Shown here: positions 1 through 64,000 of the stretch, in pieces | How the letters are laid out: every line of letters begins with the position of its first letter | Numbering within the stretch: position 1 is the first letter of the stretch | Source of the DNA: a virus | Direction: 5' to 3' (one strand) | IMG/VR virus record: IMGVR_UViG_3300045988_133686 | Span: 1 to 64,000 of that record | Length of the DNA stretch: 64,000 bases | Notes under the pieces: generated by a model | What the model saw: only the letters and a program-made list of their open reading frames with translations | Told to the model about the DNA's origin: nothing | Databases searched by the model: none | Translations under genes and position numbers: made by a program

Positions 1-289
1 GCACATGGCAATCATGCTTGCGCATTGTTTCCATCACCATGCACACGCCGCACCGATCATCCCCGCCGATGCCTTGCGAAGCGAACCAGACGCCGCCGTC
101 TGCACTGGTTTCGATTTTGGGTTTCCGTTCGTGAACTGTGTCCATATGGGCAACCAGCATCACGGGCACTGCGCCCGGCGAATAAATCCATCCGTCCCCA
201 GTCCGCACCTCTCGACCTGCTGCCCGCAACTCACTGATTAGTATGCCGCGCAATTCCTGCTGGTTGGCTTCAAAAACCTTCTCTCGCAT
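1..289 (-). CDS. metallopeptidase-like protein, N-terminal part (gene continues past the left edge)
   Basis: Absent from the ORF track because it has no stop in the window. Its ATG at 289-287 overlaps the TAA of the upstream gene (TAATG). The translation reads MREKVFEANQQELRGILISELRAAGREVRTGDGWIYSPGAVPVMLVAHMDTVHERK...SQGIGGDDRCGV. AHMDTV and GGDDRCG resemble metal-ligand motifs of M20/M28/M42-type aminopeptidases. Confidence 0.4.
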   Translation of the reverse strand, partial: MREKVFEANQQELRGILISELRAAGREVRTGDGWIYSPGAVPVMLVAHMDTVHERKPKIETSADGGVWFASQGIGGDDRCGVCMVMETMRKHDCHV

Positions 290-1797
290 TACGCAACCTC
301 CCTTTCGTGGGCACAGTGATCGCAAATCCAGTTTCCGTTTTCAAGTTCGGTTGCATCATCGAGTTGCACGTACTCGTTGCAATCCTCACAATACACTAAG
401 TGCTCGTCCGCACAATTCTGGCAATATGTTTCACCGTCCCGTGTGGTGATGGCTGCGTCTTCATCGACATACTCACCGCAGTGATTGCAAGCATAGTAGT
501 GATCCTCTAGACAGTGCTGGCATACCCAGCGATATTCATAATCACCGCCCACGTCTGTCATATCGTCTGCCACACACCATTCGCCGCAATCCTCGCACTC
601 CCGCGCGCAATCCAGGCAATAGTACTCCCCGTCGATCTCGGTAGCGTCTTCCGGGGCAATAATGCTCCCGCAATGAGCGCACACAAACTCGTGCGTCACC
701 TGATCCGCGTCCTCAATTTCAATTTCGTAATTCGCATCGAGGTAGTACCCTTCGTTGCCAATCACGGACACTGTACCGACTTGTTCGATGTCGCGCAGCG
801 TACTTGTCGAGATATGATACTGATTTGCGTATTCATAATCGCGGTAATGCAGGCTGTCGCAACATGTCATGAACGCATCTGCATCGAAGCAATCTCGCCG
901 CAACGACCACAGATTCGATTTCCCGTAGCAAGTCGCCAGCACGTCCTGCATAACCGCGCGGTAGTTGTCAATCAGATTCAGATTGTCGGTGTACGGGTAC
1001 ATACGGCTCTGCATCATAATTCCGTTATCGACATTGACCATGAACAACTGGCGCGTCAACCGCGGCGTGGTCGGTAGGTTACGCAAATCGTCCGGCAGCT
1101 TATCTACCGTATACAAAATCAAAGTCGATTCATCATTCGCATACGACAGCGTGCCCGCCTTGTAACATCCGCTGTAAGTCTCGCCGCCACGGGCGATGTC
1201 CGGGTTAATGATGTGGCACGACGCCCAGTTTGTCCCATAGCTCATCGTGAGAAAGTCGCAAGGATTCGCGGAAATAATAAGCGGATGCTCGATTTCGTAT
1301 TCCGAAAGTGCATCCGCCAGCTTTTCATATGCAGTTTTCAGTTTCAGATTGTGTTCCAGATCCTCGCCCATAGCCAGCAACGCCTGCCGGATAAACCTGC
1401 TCATCTTCTGCCCCGCCTTGGGCTTCAGACCGAGGTTGTACTTGTCCGACCATGCCCGGAATCTGATTTCGTGATCGGATGTGAGGAATCGGGTGTTCAT
1501 ATTATCCCAGTTGTAGATATCTGCCCACTCATCGCGGTGGTTGCTAGCGATCGCTAACGTGACCATGAGCATACTCATCTCATGCGGTGTCGCGCAGGGT
1601 TCCGTTTCCTTTACGGTCAGCACCACGGATTTGATTTCCTCATTCCAATTCGGATGCCGCCGCAGCAGGTTAACCAGATCGTTCTTCTTGTACTCGTTCA
1701 GATTTGCCTCGACGCCACCGCGCAGCCATTCCACTTTACAGAAGTCCAGCGTGTTAACGAATTGCCCGTAAAAGCTCATGCCAAGTTCGTTTGCCAT
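289..1797 (-). CDS. hypothetical protein with a C-terminal array of CxxC zinc-ribbon motifs
   Basis: 502-aa ORF with SD GAGGAGGA upstream of the ATG. The last ~130 aa carry eight CxxC motifs (CAHC, CLDC, CEDC, CQHC, CNHC, CQNC, CEDC, CDHC), enough for about four zinc ribbons. The N-terminal ~370 aa are not recognised. Confidence 0.75.
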   Translation of the reverse strand: MANELGMSFYGQFVNTLDFCKVEWLRGGVEANLNEYKKNDLVNLLRRHPNWNEEIKSVVLTVKETEPCATPHEMSMLMVTLAIASNHRDEWADIYNWDNMNTRFLTSDHEIRFRAWSDKYNLGLKPKAGQKMSRFIRQALLAMGEDLEHNLKLKTAYEKLADALSEYEIEHPLIISANPCDFLTMSYGTNWASCHIINPDIARGGETYSGCYKAGTLSYANDESTLILYTVDKLPDDLRNLPTTPRLTRQLFMVNVDNGIMMQSRMYPYTDNLNLIDNYRAVMQDVLATCYGKSNLWSLRRDCFDADAFMTCCDSLHYRDYEYANQYHISTSTLRDIEQVGTVSVIGNEGYYLDANYEIEIEDADQVTHEFVCAHCGSIIAPEDATEIDGEYYCLDCARECEDCGEWCVADDMTDVGGDYEYRWVCQHCLEDHYYACNHCGEYVDEDAAITTRDGETYCQNCADEHLVYCEDCNEYVQLDDATELENGNWICDHCAHEREVA

Positions 1798-1812
1798 TTC
1801 CTTTTCCTCCTC

Positions 1813-1998
1813 TCACAGCGTCGCCATGGCCGTGTGCCCGCTGCCCCAGTTGACCGTGACCACAGGGCTGCTCAGGTTGCCGACGATTCGAATTCCCTCG
1901 GCCGGGAAGAACGCGACGTGGGTTCCGTTTTCGTGATTGAAGATGACCTTCGCGGGGAAACGGGAACGGATTTTCATTTCAAAGCTGTTGGCAGACAT
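1813..1998 (-). CDS. hypothetical small protein
   Basis: I prefer the internal ATG at 1998 (MSANSFEMKIR...) because it follows AGGAGGTG at 5-nt spacing. The longer track ORF (to 2061) has no SD. Confidence 0.55.
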   Translation of the reverse strand: MSANSFEMKIRSRFPAKVIFNHENGTHVAFFPAEGIRIVGNLSSPVVTVNWGSGHTAMATL

Positions 1999-2101
1999 AG
2001 CTGCACCTCCTAAAATAATGATTTGATTGCCTTCTGGCACCGGCGCAGTTACCCGCGCCACGCTCCCGGCCTAAGCCCTTTTTATACTCGCCGGGACGAG
2101 T

Positions 2102-2479
2102 TTACAGATATTGATATCCATTTCCTAACCCAAGGTCAGCCACCCCCTGTACCCGCCGCATCGTGCCGCCGTCCTGCGGCGAATAGGTTACACGCCAGGT
2201 CTGGATATGGGATCCATTACAGGTTTCCCATTCCACTTTGCCATCCCGCACCGGCAGGCGATGGATTCCGCTTTCATAAAAGCCCAGGATGAAGTCCGTG
2301 GTTTCGTTTTCCGAAACGCATTTCATTAGGTATTCCGCATCGTAAATGATATCCGACGCATAACGGTCAGTGAGTTTCGCGGCCAGCCGCACCATGCGGT
2401 CGATGATGTCGGACACGTTCGAGCCGGGCGAGCGGATTTCGTCCATAGGGGAATAAGCATCCCGAATTTCAAATTTCAT
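2102..2479 (-). CDS. hypothetical protein
   Basis: 125-aa ORF, co-oriented and tightly packed with its neighbours, with balanced composition. Confidence 0.6.
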   Translation of the reverse strand: MKFEIRDAYSPMDEIRSPGSNVSDIIDRMVRLAAKLTDRYASDIIYDAEYLMKCVSENETTDFILGFYESGIHRLPVRDGKVEWETCNGSHIQTWRVTYSPQDGGTMRRVQGVADLGLGNGYQYL

Positions 2480-2654
2480 TTTCTAATTCCTCCTCATCCT
2501 CAAAGCTGAATCCGTCCGCCACACAGATCGCGTGACCTTCTATCACCGCATTCATCGCCGCATCCTCGACGGTGTACACCGTTGCATGATCCGGCACCTG
2601 CACCGTGCAGTAATACACTTTCGTGCGAGTTACCGTTACCGAAACCGATTTCAT
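2469..2654 (-). CDS. hypothetical small protein
   Basis: 61-aa ORF that overlaps the next gene by 11 nt, which suggests translational coupling. Confidence 0.5.
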   Translation of the reverse strand: MKSVSVTVTRTKVYYCTVQVPDHATVYTVEDAAMNAVIEGHAICVADGFSFEDEEELENEI

Positions 2655-2691
2655 TTTTCATTTCCTCCCTGCATTCACTTCGTTTGCGCTG

Positions 2692-2976
2692 TTATCTCGC
2701 CCGCACCGCCACGATTTTATCATCAAACTGCGTGCCTGTGCCTTGATCGTCGAGCGTGATTTCAAAGTTGTCGTACTGGCCGAACCAGTTTTGGGAATCC
2801 ATTTCCCAAGTGTTGCCGTCCGCATCCACGAAGGACGCAACGCCGCCCATGTCGCGCCACAGCACCACGTCGAGCGAGTAGGTGCGCGGCTCGGCATGGG
2901 AGCAGGACGAGACACCCGCCGCCAGCAAAAAGGCCGCAAGGCCGGTAATGACGGCGTTTTTCGGATTGAGTTTCAT
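2692..2976 (-). CDS. putative small lipoprotein
   Basis: The N-terminus MKLNPKNAVITGLAAFLLAAGVSSCSH has a signal peptide plus a lipobox-like AGVSS-C. Two overlapping alternative-frame ORFs look like composition artefacts. Confidence 0.6.
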   Translation of the reverse strand: MKLNPKNAVITGLAAFLLAAGVSSCSHAEPRTYSLDVVLWRDMGGVASFVDADGNTWEMDSQNWFGQYDNFEITLDDQGTGTQFDDKIVAVRAR

Positions 2977-3046
2977 AATTCGGTTCCTCCAATTCCGAGT
3001 TATTTCATCGGATTTAAGGGTAAAAAAAAAGAGAGCCGTTAAGCTC

Positions 3047-3418
3047 TCACTTTTTCAATCGGTACATATTTGCAAATCCGATTTCAAATTCCACTTCGTA
3101 AGTCTTTCTCGCCGTTTGCACGCCGATCGAATCGACGTATTGAAGCATATTGCAAAACGCTTCTTTGTCTTTGAAGGTCACGCCATTGGGAAATCGAATG
3201 GTGAATACACCCCAGCGTGTGACACGACGCTCCGCGCGCAACCGCCACACCCCGCCGTAGTCTTCCGTTTTTTTCTTCCAATATTCCAAAGCGTTTTGAT
3301 ACCTATCCCATTGTTCAGGATCAACTTCAAAATCCAAATCCGAATGGTCAAAGTACCCAGATTCGCGGGCAAGTTCTGCCAGCCAATCTGCGAACTTGTC
3401 CAGATCAGACTTAGGCAT
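3047..3418 (-). CDS. hypothetical protein
   Basis: 123-aa ORF, acidic and Trp-rich, in the same operon orientation. Confidence 0.6.
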   Translation of the reverse strand: MPKSDLDKFADWLAELARESGYFDHSDLDFEVDPEQWDRYQNALEYWKKKTEDYGGVWRLRAERRVTRWGVFTIRFPNGVTFKDKEAFCNMLQYVDSIGVQTARKTYEVEFEIGFANMYRLKK

Positions 3419-3419
3419 T

Positions 3420-3779
3420 TCACTTCACCTCCCGCAGCACATTCCGAATCAAAACCTGAATTCGTATCTCATCCTCGCCTTCAACCGGCATGACCTGGAA
3501 CCCATCTGCCGCGAGCACAGCCTCCCGCAATCCCGCGATATTCTCGAAGGTGATGCCAGGCGTCTCGAACCAAAATTCGATATCGCAATCGCATTCGATG
3601 ATATGGGTGTCGAGTTCCCATTTCTGGCACAGCTCGCACCAGTAGGAGAGTATCCGCACATATGCGTCGAATCGTTCCTCATTGACTTCGAGCCGCAAAT
3701 TGTTCTTGCATATATCTTCCAGCCCGGCATGCAGTTTCGATTTCCATTTCTGACTTATGATTGCTATCACCCCCGCCAT
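3420..3779 (-). CDS. hypothetical protein
   Basis: 119-aa ORF that ends 1 nt before the next start. It has no SD; a 13-bp GC hairpin lies 11 nt upstream of the ATG. Confidence 0.5.
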   Translation of the reverse strand: MAGVIAIISQKWKSKLHAGLEDICKNNLRLEVNEERFDAYVRILSYWCELCQKWELDTHIIECDCDIEFWFETPGITFENIAGLREAVLAADGFQVMPVEGEDEIRIQVLIRNVLREVK

Positions 3780-3790
3780 GATGATGTCGC

Positions 3791-3823
3791 GGGCGCGGCG
3801 TTGTTCCTACCAACGCCGCGCCC
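3791..3823. promoter_or_regulatory. perfect 13-bp GC-rich hairpin in the leader of the leftward operon
   Basis: GGGCGCGGCGTTG-ttcctac-CAACGCCGCGCCC, read directly. No U-run follows on either strand, so it is not a classical terminator. Confidence 0.5.
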
Positions 3824-3915
3824 CGGCACCGCGGCCGATTTCTCGTCATGAATGACCCTGCAACACCGCGCCGCGCGGCCAACGTCACATTCATTCTGAT
3901 ACTTTCGACTTTTAT

Positions 3916-3944
3916 ATTATATCACCGCACGGTGACATAATCAA
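3916..3944 (-). promoter_or_regulatory. sigma-70/sigma-A-type promoter with an operator palindrome in the spacer
   Basis: The minus strand reads TTGATT-17 bp-TATAAT with an extended -10 (TGATATAAT). The spacer contains the 14-bp palindrome TCACCGTGCGGTGA (3922-3935). Confidence 0.6.
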
Positions 3945-3977
3945 TATTGAATTTCCTGATCCAAGGTGACGCGCCGA

Positions 3978-4814
3978 TCAATCCTCGAAGGACATTTTAA
4001 CGAGGTTGGCGCCTTCCTTGCGAGCGCGGAACTCCTGCTTGTACTGCTGACCCTCGCACGCCGCGCTGAACATCTCTAGCACATACTGCGCAAAGCGCTG
4101 ATTTGCCAGCACGCGCACCGACTTTACGTCGCGGCCATGAGCGCTGATGCACGCATCCAGGAAAGCAATGTCACGAGCGTCTACGCCGCGCAGGAATCCG
4201 GCTGCCTTGTGATCGCCGATCGCGGCGGCCAGCAAGTCGCGCAGTGTCTTGGTGATCTGAGATTTAGAGGTCGAGACTGCAAGAGTTTCGTTGTCACCAC
4301 GGAAGAAGTTGGCGGGCAAGCGTACCTGCTCCGCATACTTCTGCGCAAGATCAGCATTGCCGATTTCAGCAAGCGCCCGCGCGCTGATCTGTAAGTATAG
4401 CTTGTACATGATGGTCTGCCAGTCACCCGCGCCGATGCCGCCGCAGAACTTGTCAAGCTCGACGGGATTGATCGTGATATCGGACGTGTTGAGACTGAGT
4501 TCATGACTGTTCTTGTCCTCGCGCACGGTCTTCTTCTGATAGGTCAGTGTTTTGATCGCCTCGATCATGCGCTGCACCTTGTTGTCGGACGAGCTGCGAA
4601 TCTTGATGAAAGCCGATTCCTTCAGCCCCGCGTTGACGTCCCGCAGCCACTCGCCGCGAATCTTCTCATCGACAGCCGTGATGCCGGCTTCGCCGAGTTT
4701 TTCGAGCATGGCGGATTCCTGCGGGATGTCGCGCTTGCTCTGGTGCATCAGTGCGAACAGAGTGTTGCGGAGGGTGATCTTAGTTTCGAGTTCGGAGATA
4801 GTCATATGTGCCAT
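3978..4814 (-). CDS. hypothetical protein (278 aa)
   Basis: I chose the start at 4814 (MAHMTISELETK...) because it follows GAAAGGAAGGTG. The track ORF extends 18 codons further without an SD. Function not recognised. Confidence 0.65.
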   Translation of the reverse strand: MAHMTISELETKITLRNTLFALMHQSKRDIPQESAMLEKLGEAGITAVDEKIRGEWLRDVNAGLKESAFIKIRSSSDNKVQRMIEAIKTLTYQKKTVREDKNSHELSLNTSDITINPVELDKFCGGIGAGDWQTIMYKLYLQISARALAEIGNADLAQKYAEQVRLPANFFRGDNETLAVSTSKSQITKTLRDLLAAAIGDHKAAGFLRGVDARDIAFLDACISAHGRDVKSVRVLANQRFAQYVLEMFSAACEGQQYKQEFRARKEGANLVKMSFED

Positions 4815-5432
4815 GATTAGCACCTTCCTTTCTACCCGATCGGCAGATGTCCGCCGATTTTTGGGCATAAAAAAGGGCCAGACGCGAACGCCCAGCCCGT
4901 AAAAGCTCGATTGTATGCAACAGCCCGCATGGCGAACCGCTGCGCAGGTTTTGCCGCGCCCGCATAGCGAACGCGCCCGATTTTATGCAATCTCGCTCAA
5001 CTATCCCGATTGTACTATGATGCGGAAGTGCTGAAGTTCCACCGTATCGCCGCATATTTTGACAGAGTCCGCCGGTGGTCAGGGAGTTACCCAAGCCGGG
5101 CTTGCGTTCTCTCAAACGCGGCACTCTCTCACGCAGAGTGTCCAGCGGCGGCGCTTATTTGCGCCGCTATTGGTCGTTGTGTTGTTGCGCGGTCATCCCC
5201 GCGTCCCGCCGCTGTTGCGGCTGCCTGCCGCCCGCGCCGGGTATATATATACCGTTGGCATTGTGCCTTCTGTTGCGTGTAATTTTATTCATTTTATAGG
5301 CATATTATTCATAAAATTGTATAAAAATTTTTTGAGAAATCCCACAATTCAGGCATAAAATAGCCGCATATACATAATATTCATACAGCAAAAAGAAGGA
5401 AACAACGCGCGGGCGGCGAATATATATAGTAA

Positions 5433-5486
5433 AGCAAGCGGGAGCTTGCTAATACAATAGCGGCGGGCGTTCCTACCGCCCGCCGC
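5433..5486 (+). promoter_or_regulatory. two leader hairpins upstream of the 5502 gene
   Basis: AGCAAGC-ggga-GCTTGCT (5433-5450) and GCGGCGGGCG-ttcctac-CGCCCGCCGC (5460-5486). The second ends 15 nt before the ATG. Confidence 0.45.
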
Positions 5487-5501
5487 GGGAAGAAGGACAT
5501 C

Positions 5502-6623
5502 ATGAAAACCCTGCACAATGTAAAACTTGCAACGACCCGCCGCATCACCAACAGCGCCCGCGCCCATGTTACACCGTCCCGCTACTATCATTATATACCT
5601 GCCGACGGCACCGCCCGCGCGCTGGAACTGAATGCACTTGCTAGCTTGTGCGCATACCTTGCAATCCGCGCCCGCGCCAGCACTAACCCGCGCAGCACCG
5701 CCGACATCCGCGCCCGCATGACTGCGTATCAGTACGACCTTGCCAACGTTGCACGCGCTGCATCCGCCCGCGCATCGTCCCGCGCTATTGCGTACCGTAT
5801 GATATCCGGCGCGATCCCCGCCGTCCGCGCGTATGCCGCGCAGCATCCCACGCACCGCAATGCCAGCGCTGCCGAAATCGCCGCAATCCGCGCCCGCATG
5901 GATGACATCGCAAACCTCCCCGCGTCGATCAATGCGGACGTTGATGATGTCATCGCCGCCGCTGCCGAATCACTGTTGAACAGCATCGCACCCGCGCACG
6001 GACGCGCCTGCATCATCACCCGCGCGGACACCCACAATGCAATATTGGCCTGCCGCCGCTACTTGTATGCCGTCGCACGCGGACGCGCGGCGGACGAATA
6101 CGATCCCGCCGCCGACATCCGCACGACGCGCGACGATGACCGCGCCGCGTATGCCCGCGACATCATCGCAACGGCCGCCCGTATCAGTCCCAACGCCGCC
6201 GCGCTGATTGATCGACTCTTGCAAGGCGACACCGTTTCAGACGCCGCCGACGCTTGTGAAATCAATCCCAGCACCGCCCGCGCTATCATTCACCGCATCC
6301 GCAAGGCAGCAACGCAGCACCCGGACGCGCGGCAACTGTTCGCGCTGCTTAATAATCCCGCGCACGTTGACGGCCTCCCGGATAGCGCCAGCATCACCGA
6401 TCATATTTTGCCGCCCGTCCCGCCGCGCATGGACTACACCGCACCGCGCCGCTGCACCGTACCGGACCCTGCCGCCGTGCGTGCTCTGGTAGTTGGCTGG
6501 ACATGTGGCACAGCGGACGTCGCCGGATGCGACTACTTTCCGTTTGATGTCGCGCCGCATCCGATCGACACAGAAGAGTATGCGGCGCTCAAGCACGGCA
6601 CGGATAGTTTGTGGATTAGATAG
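5502..6623 (+). CDS. Ala/Arg-rich protein with a sigma-70 region-4-like HTH
   Basis: 373-aa ORF in a locally GC-rich segment, with SD GAAGAAGGA. The segment LIDRLLQGDTVSDAADACEINPSTARAIIHRIRKAA looks like a region-4/LuxR-type HTH. A rho-independent terminator follows the gene. Confidence 0.5.
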   Translation: MKTLHNVKLATTRRITNSARAHVTPSRYYHYIPADGTARALELNALASLCAYLAIRARASTNPRSTADIRARMTAYQYDLANVARAASARASSRAIAYRMISGAIPAVRAYAAQHPTHRNASAAEIAAIRARMDDIANLPASINADVDDVIAAAAESLLNSIAPAHGRACIITRADTHNAILACRRYLYAVARGRAADEYDPAADIRTTRDDDRAAYARDIIATAARISPNAAALIDRLLQGDTVSDAADACEINPSTARAIIHRIRKAATQHPDARQLFALLNNPAHVDGLPDSASITDHILPPVPPRMDYTAPRRCTVPDPAAVRALVVGWTCGTADVAGCDYFPFDVAPHPIDTEEYAALKHGTDSLWIR

Positions 6624-6629
6624 TTTGAC

Positions 6630-6657
6630 GGCCAGCCGTAAAGGCTGGCCTTTTTTT
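6630..6657 (+). terminator. rho-independent terminator
   Basis: GGCCAGCC-gtaaa-GGCTGGCC followed by TTTTTTT. Confidence 0.8.
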
Positions 6658-6977
6658 GTGGATATGACTGTGTTAGTTGGATGATACAGTTTTTGTAACG
6701 CAGGCGTTATAATTGACCGCCGGTCATTTTGCACATCCGCGCAGCGCCTAGCCCGCCCGCCGTCCGTCCGGCGTTCCCGGCTGCATGGCACGCTGTCAAT
6801 GCAGGGTTTTTGTACTTTTCCGGCATTCAGGCGGGCTAGTAAAAACCGCGCAGCCGTTCCCATAAAATAATCCCGCGTAAACAGCTCCCCCTCACTCTCA
6901 AGCCGCTCCATCCCATCCCTCTCACACTTCTTCTCTCTCCTCTCAGAAATCCCACATTTCTCACAAATTCTCTCTTA

Positions 6978-7022
6978 TTTCATTTAATATCTTCTCATTT
7001 CATTCAATAAAATTTCATTCAA
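6978..7022. repeat. iteron-like direct repeats TTTCATT(CAA)
   Basis: TTTCATT occurs at 6978, 6998 and 7013. ATTTCATTCAA is exact at 6997-7007 and 7012-7022 (15-bp period) in an AT-rich stretch. Confidence 0.5.
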
Positions 7023-7038
7023 CTCAAGAAATCGTTTG

Positions 7039-7056
7039 ATTAACAACGTTGTTAAT
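7039..7056. promoter_or_regulatory. 18-bp perfect palindrome (candidate operator or protein-binding site)
   Basis: ATTAACAACGTTGTTAAT is its own reverse complement. Confidence 0.5.
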
Positions 7057-7067
7057 GTATGCCCGGC

Positions 7068-7400
7068 ATAAGGGAGGGAAGCACCTGCTCGGTTCTCCCC
7101 TCCCTCGTCGTTCGCTTAAACCCTCATGCTGGTCATGCTCACCGCATGGCGCTCACTCCTCACCCTCCTCTCTCCTTCGCTGCGGGGCTGCCCATAACAC
7201 ACAAAAGGTGCGGCGCTTCACAGCCCCTCCGCTCATGCTCACCGCGCGGCGGCGTGATAAGGGAGGTGAAGCATCCCCTCCCTCTGTCTTCGCTCGTAGA
7301 TACTGCCCGCCCTACTACACACCTCACCGACTCGCTACGCCATTCACCCACCCCTCTTGACGCGGGCTTGCCTATATCACCAAATTGAACACTCACCTTC
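7068..7400. repeat. C/T-rich imperfect duplication with GGGAGG...CCTCCC hairpins
   Basis: ATAAGGGAGG(G/T)GAAGCA...CCCCTCCCTC..TTCGCT occurs at 7068 and 7257. TCATGCTCACCGC is exact at 7133 and 7233. Confidence 0.5.
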
Positions 7401-7868
7401 CCGCCCGCTCACACTCACCACATGATAATAACATACTACTTCACTAGGTAATATCCCTAGAAAAATACCCTCTGCTCCGGTCGTTCCTCCGGGGCCTTTC
7501 TCATATTTCTGACCCAGCAGCAAGTAGGCCCCGCGTCACTTCAGTATCACCCTTTTGCTCTTTATAGGCTTTGCGCACTCGGCAGCGACCGGGTGCTTAC
7601 AGCGCAAGCAGCGTAAGCGAAGAGGGAGCGGTAATATAATGGGGTGTCTTTTCTTCCTAGGGACGGAGACGCCAGCTCCTTCGCCTTTGATGGGCTACGG
7701 GCTGGCGCTCCTGTGACAAATTTAACTAGATAAGGATTTAATATAATAAGATAAAAAACTGACCATGCTGTGTGGTGGTGTACACTCAAGGGGGTACGGT
7801 CCACATGATTCTAAGTTCTTCAACCCGCGAAAAGGTCACGGAATCCCAGCCCACAAAATCTTCTGGTG

Positions 7869-7877
7869 TGTTATAAT
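7869..7877 (+). promoter_or_regulatory. extended -10 promoter element
   Basis: TGTTATAAT lies about 40 nt upstream of the terminator at 7908-7934. Confidence 0.35.
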
Positions 7878-7907
7878 ATCCCCACCGAACAACAACTAGG
7901 GAACGAT

Positions 7908-7934
7908 GAAGGAGGCATCTACCTCCCCTTTTTG
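7908..7934 (+). terminator. rho-independent terminator inside the non-coding region
   Basis: GGAGG-catcta-CCTCC followed by CCTTTTTG. Confidence 0.65.
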
Positions 7935-7986
7935 TGTTATGGGCTTTTTCGGAATGTGACCGAGCAAATAGAACAAGGAGGGTATT

Positions 7987-8055
7987 ATGTTTATTTCGGA
8001 TCAGATCAAATCAAGCAAAGAATTTAAGCCCGGCTACCCGCTGAGTACGGCATGA
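7987..8055 (+). pseudogene. 22-codon mini-ORF resembling the helicase N-terminus (relic 5' end)
   Basis: SD AAGGAGGG followed by ATG. MFISDQIKSSKEFKPGYPLSTA aligns with the helicase start MYISDLITGHESFRPHAFNLIT (M-aromatic-ISD-x-I...F-(K/R)-P). Confidence 0.4.
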
Positions 8056-8448
8056 GCTGAATATCCGCCGGTAAAATTAAACAACGTAGGAGATCCACCC
8101 CCAAAAATCAGTGGGCATAATTTGGGCCGTCTATATATAGTGGCGCTTTCATTTTTCTGACCATAGTGCAATATAACCTATGGCGCACATGGTACGGATT
8201 GCACAAGATCAACAGCGAGCTAATAAGGTGCTGCCGTGAATATCTCACATAGGATTCATGGGGGCAAACTCACTACCCAATTTTTGCCCATAAATTTGCT
8301 GCGTCAAAATGGCATTGTTCGCCGGTATTATTTAGAGGGTTGCATGCTGGCGGTTGCGATGTACCATTATTCTTTTTTGGGCAGAATTTTAGGAAATGGT
8401 ACATTCCCAGATTTCTGCCACACATGTCAGCCGCGTCGCAGCCAATCG

Positions 8449-8457
8449 TGCTATAAT
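8449..8457 (+). promoter_or_regulatory. extended -10 promoter for the rightward early operon
   Basis: TGCTATAAT lies 30 nt upstream of the helicase start. Confidence 0.5.
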
Positions 8458-8486
8458 ACTCATTCAACGAAAGGAGCATCGCCGAA

Positions 8487-9908
8487 GTGTACATCTCTGA
8501 TCTTATTACGGGCCACGAGTCTTTCCGGCCGCACGCCTTTAACCTTATAACGGCAGGGTGCGGGGCTGGAAAAAGTTACTTCGTGGCGCACCACCTACCC
8601 AGTCTCTTCCCGGACGTGGAGCCGCGCGACATCATCTTCGTGACAAGCCGAGCTATCACCGTCGATCAGCAGGCGCATGAATACGGAAGCGCGGTCGTCA
8701 AGTTCGATCCGGAGGATACTGCTGTTATAGGCTATTGGAATGCCGACCCGGCCGCGGTTGTCTTGAATAACAAGATGCGGCTCATGACCTACGATAAACT
8801 TGTCACGATTCTGACCGAGCATAATCGCCCGGAAGCTACTGCTCTGGCGAGTGCCCGTATCATCGTATTGGATGAATGTCACGCGCTGGTTAGCGACACC
8901 TTTATCCGCGGAATCGAGAGCGTGCGGGTCTGGCTGAAGTGGGCGCTGGCGGCCACGGATAAAATCTGTATCGGGCTGACAGCTACGCCGGGCATCCTCT
9001 ATGCCTCTCAGCAACAGCATGGCCTGCCGCTGAACTCGGTGCTGGACGTACCACTCGTGCCGCATAAGGCCAAGAATCTGCGGCTCATTGATAAGAGCCA
9101 TCTACTGGAATTGCTCCAACCGAATGCTCTGCCGGGCAAGACACTGGTGCTGCACAATAACCGCAATGAGATGAGCGAGTGGGTGCGCGAGGTGCCGGAC
9201 AGTGCATTGCTGGTGAGCGCTTCCTCTAACTACAGCACTAAAAAGATGGAGACGATACGGCGGCACATCGTCCTTCACAGCGATCTGCCGAAGAGTCTGC
9301 GGGTGCTGTTCGCTACAACCACATTGCGCGAAGGCGTGACAATCGCACCGGGCAGCGATGTGCGCAACATCGTGACGGTGCTGCCGGACGAGATGCACGT
9401 CACGCAGTTTCTCGGTCGGTGCAGATATGACGTAGAGAACCTGGTCGTGGTCTATGCGCAGGAGATAACAAACTACCCAGAGCATAGTGACTATATAAGT
9501 GAACAACGCCAGAGCTTTGTTGATTATTATTATGGGCAGAAATCTGACTGGTTCAAGTCTATCGCCAGTCTTGTACAATGTCGCGAAGAAGATGTGCGGA
9601 TAGATAGAGCTGATACCCCGGCCGACCTATTCGCGCGTGAGGTGCGTAGGCGCTGGTTAGTGCTGACTCCGGCCGGACTTGGTGATTATAGTAAATATAT
9701 CTACACTAAAGAGGCACGAGCGGAACTGGTGAAGTGCGCCAAGAAATATGGGGTGTTGAGAGGCAAACATCACATCACCTATGCCGCTGTAATAGATTAC
9801 ATAATCAACCATCTTGGTTATTACCGCCACACTGGTCGCCACTATTTCCCCGACGGCCGCCACAACTATGACGTTATCTGCGCTTTCCCGCAGAAGGAGG
9901 AAGAATAA
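8487..9908 (+). CDS. SF2 (DEAD/DEAH-type) helicase/ATPase
   Basis: GTG start after AAAGGAG. Motifs seen: Walker A AGCGAGKSYF, motif II IIVLDECH, motif III GLTATPG. Confidence 0.8.
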   Translation: MYISDLITGHESFRPHAFNLITAGCGAGKSYFVAHHLPSLFPDVEPRDIIFVTSRAITVDQQAHEYGSAVVKFDPEDTAVIGYWNADPAAVVLNNKMRLMTYDKLVTILTEHNRPEATALASARIIVLDECHALVSDTFIRGIESVRVWLKWALAATDKICIGLTATPGILYASQQQHGLPLNSVLDVPLVPHKAKNLRLIDKSHLLELLQPNALPGKTLVLHNNRNEMSEWVREVPDSALLVSASSNYSTKKMETIRRHIVLHSDLPKSLRVLFATTTLREGVTIAPGSDVRNIVTVLPDEMHVTQFLGRCRYDVENLVVVYAQEITNYPEHSDYISEQRQSFVDYYYGQKSDWFKSIASLVQCREEDVRIDRADTPADLFAREVRRRWLVLTPAGLGDYSKYIYTKEARAELVKCAKKYGVLRGKHHITYAAVIDYIINHLGYYRHTGRHYFPDGRHNYDVICAFPQKEEE

Positions 9909-10543
9909 TGAAGCCTGAACTTGAGATTTGCTGTCACCTGAGCTGCGGTCAGTGCCGCGGCTGCCACATGGAACCCACCTGCCAGACCGGTCGGGACAAG
10001 ACCAACACTCGCCGGGCACGCGCCTATGTCGAGAGGTTGCGGACGGCTCTTGCGAAAGGGCAGAGTAACCCTGACCTGCGGGCAATGCCGGTGCTGGATC
10101 TGGACGACCCCGTGGATCGGTTCGCGGCGGTTGAACTCTGCTGTGCGATGCGGGGCGGGGATTGCGCGGTGTGCCCCATGGCGGAGGCCGACACCTGCTT
10201 CGTCGATGATATGGGCGACCACGACGTGGAAGTGCTGCGCGGTTGGTACGACTACTGCTGCAAGCACCTTGGCACACGAGAGCTGCCGAACAAGCTGCGG
10301 GATGATGAGTACGCGGGCAAAGAGCTGTGGCGGATGCAGGATAAGATGGAACTTGTGCGCAGCGCGGCGCGGGGCGAGATCGTGCCGAGAGCCGCGGCCA
10401 CCTTCTATCATGTATGGGCAGCGATGATTCTGCGCGGCATGGCGGGGTGCAAGTTCGTGGAAGGCATAAATGATTACGGGCAGGGTGAACGGCGTTATGT
10501 GGCGATTGTGGCAGACCACAGAGGCGTCTGCGAAGGGGTGTGA
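9908..10543 (+). CDS. Cys-rich hypothetical protein
   Basis: 211 aa. Its ATG overlaps the helicase TAA. The N-terminus is ICCHLSCGQCRGCHMEPTC, with further Cys pairs downstream. Confidence 0.65.
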   Translation: MKPELEICCHLSCGQCRGCHMEPTCQTGRDKTNTRRARAYVERLRTALAKGQSNPDLRAMPVLDLDDPVDRFAAVELCCAMRGGDCAVCPMAEADTCFVDDMGDHDVEVLRGWYDYCCKHLGTRELPNKLRDDEYAGKELWRMQDKMELVRSAARGEIVPRAAATFYHVWAAMILRGMAGCKFVEGINDYGQGERRYVAIVADHRGVCEGV

Positions 10544-10555
10544 CAGGCGGAGGTA

Positions 10556-10576
10556 GATATCCCAACTTGGGATATC
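10556..10576. terminator. bidirectional hairpin terminator
   Basis: GATATCCCAA-c-TTGGGATATC (10-bp stem), followed by a T-rich tract on the plus strand. It sits between convergent genes. Confidence 0.6.
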
Positions 10577-10712
10577 TCTCCGGTATTTTAATGTTATTCT
10601 GGCGTGGCGGAGGCTTTTTACAATATTTTCTTATTGTTTTCCCCGCGAAATCGGTCAAATGGCGGCACCCAAGCTCACGCAATTCAATAAGGAGGAACTA
10701 TGCAGGAGAATA

Positions 10713-11405
10713 CTATCTCGGCGGCCACTGCACACTCACCTTGTGGCCTGGCAACTTTACCAATTTACCAACGCGCTGCTCATTGCTCAATCTTTCAAAT
10801 TCGCTTTCAACTATACGTTGCCCGTCACGGAGACGGGAGCGCACGTCGAGATCAAGCGGCAGAGTTAGATTGTACTTGTGAACCTTGTGCTCTGAAAACA
10901 ACCGAAGTACCACCGGCACTGAAAGACCACTTTGTGGCAGAGTTGTGTAACGAATACCGCCGCCTTTACCGTCTTGAAAAACCGGGTGCAGGGCATCGGA
11001 AACTGTGGACGGCAGCGAAGGTACCTTATATTGTAGGCTCATGGGACATCTTTGAGTTCGGAGAAGGGTTGTGGGTATGGATGTACCGTAATAGGAGATT
11101 TGCACACTCTTATCCGCGTCCTCGTTCTGCCCGCCGGAATGTTTCTCTATCGTTTCGATGGCATCATAATCCGGGACGCACTGAGTGTGACCCATCGATA
11201 AGCCGGTCGCGACAATGTGAACGTCGTTGCGCAGACGATTGCGCAGCGTCAGCTCAAGATACAGGTGGGGCTGAAATTTCGTGTGGGCAACCGAAAACGC
11301 GGCGCCGTGCAAGTCCTCGATGGTTAGCCGTTCTAGACGACGGAATACGCTGGCTACTGCACCTACCACAGCGACAACTGAGCTAGCAATGCCTATAATT
11401 TCCAT
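10713..11405 (-). CDS. membrane-anchored hypothetical protein (moron)
   Basis: Start at 11405 (MEIIGIASSVVAVVGAVASVF, an N-terminal TM helix) after GGAGGTG. It is the only minus-strand gene in a plus-strand operon. Confidence 0.6.
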   Translation of the reverse strand: MEIIGIASSVVAVVGAVASVFRRLERLTIEDLHGAAFSVAHTKFQPHLYLELTLRNRLRNDVHIVATGLSMGHTQCVPDYDAIETIEKHSGGQNEDADKSVQISYYGTSIPTTLLRTQRCPMSLQYKVPSLPSTVSDALHPVFQDGKGGGIRYTTLPQSGLSVPVVLRLFSEHKVHKYNLTLPLDLDVRSRLRDGQRIVESEFERLSNEQRVGKLVKLPGHKVSVQWPPR

Positions 11406-11425
11406 AAAGAAACACCTCCGGCTCA

Positions 11426-11454
11426 AATGTAACACGGGGGCATTTATATGTAAA
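11426..11454 (-). promoter_or_regulatory. promoter for the 10713..11405 gene
   Basis: The minus strand reads TTTACA-17 bp-TACATT. Confidence 0.45.
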
Positions 11455-11687
11455 GGGGAATTGCAGGCCGAACGATGCGACTGCCGGTGTGCGGTGAAGC
11501 GCCGTATACCTCATCCATTCCCTGGCCGCGGGCGAATACACCCTTGTTTCAACCTAGGGTGCAAATTGCGGACTCCGGCCAGTGCAACCAATGACTCTAA
11601 GCTTCGCCAAGGTTGGTACTTTACTATGCGCGTGAAACATAACCCCCATCATGGATAGATCAATTTCGTGACCTCACGAAAATGGTG

Positions 11688-11716
11688 TTGATATCAATCT
11701 ATACCAGTAGTATAAT
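11688..11716 (+). promoter_or_regulatory. near-consensus promoter for the lipoprotein gene
   Basis: TTGATA-17 bp-TATAAT. Confidence 0.65.
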
Positions 11717-11747
11717 TAGATCACTATAAACTAGGAGGAATCATACT

Positions 11748-12752
11748 ATGAGACGGATTGTTTCCCTGTTCGTCTGCGCGATCATGTTGCTCACATTGGT
11801 CGGCTGCTCGTCTACCCCTGCTGCGAGTCAAATTGCAGACCCTACGCCTACCCCAACGCCGACCCCGGAACCGGAGTCTCCTATCCAATATGTGCGTCAG
11901 TCTATCTATGACGACGCACAGGATAAGGTGCGTACCGTATTATCCGATGAGATTATTCAAGAAATGGTTGATATGGTCACTAAATCAGAGGGGAACTTTG
12001 AAGAGCTGTATAACACCGTGCTCGGCGCTTATGATATGCAGACTAAAGAAGACTGGACACAGAATGAGATTCTGTTGGCCGACACCGTGCATGAGTTTTG
12101 CCAGAACGCATATTGGTATGCTTCCCAGCGCTGGACGTATGATGTGTGCGGCGAAGGGCTAACTGGTATGGCGAAGACTATGTATAACAACTGGCTTAAT
12201 ATCGCAGAAGAAACTTTTGAACATGTACTGCTAGAGGCAGATAAGTTCTACGCGGCAACATCTGCGAGTGATTTGACAGCAATCAAGAATGACATTGAGG
12301 TGTCCGTTGGCGAAGATAAGGCTGATGAGGATCTTTCGGTGGATACGTCAGCCGAGCCTATACCAGATAATGGCGTGGACTCCATCCCGCTTGAGATCAC
12401 TGGCGGCGAATTGTTCGATTACTACGGGGTTCCTAGTCTGTCTGTATATGTGCGTAATAAAGGCAACAAAATTATAGACGCATACGACATTCAAGTTCGC
12501 GCATATAATCGTTATGGTGAACTACTGAAACGGTATGGCACGTCTGAATCGACCGTTGAGTATAGCGCTGGTGGGGACGTTCCCGCACTCAGAGCTGGCA
12601 GTAGTACCCCGGAAGATTTGTATTGGTCACTTTATGGGTTAGATGGTGTAGCAAAGGTTGAAGTTGCGTTGATTAAATGCCATATTGCCGACGGTGATAC
12701 GATGGATCTCAAGCAAGCTAACTGGAAGTGGTACACTATTACAATGGATTAA
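11748..12752 (+). CDS. secreted lipoprotein (moron)
   Basis: MRRIVSLFVCAIMLLTLVGCSS has a signal peptide plus lipobox LVGC, followed by a PT-rich linker (PTPTPTPTPEPE). SD is TAGGAGGA. The gene has its own promoter and terminator. Confidence 0.8.
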   Translation: MRRIVSLFVCAIMLLTLVGCSSTPAASQIADPTPTPTPTPEPESPIQYVRQSIYDDAQDKVRTVLSDEIIQEMVDMVTKSEGNFEELYNTVLGAYDMQTKEDWTQNEILLADTVHEFCQNAYWYASQRWTYDVCGEGLTGMAKTMYNNWLNIAEETFEHVLLEADKFYAATSASDLTAIKNDIEVSVGEDKADEDLSVDTSAEPIPDNGVDSIPLEITGGELFDYYGVPSLSVYVRNKGNKIIDAYDIQVRAYNRYGELLKRYGTSESTVEYSAGGDVPALRAGSSTPEDLYWSLYGLDGVAKVEVALIKCHIADGDTMDLKQANWKWYTITMD

Positions 12753-12759
12753 ATAATTT

Positions 12760-12786
12760 CCCGCCTGCCCGGCGGGATTTTTTTTA
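12760..12786 (+). terminator. rho-independent terminator
   Basis: CCCGCC-tgccc-GGCGGG followed by ATTTTTTTT. Confidence 0.8.
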
Positions 12787-12816
12787 TACCCATTTCCCCA
12801 CAACATTCATTTAATA

Positions 12817-12918
12817 TGGTATAATATAGCTATCCGGTTTCGGACAAAAAAGTCCATAACTTAATAAGCACCCTTCTGCTCAAAAATGAGCAAAAGTAAA
12901 CGAAGGACAAATTTGTCC
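12817..12918 (+). promoter_or_regulatory. extended -10 promoter plus two GGAC-N6-GTCC operator-like palindromes
   Basis: TGGTATAAT at 12817-12825. GGACaaaaaaGTCC at 12842-12855 and GGACaaatttGTCC at 12905-12918, both in the leader of the first antirepressor gene. Confidence 0.5.
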
Positions 12919-12962
12919 ACCGTACCCGCGCAAGCGGGAATTTTTATATAAGGAGATTTTAT

Positions 12963-13730
12963 ATGAACGAGATGCAAGTTTTCCAGAACCAGCAGTTTGG
13001 AGAGGTCAGGGTTATCGAGGAAGATGGCAAAGTGCTATTCTGTGGCAACGATGTGGCAAAGGCGTTGGGCTATACGCGCCCCAAGGATGCGGTTGCAGCT
13101 CATGCAAAGGGGGCGGTAAAACGCCGCACCCTTACAAAGGGCGGCGAACAAGATGTTACCTTTATCCCCGAAAGCGACCTCTATCGCCTCTCCTTCAGCT
13201 CGAAGCTTCCGACGGCAGAGGTATTCACCGACTGGGTAGTCGAAGAAGTCCTGCCCAGCATCCGTAAAAACGGCGGCTACCTTGCCGGGCAAGACGAGCT
13301 AAGCCCGGCAGAACTCATGGCGCGTGCGCTCATGGTGGCGCAGAAGACACTGGCGGATCGCGAGGAGCGAATTGCGCGACTGACCGCGCAGAACAAGGAG
13401 ATGGCCCCGAAAGCTCTGTTCGCCGACGCAGTGACCGCATCGCCCACCTCTATCCTTGTTGGTGATCTTGCCAAGCTGCTCAAGCAAAACGGCGTGGACA
13501 TCGGGCAGCAGCGGCTCTTCAACAAGCTGCGCGAAGATGGGTATCTGATGAAGCAGCGCGGTGTGTCGTGGAACATGCCGACTCAGCGTAGCATGGAGGC
13601 CGGGTGGTTTGAGATCCGCGAGAACACGGTCAAGACCGCGGCGGGTGTTGATAAGATTGTGAAGACGCCGTTGGTCACTGGTAAAGGGCAGATGTACTTC
13701 GTGAACAAATATGCGCCCGTAAAGGCGTAA
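12963..13730 (+). CDS. phage antirepressor (Bro-N + KilAC domains)
   Basis: The N-terminus FQNQQFGEVRVIEEDGKVLFCGNDVAKALGY...LYRL...VLPSIRKNG fits Bro-N. The C-terminus ILVGDLAKLLKQNGVDIGQQRLFNKLREDGYL...PTQRSMEAGWF fits KilAC. Confidence 0.85.
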   Translation: MNEMQVFQNQQFGEVRVIEEDGKVLFCGNDVAKALGYTRPKDAVAAHAKGAVKRRTLTKGGEQDVTFIPESDLYRLSFSSKLPTAEVFTDWVVEEVLPSIRKNGGYLAGQDELSPAELMARALMVAQKTLADREERIARLTAQNKEMAPKALFADAVTASPTSILVGDLAKLLKQNGVDIGQQRLFNKLREDGYLMKQRGVSWNMPTQRSMEAGWFEIRENTVKTAAGVDKIVKTPLVTGKGQMYFVNKYAPVKA

Positions 13731-13744
13731 GGAGGGTTAACTAT

Positions 13745-14023
13745 ATGAGCGAGACTAGTATCATGAACATTCAGGGCATTGACTGCTACGAGCTGAACGG
13801 CGTGGCGTATCTGAAGCTAGAGGCTGTGGCAAGGGGGCTGGGGTTTACTCAGAATAAAAACGGAGTTGAGTATGTGAAATGGGAACGCGTCATTGCTTAC
13901 CTCAAGGAACTTGGATTTTCCCCAGAAGTGGGGAAAGACGATTACATCCCCGAAAACATCTTCTACCGCTGGTCAACGAAAGCGAAGAACACGACCGCCG
14001 GGCGTGCCAACAAGTTGGCATGA
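13745..14023 (+). CDS. small Bro-N/KilA-N-like domain protein
   Basis: 92 aa. GVAYLKLEAVARGLGFTQ...IPENIFYR resembles the N-terminal half of phage DNA-binding antirepressor domains. Confidence 0.45.
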   Translation: MSETSIMNIQGIDCYELNGVAYLKLEAVARGLGFTQNKNGVEYVKWERVIAYLKELGFSPEVGKDDYIPENIFYRWSTKAKNTTAGRANKLA

Positions 14024-14156
14024 CAATTCGCCATTTGTGGCGAACACCCAGACATCTTTTGCTGTATCACAACCAGAGCGAAGAAAGAGATTCCCGGCAA
14101 GTTGGGAAATCTCCGCATCCGCGCAGGTTGGAATTTTTATTATAAGGAGATTTTAT

Positions 14157-14864
14157 ATGAACGAACTGCAAATCATTGGCGCAACATCTGACGAACCCAC
14201 CATCTCCGGGCGTGAGCTTCACGCGAAGCTAGAGATCGACACGCCGTATACGATGTGGTTCAGCCGTATGTGCGAATACGGCTTTACCGAGGATCAGGAC
14301 TATGTAACAAATCTGTTAGATAGGTCTGACGGGCAGGCTGGCAAGCCCCGCACCGACCACCAGCTCACTATCGACATGGCAAAGGAGATCTGCATGCTTC
14401 AGCGCAGCGAGCAGGGCAAGGCCGTGCGCCGCTATCTCCTCGATCTCGAAAAGCAGTGGAACACGCCGGAGGCTGTGATGAGCCGCGCGCTCCGGATGGC
14501 CGATGCCAAGCTCGCGGAACTGAATGGTAAGATGACTCTGCTAGAGGCCGAGAACAAGGCTCTGCTTCCGAAGGCAGAGTATCACGACGAGGTGTTGAAC
14601 AAGCCCGGCCTGATCTGCACCTCTACCATCGCAAAAGACCTCGGATTGAGCAGCGCTGCGAAGCTGAACAAAATGCTCAACGATCATAACGTCATCTACC
14701 GCGACGGCTCCGGCACTTGGAAGACATACGCGGAGTATGAGTACCTGATGACGGACGGCTACGCGGATTACCAGAGCTACACCGGCGCGAACACAAAGCC
14801 CACCCTGAAGTGGACCGAGAAAGGCCGCAAATGGCTGTCCGAGAAAGTGCAGGTGTGGGCGTGA
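14157..14864 (+). CDS. phage antirepressor (AntA/ORF6N-like N-terminus + KilAC-like C-terminus)
   Basis: Start at 14157 after TAAGGAGA, within an initiation cassette almost identical to that of 12963. ISGRELHAKLEIDTPYTMWFSRMCEYGFTEDQDY is AntA-like. The track ORF's 88 upstream codons look non-coding. Confidence 0.8.
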   Translation: MNELQIIGATSDEPTISGRELHAKLEIDTPYTMWFSRMCEYGFTEDQDYVTNLLDRSDGQAGKPRTDHQLTIDMAKEICMLQRSEQGKAVRRYLLDLEKQWNTPEAVMSRALRMADAKLAELNGKMTLLEAENKALLPKAEYHDEVLNKPGLICTSTIAKDLGLSSAAKLNKMLNDHNVIYRDGSGTWKTYAEYEYLMTDGYADYQSYTGANTKPTLKWTEKGRKWLSEKVQVWA

Positions 14865-15022
14865 TGGACTTTGACGTGAGGTATGACAGGGAGCGCGGTG
14901 CCTATAAAGTAACATTGGTGCGGGACGACGGCGCGCACATTCCTCTGATGCGCGACTTCGACTCTGCCTACGCGGCGGTGCTGGCTGTGCAGGAGATGTG
15001 CGAAAGCAGGGATGACGCTTGA
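14864..15022 (+). CDS. hypothetical small protein
   Basis: The ATG overlaps the preceding TGA (GTGATGG). Product is 52 aa. Confidence 0.45.
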   Translation: MDFDVRYDRERGAYKVTLVRDDGAHIPLMRDFDSAYAAVLAVQEMCESRDDA

Positions 15023-15390
15023 TATTGTTGCTTATTTTCTCCTTTGCACCATCGGCGATTTATGTTATCGGTGCGATTCTGAACTTTATAATTCGCTACG
15101 ATTTTTATGAATTACGCCGCTCGCCCGGAGATATGGTCATTGAGTGCAGCGCAATTTCGATGTGGTACACGGTCGTATTCTCGGTATTGCCGCATGCTTT
15201 CAATGGCTTTATACCAATATACGGAATCTGCGCCATCGCTTCCTCAATATTTATGTTCGGTGCGAGGTTATTCTTAGGCGAAGCTCGATGGAGCGTGACT
15301 GCCACGGTGTTAGTCCATGCCCTGTTGTTTATGATTATGTGCTCAACGAGCGCCGAGGTAGCGATGCTTCTTTATTCCATGCCCACTTAG
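15019..15390 (+). CDS. integral membrane protein
   Basis: TTG start overlapping the preceding stop. 123 aa with about four hydrophobic segments. Confidence 0.6.
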   Translation: MILLLIFSFAPSAIYVIGAILNFIIRYDFYELRRSPGDMVIECSAISMWYTVVFSVLPHAFNGFIPIYGICAIASSIFMFGARLFLGEARWSVTATVLVHALLFMIMCSTSAEVAMLLYSMPT

Positions 15391-15404
15391 AAGGAGTGAT
15401 CTTA

Positions 15405-15791
15405 ACGGAGCAGTCAGCCTACTGGGGTATACCAATTTTGATGGATATGGGCTTATTGGTGTGCCTATATAGCCTGCGTAGACTTGCAAAGATGCGCTAT
15501 GACAACGACCGCGTGGCTTCATACTTGTTTATGGGCGGGTATGCTTTCTTTAGCGTGCTCTCGCTCACCATTTTGTTTGGACTCACGACACCGAATGATT
15601 GGTACGCTTGGCCGGGTGTGTTGCTGAGCTTTATCTTTATGTTGAACCCATATATCCTGTCCAGCGCAAGCTATAAACCGCGCCGCCGCCAGAAGATAAC
15701 ATGCGCGATTGTCCTGGCCGCGTTGGTTATTATCCGCTTGTCTGTCGGTTATGTCTTGTCACAGCACGTCGATATTTTCCCTATCAGTTAA
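15405..15791 (+). CDS. integral membrane protein (start codon uncertain, possibly ACG)
   Basis: The frame is open from 15144. The only strong SD (AAGGAG, 15391-96) sits 8 nt before an in-frame ACG at 15405. The first ATG (15432) has no SD. The product has several TM segments. Confidence 0.5.
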   Translation, partial: TEQSAYWGIPILMDMGLLVCLYSLRRLAKMRYDNDRVASYLFMGGYAFFSVLSLTILFGLTTPNDWYAWPGVLLSFIFMLNPYILSSASYKPRRRQKITCAIVLAALVIIRLSVGYVLSQHVDIFPIS

Positions 15792-15965
15792 AGGAGTGAT
15801 CTTACGAGCCAACCAAGAGCAATCAACATTCCCTCCATCGACGCGAAAGACCTATACCTGGCTAACCACACTGTTGACCCGAACCCCGGCGGCTTCAGTC
15901 TGAAGTACCGGAGCGGCGACATAAACATCAACCGGTTCTACGCAACTATACCTTTTTCACTCGAT

Positions 15966-17597
15966 ATGATTAAATTACGCGAAGTTTATGATAAAGTTTA
16001 TCGTAACTCGCGTTTTTCTTTCTTTATAGGCGAAAAAGAGTATTCAACCCGCGTGATTAACGTCACGTTCAACTATTCCGTGAAGGAGTTCAACAAGCTC
16101 GGCAAGGATACCTATATCCGCAATGGCTACCTCGCCCGTAACGTTGACTTCGAGGACTGCGCGTGCGTGCGGGACGGTCAGCTCGTCGGGATAAAGTGCG
16201 GTGAGCTGGTAGAGAACCCATTGCCGCCGGAAACGCTCGGCAAGTTCTTTCTTGTGCAGGATGGCAAGTACGCGGCAAAGACAAACATCTCCTCCACGCT
16301 GTCCGTGGCTGACTTGCGGCATGAGCTGTACGATAATGGCTTCGACTGCGATGGCGTTCACTATGTGCGCTATAAGCGATCCAGCGGCAGCTCGCGCGTC
16401 GGCAAGTGTCTGTTCGTCGATGAGAAAATGTACAGCCGCCTGCATCGCTATGACCTGTGCGGCCTGAAGGTGCGGGAGGGAGATAAGATTGACCTCGCCG
16501 GGTTTGAGTCCTATATCGCACTGACCTCTAGCTCAATCATTGACACATTGCAGATTGATCCGCGCGGCATTCTCATGATTGATGACTACGACAGCACCTT
16601 CCGCGACCATGTTGTCGCTACGGGCGTGCGAGATGGCGAGGTATACACAGAGTATACTGACACAGATGTGACCAACTCCATATGGGACGGTCAGTCGTTG
16701 ATGCAGACCGAGTTATTCGGCTCATACGCGCAGTATGGCTTTGTGCTGCTGCGCAACCGCTTCTTCAAGAGTGCGTGCTTTAATTGCGACATCCAGCAGT
16801 TCTTCGCAGATCATGGTATCACAAGCATCGATCAGGTACACGGCAAGACGCTAGCAGCCCGGCTGGAAGACATTAAGCTCATCACCACGCCGTCCAGCAT
16901 CAAATACCTGAAGTTCGGCACCTTCGAGCAATGGCTTAACAACATCGAGCCAACATTTGGCGTTGTCAAACACGAGAAGCCGACGCACTTTTTCGGCGGC
17001 CGCATGGTTCAGACACACTATCAGCTTCTAAACACTCTACAGCTTTCGCAGAAAGAGGTTGACGAATTCCTGGCTCCGTCGCTGGAATATGTGCGGCAGC
17101 TACGCTTCAATCCGGCTGTGCTGCGGTGGCACATCAAGTATCCTGAGAAACAGGGAATCAGCGGCACGCCTATGCCGACAAAGAATGACATTGTTTACAG
17201 GCTGCTCGGCATCAACGAGGACTTCGCGAAGACCAAGGAGTACGCAGAGTTCCGCGGCGATCTCGTAAAGTCATATATGACAGATTTGCGCAAAGGCAAG
17301 GTGCTGGTCGAAGGCAATTATAGTACGCTGTGCGGTAATCCTGTCGAGATGTTATATGCCTCCATCGGAGAGTTTGATGGCAAGTCACGCATCGGCGTCG
17401 GGTGTGTCGTGTCGAAGAGGTTTGCGCCGGGCATCACGTTGCTTGGCTCACGCAGCCCGCATATCACCATCGCCAATGTGTGGCTGTCACAGAATACGGC
17501 GAATGAAGAAATCGAGCGGTACTTTGTGATGACGGACGAGATCTTATATATCAATAGTATCGGTGAAAATATTTTACAACGTCTGAGTGGGTGCGAT
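15966..17597 (+). CDS. YonO-like single-subunit (two-barrel) RNA polymerase, exon 1
   Basis: 544 codons ending ...GSRSPHITIANVWL...ENILQRLSGCD. The frame is also open 58 codons upstream to an SD at 15791, so the true start may be upstream. The family call rests on RSPxxxxxxV...LSGxD|FDSD, which resembles the catalytic region of YonO/QDE-1-type polymerases. Confidence 0.75.
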
Positions 17598-17871
17598 TGC
17601 CCTAAAGGTCGCGTTGCGTAGGAATGCGCAATGAAAACCATGTGAACCCATACATATGGGGTGTGGAAGAAATTCTGCTAACGGTGAACATCTAAGTGTC
17701 CAACATATGACAACACCGTGCCAAGCTGATCGTTAACAATATTATTAACGGCAGAAGGTGTAACGACTAAGTGGCGGCGGGTGCAATTCCCATCGTCCAG
17801 CGCGTGGCGCCGAGTTCCGGCGAAGAGATAGTCTACTCCGTTCAAATATGGCGAAAGCCACGGTAGAAAGG
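17598..17871 (+). ncRNA. group I self-splicing intron (ORF-less, 274 nt)
   Basis: The 5' exon ends in U, pairing as U-G within P1 (UGCGAU/GUCGCG, 17592-97 with 17608-13). The terminal G is at 17871. An R-like ACGACUAAG and an S-like AAGAGAUAGUCU form P7 (GACUA 17765-69 / UAGUC 17829-33). There is a GAAA-capped hairpin at 17849-60. Joining the exons restores the frame and a DxDxD motif. Confidence 0.8.
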
Positions 17872-18843
17872 TTTGACTCAGACACTGTATTACTCACTGA
17901 TAATAAACTTCTGATTGATGTAGCTCGCCGCAACACTGACTTCGAAGTGCCGACGAGCATGATTAAGGCCGCGAAGGCAAACCTCTATTATACCAACAAA
18001 GATAAGGCCGACCTCGATATTCGCACGAGCGTTAACAAGATCGGCGAGATCATCAACATGTCTCAGGAACTGAATACTAAGCTATGGGACAAACTCAACA
18101 CCGGCACGCCGAAGAGTTCCGATGAGGTTCGCAACCTATATAAAGACATCGCCCAGTTGGACGTCATGTCTAACATCGAGATTGACCGCGCGAAGAAGAT
18201 TCTCCCAGTAGACAACGTGGCCGAACTCAAAAAGCTCAAGGAATGTTATAAGAACAAAGATGAGAAGGGGCGCAAAATCCGCCCGAACTTCTTTGCTCCT
18301 CTCGCCCGCAGCAAGGGCTACTACGACACAGAGAAAGTCAACTACAAGCGGTTCCATACAGCCATGGATTATGTGCAACACACGCTGAATTGCTTCCAAT
18401 ATAAGTTGCGCGAATACAAGATGGAACTGCTCCCGCTCTCCTCTATCCTCGATCCAAGCATCTCAACCGACACCGCTGACTATGACAAGGTGCGGCAGGT
18501 GCTGCGGATCGTGCGCGAGTGTCAGAGCACGGCTAAAGACATTTGGCGCGATGACTCCATGCCTGGCGCCGCGAAGGCCGAACGGGTTGCAGAGCTGCGT
18601 GCCGACTGTGCGTCTCTGGTTGGCCACTTCGTCATCTCGGTTGAGACAGCACGAGCTTTAGTGCTAGCGATCGAGAAAGAAAGCAACCGCGACGTGCGGC
18701 AGTACCTCTTCACCGTCCTCTTCGGCACGCCGAACCCCGCGCTGATCGATGCTTTGCGCCGCAGCGTCTCTCCGATCCCCCTCATCGTGCCTGATGACAA
18801 TGGAGACATTGTGCTGTACGGTCGCAGTTTTTCGCAAAAATAG
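17872..18843 (+). CDS. YonO-like RNA polymerase, exon 2
   Basis: In frame with exon 1 after intron removal. It begins FDSDTVLLTDNKLLIDVA. The ATG at 17848 listed in the track has no SD and lies inside the intron. The spliced product is 867 aa. Confidence 0.75.
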   Translation, partial: FDSDTVLLTDNKLLIDVARRNTDFEVPTSMIKAAKANLYYTNKDKADLDIRTSVNKIGEIINMSQELNTKLWDKLNTGTPKSSDEVRNLYKDIAQLDVMSNIEIDRAKKILPVDNVAELKKLKECYKNKDEKGRKIRPNFFAPLARSKGYYDTEKVNYKRFHTAMDYVQHTLNCFQYKLREYKMELLPLSSILDPSISTDTADYDKVRQVLRIVRECQSTAKDIWRDDSMPGAAKAERVAELRADCASLVGHFVISVETARALVLAIEKESNRDVRQYLFTVLFGTPNPALIDALRRSVSPIPLIVPDDNGDIVLYGRSFSQK

Positions 18844-18969
18844 CCCATATTTTCCAGGTAAGGTTTTAAGAATGCCTGAATTCAGGGCTTTTTCATCGCT
18901 TTTGCTAGACCCCATGTGGTACATTAGGCATTTTAATGTGCCGCATTTGAATAGAAGGGATGAAAGGGA

Positions 18970-19182
18970 ATGATCCAGATTACCAAGCAAGAGGCGGATA
19001 GACTCCGCCGCATCGACCCGACCATTTACATCACTATCACCGGCACCGGCAAGAAGAGTCGCAACAAGCGCCGTTACGTTGAAGAAGATATGCGGGCGCT
19101 GCGTCTGCTGCCGGACAACGCCGAGGCCGCCGCCATCGTGTCAGCTTATGACAAGCGTATGGAGGCGCGCAGCCATGTATAA
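18970..19182 (+). CDS. hypothetical small basic protein
   Basis: 70-aa ORF with GGGATGAAAGGGA upstream. Confidence 0.5.
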   Translation: MIQITKQEADRLRRIDPTIYITITGTGKKSRNKRRYVEEDMRALRLLPDNAEAAAIVSAYDKRMEARSHV

Positions 19183-20158
19183 GAGACACGCTAACGAGCC
19201 GTATGAAGACTACTTCGTGCGGCTCTTTGAGCACAAATCAGAGTATGGGTTGACCTGCCAGCAAATCGCAGACCTCTTGAATGCACAGAACGGCAACGCT
19301 TTTGGTGAGTGTGCGTACCGCAAGGAATACAGCGCCTTTAACCGAGGCCGAAGGTATGAACGCGCACAAGCCGAAAGAGGTGTTGCCGCGCGCATTCTCT
19401 GCGTGAGTGACCTCCATGTGCCGTTCCAGCTCCCCGTGGAAACCTTCCATGACTATGCTGGCGGCGTAGTCGATACCTTGGTCATTAATGGTGACGTCGA
19501 GGACTGCCAGAGTGTGTCTGCCTTCCAGAAGAAATACCGCGTTAATTTTATAGAAGAGATGATCGCGGCGCGGCAGTATCTGCTCGACCTCATTGAGCAC
19601 ATCAAGCCACGCACCGTCTACATTACGCGCGGCAATCACGAGGATAGACTGCTGCGATACCTGACCGACCGCATCAATGACGACCTGCTCCAGCTTATGC
19701 CGGACTCGCCGCTCGACCTTATTATCAACAGCGGCTTCCATAATTATGACCGCAAGACAGAGGTTGATGTCTTTTACAGGCCATTGCGGCAGGTACTGGA
19801 TGGACAGGTTGAGCTGATCTATGACGGCAACTGGCACTGCAAAGTTGGGCACACAATCTTTGCCCACCCGCTCACTTACTCATCCGCGATGTTGAAGACC
19901 ACTGAGAAAGCGGTCAACTTCTTCCTGCGCGAAGATCGGGACTTTGATTCGATCGTGCTGGCTCATACGCACAAGCTCGGCCAGTATGTGCAGGGTGGCA
20001 TTGCGATGTACGAGCAAGGGTGCTGCTGCCAGGTTGAAAAGATGAATTACGCTGATGGTAAGTTAACGCTGCCACAGCAGAAGGGCTTTATTGTCATAGC
20101 CCAGGATAAGGATGGGCATATTTTGCCCGATCACACGAAGTTAGTGCAGCTAAATTAA
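19175..20158 (+). CDS. calcineurin-like metallophosphoesterase
   Basis: Start at 19175 (MYKRHANEPY). Motifs seen: CVSDLHVP (DxH), INGDVED (GD), RGNHED (GNHE), LAHTHK (GHxH-like). Confidence 0.8.
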   Translation: MYKRHANEPYEDYFVRLFEHKSEYGLTCQQIADLLNAQNGNAFGECAYRKEYSAFNRGRRYERAQAERGVAARILCVSDLHVPFQLPVETFHDYAGGVVDTLVINGDVEDCQSVSAFQKKYRVNFIEEMIAARQYLLDLIEHIKPRTVYITRGNHEDRLLRYLTDRINDDLLQLMPDSPLDLIINSGFHNYDRKTEVDVFYRPLRQVLDGQVELIYDGNWHCKVGHTIFAHPLTYSSAMLKTTEKAVNFFLREDRDFDSIVLAHTHKLGQYVQGGIAMYEQGCCCQVEKMNYADGKLTLPQQKGFIVIAQDKDGHILPDHTKLVQLN

Positions 20159-20187
20159 CTAATAAAGAATATAAGGAGCATACAAGG

Positions 20188-20973
20188 ATGAACGAGCTGA
20201 AGACTTTTGAAAATGAACGTTTTGGTAATGTGCGTGTGACCATGATTGACAATGAACCGTGGTTCGTGGCGACTGATGTGTGCAAGGCGCTGGACGTCAA
20301 GAATAATAGAGATGCGCTCACTCGTATTGACGATGATGAGAAGGGTGTAGCTTTAACCGACACCCTTGGCGGCGCACAGGAAGTTACTGTTGTCAACGAA
20401 TCTGGCCTCTACTCCCTTGTGCTTGGCAGCCGTAAGCCAGAGGCTAAGGTCTTTAAGCGTTGGATCACCCACGACGTTATTCCCACTATTCGCAAGCATG
20501 GTGTCTATATGACCCCAGACGCTCTCGAAAAGGCGCTGCTCTCGCCGGACTATCTGCTAAAGGTTGTCACCGCTCTCAAGAACGAGACGGATAAGCGCAA
20601 GGCACTTGAGAAGAAGGTTGAACATGACAAACCGAAGGTTATCCTTGCTGATGCGATCACTGAGTCCGACGACTCTGTGCTCGTAAAAACACTGGCAACC
20701 ATCCTGAAGCAGAACGGCTATGACATCGGTCAAAACCGTCTGTTCGAGCGGCTTCGCAATGAAGGTTTCCTTGTTTCTCGCGCCGGTAATTCCCGCAATC
20801 TCCCCACTCAGAAGTCTATGGATATGGGCTTGTTCGAAGTGCGCGAGAGCGTGATCTACTCCGGCCGTGACACTAAAGTTGTCCAGACTCCCTATGTTAC
20901 TGGCAAAGGCCAGATCTACTTCGTCAATAAATACTGCGGACATCCGCCCATTAAGGAACTGGCGGAAGAGTAA
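20188..20973 (+). CDS. phage antirepressor (Bro-N + KilAC), third paralogue
   Basis: FENERFGNVRVTMIDNEPWFVATDVCKALDV...GLYSLVLGSRKPEAKVFKRWITHDVIPTIRKHG fits Bro-N. The KilAC-like C-terminus is VLVKTLATILKQNGYDIGQNRLFERLRNEGFL. Confidence 0.85.
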   Translation: MNELKTFENERFGNVRVTMIDNEPWFVATDVCKALDVKNNRDALTRIDDDEKGVALTDTLGGAQEVTVVNESGLYSLVLGSRKPEAKVFKRWITHDVIPTIRKHGVYMTPDALEKALLSPDYLLKVVTALKNETDKRKALEKKVEHDKPKVILADAITESDDSVLVKTLATILKQNGYDIGQNRLFERLRNEGFLVSRAGNSRNLPTQKSMDMGLFEVRESVIYSGRDTKVVQTPYVTGKGQIYFVNKYCGHPPIKELAEE

Positions 20974-21006
20974 CGCCCGCATCGCATAGTCAATGAGGGT
21001 GCGGTA

Positions 21007-21033
21007 AAACGCCGCACCCTTTGAATAAAAAGA
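21007..21033 (+). terminator. hairpin terminator built from a relic Bro-N coding fragment
   Basis: GGGTGCGG-taaaacg-CCGCACCC followed by TTTGAAT. 21 nt (21011-21031) are identical to 13113-13133 inside the first antirepressor gene. Confidence 0.5.
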
Positions 21034-21073
21034 GTGGTTAGCTTAAACTAACCGAAAGAAAGGAAAGAAAGAA

Positions 21074-21376
21074 ATGAAAAACACTGTAGGTAAAATTGAA
21101 CTTGTCAAGGAGGTTGGCCTCCAGACCGGCGTCGCGCGCCAGACCGTTAGTGAAGTATTTGACGCAATCTTTGCTACTATTATTGAAGAGATGTCTCAGG
21201 GCAACGAGGTGAGCGTCAAGAACTTTGGCACCTTTACCCTTAATCATGTAGATGCTACTGAATGGCTCAGTAAGCTGACGAACGAAACGTACAAGACTCC
21301 CGCCCACAACACGCCCCGCTTTAAGGCGTCGCTATGGATGAAGACCCAGATCCGCAATGGGAGCACTGAGGAGTAA
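21074..21376 (+). CDS. HU/IHF-family DNA-binding protein (divergent arm)
   Basis: KIELVKEVGLQTGVARQTVSEVFDAIFATIIEEMSQGNEVSVKNFGTFTL...PRFKAS follows the HU fold pattern. The usual RNPxTG arm motif is not conserved. Confidence 0.65.
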   Translation: MKNTVGKIELVKEVGLQTGVARQTVSEVFDAIFATIIEEMSQGNEVSVKNFGTFTLNHVDATEWLSKLTNETYKTPAHNTPRFKASLWMKTQIRNGSTEE

Positions 21377-22389
21377 TGCCTTCCATCAAAAAGCGTGGCG
21401 AACTCAAGGTGTCCGCCGCGGCCAAGGACGTCCTGCGTCATGGCGTTGCCGGTGATTATAGATGTACATGCTGCGGGGAGCTTTATCACGAGCAACCCGC
21501 AAACTTCTATCGCACCCGCAACCCTCTGTACCGTGCGAACAATGGTTATCTGACGATCTGCAAGCGCTGCATGAACGACCTGTACGACAAGTATGTTATG
21601 CGCTTTGACTCCGAGGATGCCGCCATTGAGCGGGTGTGCGACATGTTTAACCTGCCGTTCCGCGACACCATTGTGCAGGGGTCATTTCGCCGCGTCGGTG
21701 AAGAGACTCGCCTAGATTGTTATATGCGCCGCGTTATGATGCCCGCGTATATGAACGACACCTACGACGATGTGATACTTGCCCGCCGTGAGGAAGCCGC
21801 TAAGATCAAAGACCCTGAACAGATCACGGAAGAGCACGACACATACGACCTGCAAAAGTTGCTGCGCTTCTGGGGTCCCGGCTTCGAGGACAATGAGCTT
21901 GTCTTTTTACAGGACGAGTATAATGACTGGCGCACAAGGTATGAATGTCAGAGCAAGGCGCAGGAGGAAATCTTTAAGAATATCTCGCGCTTGCAACTCA
22001 TGGCAAATCGCGCACAGGAGAAGGGCAACACCAAGGCTTACATGGAAGCGGTTAAGCTTATACAAGACTTGACTGGCGATGCGAATATCAAGCCCAGCAA
22101 AGTCAATGACAATACGCTCGCCGACCAGAATACCTTCGGCACCCTTATCAAGAAATGGGAGGAACATGATCCTATCGCTGATCCTGACCCAGCTTGGCAG
22201 GACGTAGACGGCATTAAGCATTACATCACGACCTGGTTTCTTGGGCATCTGTGCCGGATATTCGGCGTAAAGAATGACGCCGCCGATGAATACGAGCGCG
22301 AGATCGAGAAATATACTGTCCACCCGCCGGAATACACCGACGACGAGGAGGCTGATGAGTATGTCGCAGCAGAAAATGACGGCGACTGA
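21376..22389 (+). CDS. putative terminase small subunit (called by position) with a CxxC...CxxC zinc ribbon
   Basis: It lies immediately upstream of, and overlaps, the large terminase gene. It has CTCCGE...CKRC and an acidic C-terminus. No family was recognised. Confidence 0.35.
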   Translation: MPSIKKRGELKVSAAAKDVLRHGVAGDYRCTCCGELYHEQPANFYRTRNPLYRANNGYLTICKRCMNDLYDKYVMRFDSEDAAIERVCDMFNLPFRDTIVQGSFRRVGEETRLDCYMRRVMMPAYMNDTYDDVILARREEAAKIKDPEQITEEHDTYDLQKLLRFWGPGFEDNELVFLQDEYNDWRTRYECQSKAQEEIFKNISRLQLMANRAQEKGNTKAYMEAVKLIQDLTGDANIKPSKVNDNTLADQNTFGTLIKKWEEHDPIADPDPAWQDVDGIKHYITTWFLGHLCRIFGVKNDAADEYEREIEKYTVHPPEYTDDEEADEYVAAENDGD

Positions 22390-24145
22390 AATTATGAACG
22401 CCAAAGCCGACAGGATTATGCGCGGTGTAAATTTATGGTGTAGCTTTTACAGGGCCAATCCACACAGGTTTTGTAAGGATTATTTGAATGTTCATCTAAA
22501 ATTATTCCAACAAATTCTGTTGGTTATGATGAATATCGATACAAATTTAATATATCTTGCCGCAAGAGGTCAAGGCAAGACATTCCTCACAGCCCTGTAC
22601 TGTGTGTGCCGCTGCATCCTATACCCCGGCACTAAAATCTGCTTGGCTAGTAAGACACGCAAACAGGGTATGGAAGTGTTGGAGAAAATCCGCACCATCT
22701 TCTACCCAAACTCAGCCAACCTTCGTCTAGAGATAAAGGAAATTGTCACCAATCAGGTTGACGCGCACATCACCTTTCACAACACATCTGAGATCTTTGT
22801 CCGCACGGCTGGCGAATCCGCCCGCGGCGCTCGTGCAAATATCCTGATCGTTGATGAGTATAGGCTTGTGCCGAAGGAAATCATTGATACCATTCTACGC
22901 AAATTCTTGACCGCACCCCGCATGCCGGAGTTCATGAACCGGCCGGAATACGCGAGCTATCCGGTGGAACGCAACAAGGAAATTTATCTCACATCTTGTT
23001 GGTATAAAAGCCACTGGGCTTTTGAGAAGGCCAAGGGTTACTTTAATAACCTGCGTGATGACACGAAGATGTACTTTATTTGTGGCCTGCCGTACCAGCT
23101 CTCCATTAAAGAAGGACTGCTCAGTGCGGCACAGATCGCGGACGAGATGAGCGAGGACGACTTCTCCCCCACCTCGTTTTCTATGGAAATGGGTTGTTTG
23201 TGGTACGACAATTCGAACGGCCTATACAACTTCGAGGATGTTTCTCGCACCCGCAAGATCAAGTTCCCGTACCTACCGCCGGAAATTTCCAATAAGATCA
23301 AAGACCCGCGGCTCAAGATACCTCCGAAGCCACCGGGCGAAACGCGCATTATATCCATGGATATAGCGCTGATGAGTTCTAAAGTGAATCGCAATGACGC
23401 CTCGGCCATTTTTGTCAACTTCTTGAATGAGAGCAGATCTGGCAACTACACCAGTAACATCGTATACACAGAGTCCTTTGAAGGCATTACCGCCGACAAA
23501 CAGGCGCTGCGTATAAGGAAGCTATTCGAGGAGTATGAGTGCGATTATCTCGTAATCGATAAGGTTGGCGTTGGCATGGGCGTTATCGACCTATTACTCA
23601 GTGACATATATGACCCCGATACCGGTGTCACTTATCCTGGCATATCGTGCTGTAATAATGAAGAGATTGCCGCGCGCTGCACAATCCAGAACGCGGAAAA
23701 AGTCATATGGGCTATCGATGGTTCGGCACGTCTGAACTCTGAGTGTGCAATTGGACTGCGTGATGCGTTCCAGCGTGGGCTTGTCAGGCTACCTGTCTCG
23801 GATATAGAGGCAGAGGAATACCTCTATGAGATTAAGGGCTTTGCCGCTATGAGCATCGAGGAACAGAACCAACTGCGCGTTGTCTATAAAAACTTCGCGC
23901 TGCTTGTTGAGGAGCTTGTCAATCTTGATTATCAAGCGCGTGATAATGTTATCCGTGTGCAAGAGAAGTCCGGCGCGCGCAAAGACCGCTATAGCTCATT
24001 GAGTTATAACGTGTATGTAGCACGCCTTATTGCACGTGATCTTGCAAATAAAAAGAATAGCAGCAGCTCGCTTGACTCTATCATGTTCCGCAACCCAACA
24101 ATCAGTCGCTTTGGTAAAACCGGAGTATTCCGGGCAAGGCGATAG
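22355..24145 (+). CDS. terL: terminase large subunit
   Basis: Walker A LAARGQGKTF, Walker B ANILIVDEY, and a C-terminal nuclease-like region (ISMDIALM...). The start is at 22355 or 22361, after GAGGAG. Confidence 0.85.
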   Translation: MSMSQQKMTATEIMNAKADRIMRGVNLWCSFYRANPHRFCKDYLNVHLKLFQQILLVMMNIDTNLIYLAARGQGKTFLTALYCVCRCILYPGTKICLASKTRKQGMEVLEKIRTIFYPNSANLRLEIKEIVTNQVDAHITFHNTSEIFVRTAGESARGARANILIVDEYRLVPKEIIDTILRKFLTAPRMPEFMNRPEYASYPVERNKEIYLTSCWYKSHWAFEKAKGYFNNLRDDTKMYFICGLPYQLSIKEGLLSAAQIADEMSEDDFSPTSFSMEMGCLWYDNSNGLYNFEDVSRTRKIKFPYLPPEISNKIKDPRLKIPPKPPGETRIISMDIALMSSKVNRNDASAIFVNFLNESRSGNYTSNIVYTESFEGITADKQALRIRKLFEEYECDYLVIDKVGVGMGVIDLLLSDIYDPDTGVTYPGISCCNNEEIAARCTIQNAEKVIWAIDGSARLNSECAIGLRDAFQRGLVRLPVSDIEAEEYLYEIKGFAAMSIEEQNQLRVVYKNFALLVEELVNLDYQARDNVIRVQEKSGARKDRYSSLSYNVYVARLIARDLANKKNSSSSLDSIMFRNPTISRFGKTGVFRARR

Positions 24146-24231
24146 AAAGGTGGTGAATTAATATCGCAGATCAGGAAAAGGAAACAAAGAAGGATCTTTC
24201 GTGGGTAGATCGGTTAGGTCAGTATGCTAAG

Positions 24232-25632
24232 ATGCAGCGCCTGTCTTATTTCGATCCGAATGGTAACTCAAGCCCGATTGCTTCATTTAAGAAGTATTCT
24301 CGTGACGATATTCTTGGGTACCTTCAAAACCCTGCGCGCAACGCCTCTCGTATTATTGATGCCAGTATCTACCTATACAGTACGGTCACGCTGTACCAGC
24401 GTCTCTGCAAGTATTTTGCAGACATGCCGACGTATGACTATATTGTGGCGCCAACAAAACTCAAAGATAGCGACTGGTCAACAGCAGACGCCGCGAAATA
24501 CCGGAAGCAATACTTTAAGGTGCTGTCAACCCTGGAAAACATGAATATCAAGAAGCACGCCAACATCATGGCAAAGGTGGCCATGCGTGAGGGCGCGTTT
24601 TTTGGTGTTGAGGTTTCTACGTCTGACTCGTACACGATTTATCGCTTTCCGCACGATTATTGTAGGGTGACGTCCGACGAAGATGGTTGCCCTATGTTCA
24701 GCGTTGACTTGTCTTATTTCGACCAACGACCGATGGTTATTGAAACTATGGGCGGCGAAATGCAGACAGCGTATAACGCCTATAAAAACACCAATGGTCA
24801 GCGATGGTATGAACCATCGTCCAGCATTCAGGTGTGCATTCTCGCGGATGAGAGCTTGGACTATATCGTGCCACCCCTCTCCGGCTGCTTCGCCGACCTA
24901 TATCTTATTGACAACTACAAAGATATGGCAAGTGCCAAGACGGCGATTGATATTTACAAGCTCATCAGCATGAAATTGCCAACCGACAAAGATGGCAAAA
25001 TGACTGTCGATGACGCGGTTGCGACCAAATTCTACAACCAGGTTGCGTCGCAGCTCCCCGACCAAATCGGTCTGGGTATGTCACCGTTTGAGATTTCCGA
25101 GGTATCGTTTAACCGCAGCACTGCGGACGCTGACACCACAGCGCGCGCCGAGCGCGACTTATTTGCCAGCATCGGTGTATCGCAGATGATCTTCTCTAAC
25201 GAGATTGCATCCAGCACAGCGCTTGTCAAGAGTCTTTGCAATGACTTCTCGTATGTTGCCCCGATCATTCGTTCGATCGAAGCATGGCTTAACCGTAAGC
25301 TCAAACAAATGAGTGGCAGCATCAAGTTTAAGGTCATCATGCCAGATGTGACGATGTACAACCGCGCGGACTACGCCGAATCAATCCGCAAGGACATGCA
25401 GTATGGCGTGCCGTGCAAGGGACTACTCGCCGCGGTCAATTATGGCTACACACCCATGGATACTTATGGGCTGACGTTCTTAGAGAACCAGGTGCTCGAC
25501 TACCCGAACACATTTATCCCGCCGCAATCAGCCAACACACAGTCCAGCGGCGATGGCGGACGCCCAGCTATTACTGGTGACGGCATAAGTGACGAGGGCG
25601 ACGCCACAAGGGAGGCGGATAAGAATGCCTAA
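24232..25632 (+). CDS. portal protein (N-terminus probably extends to about 24163)
   Basis: 466 aa directly after terL, called by size and position. The frame is open from 24157 and a strong SD (GAAAGGTGGTGA) lies 6 nt before an in-frame ATC at 24163. Confidence 0.6.
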   Translation: MQRLSYFDPNGNSSPIASFKKYSRDDILGYLQNPARNASRIIDASIYLYSTVTLYQRLCKYFADMPTYDYIVAPTKLKDSDWSTADAAKYRKQYFKVLSTLENMNIKKHANIMAKVAMREGAFFGVEVSTSDSYTIYRFPHDYCRVTSDEDGCPMFSVDLSYFDQRPMVIETMGGEMQTAYNAYKNTNGQRWYEPSSSIQVCILADESLDYIVPPLSGCFADLYLIDNYKDMASAKTAIDIYKLISMKLPTDKDGKMTVDDAVATKFYNQVASQLPDQIGLGMSPFEISEVSFNRSTADADTTARAERDLFASIGVSQMIFSNEIASSTALVKSLCNDFSYVAPIIRSIEAWLNRKLKQMSGSIKFKVIMPDVTMYNRADYAESIRKDMQYGVPCKGLLAAVNYGYTPMDTYGLTFLENQVLDYPNTFIPPQSANTQSSGDGGRPAITGDGISDEGDATREADKNA

Positions 25633-25801
25633 ATTCGTATACGTCTTCACTGACGAAGCGCAGCAAGAGTTGCGTGACAAAGGATACATCTGCCTGGGTG
25701 AATTTGATACTCACTCCGGCACTGTATATATCTTCGAGAACAAGGACGGTATGTGCTTTGACTCGCACCGTCATGTATTCTCGAACACACTACCTATCTG
25801 A
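25625..25801 (+). CDS. hypothetical small protein
   Basis: ATG at 25625 after GGAGGCGGATAAGA. It overlaps the end of the portal gene. Product is 58 aa. Confidence 0.5.
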   Translation: MPKFVYVFTDEAQQELRDKGYICLGEFDTHSGTVYIFENKDGMCFDSHRHVFSNTLPI

Positions 25802-25821
25802 TATAGAAAGGTGGTGAAAAG

Positions 25822-27198
25822 ATGAATGACCTAGAATCCCTATCTCTTCCTATCGAGTACGAAGTTGATTCGTCCTTCATGTCCGCAAAATTTATCAAGA
25901 TGCGCCTGAAGATTTGCCATGATGGCAAGAATCCGAAGGGCACTTTTTTTAGTTTGGACGGAATGGATGCGGCGAAGCCTTCCCTATTTAACAGCCCAGT
26001 GCTCGCGCACGTTGTCTTTGACGCAGACGGCAAACCGAAATTCGGCGGCCACGACATGCACGTTGAAGACGATGCGGAAAATGACGACGCCGAGGTGCTT
26101 GTTTATGACGAGCAGCCCATCGGCGTAATCCCTGAGTCCTGCCACTACGAAACCGTAGAGGAAGATAACCGCCATTACGCTTACGCTGACTGTTACATCT
26201 GGCGCGGGTATAGCGGGTACGCGGAACGCATCATCGAACGCGACTCGACTATCAAGCTCAGTATGGAAGTTAACGTTAACCGAGGCACTTATGATAGCAA
26301 GTCCAAGACCTATTATGTTCACGATTATTTTTATAAAGGCATAACATTTCTTGGCGACGACCGCACTCCCGGCATGGCTGGCGCGTGCGGTTCTGTTATC
26401 AATTTTTCCAGGGATACGTTCCTGGCTGAGTTAAAGGAAGAGATCAAAAATCTAAGTAAGGAGGAAGAAACTTTGGACGAAAAGATTCCTGCGGTCGAAC
26501 AGACCGTAGAAACGCCTACCGAAGAGCAGCAGTTTGATCTGAATACCAACGAGCATGAACTGCTAGCCGACGCTGTGCGTAACTGTGCCACATGGCAGCC
26601 CGAATGGACGGATCATGAAGTGCCGCTCTACTGGTTTCTTGATTACGATGCGGAGGCCGGAGAAGTTTATGTGCTCGACGACAAGGAGTGGAAGCTCTAC
26701 GGCGCTCACTACACAAAGAACGGTGATGTCTACACTATCGACGTAACGACCATGCGCCGCATGAAGTATGCCATCGTTGAGCTGAACGCTGGCGAAGAGC
26801 CTGTCGATCCGCCCATCCCGGACATCTACACCGATACCATTAAGCGTCTTAGCGACGAGAAGTCTGAATACGAAGCCGCGCACTCTCACTCTAACGAAGA
26901 GTACGAGGCGCTAGCGCAGTACAAGGCCGGTCGCGAGGATGGCGACAAGCGCCAGGCTTACGACGCCGTGATCGCAGAGTTCGAGGACATTGCGGACACT
27001 GCCGAGTTTGTCGAACTCAAGCCTCACATTTACGAAGCCGAGTCCGAGGATGCTCTGCGCAACACTTGTTACGCTATCCGCGGCAAGAATATGAAGTTCT
27101 CTCTGCCCGCCAAGAAGCCTGCCGTCGTGCGTGTACCGATCAACGTCGCGACCGATGACAAGCCTTATGGCGGTATTATTGACACCTACAATCACTAA
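25822..27198 (+). CDS. head-module protein (scaffold and/or prohead-protease-like)
   Basis: 458 aa between the portal and capsid genes, with an acidic, coiled C-terminal half. SD is GAAAGGTGGTGA. The function is inferred from position only. Confidence 0.4.
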   Translation: MNDLESLSLPIEYEVDSSFMSAKFIKMRLKICHDGKNPKGTFFSLDGMDAAKPSLFNSPVLAHVVFDADGKPKFGGHDMHVEDDAENDDAEVLVYDEQPIGVIPESCHYETVEEDNRHYAYADCYIWRGYSGYAERIIERDSTIKLSMEVNVNRGTYDSKSKTYYVHDYFYKGITFLGDDRTPGMAGACGSVINFSRDTFLAELKEEIKNLSKEEETLDEKIPAVEQTVETPTEEQQFDLNTNEHELLADAVRNCATWQPEWTDHEVPLYWFLDYDAEAGEVYVLDDKEWKLYGAHYTKNGDVYTIDVTTMRRMKYAIVELNAGEEPVDPPIPDIYTDTIKRLSDEKSEYEAAHSHSNEEYEALAQYKAGREDGDKRQAYDAVIAEFEDIADTAEFVELKPHIYEAESEDALRNTCYAIRGKNMKFSLPAKKPAVVRVPINVATDDKPYGGIIDTYNH

Positions 27199-27215
27199 AA
27201 CAGGAGGAATAACAC

Positions 27216-27704
27216 ATGGCAAAGCACACTGTTGTGCGTCTTGATGACGTCGATACCAATCGCGTTGTATCTCTACAGTACCATAATGGCACCAACTATG
27301 CCGAAATCGACAACGGTCACGTCCTGAAGCTGGACTCCCTGATGGATGGCCAGCGTGAGGTCTATAAGGCCGTTGCGCCCACCGCAAGCACTCCCCTCGA
27401 CCAGATCGTTCTGGTTGCTTCTCCCGAACTGATGTATGACGAGCGCAAGGTTAACCTTGACGAGTTTTATAACGAAGTTGGCGTGCATGCCCGCGGTTAT
27501 GTGCTGAATCGTGGCTGTGTGGTCGGCATTACCAAGGACGGCATTGATGGCACTCCCGCCGTTGGTCATGTCATCGAGCTACAGGCTGGCACCAAGCTCA
27601 AGGACGTAGCTACTGCTACCGCCAGCACCACCACCGTTGGTCGCGTTATCGCGCTGGAAACCGTCGGCACTTACGAGTACGTCGTTATCCGCGTCGAAGC
27701 TTAA
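27216..27704 (+). CDS. head-module protein (possible decoration or auxiliary capsid protein)
   Basis: 162 aa with SD CAGGAGGA, immediately upstream of the major capsid candidate. Confidence 0.4.
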   Translation: MAKHTVVRLDDVDTNRVVSLQYHNGTNYAEIDNGHVLKLDSLMDGQREVYKAVAPTASTPLDQIVLVASPELMYDERKVNLDEFYNEVGVHARGYVLNRGCVVGITKDGIDGTPAVGHVIELQAGTKLKDVATATASTTTVGRVIALETVGTYEYVVIRVEA

Positions 27705-27730
27705 TTGAATTGAACTAAGGAGGAACATAT

Positions 27731-28735
27731 ATGGATCAGAAGAACGTAGTCAAGCTGGCTCGTGATGTCTTCCATGGCACCGTAGACGGCAATTATTCTG
27801 TTTCTGACGCGAACACCGCGCTTGTCAATGCGTTAGTCGCAGCTAACGGCGGCTCTACCGTTGTCAACTATAAGACCCTGCGTCGCAACTCCACTGAGCT
27901 GTTTGAAATTCTTGAAGAGACTCTGCCCGCTCTCATTATTGAGGGTCTTCAGGGCGATGAGTTCTTCATGAACCTGGTCGAGGAGCGCAATCTGGCCGAG
28001 GGTGACACTAACGAGTTCATCGTTCCCGACAACTCTACCTTTATTGTCTCCGAGATCGCTAACGGCGTTGCTACTCCTCGTCGTCAGCGCATCGGTGAGG
28101 CTACCAAGGTTGCTGTAAAGACCACCATCCACGCCATCCGTATGTACGAGGAGCTTTCCCGTGTGCTGGCCGGTCGTGTGGACTGGAACACCTTCGTCAA
28201 CAAGGTGACTGAAGCGTTCCGCGCCAACCTGCTGAACGATATGTATACCGCTCTGTCTGGCATTACCGCCAACACCGTCGGTCTGAGCGCCACCTATGTC
28301 AAGTCCGGCTCCTACTCCGAAGAGGATCTTATGAAGATCGTCGATCACGTTGAAGCCGCCACCGGCAAGACCGCGTATATCGTTGGCACCAAGCCCGCGC
28401 TCCGCAAATGCACCGCCGCTGTTGTCTCTGATAAGGCAAAGGACGATGTGTATGGCACCGGCTTCTACGGCAAGCTGGATGGTGTTCCCATGATCGCCAT
28501 CAAGAATCGTCACAAGGTCGGCACCGATGAGTTCATCTTCCCCGATGACAAGCTGTTTATCCTAGCTGGTGACGAAAAGCTCATCAAGCTGGTGCGCGAG
28601 GGTTCTGCGACCATCAAGTACGAGGACGGCATGAGCTACGACAACCGCGACATGTCCATGGAATACCTGTACATGGAAAAGTACGGTGTCGCTATTGTCA
28701 TCACCGGTAAGATTGGTGTTTACACCATTTCCTAA
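27731..28735 (+). CDS. major capsid protein (candidate)
   Basis: 334 aa with a very strong SD (TAAGGAGGA). Position, size and codon usage fit a highly expressed gene. Confidence 0.6.
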   Translation: MDQKNVVKLARDVFHGTVDGNYSVSDANTALVNALVAANGGSTVVNYKTLRRNSTELFEILEETLPALIIEGLQGDEFFMNLVEERNLAEGDTNEFIVPDNSTFIVSEIANGVATPRRQRIGEATKVAVKTTIHAIRMYEELSRVLAGRVDWNTFVNKVTEAFRANLLNDMYTALSGITANTVGLSATYVKSGSYSEEDLMKIVDHVEAATGKTAYIVGTKPALRKCTAAVVSDKAKDDVYGTGFYGKLDGVPMIAIKNRHKVGTDEFIFPDDKLFILAGDEKLIKLVREGSATIKYEDGMSYDNRDMSMEYLYMEKYGVAIVITGKIGVYTIS

Positions 28736-28771
28736 TTAATTTATTGAGACAGAACGAAAGGAAGATAAAAT

Positions 28772-29365
28772 ATGCCGCGCGCAAAATCTACTACTGCATC
28801 TAAGACTACAACTCAGAAGACCACGCAGCCCGCGGTGACGGAGGTCGAACAGACTAACGCCACCGACGATGTTTCTACTAAGGCTCCTTCCCCTCGCAAG
28901 AAAGTGCGCCCCACCCTGGCCGATGTGAACCTCAACGACCTGGTTGAGGTGCGCTCTTGTGTTTACGGGGGTCTGGTTTACATTGCGAACAACGGATACC
29001 GTGTGGACTGGGATGAGTTCGGTGCTTCTCAGTATATGACCGTGCAGGATCTAATGACGATGCGCAACACCCAAAAATCATTCTTCGTGAACAACTGGGT
29101 ATGCCTCTGCGGCGACAACGCCGCGGACGTCACCTCTTTCCTACAGCTTGACCGTTATACGAATAAGTCAATTGACCCCGATACCATCGACGACGTGTTT
29201 GAGATGTCTCCGTCAGAGCTGCGCGCCGCGCTGGAGTCTTATTCTCCTGCTATGCGTGATGTCGTAGTACGTCGAGCATATGCCCTTATTCAGGACGGTA
29301 CGCTTGATAGCAACAAACTCATTGATGTTATCGAGGATGTCACCGGCTACGATCTGCGGGGTTAA
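28772..29365 (+). CDS. hypothetical head-associated protein
   Basis: 197 aa with a low-complexity T/K-rich N-terminus. Confidence 0.5.
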   Translation: MPRAKSTTASKTTTQKTTQPAVTEVEQTNATDDVSTKAPSPRKKVRPTLADVNLNDLVEVRSCVYGGLVYIANNGYRVDWDEFGASQYMTVQDLMTMRNTQKSFFVNNWVCLCGDNAADVTSFLQLDRYTNKSIDPDTIDDVFEMSPSELRAALESYSPAMRDVVVRRAYALIQDGTLDSNKLIDVIEDVTGYDLRG

Positions 29366-29368
29366 GCT

Positions 29369-29803
29369 ATGACAGCATATGAGACTATCTTCGATAATTT
29401 TCGTGTCCAGGTCTTGGACTTTGACATGATTAAGGTGCCGGAGGACGTTCGGTACAATATGCTGATGGGTTTCATGAACGCAGCACAGGCGTATTTCCAA
29501 ACCAGATGCACAGTGGATCTTAGCGATCGTGACGATGTTCTTGGGCAGTACAACCATACCCTCGGCGTTGAAGAGATCCACATCATGGTTCTCGGCATGG
29601 TCTGGGCTTGGTATAACTACCGGCTCAACCAGTCCGACAATCTGATGAACTACCTCAACACCAGAGACTACAACATGGCCTCTGCCCCTGGACGTATGCT
29701 TGAGTCCCAGCGCGCCGCGCGCGACGGCGCCTGGGATGCCTTTAGACAAGCGTTGATTGATTATAGCTACCTCCATGGCGGCGTCGATCAGCTCAAGCCG
29801 TGA
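29369..29803 (+). CDS. head-tail connector-region protein
   Basis: 144 aa, called from gene order only. Confidence 0.4.
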   Translation: MTAYETIFDNFRVQVLDFDMIKVPEDVRYNMLMGFMNAAQAYFQTRCTVDLSDRDDVLGQYNHTLGVEEIHIMVLGMVWAWYNYRLNQSDNLMNYLNTRDYNMASAPGRMLESQRAARDGAWDAFRQALIDYSYLHGGVDQLKP

Positions 29804-29813
29804 GGTAATGTGA

Positions 29814-30098
29814 ATGAAGACATTTCTTTTAAGCCTCACAAACAAGATTTACAAGATTCTACCGCTCAGAGAGGAACAGAACGATGGGTTAAAGGCGCAC
29901 ATTGATAGTTTGCGCATCGAGCTTATCGGCGCGTACCGTACATTCGCAGTGCTGCGCACCAGCCGCCCGTACATCGAGATTGTCAATACTATCAACTACA
30001 TGGCGTATCATCGCTACTCTGTGACGGCTTGCCGCCGCGAGGTGTTCAAGATGTTGCGCCTTGCAAAGCAGTTGCAGGAGAGTGATCTACATGACTGA
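29814..30098 (+). CDS. head-tail connector-region protein
   Basis: 94 aa, called from gene order only. Confidence 0.4.
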   Translation: MKTFLLSLTNKIYKILPLREEQNDGLKAHIDSLRIELIGAYRTFAVLRTSRPYIEIVNTINYMAYHRYSVTACRREVFKMLRLAKQLQESDLHD

Positions 30099-31086
30099 TT
30101 GGATGGGATACGAAGCCATCGTAACCGCTCGTGGCCGCACCCGTCGTGATCGTATCATCAATCAGGCACGGGATCACCTTGAGCGAACCGCCCCGGATCA
30201 GCCGTCTTATACAAAATGCTTGGTGGATGGGCATGAAGTTAATATGTTGATTATGGGTGGCGACACTGCCGACCAGAAAAAGTTCCGCGTCATGCCAACT
30301 GACAACCATTATGTCACATACGGCAATATTGTTGAGTGGTCTAATTCGCACTGGATTGTGATACACGCAGACTTCGACGACAGCATCTCAAAGCGCGGTT
30401 ACATGCAGTATTGCAACCACAAGTTCAAGTTTCAGGCGCACGACGGGCGTGTGTATGAACGTTGGGGTGTGCTGGATTCCGGTGTATACTCTACCACCGT
30501 TAAAAACACACTAGCTATGCCGGAGTTGAACACACAATACAAGGTGTACCTGCCATACGATGACGATACAAAGTACCTTTATATTGACCAACGTTTTGCT
30601 GGCGGTATGATGTATGACCGCACGGGCGATCCGGAACTAGCTGTGTACAAGTTTACCAAGTACGATCCGCTTACCCAGAATCAGGGCAACGGCCGACTGC
30701 TTGTCATGCACTGTGCGGCCGACGTATATGACCCGGCGCGCGACGACATTGAGCTTGGTATTTGTGATTATGTGAAACCGGGCGACGCACCCGCGCACAC
30801 AACATTGTCCATCGTTCCGGTAGCCTCACCTAATCCCGTTATTGGTGGAGCACCTTCCGCCTATCAATGCGTGTTGACGAATAAGGGCGAGCTGCCAGAT
30901 GATCTCACTTGGACGTGGCAGAGTACAGACATGAGCTGTGCAACATTCACACTCTCTAGTAATGATAAGGCGTTGCTATCAGTGTCAAGATTCTGTAGCG
31001 TTGGTACCTTATTTGTCTTACGGGTATCCTCCGCATCACTGAACGCGGAAGCGTCTATCACAGTAGAGGCGGTGAGTATCTATTAA
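30091..31086 (+). CDS. structural protein with a C-terminal Ig-like (Big_2-type) domain
   Basis: Start at 30091 after AGGAGA. The C-terminus ...TLSIVPVASPNPVIGGAPSAYQCVLTNKGE...LTWTWQSTD...SITVEAV fits a bacterial Ig-like domain pattern. Confidence 0.55.
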   Translation: MTDWMGYEAIVTARGRTRRDRIINQARDHLERTAPDQPSYTKCLVDGHEVNMLIMGGDTADQKKFRVMPTDNHYVTYGNIVEWSNSHWIVIHADFDDSISKRGYMQYCNHKFKFQAHDGRVYERWGVLDSGVYSTTVKNTLAMPELNTQYKVYLPYDDDTKYLYIDQRFAGGMMYDRTGDPELAVYKFTKYDPLTQNQGNGRLLVMHCAADVYDPARDDIELGICDYVKPGDAPAHTTLSIVPVASPNPVIGGAPSAYQCVLTNKGELPDDLTWTWQSTDMSCATFTLSSNDKALLSVSRFCSVGTLFVLRVSSASLNAEASITVEAVSIY

Positions 31087-31192
31087 TACATCGTGGCAAA
31101 TCAAACGTATCAAAGACGCGATCATCGCAGCACTACTGGCAGACAGCACCATACCGAGTGTACTGGATGCTGAATGTGTAGACCTCAACACT

Positions 31193-31564
31193 TTGGTCTA
31201 CACGCATATCTACCCAACGTTGCGTGTGCCGGACACTGAATTAGAGCAGAAGACCGTCATCTGTATGGCTGTCAACATTGATGACCCAGTATCTCTGCGT
31301 AACAAACAAGCGCGCAGGGTCACTATTCAGTTGCGCCTACATACTCACCAAGATCAACAAAGGGTTACAACTGGTGTTGCAAGAGGGTATGTGCGCCTGG
31401 ATTATTTGGCCGGAGCCGTCGAAGATGTTATGCGCACCGTGGGCAGGCAGCTCGGTCTGGCAGAGATTGAGCTGTACTCAAACAATGAGAGTCAGCTTGA
31501 CGCCAAGCACCCATGTCGCGTCATGAAGTTTACTGCGTATGCAATCGACAGTCAGTGTCCGTGA
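31193..31564 (+). CDS. head-tail/neck protein (N-terminus probably extends to 31082)
   Basis: The track ORF starts at a TTG without an SD. The frame is open from 31076, with SD GGTGAG 5 nt before an in-frame ATT at 31082 that overlaps the upstream TAA. Confidence 0.5.
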   Translation: MVYTHIYPTLRVPDTELEQKTVICMAVNIDDPVSLRNKQARRVTIQLRLHTHQDQQRVTTGVARGYVRLDYLAGAVEDVMRTVGRQLGLAEIELYSNNESQLDAKHPCRVMKFTAYAIDSQCP

Positions 31565-32336
31565 CACTCTCAAATACGTACAGCGTGGCTCAAATTTAAT
31601 AGTCAATAATCAAATTACGGTGCTCAATCCAACTCTAGCTGATATAGAAGAATACGGTGAGCAGAAATACGTCAGCGAAGTCGCTGCCATTGTGATGCGC
31701 CCGTATGACGCCGCTGTTATGCTTGATGATATCGGGCTTGATTATCTCACTGTAAGGGATTATGACTTTTTTCTGATGACCGCGCGGCTCACGTTGGCAA
31801 ACGGAGCGCTCATTCTGCCTGGGCTGCATTTGAAGGATGCTAAGGTGGGTACCAACCCTGAGAATGGGCAGACTATCTTATATGATCCAGAAGGCAAATA
31901 TGTTATTGATGAACTTGCGTATCAACAGATTGTTGATTATGTACGCATGATCCATTTCATTCCTGCGCGCGTAGAACACGATGTGGCGAACGGGGCTGCC
32001 AAGCAGTTTTTACTCCGTAGTATGCGCTCAAAAATGCGACGCCGCAAGAATAAGCAATTTGAGTCCCAATACTCCCCCATCGTTTCGGCACTGGTGAACT
32101 CCGCTGGCTTTAAGTATAACTATGATTCCGTATGGAGCCTCCACGTCAGCCAGATATGGGATGCCTTTTATAGGGCAAATAAGATACAGTCCTATCAAAA
32201 TACAATGCTCGGTATCTATACCGGCAATATAGACTCAAAAAAGATTGATAAGGATGTGTTGTCGTGGTTCGGGCGTATTGATCCGAACGCCAGCCAACCG
32301 GCCGATCAATCCAAGGCATTGTCCGTCACGCAGTAG
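31539..32336 (+). CDS. hypothetical tail-module protein
   Basis: 265 aa, immediately upstream of the tail tube gene. Confidence 0.5.
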   Translation: MQSTVSVRDTLKYVQRGSNLIVNNQITVLNPTLADIEEYGEQKYVSEVAAIVMRPYDAAVMLDDIGLDYLTVRDYDFFLMTARLTLANGALILPGLHLKDAKVGTNPENGQTILYDPEGKYVIDELAYQQIVDYVRMIHFIPARVEHDVANGAAKQFLLRSMRSKMRRRKNKQFESQYSPIVSALVNSAGFKYNYDSVWSLHVSQIWDAFYRANKIQSYQNTMLGIYTGNIDSKKIDKDVLSWFGRIDPNASQPADQSKALSVTQ

Positions 32337-32374
32337 CGCGGCGGCCTTTATTTTTATAAGGAGGAAAATTCAAC

Positions 32375-33187
32375 ATGGCTGTTACTTCTAATAAGTACAT
32401 CATTCAGAACATGGAGCGCCTGTCCGGCTTCGACCCGGCCGACGGTACCTGCCTGTTTGTTGCCGAAGACCTTCAGGACGGCAACATGACCAACGAGCAG
32501 GAAGACGTCTACGCGACCGGTAAGAACGGCGTTAAGATCGGTTCCGGTTCCCGTAACAAGGCTTCTCGTATTACCGCGACTTCCGGTTCCATTCTGGATG
32601 GCGTTATTGCTACTCAGGTAGGTTCCGACATTAAGCTGGAAACTGTGCATGTGCCCCACATGGAGATCCTGACCGTCGGTGCTGGCAAGACCGCCACCCT
32701 GACCTACAAGGCCATCGGCGCAGAGGGTAATGAGATTCCTTTCATCTACGAGCGCAACTCTGACGGCACCCTCGGCAAGAAGTATGCAATCAACTCTGCT
32801 GCTACTGCCGAGCAGTTCTCCTTTAACGCTACTACCGGCGTGATTACTTGCCCCACCGGCATGACTGAGGGTACTCAGATTGTTGTTTGGTATGACGTCG
32901 AAGCCAAGAATGCGAAGCACATCGTTAACGCCGACAACGTGTTCTCTCGTGAACTGAAGATTGTTGCCGACGTCTGGGCGCGTGGTACCTGCGATGGTAA
33001 GGATTACTACGGCAAGATTATCTACGGCCGTGCCAAGGCGTCTGGTAACTTCGAGCTGGCATTTGGTAATGACCCCTCTGTACAGAACATGGAGTTCGAG
33101 GCTCTGTCCAATAGCTGTTCTGGCGCTGGCAACCTGCTGTGGGACTTCATCATCTTCGACGGCGAGGACATCTCCAAGGTCGGTTAA
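32375..33187 (+). CDS. major tail (tube) protein candidate
   Basis: 270 aa with a strong SD (TAAGGAGGA). Its composition is Gly/Thr-rich and beta-rich, and it sits where a tube gene is expected. Confidence 0.5.
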   Translation: MAVTSNKYIIQNMERLSGFDPADGTCLFVAEDLQDGNMTNEQEDVYATGKNGVKIGSGSRNKASRITATSGSILDGVIATQVGSDIKLETVHVPHMEILTVGAGKTATLTYKAIGAEGNEIPFIYERNSDGTLGKKYAINSAATAEQFSFNATTGVITCPTGMTEGTQIVVWYDVEAKNAKHIVNADNVFSRELKIVADVWARGTCDGKDYYGKIIYGRAKASGNFELAFGNDPSVQNMEFEALSNSCSGAGNLLWDFIIFDGEDISKVG

Positions 33188-33189
33188 TC

Positions 33190-33486
33190 ATGCCCGCACC
33201 AAACCACATTTGCAAAATTTGCGGGGCGGCGTATTATGCGTGCAACCAGTGTGACCAGCGTCATACGTGGCGATCTGTATGCGACACCCCGGAGCACTAC
33301 CAAATATATCAGGTACTCATCATGTTCTCGCGCGATATGATTACCCGTGACGAGGCTGCAACGATGCTCAGTAACCTTGGTGTTACCGCGGATAGCATCC
33401 TGGCCTTCCCACCGGATAAGATCGACGAGATTATGAGTATCATCAAAACACAGACGCGCAAGCGCCACGCTAAAGCCAAGGAATAA
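33190..33486 (+). CDS. small zinc-ribbon protein
   Basis: ATG at 33190. CKICGAAYYACNQCDQRH carries two CxxC motifs. Confidence 0.5.
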   Translation: MPAPNHICKICGAAYYACNQCDQRHTWRSVCDTPEHYQIYQVLIMFSRDMITRDEAATMLSNLGVTADSILAFPPDKIDEIMSIIKTQTRKRHAKAKE

Positions 33487-33564
33487 CTTTGTGCTGCAAC
33501 TGGGCGGCACTATTGTCGCCCATATTTTACGAATGCCCGTGCCATACTGGATGGGCAGTTAAGC

Positions 33565-33595
33565 AAAGAAAACCCGCGCGGTTACGTCGCGCGGG
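33565..33595 (-). terminator. rho-independent terminator (minus-strand orientation)
   Basis: CCCGCGCG-acgtaac-CGCGCGGG followed by TTTTCTTT when read on the minus strand. Confidence 0.7.
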
Positions 33596-33602
33596 CTGTA
33601 GG

Positions 33603-33686
33603 TTATTTGTGCTTTACATGATCGACAATGTCAATTATGACACTTATCGCATTCAGCACAAGGCCGATTATATCAGCGATAATCAT
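33603..33686 (-). CDS. 27-aa hydrophobic peptide (type I toxin-like mini-gene)
   Basis: GGCGGTGA-tatcat-ATG. The peptide MIIADIIGLVLNAISVIIDIVDHVKHK has its own promoter (33802-33830) and terminator. Confidence 0.35.
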   Translation of the reverse strand: MIIADIIGLVLNAISVIIDIVDHVKHK

Positions 33687-33801
33687 ATGATATCACCGCC
33701 AAAGAGGTCGATTCGTCCAAGCTCGCCGATCGGAACTTGGTTCCTTGCAGTTCCTTGTATTCCTTTTACTCTCTGGGGATCGACTTTCCCCTACGGATGA
33801 T

Positions 33802-33830
33802 ATTATACATTGGCAAAATCTTCTTGTAAA
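33802..33830 (-). promoter_or_regulatory. near-consensus promoter (minus strand)
   Basis: TTTACA-17 bp-TATAAT read on the minus strand. Confidence 0.6.
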
Positions 33831-33911
33831 ACACATTCATTTGATTGCTAGACCGGCGTCACCTGCCATAGAACAGAGCACGCTGCGCACAAAACTCTAC
33901 TAGACTCGCCG

Positions 33912-33948
33912 TGTAAAACACAGGGGCGGTATGTGTGTATACCGCCCC
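33912..33948 (-). terminator. rho-independent terminator (minus-strand orientation)
   Basis: GGGGCGGTAT-acacac-ATACCGCCCC followed by TGTGTTTTA on the minus strand. Confidence 0.7.
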
Positions 33949-34192
33949 GCATACTAGGCAGTGAATTTAACCACTGCGGCTAGCAGAGCAGCCGCCATCA
34001 AAAGTTGGGAGGCGGCGCGTACTAGATCTGTGACTTGCGCCACAGCGTACTCATACGATTCACCTCCGTTTATTCTATAGGCCAACAAGTAGCATGGGTT
34101 CCTCGCAACAAAACCATCGCTGCTCGCAACATATAGTCACGGACTAGTACGCATTTATTATCAACTATACAACCAATTATTTCAAGGTTCAT

Positions 34193-34660
34193 ATGAAAAT
34201 CATCTCATTCGATCAGGCTACCCACATTACCGGATATGCGATTTATAACGATGGGGAACTTGCAGACTTCGGCATTATACGCTCAAAAGCCACCGATCCC
34301 CATGTACGAATGCGCGAGATGTTTGAGCAAATCTCCGCGCTGATTGACCAGGAACCCCCGGACAATGTATCCATAGAAGGGACGCAATGCCAGAACGGCA
34401 ACTACAAAGCTTTCAGCACATTATGCCAGATGCAAGGTGTACTATTTGCAATTCTATTTATCCGCCACATCGAATTCTTTGTGGTGCCACCGATGACTTG
34501 GAAGGCATTTCACAAGATCGGTAACGGCAAGCGCGCGCTCCAGAAAAGAGCGGCTATTCAGATCGTACACAATAAAGGCATTGACGCGTCGGAAGACGAG
34601 TGCGAAGCAATCCTCCAGGGCGAATACGTCTTGGACTTGATACGAAAGGAACAAAAATGA
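34193..34660 (+). CDS. RuvC-like Holliday junction resolvase
   Basis: MKIISFDQATHITGYAI (first catalytic Asp), VSIEGTQ (Glu) and a C-terminal DASEDECEAILQG. Size is 155 aa. Confidence 0.65.
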   Translation: MKIISFDQATHITGYAIYNDGELADFGIIRSKATDPHVRMREMFEQISALIDQEPPDNVSIEGTQCQNGNYKAFSTLCQMQGVLFAILFIRHIEFFVVPPMTWKAFHKIGNGKRALQKRAAIQIVHNKGIDASEDECEAILQGEYVLDLIRKEQK

Positions 34661-35220
34661 TTAAGATCCCGAAGAGCGCTATGAAGCAGGTTAAGGTTGA
34701 CGCAGTTTATCACATCGGTGAAACCGAACGGAAGATGCACATTTCGACCCATATCACGGATGAGATGCGCCTCAAGTATCTCCAGACCTATATGAACATT
34801 ATGTTCGCCGACAATACATATCGCCCCGACTTGAGTGACATTGCACGTAGCTGGGCGCTTATCACGATGGCTACCGACATTGACACAGAGGGCGCAACCA
34901 TCGACGAGATTATTTACGTCGTCGAGCACACGGATGTCCTGCCTGCCATTTATGAGGTTATCCCCGAAAATAGACTGACATATCTAGAGTTTGGCGCCGA
35001 CAAAACAGAGGCGGTCTACATGGAGCGTATGAAGGCAGACCCCGCCCGCAAACTTGACGATCTGCTCACTATGCTCACTGACAAACTCGCAGTGATGCTT
35101 GATAAGTTGGGTGAACTGGATATTAACCCTGCGGAGACGGCCGAAATGATTGACAAATTCAAAGCGTTGCTGGATAGCGAGCAGGGGAGCGAACTGATTA
35201 AGGTTGCCGCAGGCAAGTAA
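34657..35220 (+). CDS. hypothetical acidic protein
   Basis: The ATG overlaps the RuvC stop (ATGA). Product is 187 aa. Confidence 0.55.
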   Translation: MIKIPKSAMKQVKVDAVYHIGETERKMHISTHITDEMRLKYLQTYMNIMFADNTYRPDLSDIARSWALITMATDIDTEGATIDEIIYVVEHTDVLPAIYEVIPENRLTYLEFGADKTEAVYMERMKADPARKLDDLLTMLTDKLAVMLDKLGELDINPAETAEMIDKFKALLDSEQGSELIKVAAGK

Positions 35221-35230
35221 GGAGTAATAT

Positions 35231-35842
35231 ATGGAAGATAAGGAAATGCAGGAATATATGGAAGATAAGAACCTACCAGACCCAATCATGCGTCGTTTTT
35301 ACAAAGACTTTGCCCGCCGCGTCCTGTGGCTCGACACAGAAGTTACGGACGGGTTTTTAGAGTTTGGTAAGTTTATTCTCCAGTGGAACGCCGAAGATGC
35401 GGACAAACCAGTGGAAGAGCGCGTCCCGATTAAGCTTATGTTCTTCTCTCCGGGCGGCTCCCTTTACGTTAATAACGCAATGGTTGATATTATTTCTATG
35501 AGCAAGACTCCCGTCTATGGCTATAACATGGGCATGGCGTTCAGCGCGGCCTGCTTTATGTTCCTTGCATGCCACAAGCGTTTTGCCCTCCCCTCCTCCA
35601 GCTTTATGCTCCATAAGGGCAACGCAGCTATGGAGGGCGACACGATTAACATCGAAAATACAGCCGCGGACTACAAGCGCTCGATTGCACGGTTGATTGA
35701 TCTTGTTGTCACTCGCACAACGATTCCGAAGAATGTTGCCAATAAAAAGATGAACAGTGACTGGTTTATCACGGCACAAGACGCTCATGAAAAATACGGC
35801 TTCGTGGATGAGATTCTGACCGACATGGAACAGGTGGTGTAA
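35231..35842 (+). CDS. ClpP-family (S14) serine protease-like protein
   Basis: IKLMFFSPGGSLYVNNAMVDII...GYNMGMAFSAACFMFLA...SSFMLHKG places the Ser and His as in ClpP. Confidence 0.7.
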   Translation: MEDKEMQEYMEDKNLPDPIMRRFYKDFARRVLWLDTEVTDGFLEFGKFILQWNAEDADKPVEERVPIKLMFFSPGGSLYVNNAMVDIISMSKTPVYGYNMGMAFSAACFMFLACHKRFALPSSSFMLHKGNAAMEGDTINIENTAADYKRSIARLIDLVVTRTTIPKNVANKKMNSDWFITAQDAHEKYGFVDEILTDMEQVV

Positions 35843-35845
35843 ACC

Positions 35846-37270
35846 ATGGCAAAGCCAAAGGGTAAGGTTCGCGTATCTTTCCCCGGCAACGCCTCTCATG
35901 AGGTGACTGGTTCCATGACGTTGGTCGAAACGGACGGCATGAAGATTCTGATCGAGGCAGGGCTGGTGCAAGGGGGTTCGACACTACAAGATTGGCGGAC
36001 GAACTCCCGCCACTTCCCATTTCGCCCGAACACGATTGATTATATCTTTATAGGTCACGGACACGCCGATCACATGCTGCTGATTCCGAAACTTTATAAA
36101 GAGCATTGCACCGCGAAGATTATCGCGCCGCGCGGCACTAAGGCTCTATTCGATATTATGGCACACGACTCTGCCTATATCATCTCTAAGGACGCGCAAC
36201 AGCTTCAACAGGCGTTCGGCAAATACTTTGACCCGTTCTACACCGCGGATGATGTAGATACGGCCATGGAATATTTCGAGGAGTATGACTTCGACGAAAT
36301 GGTTGAACTGCCCGGCGGTTTGCGCTTCAAGTTTATTCCGTCCGGCCACATCATTAACGCCGCGCAGATTATGTTATGGGTACCGGCGCAGCAGCACTAC
36401 GTAAAAATCGGCTATACTTCCGATCTTGGTTCCACGCTCTTCCGCCGGTACATTAACCATTTCGAGCCGATTGACAACTGCGCGTTATTAATTGGCGAGT
36501 GTACATACGCGCGAGAAACACGACCGGTTACGCCGCGCGACCGCCGCAACGACATGCTAAAGATTAAGAGTATTATCGAAACAACATGTGTCGAGAATCA
36601 CAGCAGAGTGCTCATTCCGGTGTTCAGTCTTGATAGGGCGCAGAATATTGCGTCCTTTATTTATGACCTATTCAACGAAGATGAATCGTTTGACATCCCC
36701 GTCCTGGTCGATTCCCCGCTCACCGTGAAACTTTTCCGCTATATGCTTGAGCACGCCAATCCAGAGGATACAGCTTACCTTGAGAAGGTCATGGCATGGA
36801 AAAATCTGGTGCTCATAGAAGAGTCTGAGCAATCACGCCAATGGATGGAATCCAGCAAACCGTGCGTTATCCTATCCTCCGCCGGTATGTTGACCGCCGG
36901 GCGCAGCCGTCGCTGGGCAGCATCATTGCTCCCGCAGGCCAACGCCCACATTCTCTTCTGTGGGTTTGCCACGGAATCCTCGCTAGCCGGGCAGATCAGA
37001 CATGGTTCGGATCGCAAGTATATCTCTATTGAAGGAAAGCTGCGGCGCAATCGTTGCAGTATCACTGAGCTGCGATCATTCTCCGGCCATATGGGTCGCA
37101 ATGACTTAATCAATTATTACGCTGATGTTGATACGCCCCGCATCGCACTCGTTCACGGAGACGCTGACGCGAAGATTCAGTTTGCGGCAGACCTCGAAGC
37201 CGAGATGCAGAAGCGGAATAGAACGGGGCGCGCCATCTGCGTCAACAAAGGGACTCAAATTTTACTGTAA
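35846..37270 (+). CDS. metallo-beta-lactamase-fold beta-CASP nuclease (RNase J/CPSF-like)
   Basis: HGHADH (IFIGHGHADHM), a later SGH and TSD, then beta-CASP-like GECTYA, FSGHMGRNDL and LVHGD. Confidence 0.75.
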   Translation: MAKPKGKVRVSFPGNASHEVTGSMTLVETDGMKILIEAGLVQGGSTLQDWRTNSRHFPFRPNTIDYIFIGHGHADHMLLIPKLYKEHCTAKIIAPRGTKALFDIMAHDSAYIISKDAQQLQQAFGKYFDPFYTADDVDTAMEYFEEYDFDEMVELPGGLRFKFIPSGHIINAAQIMLWVPAQQHYVKIGYTSDLGSTLFRRYINHFEPIDNCALLIGECTYARETRPVTPRDRRNDMLKIKSIIETTCVENHSRVLIPVFSLDRAQNIASFIYDLFNEDESFDIPVLVDSPLTVKLFRYMLEHANPEDTAYLEKVMAWKNLVLIEESEQSRQWMESSKPCVILSSAGMLTAGRSRRWAASLLPQANAHILFCGFATESSLAGQIRHGSDRKYISIEGKLRRNRCSITELRSFSGHMGRNDLINYYADVDTPRIALVHGDADAKIQFAADLEAEMQKRNRTGRAICVNKGTQILL

Positions 37271-37320
37271 GGCTGTACACGGGCTTGTGTCGGCCTTTGT
37301 TTATTTCAGAGGTGAAACAC

Positions 37321-37755
37321 ATGCCTATAATCACATCCCGCGCGGCATTAGAACGTGAGATTCAACGTCGCGCAGTTTACGCCCTCACTCAGTGTGCAGA
37401 CATCATGACCAATGTTTTACACGAAAGTATTCAGGCTAACGTGTATAACGCCTACACCCCAAAGGTTTATGAGCGTCGCGGGGACGATGGCGGTTTGCTC
37501 GATATTATGAACTACGACGCAGAGGTTGATCCCGCGGATCTCAGTATTACGATGCGTGATAATGCGCTTGGCGGATTTGACGGAGCTGATTACTCTGATG
37601 ACCTGGATGCCACGGTTACACAGGGTTGGCACTCTAATGAACTTGACTGGGGCATCCGCGGTCGTCCGTTCTACCCTGTCGCGCAAGACATACTCGACGC
37701 GCAGAGCGGCGAGGTCGGAGCTGTTATCCTGGACGCCATGAAGAAGGGGGTATAG
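37321..37755 (+). CDS. hypothetical tail/neck-associated protein
   Basis: ATG at 37321 after AGAGGTGA. Its stop lies directly before the tape measure start. Confidence 0.5.
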   Translation: MPIITSRAALEREIQRRAVYALTQCADIMTNVLHESIQANVYNAYTPKVYERRGDDGGLLDIMNYDAEVDPADLSITMRDNALGGFDGADYSDDLDATVTQGWHSNELDWGIRGRPFYPVAQDILDAQSGEVGAVILDAMKKGV

Positions 37756-37756
37756 T

Positions 37757-40700
37757 ATGGCCGATAATTTGGAGTTTGGGCTAAAAATCGTACCAGACTT
37801 TACAGAATTTGATAGTCAAATAGGAAAACATAAAAGTAAGGAAACAATTAAGGTTGGCATTGAGCCGGATACATCATCTATCGATACAGGAATACGCGCG
37901 TACAATAAAACAAGCAGGAATAACGCGTCGCAGTTACGTGTAGCAATTTCGCCCGTTGAGCCTGCTGACGGCCTACAGAAAGCTGTTGATACATTCTCCG
38001 GCAGGGTGTCACTGCGACTCCCGATCAAGCCTATTGTGTCAACGCTGCGCAGTGACCTGAATGCGGCGGTTGCGAAACTCTCTAGTAACGGTTCGTCGCC
38101 GATCGCTATTGAAGCGTCGATTAAGCCAATCCACATCAACAAAACGTTACAGGAAGCGGCAAAGGGGCAGCTATTCAAGCTCCCCGTCACTCTTGATATT
38201 AACCAGAGTACGCTTAACTCGCAGATACAGAGCATCCAATCCAAGATCGTGCAGGCGCTTGGTACAATTTCGGTTACGCCGCAGATCAATTTGAATGTAA
38301 AACAGAGCGGCGGGACGAGCAACAGCGGTGGCAACAACTCCGGCGGTCTGTCTTACGAGCAAACGCTTGACCAAGCGAAGATGCTCACACAGCTAGAGGA
38401 TTTCCAGCGAAAATATCAAAGTGTACTGCAAAGCGGTGGCACAAACACAGTTCTTGGTGATGAGCTTCAGTCTATCATTGACAAAGTTAATCAGATCAAC
38501 ACCGGTGATGGGCTAACTACCGCCAAGCGTGAAGTGGCGGAAATTGAAGCGCGTGTCAAGTCTCTAGCAAGTGCGTATAGGGACGCATCGAGCGCGGCGC
38601 AGTACATGATTAAGTCCTCCACAACCACGACGTCAGATGACTGGATGAGTCGCTGGGGTGAGATTAATCGGTATATACAAGGTTTAGACGCTCAAGCACA
38701 AAAGCTTCAGTCTGATTTCCAGACATTTTCTTTGCCACAGAAGTTTGTTGATGATCTAAAGCATCTAGCTTCTGCTGTCTCTGGTCGAGCCACGGCGGCT
38801 CTTGGTAAGGCGGATAAAAATGAGATAGCTGGCGTCAATGTTGACAACGTACACCGAGCTTATGCGCAGCTTCAACAGGTTATGCAGACACCGTTCGAAG
38901 CGCAGAATCAAGATTATGTTAAACAATACACTGCCGCGATTCAGGAGCTAGACTCTGCCGTTAAAATCCTCACCGGCGACCTATCTACCGTTAAGCCCAC
39001 CCTGGCCTCTGCGTCTGATGTCAGCAAGGCAAAGGCTGACTTCGAGTCACTGGGTAAGACATGGAGCAAGCTGTTCAGCAATAGCAGCCTATCTGCCCGG
39101 TATACGGACATTCTCGGTAAATTTGATACCGAGATGACACAAGCTCAGTTCAAGGCTCTGCAAGCGGACGTCGCTGCTTTCCGTTCGGAGGTTATTGCGG
39201 CTGGCGCGGCTACACAGTCATTTGGTGGTAAGCTCAAGTCTGCGCTCGGCCAGTTTGGATCGTTCTTGTCTGTCGCATCACTAGTTGGTTACGCTGTTAA
39301 AGGCATGAAGGACATGTACCAGGCGGCCGTTGAGCTTGACACTAAAGTGACAGACCTACAGATCGCATCCGGCAACGCTCGAAGCGAAGTGCGTGCTATG
39401 GTGAACGAGTACGCAGATATGGGTAGGGAGCTTGGTGCCACGGCGGTTGATGTTGCAACGGCTGCGGACACGTTTTTGAGACAAGGCGAAAACGAAGCTA
39501 ATACGGCAAAGCTTGTCAAAGACGCTTTGATGCTATCCAAGCTTGGTCAGATTGGCACCGATGAATCATCGACCGCGCTAACATCTGCCATGAAAGGTTA
39601 CAAGGTGAGCGCCGATCAAGCGGAATTAATCGTCGATAAGCTGACCGCCGTCGATATGGAAGCCGCCGCTAGCGCTGGTGGTATTGCGAAGGCCATGGCT
39701 GAGACGGCTACTAGTGCTGATATGGCTGGTATCAGCATGGACAGATTAATTGGTTATCTAACTACCATAAAAGAGATAACACAAAGTGGTGACGAAGAAA
39801 CCGGTAACTTCTTCAAATCTACCCTTGCTCGTATGTCCAATATTAAAGCCGGTTATCTTTCTGACCCAGAGACGGGAGAGGATCTGTCTAACGTAGAAGC
39901 CACATTGAGCGGCTTAGGAATCAAGCTGCGCAATTCTAACGCAGAGTTCCGCAATTTTGGCGATGTGCTTGATGAGGTGGCCGGAAAATGGGACACCTTC
40001 TCTAGTGTCCAGCAGCGCGCGATTGCTACGGCTCTTGGTGGAACTCGCGGTCAGGAAAAGCTGCTCGTTTTGATCGAGAATTATGATTCCGCCATGGAGT
40101 ATATGGATGTCGCAGCAAATAGCGCCGGTAACGCGGCTGAGAAATACAATGCTTATCTTGCTGGTATCGAGGCATCCTCTGACTCCTTCAAGGCATCCTT
40201 CCAAAAACTTTCCGCGGATGTAATGAATAGCGAGTTTGTGAAGGGTACATATGATGTCGGCACTGGTATTCTTGGATTCTTAGATGCACTCGTTCAAAAG
40301 ATCGGCGTGTTCTCCACCCTCGGCAGTGGTAGCGGAATTGCTTCGATCATTAAAAATCTGACTAAAAAGGGCGATCTTCTTTCAGTCATTGGTAATAGCG
40401 ACCTCTCCGGAGCCATCAGTGATGTTGGGCAACTCTCGCAGGCGTATATGCAACTGAACGGTAAACAACAGCGTGCGTATATGCTGTATAATATGATGAT
40501 GAAGGGCACCTCTGGACTAACCACGGCACAGCGTCAGAATCTCGCGGCGACGGTGCAATTGGTTAGGCAGGGCCAGACCTTTAATGTTACGATGGCGGAG
40601 GCAGCTCTAAAGCAAGAGGGTTTGAATGAGGCGCAAATTCAGGGACTTCAGCTTGCGATGCAGAACCAAGGTGGACTTAAAAGTACCACACTCGCGTATA

Positions 40701-43700
40701 GAGATCAAGCCATGGCTGTGATTGAGGCCACGCTGGCTGGCACCAATCTTGATGCTCAAAAAAAGAGAGAGATTGCCGACCTTATCATGAGCAAGGCTGC
40801 GATTGACAATGAGACGCGTAGCTTGCGCGCAAACGCAACCGCTCGTATCGCGATGATGGCTGCCGATCCAATGTCGTGGTTGTCATTGGCTCTGATGATT
40901 ATCCCGCAGATCGTTAAGGGTATTCAGTGGCTCGCGGGTGCTCAAGAAAGACAGCTTGAGACACAGAAGCAAAATGAGCAAGAGATGCAAAGTGCCTTCG
41001 ACACGTATGACCAGTCAAAGGATGCTGCGGAATCATATGCGGAACAGATTGACGAGCTTACTCAAAAAATACGCGAATTGCAGGCACTTGAGAGTAGCGG
41101 TAGGATTTCACTTGTTCAAAAGGATGAGCTTACTGAACTACGTGCAGAAAATGATGAACTACAACGTAAGCTTGACTTGCAACAAGCGCTTGCTAACCAG
41201 GATTACAAAGATGCCGAAAAGAGCTTTACTGATACACTGACTGCGGGGCATGATGCGTATATTGGAGAAAGCTTCGGCAATATGCAAGCCATAGATGTGG
41301 TTAGCAGCAGCGTTGAAGACCAGATCAAACAAGGAGTAAATTACAAATCGATCTTCAGCGGACTTCGACAAGCATACGACTTTTTCCAAGATGATCTCCA
41401 AAGATATAACGAGATGGCCGACGATGCAATGGCCGCAGGAAATGCAAAAGAAGCTGAACGTCTTAGACAGTTAGCTCAATATGACGAAGAATATCTGAAA
41501 AATATCGAGAGTAAGGCCGCTTCTATCGTTGCACAGTTCGACGACCAATATTGGGCTATATGGGATCATTACAGCGGAGATCTTTCTAAAATTGGTAATA
41601 CCAATCTTAGAGATATTATGTCGTGGCTAGGTGATGCGATCGACTGGGTTAGTAAGGACGCAACAGATCGCCGCGTGGAAGGTATTCTTAATGGCGACGC
41701 TTATAAAGATCAAGTTGACAAAATTAAGGAGCTTGCCAAAAGCGGTAAGCTGACCGCCGACGAGCTTAATAACGAAGACTTCGATGGATTCCGCAAGGCT
41801 TTATCCGATGTGGGTGTAGACATTGACTGGTTTATCGAAAACTATAATCGTCTGCTGACTCTTGATTCGCCAGATGATAATCCCAGTAATATTGTCAATC
41901 CGGTCGAGGCATACGTTGCAAAAAATAAATCTGACATTGGTGATGCGCTCTCTTCTGCTTTGAGCGAATACAGCAATGATGGTGTGGTCGCGAAAGACAC
42001 CCTCATGGCACTCGACAAGGCTATTCCTGGCGTCACGAATTTGCTGCTCGATCAAAACGGCGAGTGGACTGCCGCCGGTCAAGCTATCCTCGGTTATACC
42101 GACAACGTTAAAGGCGCGACAGCAGAGCTTTACCGTCTTCTTATCGCTCAGAAGCAACAAGAACTTGCGCAGCTAAATCCTCGCGACGAAAAATATAGGT
42201 ATAACGAAGAGCAGATTAAAAACGAGATTGATAGCTATCAAGCCGCGCTGGACAACCTCCGCGCGAACTGGCGCGACGAAATTACTACTGCCCTCTCCTC
42301 CATCAACTCCGACTCAGATATTCTCGCCCAGGCCATCAACGACTTGAACGACGGCACATTCGAGGAATGGGACAGCGAGTTCGTCGAGACGCTACTCGAC
42401 GCCTTCCCCGACCTTGCCGACGAGATCGAGGCTTTTGCCGACGGCACCATGGACGCCAAAGACCTCATTGAGGAAATGCAGGACGCGGCTGACGCATCTG
42501 CTTGGGATGACTTCCTCGAAGCTCTCGATGCTGTGAACTCTGCCGTTGAAGAATACGGTGAAGACAGCTATCAGGTTCAGGAAGCGCTAGAGAACCTTGA
42601 GTCTATCGTGCCGGGCGTCTCTGCTCTATTTTACACCGAAGACGGCGCTCTTACCGATGTCGGTCAGGCTGCTATTCTCGCGGCGGATGGACATATTGAT
42701 GCGGCTGAGGCTATGTTACAGTCCGCTTTGGTTGCTGCGCAACTCGATCTGAGTAATATCGTTAATGAGTGGAATGCAGTCACGCAGGCTGCGAATCAGG
42801 CTGCAATTGCTGGCATTAACGCTTCCTATTCACAGCAGTATAATAATGCTTCTAAAAAAGTAGCTGACATTAAGAAATTGCTCGACAACCTTGGCAAGAA
42901 GGGCCTTGGTGGCGGCGGTGGTTCCAGGCGAGGTGGCGGTGGCGGTGGTAGCAGCAAAAAGGATGTTCTGGAGGACTACAAGAATCAGAAGAAGATCCTT
43001 GAGCACCGCGCCGACATGTCTAAATCCGCGCAGGACTTAATGCGGGAAGACACCGACGAATGGCGTGTCGAACAGCAGAAGCAGTACGACATCTACCGCG
43101 AGTATGCTGCGATGATCCAGGCCGAGATGGAACGCTTGCGCAAGCTCGGTTATGATAGCGAGTCCGAAGAACTCATGCAACTTGAGAGTGATCTGGCAAA
43201 AGTCAAGAAGCAGATGTACTCCCTTCAGAAAGAGGCATGGAAGTCTCAGCAAGACGCGCAGATCAAAGCGCTCAAGAAGCAGAAGGACGCCGCCAAGGAG
43301 GCTTGGGAGGCCGAAAAGGAACGGCTCGAAGGCGAGATTGATCGCCAGGAAGCGCTCATCGGTTTGCTCGAAAAGCAATATGACCTGACAAATAACCTCC
43401 GCGACCAACGCACCGACCTTGCAAAACAGCTTGCATCCTCGAAGTCATACATTGGTCTATCCGAAGAAGAGCGCAAGTCTTTATTCTCCGATGAGGATTA
43501 CGCCCAGCTTATGGGTGTTCTTGATGACATCCAGCGCGAAGCAATCATTGCCTATAACGAGTACACCGAGCAGATTAAATCCGTCAACACGGACGAGGCA
43601 TATAAGCTGGACTACATCACCCAGCAGTACGAAGCTCAGTACGAGCTGATGAACAAAAAGTATGCCATCGCCGTGCAGGATCTCGCCGTGGCGCGCGCCC

Positions 43701-44638
43701 GCATCGCTCTGGAAAACGCCCAGCAGAACCGCAATATCGCCATGATCGTCAACGGCAAATGGACGTGGAGCGCTGATCCGCAAGCCATCCAGGACGCTGT
43801 TGAAAAGATATATGACGCCGAGCAGGAGCGTGCTGACGCGCAGAGCGACTATATCCAGCAGGAAAAGCTGAACGAAATGGAAGGCTTCAAGGCCAGTTTG
43901 GAACTGGAAAAAGAAGCCGCACAGAAGGCATACGAAGATTTTGTCGAGCATATCGACAAGCTCATAGAAGCGCTTGAAGAGATGGAGTTCGCGTTCGACG
44001 AAACCATTGAGAACCTGTATGACGTAGCTGGTAAGATCGAGAGCGCGGGCAGTGCCATCGCAAGTGCTGCGGCAAGTGCGGCGGCGGCTATCTCCTCTGC
44101 TGGTGGAGGCGGCGGAGGTGGCGGTGGCGGCGGTGGTGGAGGCGACAACGGATCACCGAAAACAAAGATTGTCAGCAAACCGCTGTCCAAGTACGAGAAG
44201 CCAGGAAGCAAATATGCCGAGATCAACATTATCATTGAAGAGGATAAGAACAGCGGTAAAAAGACCGGTAAGGTATATGGCGGTTCGGGCGGCGGTGGCA
44301 AGAACCTGAACATGTATTATGCCGATGGTGGCGTCAACACACAGACCGGCACCGCCATGATGCACGGCACCCCGCGTGCCCCGGAAGTCGTTTTTAACGC
44401 AGCCGACGCCGCGAAGCTCTATGACATCATCCACAACGGTAATCCCGTCGCCGCTATGGCGGATCAGATAAAGGCTCAGGTACATAACGCTGCTGCAAGC
44501 ATGGCAAACGCTGTGCCCGAAGCGCTCCAGCCTATCCAGTATATCATTAACGGCCTCAAGCTAGGCGACGAATCCGGCAACTTGACGCTGCGACAGTTCG
44601 CCACCCAGCTCTCCGCAGCCGCCCCGTTTTTGAAGTAA
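37757..44638 (+). CDS. tail tape measure protein (2293 aa)
   Basis: A single uninterrupted ORF, coiled-coil-rich. The TP901-type core is recognisable (ADMGRELGATAVDVATAADTFLRQG...LTSAMKGYKV...VDKLTAVDMEAAASAGGIAKAM). Poly-Gly tracts and a typical C-terminal end are present. Confidence 0.9.
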   Translation: MADNLEFGLKIVPDFTEFDSQIGKHKSKETIKVGIEPDTSSIDTGIRAYNKTSRNNASQLRVAISPVEPADGLQKAVDTFSGRVSLRLPIKPIVSTLRSDLNAAVAKLSSNGSSPIAIEASIKPIHINKTLQEAAKGQLFKLPVTLDINQSTLNSQIQSIQSKIVQALGTISVTPQINLNVKQSGGTSNSGGNNSGGLSYEQTLDQAKMLTQLEDFQRKYQSVLQSGGTNTVLGDELQSIIDKVNQINTGDGLTTAKREVAEIEARVKSLASAYRDASSAAQYMIKSSTTTTSDDWMSRWGEINRYIQGLDAQAQKLQSDFQTFSLPQKFVDDLKHLASAVSGRATAALGKADKNEIAGVNVDNVHRAYAQLQQVMQTPFEAQNQDYVKQYTAAIQELDSAVKILTGDLSTVKPTLASASDVSKAKADFESLGKTWSKLFSNSSLSARYTDILGKFDTEMTQAQFKALQADVAAFRSEVIAAGAATQSFGGKLKSALGQFGSFLSVASLVGYAVKGMKDMYQAAVELDTKVTDLQIASGNARSEVRAMVNEYADMGRELGATAVDVATAADTFLRQGENEANTAKLVKDALMLSKLGQIGTDESSTALTSAMKGYKVSADQAELIVDKLTAVDMEAAASAGGIAKAMAETATSADMAGISMDRLIGYLTTIKEITQSGDEETGNFFKSTLARMSNIKAGYLSDPETGEDLSNVEATLSGLGIKLRNSNAEFRNFGDVLDEVAGKWDTFSSVQQRAIATALGGTRGQEKLLVLIENYDSAMEYMDVAANSAGNAAEKYNAYLAGIEASSDSFKASFQKLSADVMNSEFVKGTYDVGTGILGFLDALVQKIGVFSTLGSGSGIASIIKNLTKKGDLLSVIGNSDLSGAISDVGQLSQAYMQLNGKQQRAYMLYNMMMKGTSGLTTAQRQNLAATVQLVRQGQTFNVTMAEAALKQEGLNEAQIQGLQLAMQNQGGLKSTTLAYRDQAMAVIEATLAGTNLDAQKKREIADLIMSKAAIDNETRSLRANATARIAMMAADPMSWLSLALMIIPQIVKGIQWLAGAQERQLETQKQNEQEMQSAFDTYDQSKDAAESYAEQIDELTQKIRELQALESSGRISLVQKDELTELRAENDELQRKLDLQQALANQDYKDAEKSFTDTLTAGHDAYIGESFGNMQAIDVVSSSVEDQIKQGVNYKSIFSGLRQAYDFFQDDLQRYNEMADDAMAAGNAKEAERLRQLAQYDEEYLKNIESKAASIVAQFDDQYWAIWDHYSGDLSKIGNTNLRDIMSWLGDAIDWVSKDATDRRVEGILNGDAYKDQVDKIKELAKSGKLTADELNNEDFDGFRKALSDVGVDIDWFIENYNRLLTLDSPDDNPSNIVNPVEAYVAKNKSDIGDALSSALSEYSNDGVVAKDTLMALDKAIPGVTNLLLDQNGEWTAAGQAILGYTDNVKGATAELYRLLIAQKQQELAQLNPRDEKYRYNEEQIKNEIDSYQAALDNLRANWRDEITTALSSINSDSDILAQAINDLNDGTFEEWDSEFVETLLDAFPDLADEIEAFADGTMDAKDLIEEMQDAADASAWDDFLEALDAVNSAVEEYGEDSYQVQEALENLESIVPGVSALFYTEDGALTDVGQAAILAADGHIDAAEAMLQSALVAAQLDLSNIVNEWNAVTQAANQAAIAGINASYSQQYNNASKKVADIKKLLDNLGKKGLGGGGGSRRGGGGGGSSKKDVLEDYKNQKKILEHRADMSKSAQDLMREDTDEWRVEQQKQYDIYREYAAMIQAEMERLRKLGYDSESEELMQLESDLAKVKKQMYSLQKEAWKSQQDAQIKALKKQKDAAKEAWEAEKERLEGEIDRQEALIGLLEKQYDLTNNLRDQRTDLAKQLASSKSYIGLSEEERKSLFSDEDYAQLMGVLDDIQREAIIAYNEYTEQIKSVNTDEAYKLDYITQQYEAQYELMNKKYAIAVQDLAVARARIALENAQQNRNIAMIVNGKWTWSADPQAIQDAVEKIYDAEQERADAQSDYIQQEKLNEMEGFKASLELEKEAAQKAYEDFVEHIDKLIEALEEMEFAFDETIENLYDVAGKIESAGSAIASAAASAAAAISSAGGGGGGGGGGGGGGDNGSPKTKIVSKPLSKYEKPGSKYAEINIIIEEDKNSGKKTGKVYGGSGGGGKNLNMYYADGGVNTQTGTAMMHGTPRAPEVVFNAADAAKLYDIIHNGNPVAAMADQIKAQVHNAAASMANAVPEALQPIQYIINGLKLGDESGNLTLRQFATQLSAAAPFLK

Positions 44639-44647
44639 AGGAGTTTT

Positions 44648-44953
44648 ATGACAAACGATTTGCAGACCATCATCAACGCTCTGAAGAAGCCCATCTCAGA
44701 GCTAATAAAAGAGCGTACCAAGAACATGGTACGCCGCGAATCTGCCGTCGTCATTTCTGTGGACAATGCCCGCCGCACCGCAACAGTGCGGCTGGGCACA
44801 TCCCCTGAGCGTGATGACCAGAATATGCTGTTGCCAAATGCTACTGGTTCTGACCTGGAAGTTGGAGAAACCGTGTGGGTAGACATGTGGGGCAGCCCAT
44901 CTTTTAATGCTGTGATCTCTATGCGTAACGTATTTGACGAAACCATCAGGTGA
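44648..44953 (+). CDS. hypothetical tail protein
   Basis: 101 aa with SD AAAGGAG. Confidence 0.5.
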   Translation: MTNDLQTIINALKKPISELIKERTKNMVRRESAVVISVDNARRTATVRLGTSPERDDQNMLLPNATGSDLEVGETVWVDMWGSPSFNAVISMRNVFDETIR

Positions 44954-45941
44954 CTCTGTGCAATACAACGGGTGTGTCTCCTCCGGTAATACCAATAGGC
45001 ATAGGTGCAACCCAGCGCAATACGAGTTTACGCTCACTCGGCTCTGACTTTGAACCCGTCCAGAAATAATGCCAGTGCCCGCGCCGCATATGCGGGCGAG
45101 GCGAGGCGTGAGTGCCCGGCTTCTTCTCTTGATGATTTACGGGCTGAGTAGACGTCATAGCGCGGATGGCGTCGCCAATGCGTACCCCGACGTCCCACTT
45201 CCGTATCTCAACATACCTGTCTTTAATTACTCTACTGTTCGTAGTTGTTGACTGTTGCTCTGGGTTTGGTTGGACATCGGCGTTATTCGCGCACACATAC
45301 AACACAAGCTGTAAAACGTCTTGCAGTAATTGATACGTGATATTTACATATCCGTGCGAGTGCAATGCGTGTCGCAGTTCGACTTTACGAGCTTGCGCCT
45401 TAGTCATCTCAATGCTATGTGAAATGTTTTGTGCGTCGATATGCAACATATATGTGCCGACTTCTCCGTCATTTCTTACAAACACTAAGCGCAATTCCCT
45501 ATCACCATTTTTTACATCGTCTTCCAGGTGGACAAACACTCCATGTGCTTCAGTGATTGTGGCAAATTGAATATAGAAACACATATACGGCAGATGGAGT
45601 AGCACTTCGCTCGGTATCTCTGTATCGTCCTGTTCGAGAAGCAGATTCTCTGTGTCTTCGTCCATAACAAAAACTTCTTTGTCGTGACGCCACGGGGCTA
45701 GGGCGGCCATGGCACAGGCATCATCAACGGCTTGGCTTCTGTCACTAAAGTTGTACATTTGTGTGATTGCCAGTGTACCGCCTATCGGTATATAACACCA
45801 TGGTTCCCACACGGGATAACTACTACTCACATCGTCGTGTATTCTAAGCTTTTCAACCAATTCCCAACAATTGGGGTATCGAGCTGTTATCTTTTTCAAG
45901 AGTAACAACGGCGCATACATCTGATCTACATTATTTTTCAT
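44946..45941 (-). CDS. hypothetical protein (minus-strand moron inside the tail module)
   Basis: 331 aa with SD GGGAGGGGG and its own strong promoter. The C-terminus is SPRPHMRRGHWHYFWTGSKSEPSERKLVLRWVAPMPIG (basic, His/Trp-rich). Confidence 0.65.
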   Translation of the reverse strand: MKNNVDQMYAPLLLLKKITARYPNCWELVEKLRIHDDVSSSYPVWEPWCYIPIGGTLAITQMYNFSDRSQAVDDACAMAALAPWRHDKEVFVMDEDTENLLLEQDDTEIPSEVLLHLPYMCFYIQFATITEAHGVFVHLEDDVKNGDRELRLVFVRNDGEVGTYMLHIDAQNISHSIEMTKAQARKVELRHALHSHGYVNITYQLLQDVLQLVLYVCANNADVQPNPEQQSTTTNSRVIKDRYVEIRKWDVGVRIGDAIRAMTSTQPVNHQEKKPGTHASPRPHMRRGHWHYFWTGSKSEPSERKLVLRWVAPMPIGITGGDTPVVLHRVT

Positions 45942-45965
45942 TTAATACCCCCTCCCGCTGAGAAT

Positions 45966-45994
45966 ATTATACACGCTAACTGTTTTTATCGCAA
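45966..45994 (-). promoter_or_regulatory. near-consensus promoter for 44946..45941
   Basis: The minus strand reads TTGCGA-17 bp-TATAAT. Confidence 0.6.
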
Positions 45995-45998
45995 TACC

Positions 45999-48278
45999 TT
46001 GGAGGTGAGCATCATCCTATATCGTCCCTCATATATGCTTCCGTCCAGCGTGGCAGGCGGATCTGGCGGAATCATAGATGCTACGCAAGAATCCACGTTT
46101 GTGGCGCAACTCAATGCTTCTTCGTGGATCGACGCTTACCAAGTTATTATCCGCCGCAACACCGCGCTGAATGAAATAGTATACAACACCGGAGTTAAGT
46201 TGCTTGACGAACGTTTTTACCCAACTGATCCGGCGGGCAACTATGTGCCATTAACTATCCCTATTCCCTCCTCTGTCGCGCCCCTGCAATACGAGTCCGT
46301 CAACATCGGTGACGCGAACAAGACGGTGTGGGTGCGATTTAATATGCCCATAGCCAAACAAACAACCGGCGACATCAAAGCGGGCGTTAGCTTGTCTACT
46401 GATGGCGGCGCTACGTGGACTGGCACGGCAGGCAATCCTGTGACGGCAGCCGTCATCAAAGACGACGAACTCAAGATCACGTTCACCTCTGCGGTAGCTG
46501 GCAAGGAGAACGTCGTGAAGATTGCGGCGGGCACGATCAAACCGCTGAACGGGTACTTTCAATCGTCGAGCGAAGATATTGTTACCGGCAAATTTACTGG
46601 GTTTTTAGAAGAATCGCTCGTATCACTCAATCCGTCTACCGGCACCATCGCAGCCGGTAGCTCAATGACCGCAACTGTAACCGGCAATAAGCCGACCTAT
46701 GCAGTCAGCCGCAACGCTGCAATCTCTATCAAAAAAGCCGAATCAACGGACGAACTCGCGTCTCGTACACAGGCAGATAACCGCATCTCGTATACCATTT
46801 TAGACAAGTCGATTTATTTCTATGTCGGCGGGAGCATCACGGCTGGTCAGTATGTTTTTAGCTATACGGATAACGCGCTGACCGGAACGACGAAAACTGT
46901 CACCGCGACCGTGAATGTCATTGCCCGCAATGGCATTACCTGCACCGCATACGCATTGGATGATACGGCCAGCGTCGTGTCTTTAACTATGAATAAAGAG
47001 ACGCAGAACGCTAAGAGCACGCTTGCCGAGCTTGCGTCCGCCATCCAACTTTCAACGGACGGAGGCGTGACATGGACTGGTACGACCGCAAATCCTATTG
47101 TTGCGGTAGGTTTTACGAATGAGGCGCAGAAATACACCAAAGCCGCTGTCTACAACATGCGCATCGAGTTCACCTCTCCACTCACTGGTTCCAGCAATAT
47201 TATTAAGATCCCAGCCGACTCCATTAAGTCTGGCGATGTGAAAAATACGGAGATTTTATCCGCGACCCTCGTTGTGCCGGAAGCAACAGCCCCTGCGGCG
47301 TCTTCCAGTGATACGCAGGACACGTCCTCGCCTGTAACAAACCATATGGTGAACGGTTACGCAAACGGATATAAGTGGACGCTCAAGATTTGGAATGGAT
47401 ACGATGCTGGCGACCCGGATGCTCAGGCCATCGAGTCGTTTGAGTCGTGCTTCGATTGCAAGGACACCCCTACGGTTAGTATTACAGGGCCATCTGTTGT
47501 GGCGGCACGCTCCGCACAATGGACTGGGGTATACAGCCACGGCAAGGACATTCCATTAATGTGGAACCGATGGCAACTCCTCATCGCGGGAGATGTTGTG
47601 CGCGACACGGGTATGCAGTACGGCAATAGCGCGTTGGCATACTCTTATGACGGACTGATCGCGGGCACAAATTACGTGCTGAAGCTCACCTGCGCCACGC
47701 AGGACGGTGTTGAGGTCAGCACATCGTTGCCGTTCTCGGTGAACTACACAACGCTGGATTCGAACGGTATCGTCAAGGCGACACCGCAACGCGATGGTTC
47801 CGTTTACGTGCAGTGCCGCAACATGAAGTATATCACAGGCGTGCCCAGCAGCGACGGCTTCTCATATCTGGCGAACACCCCTGTTACCGATCACAATAGT
47901 GTGAGCACGGAGGGCGGGGCGAGCATTAGCTTTGTCAGCACAGAGGATGCCGACATGGATTTTGCGGACGGCGACACATTGATGGTGCGCTTGCATTCCA
48001 AGTACGATGGCACCCTATTGTCTTTCGAGGCGGATGACGGCTCCCTATCCTTTACTCTGACGCACCGAGGGCTGGTGGACGGCTTGCTGCCGAACACTGA
48101 CTTATATCCGGCGACCGACCTATACCCCGACCCGACAAAGTTTGGTGAATTCGTCTATACCGTAAACGGCAAAGAGATCGCCATCATTCCAACCCCGAAC
48201 TACGGTTATAACTGGTATACGCTTTATTTAACCACAACAAGCATAACCGCATATGCGCACACTGGAGGTGCGACCTAA
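45999..48278 (+). CDS. tail structural protein with two Asp-box (SxDxGxTW) repeat modules
   Basis: LSTDGGATWTGTAGNPVTA...KIAAGTIKP and LSTDGGVTWTGTTANPIVA...KIPADSIKS are internal repeats. The start is uncertain because an SD (GGAGGTGA, 46001-08) precedes in-frame ATC codons at 46011 and 46014. Confidence 0.6.
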   Translation: MEVSIILYRPSYMLPSSVAGGSGGIIDATQESTFVAQLNASSWIDAYQVIIRRNTALNEIVYNTGVKLLDERFYPTDPAGNYVPLTIPIPSSVAPLQYESVNIGDANKTVWVRFNMPIAKQTTGDIKAGVSLSTDGGATWTGTAGNPVTAAVIKDDELKITFTSAVAGKENVVKIAAGTIKPLNGYFQSSSEDIVTGKFTGFLEESLVSLNPSTGTIAAGSSMTATVTGNKPTYAVSRNAAISIKKAESTDELASRTQADNRISYTILDKSIYFYVGGSITAGQYVFSYTDNALTGTTKTVTATVNVIARNGITCTAYALDDTASVVSLTMNKETQNAKSTLAELASAIQLSTDGGVTWTGTTANPIVAVGFTNEAQKYTKAAVYNMRIEFTSPLTGSSNIIKIPADSIKSGDVKNTEILSATLVVPEATAPAASSSDTQDTSSPVTNHMVNGYANGYKWTLKIWNGYDAGDPDAQAIESFESCFDCKDTPTVSITGPSVVAARSAQWTGVYSHGKDIPLMWNRWQLLIAGDVVRDTGMQYGNSALAYSYDGLIAGTNYVLKLTCATQDGVEVSTSLPFSVNYTTLDSNGIVKATPQRDGSVYVQCRNMKYITGVPSSDGFSYLANTPVTDHNSVSTEGGASISFVSTEDADMDFADGDTLMVRLHSKYDGTLLSFEADDGSLSFTLTHRGLVDGLLPNTDLYPATDLYPDPTKFGEFVYTVNGKEIAIIPTPNYGYNWYTLYLTTTSITAYAHTGGAT

Positions 48279-49108
48279 TGGCAAAAGGAACATTGACTCT
48301 TGGGCCGCACGTCTGGTGCGACTGGATCACGATTACAACGGCGCAGCCTGGCGCGGAAACCGAGGACTTAAATTACGAGCCTGTGTGGAACAAGCAGAGT
48401 AAGTTCCTGGCGAAGTTCGACAACACGCTGCGCACCGGCAACCTAAAGGCTGATGGCACACCGCCGACGAGCTGGGCGATTTATCGTCAAGAGGTCGGCA
48501 AGGAAGCCATGCAGTATGTCATTACGGCGGAGGGCACGGAAGCCACCTGCTTCGACTATGCCGCCGCCAACAACACACAGTATATCTATCATTCATTTGC
48601 CCGCACCGAGAGCGACATGTCTGAGGACAAGCGGAGCAACACGCTCATGCCGAACTGGAACGGGTGGATTCTGACTACCCTCGACCCAACTGACGACCCT
48701 ACGTTGTTTGTGCCGCACGAGATCTTCTGTTTCGACTACAATCTTGAGTTGGGTGATATGACAAATAATACGGGCTTTAACCAGATGGAGACATTTGGAC
48801 GCTACCCAATCATTCAGCGTTCTGCCGCCAACCATATGAGCGGACAGCTCAAGGGACTGGTTGGCATCATGGACGACCGCTGCCGCTATATCGAAACTGT
48901 GGCTATGGCTGATGCGATACAGGCGTTGACGACAGACACTCGCCGCAAAATCCTCAAAGACCTCAAGGGTCATGTGTGGGAGGTCGAGCTGTCCGGCGGC
49001 ATTATCTTCTCGATCGAGCCTCGGCTTACCAAAGAGCCATACGCGGCTACACTGCAATGGGTTGAAGTCGGTGACGCAAGCGACATAAGGGTGGTGAAGA
49101 CGGTGTGA
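48278..49108 (+). CDS. distal tail protein (Dit)-like
   Basis: 276 aa, immediately upstream of the Tal-like gene. Called from order and size. Confidence 0.5.
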   Translation: MAKGTLTLGPHVWCDWITITTAQPGAETEDLNYEPVWNKQSKFLAKFDNTLRTGNLKADGTPPTSWAIYRQEVGKEAMQYVITAEGTEATCFDYAAANNTQYIYHSFARTESDMSEDKRSNTLMPNWNGWILTTLDPTDDPTLFVPHEIFCFDYNLELGDMTNNTGFNQMETFGRYPIIQRSAANHMSGQLKGLVGIMDDRCRYIETVAMADAIQALTTDTRRKILKDLKGHVWEVELSGGIIFSIEPRLTKEPYAATLQWVEVGDASDIRVVKTV

Positions 49109-50358
49109 ATACATACTATGCGCGGTATGCAGAATACCTAGACAAGATCACACGCCCGCACATCGCGGCTACGAAAATTGAGTGGCTGAATCCTGATGGC
49201 TCGGTTGCCTTTGATATTACCGAGGATTCTATCCAATCCGGCACCATCAACGTGCAGTACCAAAACGGCATTCGCAGCACCGCCGACATCACCCTGGACA
49301 ATTGGGCGCAAACTTTCGACGTTAACGCTGACAAAATATGGTTCGGGCAGCAGATTAAGATCAGCAAAGGGCTGTACCTAGACGACGGAACGCCCTTCTA
49401 CGTGCCCAAAGGCGTGTATTATGTGAGCAATCCCGATCAGGTCTACTCCCCCACTCAGCGCACCACGCACCTATCCTTGGTGGATAAATGGGGCTATCTG
49501 GACGGCAGCTTGTTCGGCAATTTGGACGGCATTTATCAGCTCAATATAGGCGACGATTTATTTGTGGCGCTGCGGGAATTGCTCTTAAAGGATCGCGGCA
49601 ATGGAATCCCATATGACTCCATGCCTCCCATCCTCAGCAGTTACTACCAAGGACGCACAACGACCGCCGCGTACACCAAGCTCATCACGAGCTTTGATGC
49701 TACGGGCGCTGAATATACGACCACAGAACTTGAATACCGCGACATCCCCGTAACGGAATGCCCATATACCTCGCGCATCGAAGCCACAGGCACATTTGCT
49801 GACGTCGTGTTAGAAATCGCGAAGATGCTGGTCGCGAACGTTGGATATGACGCAGCGGGTCGGCTTTGCATTGAACCCAACAACACAGACATCCACAACT
49901 CAGACCGTCCAGTGCTTTGGCATTACCGAACGACCGAAAACTCATTGTTGAGTGTGTCGTACCAGTTCCCGCTTTCGGATGTATTCAACTCTGTCACCGT
50001 GACAGGAGCTACCCTCAATGGCTTGCAGGCCAAGGGATTTGCGCAGAACACAGACGCCCGCAGTGGCACCAGTGTCGCCCGTATCGGTGTCAAGAGTTAT
50101 TCCGAGGAGCAAAGCTCGTATTACACCAACTTGCAGTGTCAGGAGATGGCAGACTACCTGCTGCAACAAAAATCCTCACTGCTGACAACTACGACGATTG
50201 ATTCGGTGCCTATATATCACATGGATGTAAACTGCCTCGTAACGCTAGAGCGCCCGGAGATTTCCTCGGCGGTTGATACCTATCTTGTTACGGGCTACTC
50301 TATGCCGGTTGGTCAAACGGGTTCGATGAGCATCAACGCGGTGCGCGCCTATCGTTAA
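49105..50358 (+). CDS. tail-associated/baseplate hub protein (Tal N-terminal-like)
   Basis: GTG start, 417 aa. The N-terminus ...IEWLNPDGSVAFDITEDSIQSGTINVQYQNGIRSTADITL... resembles siphophage tail endopeptidase/Tal families. Confidence 0.5.
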   Translation: MNTYYARYAEYLDKITRPHIAATKIEWLNPDGSVAFDITEDSIQSGTINVQYQNGIRSTADITLDNWAQTFDVNADKIWFGQQIKISKGLYLDDGTPFYVPKGVYYVSNPDQVYSPTQRTTHLSLVDKWGYLDGSLFGNLDGIYQLNIGDDLFVALRELLLKDRGNGIPYDSMPPILSSYYQGRTTTAAYTKLITSFDATGAEYTTTELEYRDIPVTECPYTSRIEATGTFADVVLEIAKMLVANVGYDAAGRLCIEPNNTDIHNSDRPVLWHYRTTENSLLSVSYQFPLSDVFNSVTVTGATLNGLQAKGFAQNTDARSGTSVARIGVKSYSEEQSSYYTNLQCQEMADYLLQQKSSLLTTTTIDSVPIYHMDVNCLVTLERPEISSAVDTYLVTGYSMPVGQTGSMSINAVRAYR

Positions 50359-50363
50359 GGAGA

Positions 50364-52259
50364 ATGGACATGAGTATATATCTCGTAAATGAGCGAAAAC
50401 AACTGATTCGCACCCAGTCCTCCGTTATTTATGAGCGCGAGACTGGGGCGGGCACACTGCAATTCGTGATACCGACTGCCATTGACGGTATTGATTTAGC
50501 GGCTTGCGCCTGCACCTTGCACACGATCAACATGGACTGCGCGGGCAATGTTCACGCGCTGGACTACATTAATAATGAAGACTTCCCGGAGCATCTCTTC
50601 TGCTCGTACACGCTGCGCACTGAGGACACCTATAAAGACGGCGACGTAGATATTTGGCTGGAATTTGCGAACGCGGAGCAGGAGGTTATCCTCAAGACAG
50701 CAGAGACAAAGTACACCGTCGTGGATCACCAGATTGTGGCGGATTATCTGCCGGACGGGCAGCTTGACCTGCTGGAAGAATACCTGCTGAAGTTTAGCGG
50801 CATTAAGACCGATGTCGAAGGCTCTGCTGCACAGGCTAAAGCGGATGCGGAACGCACCACTCTGCTTGCCGCAAATGCCGCGGATTCCGAGGCTAACGCC
50901 GCAAAAAGTGCATCCGAAGCCAGTGATTCCGCCGTGCGGGCTGCAAGCTGCGTGGATCTTGCTGACGACGCAGCACGCGCAGCCAGTACCTCAGCTCAGA
51001 ACGCTGCGCAGTCCGCTGATGCCGCCGCACAATCTGCTGCAAAAATTGCCGAAGCAGAGAAATTTGCCGAACAGGCGGAGCAAAGTGCGTCGAAGGCAGG
51101 GCAATATGCTGCTGACGCTGCGGCTAGCATGATCGAAGCACAGAACGGGGCCAGTGTCGCTGAGCGGGAATCCGCTAACGCCGCGCAATCCGCCAAGGAT
51201 GCTGCGCAGTCTATGGCATCTGCCGAAACTTACGCCAAGGGTACGGCGTCGGATCGTTACACAACGGCGCGACTTGTGGACGCGGCGGCTGTCAGTGCTC
51301 GTGATGCGGCAGGGTATGCCGAGCAAAGTGCCGCCTCCGCACAGCAGGCAAGTAAGAGCGCGCAGGACGCAGCGAATGCCATCGGTAGACTAACAGTAGA
51401 TGTGAAGGACGGCAAAACTGCCAGCGCAGTCGTTTCTGATGTTGACGGGCATAAACACATTGATTTCATACTGCCAGGCGCAGGCGGGGCAAAAGTAGAG
51501 ATTGATAACAAGACGATCACGCGCGACGCAGACGGTAAGTTGCAAACTGCTGTGGGCGGATACATCAACGAAGACGCTCTGCATATTACGTGGGATGGTA
51601 ACACCGACGGATTGGTGTCTGTTGCTCTAGGTGAAAGCAATGTGTTCTACAAAGTTAGCGACCTAACACCAACCGTAAGCGAGCTGACCGGGGCAACGCT
51701 TGTGGATAGCGACGGTACCTCTATAACTATAAACAGTGACGATCTTGATGACACAAACCATGATTATGTTTTCTGTGGCAGTGAGCCTCCAATAATGGTA
51801 GTAGTAATCTACAAGGACGATGCTCTTATCCACGGAGTCACCTTTCCTAAAAAGGGGACATATTTCGGAATGGGAGACGATGAAGCCGGAACACTCTTTC
51901 TCTCTTCTCTAACCGCTGGCAACGCCGTGGTGCAAATTGACGAGAGGTTCATCCCAAAGACGTCGGTGGTGCAGGAATTAGAAAACCAGGTGCGGGATCT
52001 TGGCCTCAGCGTGAATCGTGCGAACGGCAATGCGGTAACTGCACTCAGCGGCGCAGATACAGCGCAGAAAATCGCGATCAACGCACGGAGTATCGCAAAC
52101 GCCGCGCAAAATGCGCAGCAAACCGCGAACACTGCACTAGCAAAGGCAACAGCGATTAATAAAGAAATCATCCTCGTCTCCTCTACCGCCAATTCCACAA
52201 AAAAGTTCAAGATTACGATAGACGATAACGGCCAACTATCCGCCACAGAAGTGGTGTAA
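50364..52259 (+). CDS. tail fibre protein with an Ala-rich coiled-coil repeat region
   Basis: 631 aa. The central ~200 aa are repeats of the AAQSA/AEQSA/ASxSA type. The start is at 50364 or 50370. Confidence 0.6.
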   Translation: MDMSIYLVNERKQLIRTQSSVIYERETGAGTLQFVIPTAIDGIDLAACACTLHTINMDCAGNVHALDYINNEDFPEHLFCSYTLRTEDTYKDGDVDIWLEFANAEQEVILKTAETKYTVVDHQIVADYLPDGQLDLLEEYLLKFSGIKTDVEGSAAQAKADAERTTLLAANAADSEANAAKSASEASDSAVRAASCVDLADDAARAASTSAQNAAQSADAAAQSAAKIAEAEKFAEQAEQSASKAGQYAADAAASMIEAQNGASVAERESANAAQSAKDAAQSMASAETYAKGTASDRYTTARLVDAAAVSARDAAGYAEQSAASAQQASKSAQDAANAIGRLTVDVKDGKTASAVVSDVDGHKHIDFILPGAGGAKVEIDNKTITRDADGKLQTAVGGYINEDALHITWDGNTDGLVSVALGESNVFYKVSDLTPTVSELTGATLVDSDGTSITINSDDLDDTNHDYVFCGSEPPIMVVVIYKDDALIHGVTFPKKGTYFGMGDDEAGTLFLSSLTAGNAVVQIDERFIPKTSVVQELENQVRDLGLSVNRANGNAVTALSGADTAQKIAINARSIANAAQNAQQTANTALAKATAINKEIILVSSTANSTKKFKITIDDNGQLSATEVV

Positions 52260-52286
52260 CGTGCCACGGCACAAAGGAGGTGAGTT

Positions 52287-53318
52287 ATGCGGGTAATCAG
52301 ATTTAACGGGCAAACACCAACCCCGGACACATTTAAGCTGTGCAACCTCAGTGACAACAAGTGGGAGAAGATCGAGTTCCACATCCCGCGCTATGCTGGC
52401 ATGAACGCAACTCTCCACCTGACAATTGGCGATTACTCCGATGTGGTCAACCTCTCCTCAGACGGCGTTTATACCGTGCAGCGCAAGCACACGCAACAGG
52501 CGGGCACCATCCGCGGCTATATCACCATCGTTGGCGATGAAGACATTGTTTGGCATTCAGACGAGTTCAAGATGATTGTGGGCGATGTGCGCGACGATGG
52601 GCCAGCTATTGCGGACGCGTACCCATCGGCATTTGAGGACGCTCTAAAAGCTCTTGCGGAGATCAAGACTGCGCAGGAGGATGTGACGAAGACTGCTGCG
52701 GACGTTGCAATTAACGCGAAAGAAGCCCAGGATGCCTCACAGGTTGCGCAAACCGCCGCGCAGGATGCCAGTAAATCTCAGCAAGCCGCCAAGGAAGCAG
52801 CCGACGCAGCCTCAGCAACACTGAGCGATGTTCATGGCATCAAGACGAGCGTTGACGAACTTGCCGCAGAGTCCCGCAGCAATGCGGAGCGCGCAAAACA
52901 GTCCGCCGACAACGCGGCCGCAAGTGCGCAATCTTCTGCCAACGCCGCGCAATCCGCGCAGCAGTCCGGCGCACAGGCTACGTTGGCAGCATCTGACGCG
53001 GTGCAGTCTGCCACCTCTGCTATTGACGCCGCACAGCGCAGCGCGGTCAACGCCGACCAGTCCCGCAGCAATGCGGAGCAAGCGAAGGCCAGTGCTGACG
53101 CGGCAGCTAGGAGTGAGGCACAGGCCAAGCAGTATGAAGCCGACGCGCGCAAGGCAGCCGAGCAGGCAATTGGCGGGTCGAGAGATCATAGGAACCTTAC
53201 TAATAGGGATGCCCCAGACCAGCACCCAATCGGAGCAATTACAGGATTGGCGTCGCGTCTTACAGACGTGGAGTCTCGACCAATGACAAGTGCAGAAATT
53301 CTTGCGATCATGAAATGA
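52287..53318 (+). CDS. tail fibre protein with an Ala/Gln-rich coiled-coil repeat region
   Basis: 343 aa with the same repeat style (AAQDASKSQQAAKEAADAA...). SD is AAAGGAGGTGA. Confidence 0.6.
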   Translation: MRVIRFNGQTPTPDTFKLCNLSDNKWEKIEFHIPRYAGMNATLHLTIGDYSDVVNLSSDGVYTVQRKHTQQAGTIRGYITIVGDEDIVWHSDEFKMIVGDVRDDGPAIADAYPSAFEDALKALAEIKTAQEDVTKTAADVAINAKEAQDASQVAQTAAQDASKSQQAAKEAADAASATLSDVHGIKTSVDELAAESRSNAERAKQSADNAAASAQSSANAAQSAQQSGAQATLAASDAVQSATSAIDAAQRSAVNADQSRSNAEQAKASADAAARSEAQAKQYEADARKAAEQAIGGSRDHRNLTNRDAPDQHPIGAITGLASRLTDVESRPMTSAEILAIMK

Positions 53319-53328
53319 GGATGAGCAT

Positions 53329-54621
53329 ATGGCTGATGAAAAAGTATATTTAGGCAAAGACCAACTTGCCTTGGTGTGGCAGTTGATTAAGAATGCCTTT
53401 GTCGCCAAGGTTGAGGGCAAGGGACTTTCTACCAACGACTTTACCAATGACCTTCTGACCAAGCTGACTGGCATCCAGACCGGCGCTACTGCTGTGGCGA
53501 ATTCCGCCAAGAACGGTGCTATCACCATTAATGGAAAAGACGAGACGGTGTACGCGCTACCGGCCGCAACAGCAAGCCTACTCGGCGGCGTCATCATCGG
53601 CGCTGGTCTTTCCATTGACGATACCGGCAAGCTAATTAACGCTATCACGAAATTAAGCCAGCTCGAAAATGATGCTGGCTTTATTACTACCGCGGACATC
53701 CCCGAAGGCGCTGCTGCCTCGACCACCACGCCTAAAATGGACGGCACGGCGACGACCGGCACGGAACTTGCCTTCGCGCGTGGCGATCACGTCCACCCAT
53801 CTGATACTACGAAGGTGGACAAGGAAACCGGCAAGGGTTTGTCCACGAATGATCTGACCAATGTGCTGAAGGGTAACTATGACGCAGCATACACGCATAG
53901 CGTCGCCCCGCACGCACCTTCCAACGCAGAGAAGAATGTGATCGTCGGCATCCAGAAAAACGGGACGGATGTTTCGGTCAACGCCACGACGCGCAAGGCC
54001 AACATCGTTGTACCCACTAAGGTTAGTGACTTGACAAATGATACCGGCTTCATCACTGCGAGTGAGGTGCCGGAGACATATACGTTGCCCGACGCAACTT
54101 CGACCGTAAAGGGCGGCGTCAAGATCGGCAACAACGTGAAGGTGGTTGGCGCGACCATCTCTGTTGACGATGCTTCCGCAAGCGCAAAGGGCGTTGTCCA
54201 ACTTGCTATCGCTGCCACGGATGATGATACGAAAGCGGCTACGGCTGGCGCTCTCTATGACGTTAACACAGATCTGAGCGCGAAGATTGCGGCGAAACAG
54301 TCCCCCGCCACGTCTCTTGCTGGCTACGGGATCACGGACGCGTACACAAAGACCGAGATTAACTCCATGGTTTCGTCCGTCCTTCATTATAAAGGCACAA
54401 AGACGAGCTACTCTGATCTGCCCAAGACTGGTAACGTTGTTGGCGACGTGTGGAATATCGAAAATGCTAATACCTTACATGGGGTACGCGCCGGTGACAA
54501 CGTAGCGTGGAATGGTACTGCATGGGACGTGCTGGCAGGCACGATTGACCTGTCTACGTATCTGCAAACGTCCGAGCTGCGGGAAATAACAGAGGGCGAA
54601 ATCAAGTCCATCTGTGTGTGA
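53329..54621 (+). CDS. tail fibre protein with GKGLSTND(F/L)T repeats
   Basis: GKGLSTNDFTNDLLTKL and GKGLSTNDLTNVLKGNYD, plus LAGYGITDAYTKTEI, are motifs common in phage fibres. Confidence 0.65.
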   Translation: MADEKVYLGKDQLALVWQLIKNAFVAKVEGKGLSTNDFTNDLLTKLTGIQTGATAVANSAKNGAITINGKDETVYALPAATASLLGGVIIGAGLSIDDTGKLINAITKLSQLENDAGFITTADIPEGAAASTTTPKMDGTATTGTELAFARGDHVHPSDTTKVDKETGKGLSTNDLTNVLKGNYDAAYTHSVAPHAPSNAEKNVIVGIQKNGTDVSVNATTRKANIVVPTKVSDLTNDTGFITASEVPETYTLPDATSTVKGGVKIGNNVKVVGATISVDDASASAKGVVQLAIAATDDDTKAATAGALYDVNTDLSAKIAAKQSPATSLAGYGITDAYTKTEINSMVSSVLHYKGTKTSYSDLPKTGNVVGDVWNIENANTLHGVRAGDNVAWNGTAWDVLAGTIDLSTYLQTSELREITEGEIKSICV

Positions 54622-54634
54622 GTGAGGTGAGCTT

Positions 54635-54811
54635 ATGGCGATACCTTCTCCTCCAGACTCGCGTTACTTTTACTTAGACAAAACAGGGCTGGGAACATTG
54701 TGGGCGTTGATAAAAGAGAAGTTCGCGAGTAAGACGCATACACACACAGCGTCAGACATCACGGGTCTAAGCGCCGCAACAACGATTACCATATACCGTT
54801 ACACAGAATGA
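54635..54811 (+). CDS. small fibre-related protein (58 aa, below the track cutoff)
   Basis: SD GTGAGGTGA. MAIPSPPDSRYFYLDKTGLGTLWALIKEKFASKTHTHTASDITG parallels the N-terminus of 53329 (LALVWQLIKNAF). Confidence 0.45.
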   Translation: MAIPSPPDSRYFYLDKTGLGTLWALIKEKFASKTHTHTASDITGLSAATTITIYRYTE

Positions 54812-54826
54812 TAAGGAGGTGGCCGC

Positions 54827-55078
54827 ATGGCCTATTATCTCGGCTCAAAGCGCATCTCAGGCGTGCTGACCGAATACGCTACGACAGAAATCAACACATC
54901 TGACGCCACGGCCACAGCGGCCGACATAATTGAAGGAAAGACCGCTGGTGTCGGCGGGCAGCTCGTCACCGGTACACTAAAACAGAATCATCTCTACGTT
55001 GCGCATACCGCCGGGGCACCATCTAACAATCTTGGTGTGCCCGGCGATCTGTATATTATCATCGAGGAGGGCGAGTAA
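54827..55078 (+). CDS. hypothetical tail fibre-associated protein
   Basis: 83 aa with SD TAAGGAGGTGG. Confidence 0.5.
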   Translation: MAYYLGSKRISGVLTEYATTEINTSDATATAADIIEGKTAGVGGQLVTGTLKQNHLYVAHTAGAPSNNLGVPGDLYIIIEEGE

Positions 55079-58000
55079 TGGCGGTCACTCCTATCACATA
55101 CGTTGGGAGGTTGGTCGCTCAGGACAACGACCTCCCCACCCTAGATACTATGTATGATGTGGCTTACCGTTATACATCGATCACAGCGTCGATGAATGCC
55201 GCCATACCAGCGTTCTACAGCTTGAACACTGACTCTGATCTCACATCATCATCAATATGGTCTTATCTCGAAGATGGCAATCCGGCCACGACGATAGCTG
55301 CTGACGAGGACTTTACTGTTGAGTTCTGGATGCAACTCGAAAAAACAGGGCTCGAACAAACCATCATCAATGGTCCAACGTCCAACAACTTATTCATATA
55401 TCTTGGCACGGCGAATAAACTGAATTTTGATCTTGGTACAACATCCACATCACATAACTGTGCTTCATACGCATTTGCTGCGTCAACATGGTACCACATT
55501 GCCTTCGTGCGAAGCGGTGGTACCGTAACCTATTACGTAAACGGTGATGCTCTCGAAACCTGGACGATGAACGTCGCACTTTCCATACCGGCCTCTATCA
55601 GATACGGCCAACAATGGAATGGCGTCGCTGCGTCGCACCAATTTTACGGTGATCTCGCTGGTGTGTGTATCCTGAGAGGCGCAAAATACACCGCCCCGTT
55701 TGCCCCGCCTATGACCCCGGCGCAGTACGAAGATGTTACATCCGCCCCAGTCGAACTCTTTGAGCTTGTAGGTGACACCGTGACAGATCGTTACGGGCAC
55801 AATCTCACGAAAACTGACATCTCCACAAGTGGGGATGCAACATTTCTTGGGCAGAATACGCTGTTTTTTAATGGCACATCATCTGTGCTCACCACTGCGC
55901 TTTACTGCGGCAAGGCCGCCGACTTTACCATCGACTGGTGGTGTAAGCCAAACTCTGTGAGCAATTACAACAATTGGAATACCGTCTTAGAATGGAGATC
56001 TGACCTAACATCAGGGCGTGGGTATTACTGCCATATTATGACACAGGGCAGGAGCATTTGTTCGGCACCGAGCGTTGCTACAAGCAGCAGTGGGTATGCA
56101 AGTGGCCCAACTAGTTACCATGGTATCGGCGGCAACAGTTGGAACCATTACGCGATCGTAAAGCGCGGTGGCACCTGCTACTTCTATATCAATGGTGTTC
56201 AGCACGCTGTCACTTACGCCACATCAAACTACATGTGGCCGACGTTGTTATCGGTCGGAAAGTGTGCGTTCACGAGCGGGTACTATTCGGGGTATGTTGC
56301 GCATCTTCGGGTATGCTGCGGCGCGCGCTGGACTGGAAACTTTGCTGTACCCAACAACCTTGCTGATTACGGGCTGGGCACTGCGCAGAAATATGATATT
56401 ACAAACGGCGCCCCTGAACAACTATCAGCCTCCCCTAATACAGTCCTGGAATGCAATTACTCCGGCGCTGCAATTCCGATCACTCTCCCACGTGGCGCAT
56501 ACAAGCTCGAATGCTGGGGTGCCTCTGGCGGCTATTACCAAAATACGTCTGGCGGCCGCGGCGGTTATTCGTGCGGTACACTGACATTACAAGACACGAC
56601 CAAACTCTATTTATATGCTGGTGGTATGGGCGAGGACTTTGAGAACTACAAACGCTCATCTGCTGGCAACGTGTACGCTGGCGGCTTCAACGGCGGCGGT
56701 TCGGCCAAGGTTGTTTACTACAGCGGCACAACCACAACTCCTTCCGGTGGTGGCGGCGGCACGGACATCCGCATCGGGGCGAAGAGCCTCTACGCGCGTG
56801 TTATCGTCGCGGGCGGTGGCAGTGGTGCTACCAACGGCAACGCGGGGTACGTTGGCGGAGGTGAGTCCGGTGGCGGGTATAATACTTCCTTTGCTGGTAA
56901 GGCGGCTGCTGCTGGCACAAATGGAGCTTTCGGTGTCGGCGCGTCCTCTTCTCCGAGTTCAACAAACTATAAGTATTCAGGTACGGGCGCTGGTGGTGGC
57001 TGGTACGGCGGCGGCGCAACTTCGACATATAGTGACAGCGATACATCGCTACCCAAACAGGCGGGCGGTGGCTCTGGTTATGTGTATGCACAAACCTCGG
57101 CGCAGAATTATCCGTCTGGCTGTCTGCTCAACAGCGCGCAGTATCTAGCGGATGGTCTAACAAAGGCTGGCTCTGAAGCCATCCCGGAAATCAACGGCGA
57201 CACTGCGTGTGCAAGCCAATTCGGTCACGCTGGGTATATTCGCGTCACCGTGCTAAATGTGCCACCAGCTATCTACCTGCGAACTTCTGCGGGCTGGAAG
57301 CGTGTACGTGATGTATGCACCAATCAAAATACGTCTGGTTGGACAAGCATTATAGAGTCTAGCGCGGATGTTATTCGGGCAACGTTAGCCTCTGCTATCA
57401 CAACGGTGTCGCCCAACAACGTGGAATATGTGTGGCGCAAGTGTACGCGCGATGCCAATACAAAACTCCTCTTGAAATTTGACGATGGCGTAACTGACGT
57501 GAGCGGAAATGATGTGGCATTGGTATCGCAGGGAGTCACCACATCCGACGCACAGTCGAAGTTCGGCGGAAAGAGTGGCTATTTTAACGGGAGCACCGCA
57601 TGGATTGATTTTACTGTTAAATCTGTATTCAATCCAAATGCCGACTGGACAATCGACTGGTGGGAATATATTGAGACGAAAGTGAATGCGGCCTGTATAT
57701 ACAACCAGACGAATGGCATACACAATAACGACCGCGGCATCTTGCTGGGCTATCAATCATCGTCAAACAATGAATACGCATATGTTACCGACAGTGCCAG
57801 CGGTTGGACGATTGCGGACAGTAAAACCATGGGTGCATTAACCACCGGGCAGTGGGTGCATCGGGCAGTTGTGCGCTCCGGCAGCACTTACTACACTTTC
57901 CGTGACGGCGTGCAACAGGCTACATGGACGTCAACTAAAAGCATCCTAAGCACAGCTACACTTGGTACCATCGGGCGTTACGCCAACGGAATAAAATACT

Positions 58001-58179
58001 ACAAAGGATATATCGATGAGTTCCGCATTTCAGATATCGCGCGCTGGACGTCATCTTTCACAGCTCCAGCCACGCCTTACACAGCGATTAATATCGTTGG
58101 TTATGTTACTTCGCCGTCACCTCGCGCCTACCCTGATGGAAAAACAGCGAGTGATGGCTTTTATTATGAACGCATTTAA
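55078..58179 (+). CDS. large fibre/receptor-binding protein: LamG-like lectin domains flanking a glycine-rich domain
   Basis: 1033 aa. LamG-like segments include ...WYHIAFVRSGGTVTYYVNG... and ...WVHRAVVRSGSTYYTFRDG...DEFRIS. The centre has YKLECWGASGG...GGGGGTDIR...VIVAGGGSGA. Confidence 0.65.
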   Translation: MAVTPITYVGRLVAQDNDLPTLDTMYDVAYRYTSITASMNAAIPAFYSLNTDSDLTSSSIWSYLEDGNPATTIAADEDFTVEFWMQLEKTGLEQTIINGPTSNNLFIYLGTANKLNFDLGTTSTSHNCASYAFAASTWYHIAFVRSGGTVTYYVNGDALETWTMNVALSIPASIRYGQQWNGVAASHQFYGDLAGVCILRGAKYTAPFAPPMTPAQYEDVTSAPVELFELVGDTVTDRYGHNLTKTDISTSGDATFLGQNTLFFNGTSSVLTTALYCGKAADFTIDWWCKPNSVSNYNNWNTVLEWRSDLTSGRGYYCHIMTQGRSICSAPSVATSSSGYASGPTSYHGIGGNSWNHYAIVKRGGTCYFYINGVQHAVTYATSNYMWPTLLSVGKCAFTSGYYSGYVAHLRVCCGARWTGNFAVPNNLADYGLGTAQKYDITNGAPEQLSASPNTVLECNYSGAAIPITLPRGAYKLECWGASGGYYQNTSGGRGGYSCGTLTLQDTTKLYLYAGGMGEDFENYKRSSAGNVYAGGFNGGGSAKVVYYSGTTTTPSGGGGGTDIRIGAKSLYARVIVAGGGSGATNGNAGYVGGGESGGGYNTSFAGKAAAAGTNGAFGVGASSSPSSTNYKYSGTGAGGGWYGGGATSTYSDSDTSLPKQAGGGSGYVYAQTSAQNYPSGCLLNSAQYLADGLTKAGSEAIPEINGDTACASQFGHAGYIRVTVLNVPPAIYLRTSAGWKRVRDVCTNQNTSGWTSIIESSADVIRATLASAITTVSPNNVEYVWRKCTRDANTKLLLKFDDGVTDVSGNDVALVSQGVTTSDAQSKFGGKSGYFNGSTAWIDFTVKSVFNPNADWTIDWWEYIETKVNAACIYNQTNGIHNNDRGILLGYQSSSNNEYAYVTDSASGWTIADSKTMGALTTGQWVHRAVVRSGSTYYTFRDGVQQATWTSTKSILSTATLGTIGRYANGIKYYKGYIDEFRISDIARWTSSFTAPATPYTAINIVGYVTSPSPRAYPDGKTASDGFYYERI

Positions 58180-58190
58180 GGAGGGATTGC

Positions 58191-58589
58191 ATGGCATTCA
58201 CAGAGACACAGGTGCCTAATTATAAAATATATACCTTGCCGCAGTCCGTTTACGACGCGCTCGTGCAGTCCGGCGGCATTGATGAGAATGCTCAATACCT
58301 CACCACCAACGACGGCGATCCGTATGGGCGCGTCATTGTCAGCAATGTCAATGTACCCGCATCGCTATGGGCGGATGACTCAACGACGGAGATGTATACC
58401 GCAGCTGCGATTGTGCCCGTTACCGGCATCACGGCATCTCTGGTGCCTGAGGTCATTTTTAACATGGACGACGCCACAGGCGGCAACTTTGCGCCGGTTG
58501 CAGAGTCCTCGGACGACGGGGTAAAAATCTACGCGAGAGAGAAACCAACCTCGGCGATAATAATTCCAACAATCATCCTTTGGAGGTGA
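58191..58589 (+). CDS. hypothetical tail protein
   Basis: 132 aa with SD TAAGGAGGG. Confidence 0.5.
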   Translation: MAFTETQVPNYKIYTLPQSVYDALVQSGGIDENAQYLTTNDGDPYGRVIVSNVNVPASLWADDSTTEMYTAAAIVPVTGITASLVPEVIFNMDDATGGNFAPVAESSDDGVKIYAREKPTSAIIIPTIILWR

Positions 58590-58593
58590 ATGA

Positions 58594-59325
58594 ATGGTAG
58601 GAACGACTAATGCTATGGCAGTTGGAACAAAGACAGCCGCCATTATTGATATGTCTGATGCAACGGGCACGGCACAGGATGTCGCCAAGGACGTCATCGT
58701 ATACACAAAAAATGGTCAACGACTAGTTGGTACTGCCGTCGTCGGCGGAGCCAGCGCAGACGCAAAGCCATCTGTTACTTATACAGGCAAATGGACAGGG
58801 TGGCATATTGAGTTCTATGGAGGCACGCCTTATTGGGAGGCGGTTTTCTATACTTCTGGCACGCTTAATTTTTCCAACGCCTATACCGCAGACCTCTGGG
58901 GCGTTGGCGGAGGACCATTTGACTACAGCGGCGTTATGTGCCGCGCATCTTCTGCCAAGGTGCTCGGTGTGCAATTTGCCGTCGGACAGCAAGCCGTAAC
59001 GATCGGGGCAGGGGCGACGAAGAACGCGCGCGGCAACGGCGGCAATACGACGGTTGGAGGCGTGTTCACCGCCAATGGAGGCGTAATGAACGTATCGAGC
59101 ACCAGCAAAATGTACCGTTTCGAGGATGAAGACAAAGCAGGTGAAGCGGGCGCAGATGGTACGTCCAACGGATATGCGCACGGGGAAGGCGGCTGGCTGC
59201 ACTGGCGATGCGGGGTTGACAACGGCGACGGCGAAGGTTACGGCGCGGGGGGCGACTACGGCGGCTACGGCAACGCGCTGGTGAACGCGCATCCGGGTGC
59301 ATTGGTCATTCGTATTGCAATGTGA
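58594..59325 (+). CDS. glycine-rich domain protein
   Basis: 243 aa. YTADLWGVGGG...GAGATKNARGNGGNTTVGG parallels the central domain of 55078..58179. Confidence 0.55.
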   Translation: MVGTTNAMAVGTKTAAIIDMSDATGTAQDVAKDVIVYTKNGQRLVGTAVVGGASADAKPSVTYTGKWTGWHIEFYGGTPYWEAVFYTSGTLNFSNAYTADLWGVGGGPFDYSGVMCRASSAKVLGVQFAVGQQAVTIGAGATKNARGNGGNTTVGGVFTANGGVMNVSSTSKMYRFEDEDKAGEAGADGTSNGYAHGEGGWLHWRCGVDNGDGEGYGAGGDYGGYGNALVNAHPGALVIRIAM

Positions 59326-59334
59326 GGTAAGGAT

Positions 59335-59532
59335 ATGGCTGTATATATTGTAAGCAATTCAAACGGAGAACGTATCAACTTGATTGAGATTGACGCGCTC
59401 CAAGTTGCAGAGTATTCCCAACTAACTGGGATGACTCTTTCCTTACCGGAAGAGTCTGGTGCAGATCAACCCGAAGAATCGCAAATGAAACAAGCGCTGC
59501 GAACGCTTGGCGTAGACACGGAAGGAGCGTGA
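59335..59532 (+). CDS. hypothetical small protein
   Basis: 65 aa. The C-terminal QALRTLGVDTEGA resembles the C-terminus of 62192..62500. Confidence 0.45.
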   Translation: MAVYIVSNSNGERINLIEIDALQVAEYSQLTGMTLSLPEESGADQPEESQMKQALRTLGVDTEGA

Positions 59533-59536
59533 TATA

Positions 59537-60019
59537 GTGGCTTTTAAGGATCAATATACGAAGGTTAACTTCGTCAATAAAAATGACCCCGCGTTTGTGG
59601 AGGGCGTCTCCCCTTCCATCTCCGCGGAGCATCTGAACGCGATACAGGACGGCATTATCAATTCGCTGGTTGACGCCGATGGACTCAATGAGCGGTTGAC
59701 ACAGGAGGAAGCGAATACCGATGCCCTGTTTGCTGGCACGATCGGTGTGCGGTGCGAGGTGCTGAACACAACCGTGACAATCCAGGCCGCAAGTTGGACT
59801 GAGGACGCGGTAAACATGCGGTATACCGCCACGATCACCAACGCGGCGATTCGCACGGATACAGATGTGGAACTCGTGCTAGCTGATGCCGATAAGGGTA
59901 AGTACGCGCTCAACGCCCTTGATCCTGCCGCGGGCAGCGTGACACTGTTTGCTGGCGCGGCACCAACCCAGCCTCTTACCCTCCGGCTTATCGTGACCGA
60001 GGTGAGAAAAATTGACTAG
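59537..60019 (+). CDS. hypothetical tail protein
   Basis: GTG start after GGAAGGAG. Product is 160 aa. Confidence 0.5.
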   Translation: MAFKDQYTKVNFVNKNDPAFVEGVSPSISAEHLNAIQDGIINSLVDADGLNERLTQEEANTDALFAGTIGVRCEVLNTTVTIQAASWTEDAVNMRYTATITNAAIRTDTDVELVLADADKGKYALNALDPAAGSVTLFAGAAPTQPLTLRLIVTEVRKID

Positions 60020-61085
60020 AGTTGGGCGCACATATGTAAAAGGAACGGCGGCTGGTGCTGCCAATGATGGATACTTCGGTAATGGGTCTGACGGCGCGCT
60101 GAATGTAGCGGCTGGTCAGACCTTTATTATTGATGTACCGTCTGAAGACACACAAATCATCAAAAATTACAGCAGCGTGAATATCGCGGCTGGGGCGACA
60201 GTGAAGACTTCTGGCCGATGCAACGGCATGGTCTGGCTCGTAAGCGGAGATTTCATTCTTAACGGTACGATTAACATGGACAAGCGTGCGCCTCTACTGA
60301 ACGATAACGAGGCAGCGGCGACACAAGAACTGCATGTTGCGCTGTGCGGGACACTGAATGGTGGTAAAGGCGGAAACGGAAATGCTGGTGGCGGTGCAAG
60401 TCAAACATCATCAGAATCAGCAGTAGTTTGGCGCAGTTGGGATAGTTCTAAGGCTGGCGTTGGCGGACAAGGGTTCCGACTGGGCGGCGGGTATGGCGGC
60501 GGAGGCGGTGGCGGTTCTGATGCTGGTGGAAGTTGCGAACCGCGCCCCCCAATCGGCACAACAATCCCTTATCCATCTGGGCGTGGTGTTGTGTTTTGCG
60601 GAACTGGAGGTTCGAGTTATAACAGCATGGCATCAGATCATCCATATTTTTATGTAGGCGGCGCTGGTCCGGGTGGATCTGGCGCCTTTGGCATTTATAA
60701 CCAATATGGAGTTAACGGTAACGCTGGAGACGCGATTGGCGGTGGGGCAATCTGGATTTTTGTCATGGGGCAGGTAACGATCGGTGCAACGGGTATAATT
60801 TCGGCTTGTGGTGGGAATGGCGCTGCTGGAGTCCATGCCACTCCCTCTTATAGCGGAACCGGGTATACCGGAGGTAGTACGGCATACACCGGGTCTGGCG
60901 GTGGCGGTGGCGGAGGAATTATTGCCCTGGTATATAGCGGTGGCATCTCAAACCTTGGGTCATTGCGTGCCGAAGGTGGGAGTGGTGGGGCTAATATCGC
61001 TGCCCCATTTGGCTCCACGAAGGGCGAAGACGGTGCTATCGGCGTCATCCTTGTAAAATCCATATCTGACCTGCTCGACTTATAA
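60012..61085 (+). CDS. glycine-rich fibre/spike protein, paralogue A
   Basis: TTG start after GAGGTGAG. It shares its architecture with 61100..62182 (GSDG.L...RCNG....V.GD.ILNGTI..DK.APLLN...GGKGG.G..., GGGGGGGIIA.VY). Confidence 0.6.
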   Translation: MTRVGRTYVKGTAAGAANDGYFGNGSDGALNVAAGQTFIIDVPSEDTQIIKNYSSVNIAAGATVKTSGRCNGMVWLVSGDFILNGTINMDKRAPLLNDNEAAATQELHVALCGTLNGGKGGNGNAGGGASQTSSESAVVWRSWDSSKAGVGGQGFRLGGGYGGGGGGGSDAGGSCEPRPPIGTTIPYPSGRGVVFCGTGGSSYNSMASDHPYFYVGGAGPGGSGAFGIYNQYGVNGNAGDAIGGGAIWIFVMGQVTIGATGIISACGGNGAAGVHATPSYSGTGYTGGSTAYTGSGGGGGGGIIALVYSGGISNLGSLRAEGGSGGANIAAPFGSTKGEDGAIGVILVKSISDLLDL

Positions 61086-61099
61086 AGAGGTGATAAAAC

Positions 61100-62182
61100 G
61101 TGACTCGACCAGGAACAGTACGAACAGCAGGTCAATCTAAGATCATAGGTGCGTCGCTCGGCGGATCAAATCTGCGCACTTGGTATGGAGATGCCTCTGA
61201 CGGAGATTTAGCATTATCCGAAAATCAAACACTTGAACTCGATGTTACATCTGATGAAGGACAAATTTTTAAGCAATATAAATCACTAACCATTCCAGTA
61301 GGCGCAGTGCTCAGACCGTCACATCGATGCAACGGATTAATTATTACAGTCCAAGGCGACCTTATACTGAATGGCACGATTTCTGTTGACAAATGCGCCC
61401 CACTGCTAAATGCCAACGAATCCTTACACGCTCAATCCAAATACATCTCTTTATGTGGAGAGCTAATCGGAGGTAAAGGTGGCGCTGGCGGTAACGGCAC
61501 AACTGCCAGTCTGCTGCCTGGCACTGGCGGCAACGGATTCACATTTGGCGGCGGATACGGTGGAGGTAGTGCTGCTGGCAGCGGGCAAGGGTCATCGTCA
61601 TACTATTATTACGGTTACAACGGAGGTAGCGGTGAGCCTCGTCCTCCTGCGGGAACAACAATGCCGTACCCCGCTCCGACCACCAGCAATCAGGTAGTTA
61701 TGTATGGAGTTGGCGGGTCTTGTTCTCATTCAGGAATGCGTTGCCAAGGTGGCGCTGGCCCCGGTGGCTCCGGTGGAGCAATTAATTGGAAACATAGTGA
61801 TGATGATCCTAATGGTATCTATGTAGTCTCTAACGGCCAAACGGGCGACGCTTATGGAGGCGGCGCTTTTTATTTATTTGTTAAGGGGAACATTATCATT
61901 GGCGAAACTGGTGCTATCACAGCGGACGGAGGCAATGGTGCTAACGGGGTAAGCGCCTACGCGAATAATGTGTACGCCTCCGGCGGAGGTGGTGGAGGTG
62001 GTGGCGGCATTATTGCTATCGTTTATGGTGGTACATATACCAACAACGGCTCGGTTCATGCCAACGGTGGGCACGGTGGTACTCGCGGGACATACGGCCC
62101 ATACACCGTAAATACAACAAATGGCGCTGATGGTTCTATCGGCACCGTTTTTATTTCGTCTTTTGCCGATTTGATGAATTAA
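61100..62182 (+). CDS. glycine-rich fibre/spike protein, paralogue B
   Basis: GTG start after AGAGGTGA. It is a tandem paralogue of 60012..61085. Confidence 0.6.
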   Translation: MTRPGTVRTAGQSKIIGASLGGSNLRTWYGDASDGDLALSENQTLELDVTSDEGQIFKQYKSLTIPVGAVLRPSHRCNGLIITVQGDLILNGTISVDKCAPLLNANESLHAQSKYISLCGELIGGKGGAGGNGTTASLLPGTGGNGFTFGGGYGGGSAAGSGQGSSSYYYYGYNGGSGEPRPPAGTTMPYPAPTTSNQVVMYGVGGSCSHSGMRCQGGAGPGGSGGAINWKHSDDDPNGIYVVSNGQTGDAYGGGAFYLFVKGNIIIGETGAITADGGNGANGVSAYANNVYASGGGGGGGGGIIAIVYGGTYTNNGSVHANGGHGGTRGTYGPYTVNTTNGADGSIGTVFISSFADLMN

Positions 62183-62191
62183 GGAGAATTT

Positions 62192-62500
62192 ATGGAAGAA
62201 AGAGATCTTCGCATGGTTATTATTGCGGATGTGAATAACGCTGAGTCACGCGAGACTATTGCGCAGCTCAGCAATAATCCGCAAATTCCGCAGACGGTTA
62301 TTACGCCGTATGCGGTGCGTAACATTCTACCCGGCATCCGTGCCACTCCGGCGATTGGCGTCCTGCTCTGGGCGACCGACCTTCAGGGATTGGTGGCTGA
62401 TGTGGACGCCTTCGCGGCGTATATCAAAAATGAGAACGAGACGTTAAGCGCACTTGAAACGCTTGGTGTCGAGACAAAAGCAAAAGAGGTCGTGTCATAA
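62192..62500 (+). CDS. hypothetical protein
   Basis: 102 aa with SD TAAGGAGA. Confidence 0.5.
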   Translation: MEERDLRMVIIADVNNAESRETIAQLSNNPQIPQTVITPYAVRNILPGIRATPAIGVLLWATDLQGLVADVDAFAAYIKNENETLSALETLGVETKAKEVVS

Positions 62501-62842
62501 GCACGGCCTCTCATCATTTTCATTCGATTTCTTTGCCCGGCACCGACGCACCGTTTGCGCGTTAGTGCTGGGTTCAAATTTATAGACACATTTTGTGTAC
62601 GGCAAATTGGCATTCACGGATGCTCTTGAAATATTGAGTTGCTTGGCAATTTCCCGTGGTGTGTATCCGCGACCGTAAAGCTCTTGGATATAATCACTAG
62701 TTTCACAGCTATATAGGCCGTGCGAAATGAGCACCTTGCGGACGAATGATTCGGATACAGTGCCACGTAGCGACTTCCATGTAGCTTTAATAGACCTTTG
62801 CACCTGATATTTCTGAATAATCTCTTGCTCAATTTGCTTCAT
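62495..62842 (-). CDS. HTH DNA-binding protein (minus-strand gene between the fibre and lysis modules)
   Basis: 115 aa. GYTPREIAKQLNISRASVNANL is a clear HTH. The C-terminus is basic. A possible promoter (TGGATA-17-TATGAT) lies upstream. Confidence 0.6.
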   Translation of the reverse strand: MKQIEQEIIQKYQVQRSIKATWKSLRGTVSESFVRKVLISHGLYSCETSDYIQELYGRGYTPREIAKQLNISRASVNANLPYTKCVYKFEPSTNAQTVRRCRAKKSNENDERPCL

Positions 62843-62890
62843 TTCATCACCCCCTTTTTATCATATCACATCCGAAAGGAGATATCCAGT

Positions 62891-63304
62891 ATGAGAACCG
62901 ACCTTGTAGAACAGGCCAAAGCTATCCGCGCAGCCATGCAGCTCACCAACCGATATGTACCTGATGAGGTTGCTTTTAAGCAGCCTTTTGCTATTTTTGA
63001 CGAATGGAGCGCCGACAGTGTTGCCTATATTAAGGGCGACATTCGCCGCTTTGGTGGTAAGCTCTACCGCTGCGTGCAGCCCCACACCTCTCAATCCACA
63101 TGGACACCCAGTGCCGCCGTTTCCCTCTGGACGGAAATTTCTGATCCTACCGAAGAATGGCCTGCATGGATTCAGCCAACCGGCGCGCACAACGCTTACG
63201 CCCAGGGCGCCAAGGTTTCACACAATGGCAAGCATTGGATCTCTGACGTGGCAGGGAATGTATGGGAGCCTGGTGTGTCTCAGTGGACTGAAGCCACCGC
63301 GTAA
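62891..63304 (+). CDS. CBM5/12-like carbohydrate-binding protein
   Basis: Start at 62891 after GAAAGGAGA. YAQGAKVSHNGKHWISDVAGNVWEPGVSQWTE and GDIRRFGGKLYRCVQPHTSQSTWTP fit the Y..G..V.(Y/H)NGK.W....W..G..P pattern. Confidence 0.6.
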   Translation: MRTDLVEQAKAIRAAMQLTNRYVPDEVAFKQPFAIFDEWSADSVAYIKGDIRRFGGKLYRCVQPHTSQSTWTPSAAVSLWTEISDPTEEWPAWIQPTGAHNAYAQGAKVSHNGKHWISDVAGNVWEPGVSQWTEATA

Positions 63305-63333
63305 CCGATCAATCAAGTACGAAAGGAATAGTT

Positions 63334-64000
63334 ATGATTATCAGAGTAAAAATTAGTCGTCAAGATAACCCGGACTATGGTAAAGTCCTGAACTTAGACT
63401 TAGAGGAATATTTGCGCGACGTCGTGCCTAGCGAGGTGCGCGCCGGGTACGATCATATGGAAGCTCTAAAGGCGCAGGCAGTAGCTGCCCGCACTTACGC
63501 GATGTACCGTGCGCACAAAAACCGCTACCTCAGCTATGATGTAACGGACTCCTCCGGCCGCGACCAAGCGTATAAATCCCGCCCGCGTCATCCCCGCAGC
63601 GATCAGGCAGTGGCCGAAACCGCTGGCTGGGTGCTGGCGTATAATAACACCACGATTGACTGCAAATACACAAACTCAAATGGCGGTCGTGTGCGTAGCT
63701 CTCTCGAACGCTGGGGTACCGACCTCCCCTACTACCGCGGCTTTGACGATCCATATGATACGACCACGGAGGTCAGCGGCCACGGCGTTGGTATGTCGCA
63801 GACCGGTGCGCGGGCAATGGCGAGAGCGGGGAAGAACTACAAGGAGATACTGGCGTATTACTATCCGGGAACCCGACTAATCAAAAGAGAGGAGTTGAAT
63901 CGTGTGTCTTTTGACTATGAAGAACATCTGTCCCCACACTTCAAACGCAAAGAATTTTTTGATCCCGCAAACTATACAAATGTAACCAACAAGCGCACTA
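63334..64000 (+). CDS. endolysin: SpoIID/LytB-domain lytic enzyme with the start of a second (M15-like) domain; truncated by the window end
   Basis: Not in the track because it has no stop. ATG at 63334 after GAAAGGAA. LKAQAVAARTYAMY...GHGVGMSQTGARAMARAGKNYKEILAYYYPGT is the SpoIID signature. It then reads ...HLSPHFKRKEFFD, which is peptidase M15-like. Confidence 0.8.
   Translation, partial: MIIRVKISRQDNPDYGKVLNLDLEEYLRDVVPSEVRAGYDHMEALKAQAVAARTYAMYRAHKNRYLSYDVTDSSGRDQAYKSRPRHPRSDQAVAETAGWVLAYNNTTIDCKYTNSNGGRVRSSLERWGTDLPYYRGFDDPYDTTTEVSGHGVGMSQTGARAMARAGKNYKEILAYYYPGTRLIKREELNRVSFDYEEHLSPHFKRKEFFDPANYTNVTNKRT

Follow-up and report, generated by a model that had tools for sequence, protein, structure and literature searches.

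In the 64,000-nucleotide stretch of viral DNA analysed here (the window; positions 1 to 64,000 of IMG/VR record IMGVR_UViG_3300045988_133686), two open reading frames on the same strand, 15966..17621 and 17848..18843, both encode parts of a YonO-like RNA polymerase, which raises the question of whether they are two genes or one, and what lies between them. A sequence-only reading of the locus had proposed that they are the exons of a single gene split by a group I intron. The analysis below makes it highly probable that this is one YonO-type polymerase gene, interrupted by an ORF-less 274-nt group I intron at its catalytic triad.

Two open reading frames as exons of one polymerase gene

The first open reading frame (551 aa) ends in ENILQRLSGCD followed by CPKGRVA and a stop, while the second (331 aa) begins with MAKATVER and reads FDSDTVLLTDNKLL from codon 9. 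Removal of 17598..17871 (274 nt) yields an in-frame protein of 867 aa that reads LQRLSGCD/FDSDTVLL across the join; the predicted junction peptide is LSGCDFDSDTVLL, and the predicted ligated-exon sequence across 17597/17872 is GGGTGCGAT/TTTGACTCAGAC. The statements made in the sequence-only reading about both frames and the in-frame joining of 17597 to 17872 were all re-read and are all correct. The parts of the gene are:

15792..15965, + strand: 58 in-frame codons that probably extend the polymerase N-terminally; canonical start codon absent
15966..17597, + strand: exon 1 of the YonO-like RNA polymerase, 544 codons from ATG 15966, with the first Asp codon of the triad (GAT) at its 3' end
17598..17871, + strand: group I intron, 274 nt, ORF-less, delimited and identified by the alignment gap to L004, Rfam Intron_gpI and family covariation
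17872..18843, + strand: exon 2, 323 codons and a stop, starting TTT GAC TCA GAC (FDSD)

The intron is in phase 0, immediately 3' of the codon for the first Asp in the catalytic D-F-D-S-D triad. Its boundaries are given by an intron-less allele from a metagenome (protein P0001 on contig L004; 867 aa, 97% amino acid identity), whose alignment gap is exactly 17598..17871. A T on both sides of this gap permits a slide of 1 nt, and the U/G rule picks 17598-17871; the last exon base, T17597, and last intron base, G17871 (omega-G), proposed earlier match the gap. Exon 1 is collinear with P0001/L004, with MT835469 and with YonO.

The annotated ATG 15966, from which the gene had been read, is probably not the true start, as the frame is open and homologous over a further 58 codons upstream. 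It extends as far as a TAA at 15789-91, and the N-terminus of the homologue P0002 matches 15813-16022 (70% identity, E 4e-31, tblastn). A strong SD, AAAGGAG, lies at 15790-96; ATG 15966 has none. Candidate start codons are ACG 15804, ATC 15822, ATT 15828 and ATG 15966, and the gene probably runs from about 15800 to 18843. This arrangement is the same in the intron-less L004, and the odd start region is thus unrelated to the intron.

Multisubunit RNA polymerases of phages and archaea are often split into separate genes, and the second frame here does start with an ATG (17848); the locus might on these grounds be read as a naturally split polymerase, whose 551-aa and 331-aa chains are translated separately and assemble, with a spacer or a dead intron between their genes. 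However, one chain would then carry a single Asp of the triad and the other chain the remaining two, with 7 and 8 foreign residues added in the active site, and a 97%-identical allele is uninterrupted. ATG 17848 has no SD-like sequence upstream, as had been noted, and it sits within a conserved intron motif, AAAUAU and a GAAA hairpin, at which the intron relatives read AUAUCGGG and have no ATG.

The interrupted gene encodes a predicted YonO-type RNA polymerase

In BLASTP, the joined protein aligns with SPbeta YonO over 611 residues (67.8 bits, E 1e-15, 24% identity), and the alignment crosses the junction with DFDSD opposite the DNDGD of YonO. The DxDxD metal-binding loop proposed at this point is thus present, complete only after exon joining, and its residues D544, D546 and D548 are invariant across 22 homologues. 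In YonO, catalysis requires the aspartate triad (PMC5467207). PHROG 8308 covers residues 50-734 of the joined protein as one stretch; uninterrupted homologues read SGADFDSDTVLLTDN, NGCDYDSD and NGCDFDGD at the junction, and Pfam PF05183 is found in some homologues. As the joined protein gave no useful match in sequence searches of Pfam and PDB, the homology rests on PHROGs, a direct BLASTP comparison with YonO and structure search.

For the latter, an AF2 model was made of P0001, the 97%-identical intron-less allele, as a stand-in (pLDDT 84.9, pTM 0.77). Its top Foldseek PDB matches are QDE-1 and RDR2 (E 1e-15 to 1e-11), followed by weak matches to Pol II Rpb1; the best is QDE-1 2j7n (E 3.8e-15), and for QDE-1 and RDR2 (PDB 2j7n, 7w82) E is 1e-14 to 1e-15 and TM about 0.5 over about 870 columns. 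The QDE-1-like fold suggested earlier was thus found, for the intron-less allele and at whole-model level. QDE-1 and RDR2 are eukaryotic enzymes that use RNA templates, and they share 12% sequence identity with the phage protein. Taken together, the host protein is assigned as a YonO-type single-chain two-barrel RNA polymerase, with predicted DNA-dependent, late-gene-transcribing activity.

The phage is SPbeta-like and of a gut-type metagenome. Genes neighbouring the polymerase in L004 match Pfam YonJ_N, YonG_N/C and YonD_N in the order of the SPbeta yon operon, and the yon-like flanking genes shared with SPbeta encode a YonJ-like phosphoesterase, HU, YonG, a terminase and YonD. The joined protein is homologous to SPbeta YonO with an aligned Asp triad (Forrest et al. 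2017, PMC5467207); unlike the gene studied here, SPbeta yonO appears in its annotation as one continuous CDS, and identity to YonO is just 24%. P0001 has no relative among the genome contigs searched, which leaves the phage without an assigned host or prophage; GenBank phages gave no megablast match to 15000-20000.

Identification of the intervening sequence

A covariance search with Rfam Intron_gpI aligns 17594..17853 to the entire model (positions 1-253); E is 1.6e-6 when the locus is scanned locally and 2.3e-4 at whole-window scale (64 kb against 4227 Rfam families). The covariance-model hit expected for a group I intron was thus found, at 32.1 bits and below the gathering score of 50; a default-threshold Rfam scan misses the intron. 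At E <= 0.1, the whole-window scan of 4227 families gives just two matches, Intron_gpI and, elsewhere, a Pistol ribozyme. By blastn against GenBank phages, the intron has short matches to Staphylococcus phage introns only. The claim that it carries no ORF is borne out in the window copy, and homologues of the HNH or GIY-YIG genes of its family were found nowhere in the window.

The source of the sequence is probably metagenomic, which leads one to ask whether the insertion is an assembly or sequencing artefact, or whether some other element lies here, for example a group II intron, an intein or an IS element. However, an independent IMG/VR contig (L027/L243) has the same 274-nt element, with 97% identity, at this position. 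Its 274 nt hold no ORF, terminal inverted repeats or intein-like in-frame coding (there is a stop after 7 codons), and Intron_gpI is the only match at the intron among the 4227 families. The independent contig and the group I core described below effectively refute these readings.

Predicted fold of the intron

The elements of the proposed fold are as follows.

17592..17613, + strand: P1, exon UGCGAU (17592-97) with internal guide GUCGCG (17608-13); U17597.G17608 is the splice-site wobble
17614..17631, + strand: P2 hairpin UUGCG/CGCAA (MFE fold and sequence)
17638..17644, + strand: P3 5' strand CCAUGUG, pairing with 17801-07
17647..17678, + strand: hairpins PA (17647-60) and PB (17663-78, GAAA loop), from P3 to J3/4 (alignment A1)
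17681..17759, + strand: P4-P6 domain, with P4 ACGGUG (17681-86)/CACCGU (17714-19), P5 between these strands and P6/P6a at 17720-59
17765..17769, + strand: P7 5' strand GACUA, pairing with UAGUC 17829-33 and forming a pseudoknot with P3
17773..17798, + strand: single peripheral hairpin between P7 and the P3 3' strand (MFE fold and sequence)
17801..17807, + strand: P3 3' strand CGCGUGG (RNAalifold and alignment A1)
17808..17822, + strand: P8 hairpin CGCCG AGUUC CGGCG (MFE fold and sequence)
17823..17833, + strand: J8/7 and P7 3' strand AAGAGAUAGUC (UAGUC at 17829-33; Rfam consensus match)
17838..17871, + strand: P9 (CCG/CGG), inner GGC-GAAA-GCC hairpin and tail to the terminal G17871 (alignment A1)

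P1 with the U17597.G17608 wobble had been put forward from the sequence; it is predicted by RNAalifold, appears in the single-sequence MFE fold and covaries, with the U.G kept in 14 of 15 family members. The conserved R and S elements that form P7 (ACGACTAAG at 17763-71 and AAGAGATAGTCT at 17823-34) are in place, as is the GAAA-capped hairpin (GGCGAAAGCC at 17850-59), and AAGAGAUAGUC has its sole exact match in the window here. P7 is 100% paired in A1 and shows a double compensatory change in L111 (GAUCA/UGAUC); P9 and P9a are also 100% paired, with compensatory changes present. The P7 and J8/7 segments (ACGACUA ... AGAUAUAGUC) are, we take it, the same as in td, and some relatives of the intron have after P7 what is presumably the td-like 'UCC..GGAGUAG' hairpin.

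P3 was left unnamed in the sequence-only reading and is formed by 17638-44/17801-07, which is 100% paired in A1 with both-side changes in 4 of 7 pairs. As this helix covaries in every family member, the placement of P3 by Rfam (UCUGCU/GGCGGCG) was rejected. PA and PB, a region that the Rfam model handles as an insertion, are 92% and 97.7% paired in A1, each with 4 both-side-changed pairs. At the P2 site the relatives have hairpins of unrelated sequence, often with GUAA loops, which align poorly, and P2 pairing in A1 is just 57%; hairpins of unrelated sequence also occupy the P8 position in relatives. For P10, UAAA (17603-06) can pair with UUUG (17872-75), a short, A/U-rich helix that finds no consistent support among same-site relatives. 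A pairing of the conserved GGUGUG with an 'AUAC' found 3' of P7 in some relatives was dropped: the window has no AUAC and both strands are invariant.

Most relatives have extra modules between P7 and the P3 3' strand, which the window intron lacks; this reduced form is common to the window intron, the L148-type introns and L281. The missing peripheral modules may possibly mean reduced or protein-assisted splicing.

Covariation and selection

RNAalifold on 15 family members recovers P1, P3, P4, P6 and P9. For the whole structure with P7 added, 91.1% of cells in A1 are paired, versus 33-45% with slid partners, and 32 of the 56 pairs show changes on both sides; P3, P4, P6, P7 and P9 are each 87-100% paired, with compensatory changes. 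These values were counted on a MAFFT alignment, in which P2 and P8 are under-scored (P8 is out of register) and from which the peripheral hairpin was left out. The covariation score of 0.428, against 0.06-0.08, was reached by none of 500 shuffles, a statistic that the use of 15 related sequences can inflate, and the structure was itself partly derived from these sequences; the slid-partner comparison is the fairer control, and there the difference is still strong. The single-sequence MFE fold yields the same helices, with a folding energy that is not unusual (z = -1.16). These comparisons argue that the window intron has a full covarying group I core, and the group I reading as a whole draws its support from this core and the intron-less allele.

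L027 gives a second intron-bearing copy for comparison. The 8 intron differences between the window and L027 fall in loops or a bulge, or else keep or improve pairing: U17796C turns a G.U pair of the peripheral hairpin into G-C, and G17804A in the P3 3' strand turns U.G into U-A. The finding that the supposed spacer is a complete covarying group I core, in which differences between the two copies keep pairing, is a further argument against two separately translated chains, which we consider extremely unlikely.

The exons of the two copies differ by 98 synonymous versus 11 non-synonymous codon changes, which implies that the interrupted gene is under purifying selection. This bears on whether the intron has instead decayed and no longer splices, and the polymerase gene is a pseudogene. 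Loss of the endonuclease gene, absence of some peripheral helices, the sub-threshold Rfam score, the annotated ATG without an SD and an N-terminal extension without a canonical start codon are what such decay might leave. Against this, both exons are intact and the intron-bearing copies have diverged almost wholly by synonymous change; all core helices are intact, with pair-preserving changes; the reduced periphery is also present in independent family members (the L148 group and L281); and the odd start region is the same in the intron-less allele. We therefore hold decay to be very unlikely. On the earlier claim that expression depends on RNA self-splicing, the group I intron and its host gene stand, and guanosine-dependent self-splicing is what we infer from them.

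A mobile intron family at the catalytic triad

The window intron belongs to a large phage intron family. At least 120 stretches of viral contigs contain its paired core pattern, and two different core patterns each occur at least 120 times in IMG/VR. Introns at the same site in YonO-like genes were found in L111/L024, L166, L162, L141, L146, L230 and L281, and the introns of L154 and L211 are offset from it, the former by 5 nt upstream and the latter by 6 nt downstream, giving at least 3 insertion points within 11 nt of the motif; more sites lie elsewhere in the same gene. Split genes made up 3 of the 80 loci inspected; homologues number about 4000 and IMG/VR relatives 373. Among the related introns, some contain an HNH endonuclease gene, L281 keeps 21 codons of such a gene, and others have no ORF. 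The intron ORFs of L166 and L154 encode NUMOD4 and HNH_3, and the endonuclease ORF lies in the P5 loop in L166, L162, L154 and L281. The window and L281 share a perfect 62-nt block across the 5' splice site, in surroundings of about 50-80% identity.

Both intron-plus (window) and intron-minus (L004) alleles exist, and they differ most around the insertion:

17566..18365, + strand: divergent tract at the insertion site compared with intron-less L004 (mismatch counts)

Mismatches to L004 number 3-5 per 100 nt over most of exon 1 and 7 in its last 32 nt; the first ~450 nt of exon 2 have 31/94, 23, 33, 22 and 10, after which there are 0-1. Amino acid identity between the window and P0001 over four segments is 98.9, 86.7, 86.5 and 99.4%. 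A divergent tract at the site fits homing with co-conversion. Of the two versions of the tract, that of the window and that of P0001, neither stands clearly nearer to any one of 20 further homologues, among which a donor was sought; loss of the intron from the L004 lineage would explain the tract as well as its gain in the window lineage. Any homing history of the intron is conjectural.

We propose that the whole gene would be transcribed as a single pre-mRNA, in which the intron would fold into P1 (U17597.G17608), P2, the P3/P7 pseudoknot, P4-P6, P8 and P9. An external guanosine would attack after U17597, and the freed exon 1 would then attack after G17871, giving a ligated mRNA for a polymerase of 867 aa, or slightly longer, with its metal-binding loop intact. 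Translation of unspliced RNA would stop 7 codons into the intron, yielding a product with only the first of the three aspartates and none of the C-terminal third. An intron-encoded NUMOD4/HNH endonuclease would direct the mobile family to the triad motif of YonO-like genes. The window copy would represent a late stage of the homing cycle, having lost the endonuclease gene; it probably came by recombination, which would also have carried in exon sequence from either side, about 30 nt upstream and 450 nt downstream.

Comparison with known systems

A close parallel is PhiPA3 gp210, a virion RNA polymerase subunit gene (Birkholz et al. 2024, PMC11620839) whose group I intron encodes an I-HmuI-like HNH homing endonuclease. 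In both cases a group I intron in a phage RNA polymerase gene adjoins conserved aspartates, and relatives of the window intron (L166, L162, L154) share the HNH endonuclease. However, the PhiPA3 host gene encodes a beta-like subunit of a multisubunit enzyme in a nucleus-forming jumbo phage, whereas the window gene encodes a single-chain YonO-type enzyme in an SPbeta-like phage; unlike PhiPA3, the window copy has no endonuclease, and its intron lies inside the beta'-type DxDxD metal-binding triad itself.

The ORF-less core of about 250-300 nt resembles those of the T4 td, nrdB and nrdD, SPO1, Twort and Bastillevirinae introns (PMC11878797), as do insertion at highly conserved catalytic sites of nucleic-acid enzymes, an endonuclease ORF in a peripheral loop and the probable co-conversion of flanking exon. 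In contrast to T4-type introns, the host gene is another one, and there are two extra covarying P3-J3/4 hairpins outside the Rfam consensus. Vibrio phage pVa5 was rejected as a precedent for an RNA polymerase intron, since the paper concerns the td intron. No paper combining YonO and a group I intron was found in the literature searched, outside which most subscription-journal papers lie.

Implications

Phage enzymes are well known to be interrupted by self-splicing introns at their catalytic sites; this case adds YonO-type single-chain RNA polymerases to the host genes. Gene callers give two truncated 'hypothetical proteins' here, and the phage thus appears to have no RNA polymerase of its own. 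That the default Rfam threshold misses an intron from so abundant a family suggests that group I introns in uncultured phages are probably under-counted.

Any biological role of the intron would be presumptive. With the triad of the phage's own late-gene polymerase split, splicing efficiency could gate the late-transcription switch; with peripheral helices absent, this efficiency might vary with GTP, Mg2+ or a factor from the host or the phage. We think it unlikely, though worth stating, that the intron is more than a passenger in this sense, or that its occupied site immunises the phage against related HNH endonucleases. If true, immunity to the HNH endonucleases of co-infecting phages would be a form of interference competition, as shown for PhiPA3 and PhiKZ, and the insertion hotspot would reflect an arms race over the viral RNA polymerase. 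The intron-less alleles, HNH introns, HNH-remnant intron, ORF-less introns and sites offset by a few bases form a natural series that could serve the study of endonuclease target choice, intron-mediated phage competition and the ribozyme dependence of viral polymerase expression.

A precise insertion in a polymerase gene

The sequence-only reading had described two incomplete open reading frames on the same strand, and both are present: 15966..17621 (551 aa) ends ...LQRLSGCD followed by CPKGRVA and a stop codon, and 17848..18843 (331 aa) begins MAKATVER before continuing as FDSDTVLL. Joining 17597 to 17872, as had been proposed, keeps the reading frame and yields a protein of 867 aa that reads ...NSIGENILQRLSGCD/FDSDTVLLTDNKLLID across the junction; the sequence motifs quoted in that reading were likewise found at their coordinates. 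The gene is laid out as follows.

15966..17597 (+), exon 1
17598..17871 (+), intron, 274 nt
17872..18843 (+), exon 2

A search of a large protein collection with the joined protein returned 4031 relatives, the best of which, P0001, is uninterrupted, 867 aa long and 97% identical. Alignment of its metagenome contig, L004, with the window DNA contains one gap only, which is exactly 17598..17871 (274 nt). A T flanks the junction on both sides and permits a 1-nt slide by alignment; the boundaries were chosen by the group I rule, with U before the 5' splice site and G as the last intron base. An assembly artefact is excluded, because an independent IMG/VR contig (L027, the same as L243) carries this 274-nt element at the identical place with 8 substitutions.

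Near the start of the gene, no stop codon interrupts the polymerase frame over the 58 codons 5' of ATG 15966 (15789-15966). Longer homologues have N-termini 70% identical to this stretch, in which neither ATG nor GTG nor TTG occurs in frame. The ORF upstream shares the polymerase frame, and its stop codon overlaps a strong Shine-Dalgarno (SD) sequence, AAAGGAG (15790-96); ACG 15804 lies 7 nt past this SD. The arrangement is identical in the intron-less L004.

The insertion is a group I intron

The sole Rfam match of the window at curated thresholds is a strong one, to the Pistol self-cleaving ribozyme (RF02679) at 2035-2101 (-); it scores 64.8 bits, where the gathering score is 34.5 (E 1.6e-9). 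When the whole window was compared with all 4227 Rfam families under E-value thresholds, Intron_gpI was one of just two matches (E 2.3e-4; 1.6e-6 in a local scan). The covariance-model check suggested in the sequence-only reading thus gave a match of 17594..17853 over the whole model (1-253), but its 32.1 bits fall under the curated cut-off of 50, and independent evidence was sought for this reason.

Two core patterns derived from the intron (ACGACTAAG..AAGAKATAGTC and CCGTGCCAAGC..GAAGGTGTAACGA) each matched at least 120 viral-contig stretches, and nhmmer with the window intron found dozens of similarly long relatives, spread over many different genes. Fifteen of these were aligned with MAFFT and folded with unguided RNAalifold, which predicted P1, with the splice-site U.G in 14 of the 15 sequences, a long-range P3 (17638-44/17801-07), two hairpins between P3 and P4, and P4, P6 and P9. 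After the P7 pseudoknot (GACUA 17765-69/UAGUC 17829-33) had been added, 91.1% of alignment cells were paired, compared with 33-45% when the 3' partners were slid by 1-3 columns. Both sides change in 32 of the 56 pairs, the covariation score of 0.428 compares with 0.06-0.08 after sliding, and none of 500 shuffles reached the observed values. In L111, a viral locus with an intron at the same site, P7 is GAUCA/UGAUC, a double compensatory change. Folded by itself, the window intron has the same helices in its minimum-energy structure, with an unexceptional energy (z = -1.16). The Rfam alignment places P3 on different bases and treats the two extra hairpins as an insertion; this misplacement and the unmodelled hairpins may explain the low score. 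Taken together, family covariation in P1, P3, P4, P6, P7 and P9 supports the fold: the insertion is a group I intron. The original finding is real and correctly interpreted.

The two hairpins covary and separate the P3 5' strand from J3/4-P4, both in the window (17647-17678) and in every aligned member; the T4 td intron is not known to have any at this place. A copy of the J8/7-P7 motif with one mismatch (AACATATAGTC) occurs at 34128-34138 (+), just upstream of ORF 34193..34660, and is probably due to chance, as no Rfam match lies there.

We infer that the window intron self-splices, and a protein cofactor may be needed for this. From P7 to the P3 3' strand the intron has just a single hairpin, compared with two or three modules in most relatives; this reduced form also occurs in independent relatives (the L148 group and L281), which suggests that it works. 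A P10 pairing is possible but draws no consistent support from the same-site relatives.

A YonO-type polymerase as host gene

Sequence searches of Pfam and the PDB with the joined protein were uninformative. PHROG 8308 covers its residues 50-734 as one stretch (E 1.9e-100). Across the junction, uninterrupted GenBank phage homologues have LSGADFDSDTVLLTDN, LNGCDYDSDSMLV and NGCDFDGDAIY; the third of these is from Enterocloster phage PMBT24, where the protein is annotated 'RNA-dependent RNA polymerase'. BLASTP aligned SPbeta YonO (AF020713, 61356-63875) with the joined protein over 611 residues at 24% identity (E 1e-15); the alignment spans the junction and YonO DNDGD faces DFDSD, in agreement with the YonO-like DxDxD loop read there earlier. 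D544, D546 and D548 are invariant among 22 homologues, and mutation of the aspartate triad abolishes YonO catalysis (PMC5467207). For the structural comparison, also proposed earlier, the intron-less allele was modelled with AlphaFold (pLDDT 84.9, pTM 0.77); the best match of the model is QDE-1 (2j7n; E 3.8e-15, TM 0.50, ~870 columns), followed by plant RDR2 and, weakly, Pol II Rpb1.

The neighbours of the gene in L004 carry the Pfam domains YonJ_N, YonG_N/C, YonD_N and HU in the SPbeta yonO-N-J-G-D order, and the window has ORFs of equal length at corresponding places, a Metallophos protein and a large terminase. The host gene thus encodes a YonO-type RNA polymerase and, given this homology and the yon-like gene order, the element belongs to an SPbeta-like phage. 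A scan of genome contigs with P0001 gave no relative by which a host could be assigned.

The polymerase gene sits between antirepressor-like genes (AntA/ANT and Bro-N/ANT; 13893-14864 and 20188-20973). L004 has an extra copy: its YonJ-like gene is followed by two Bro-N/ANT genes side by side, compared with a single one in the window, and antirepressor copy number thus differs between two near-identical phages.

The interrupted gene remains under selection

Because the intron is common to the window and L027, the differences between them arose with the intron present. The exons differ at 98 synonymous and 11 non-synonymous codons. Four of the 8 intron differences fall in the P6a loop (two), the P8 loop and a P6 bulge; the other four keep or improve pairing (a pair of changes in P5, A.C to G.U; a peripheral hairpin, G.U to G-C; P3, U.G to U-A). 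This synonymous excess and the pair-keeping changes speak against a pseudogene or a dead intron, and argue that the interrupted gene is still in use. An enzyme of two polypeptides is unlikely: its triad aspartates would sit on separate chains, no SD precedes ATG 17848, as had been noted, and this ATG lies inside a conserved intron motif that is without it in relatives.

Mobility of the intron family

Insertion sites in YonO-like genes, with junctions read after every collected locus had been searched by tblastn with the joined protein
Same codon boundary (D/FDSD or D/YDGD): L111/L024, L166, L162, L141, L146, L230, L281
5 nt upstream (within the Cys codon, T/GT): L154
6 nt downstream (DMD/GD): L211
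Other sites (about aa 604, 640, 650): L107, L207, L045, L111, L313

In exon 1, the same-site host proteins share between 69% and about 22% of residues with the window protein. The ~1-kb introns of L166, L162 and L154 hold an ORF in the P5 loop, whose product in L166 and L154 is NUMOD4 + HNH_3. L230, a distant YonO-like gene, has a GIY-YIG ORF (Pfam E 2e-12) in a second insertion (about 6440-7300) downstream of its same-site intron. The 394-nt intron of L281 retains only MEEIWKDIENYEGYYMVSNFG and a stop, which corresponds to the initial 21 codons of an endonuclease gene of this sort. The window intron has no endonuclease ORF, as first reported, and no homologue of the L166/L154/L230-type endonucleases was found elsewhere in the window. 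The ORF-bearing, remnant and ORF-less introns look like successive stages of a homing cycle.

Divergence between the window and L004 is 3-5% in most of exon 1, rises to ~22-33% from 32 nt before to ~450 nt past the site, and then falls to 0-1%; amino acid identity over four segments is 98.9, 86.7, 86.5 and 99.4%. The window and L281 share a 62-nt identical block (17577-17638: the last 21 exon bases and P1-P2) in surroundings ~50-80% identical. Both tracts are recombination signatures that fit homing, and the L004 tract may reflect intron gain in the window lineage or loss in the other, both being compatible. The intron family is mobile and aimed at the triad motif.

A milder patch in exon 1, far from the intron (16166-16365; 11 mismatches per 100 nt against L004, compared with 3-5 elsewhere), suggests further mosaicism. 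The insertions at about residues 604, 640 and 650 (~330 nt to ~1.3 kb; L111, about 1236-1567, and L024, L045, L313, L107 and L207) have the same group I core motifs in at least some cases, and the L111 gene has two introns.

Relation to known systems

Group I introns at the catalytic sites of phage enzymes are classic, as in T4 td, nrdB and nrdD, SPO1 and Twort. Bastillevirinae carry them likewise (PMC11878797), and an HNH-bearing group I intron beside conserved aspartates in a phage RNA polymerase gene mediates PhiPA3/PhiKZ competition (PMC11620839). The window intron shares with the latter its place at the aspartates of a phage RNA polymerase, but differs in its YonO-type single-chain host gene and its position inside the DxDxD triad; these two features constitute the novelty, and a cluster of alternative insertion points was found besides. 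SPbeta yonO is annotated as one uninterrupted CDS. When GenBank phage records were searched by blastn with the intron, just short matches to Staphylococcus phage introns came up. The literature searched, which covered few subscription-journal papers, yielded no paper on YonO together with a group I intron. The finding establishes no new principle and is one for specialists, of use in annotation and as a system for experiments.
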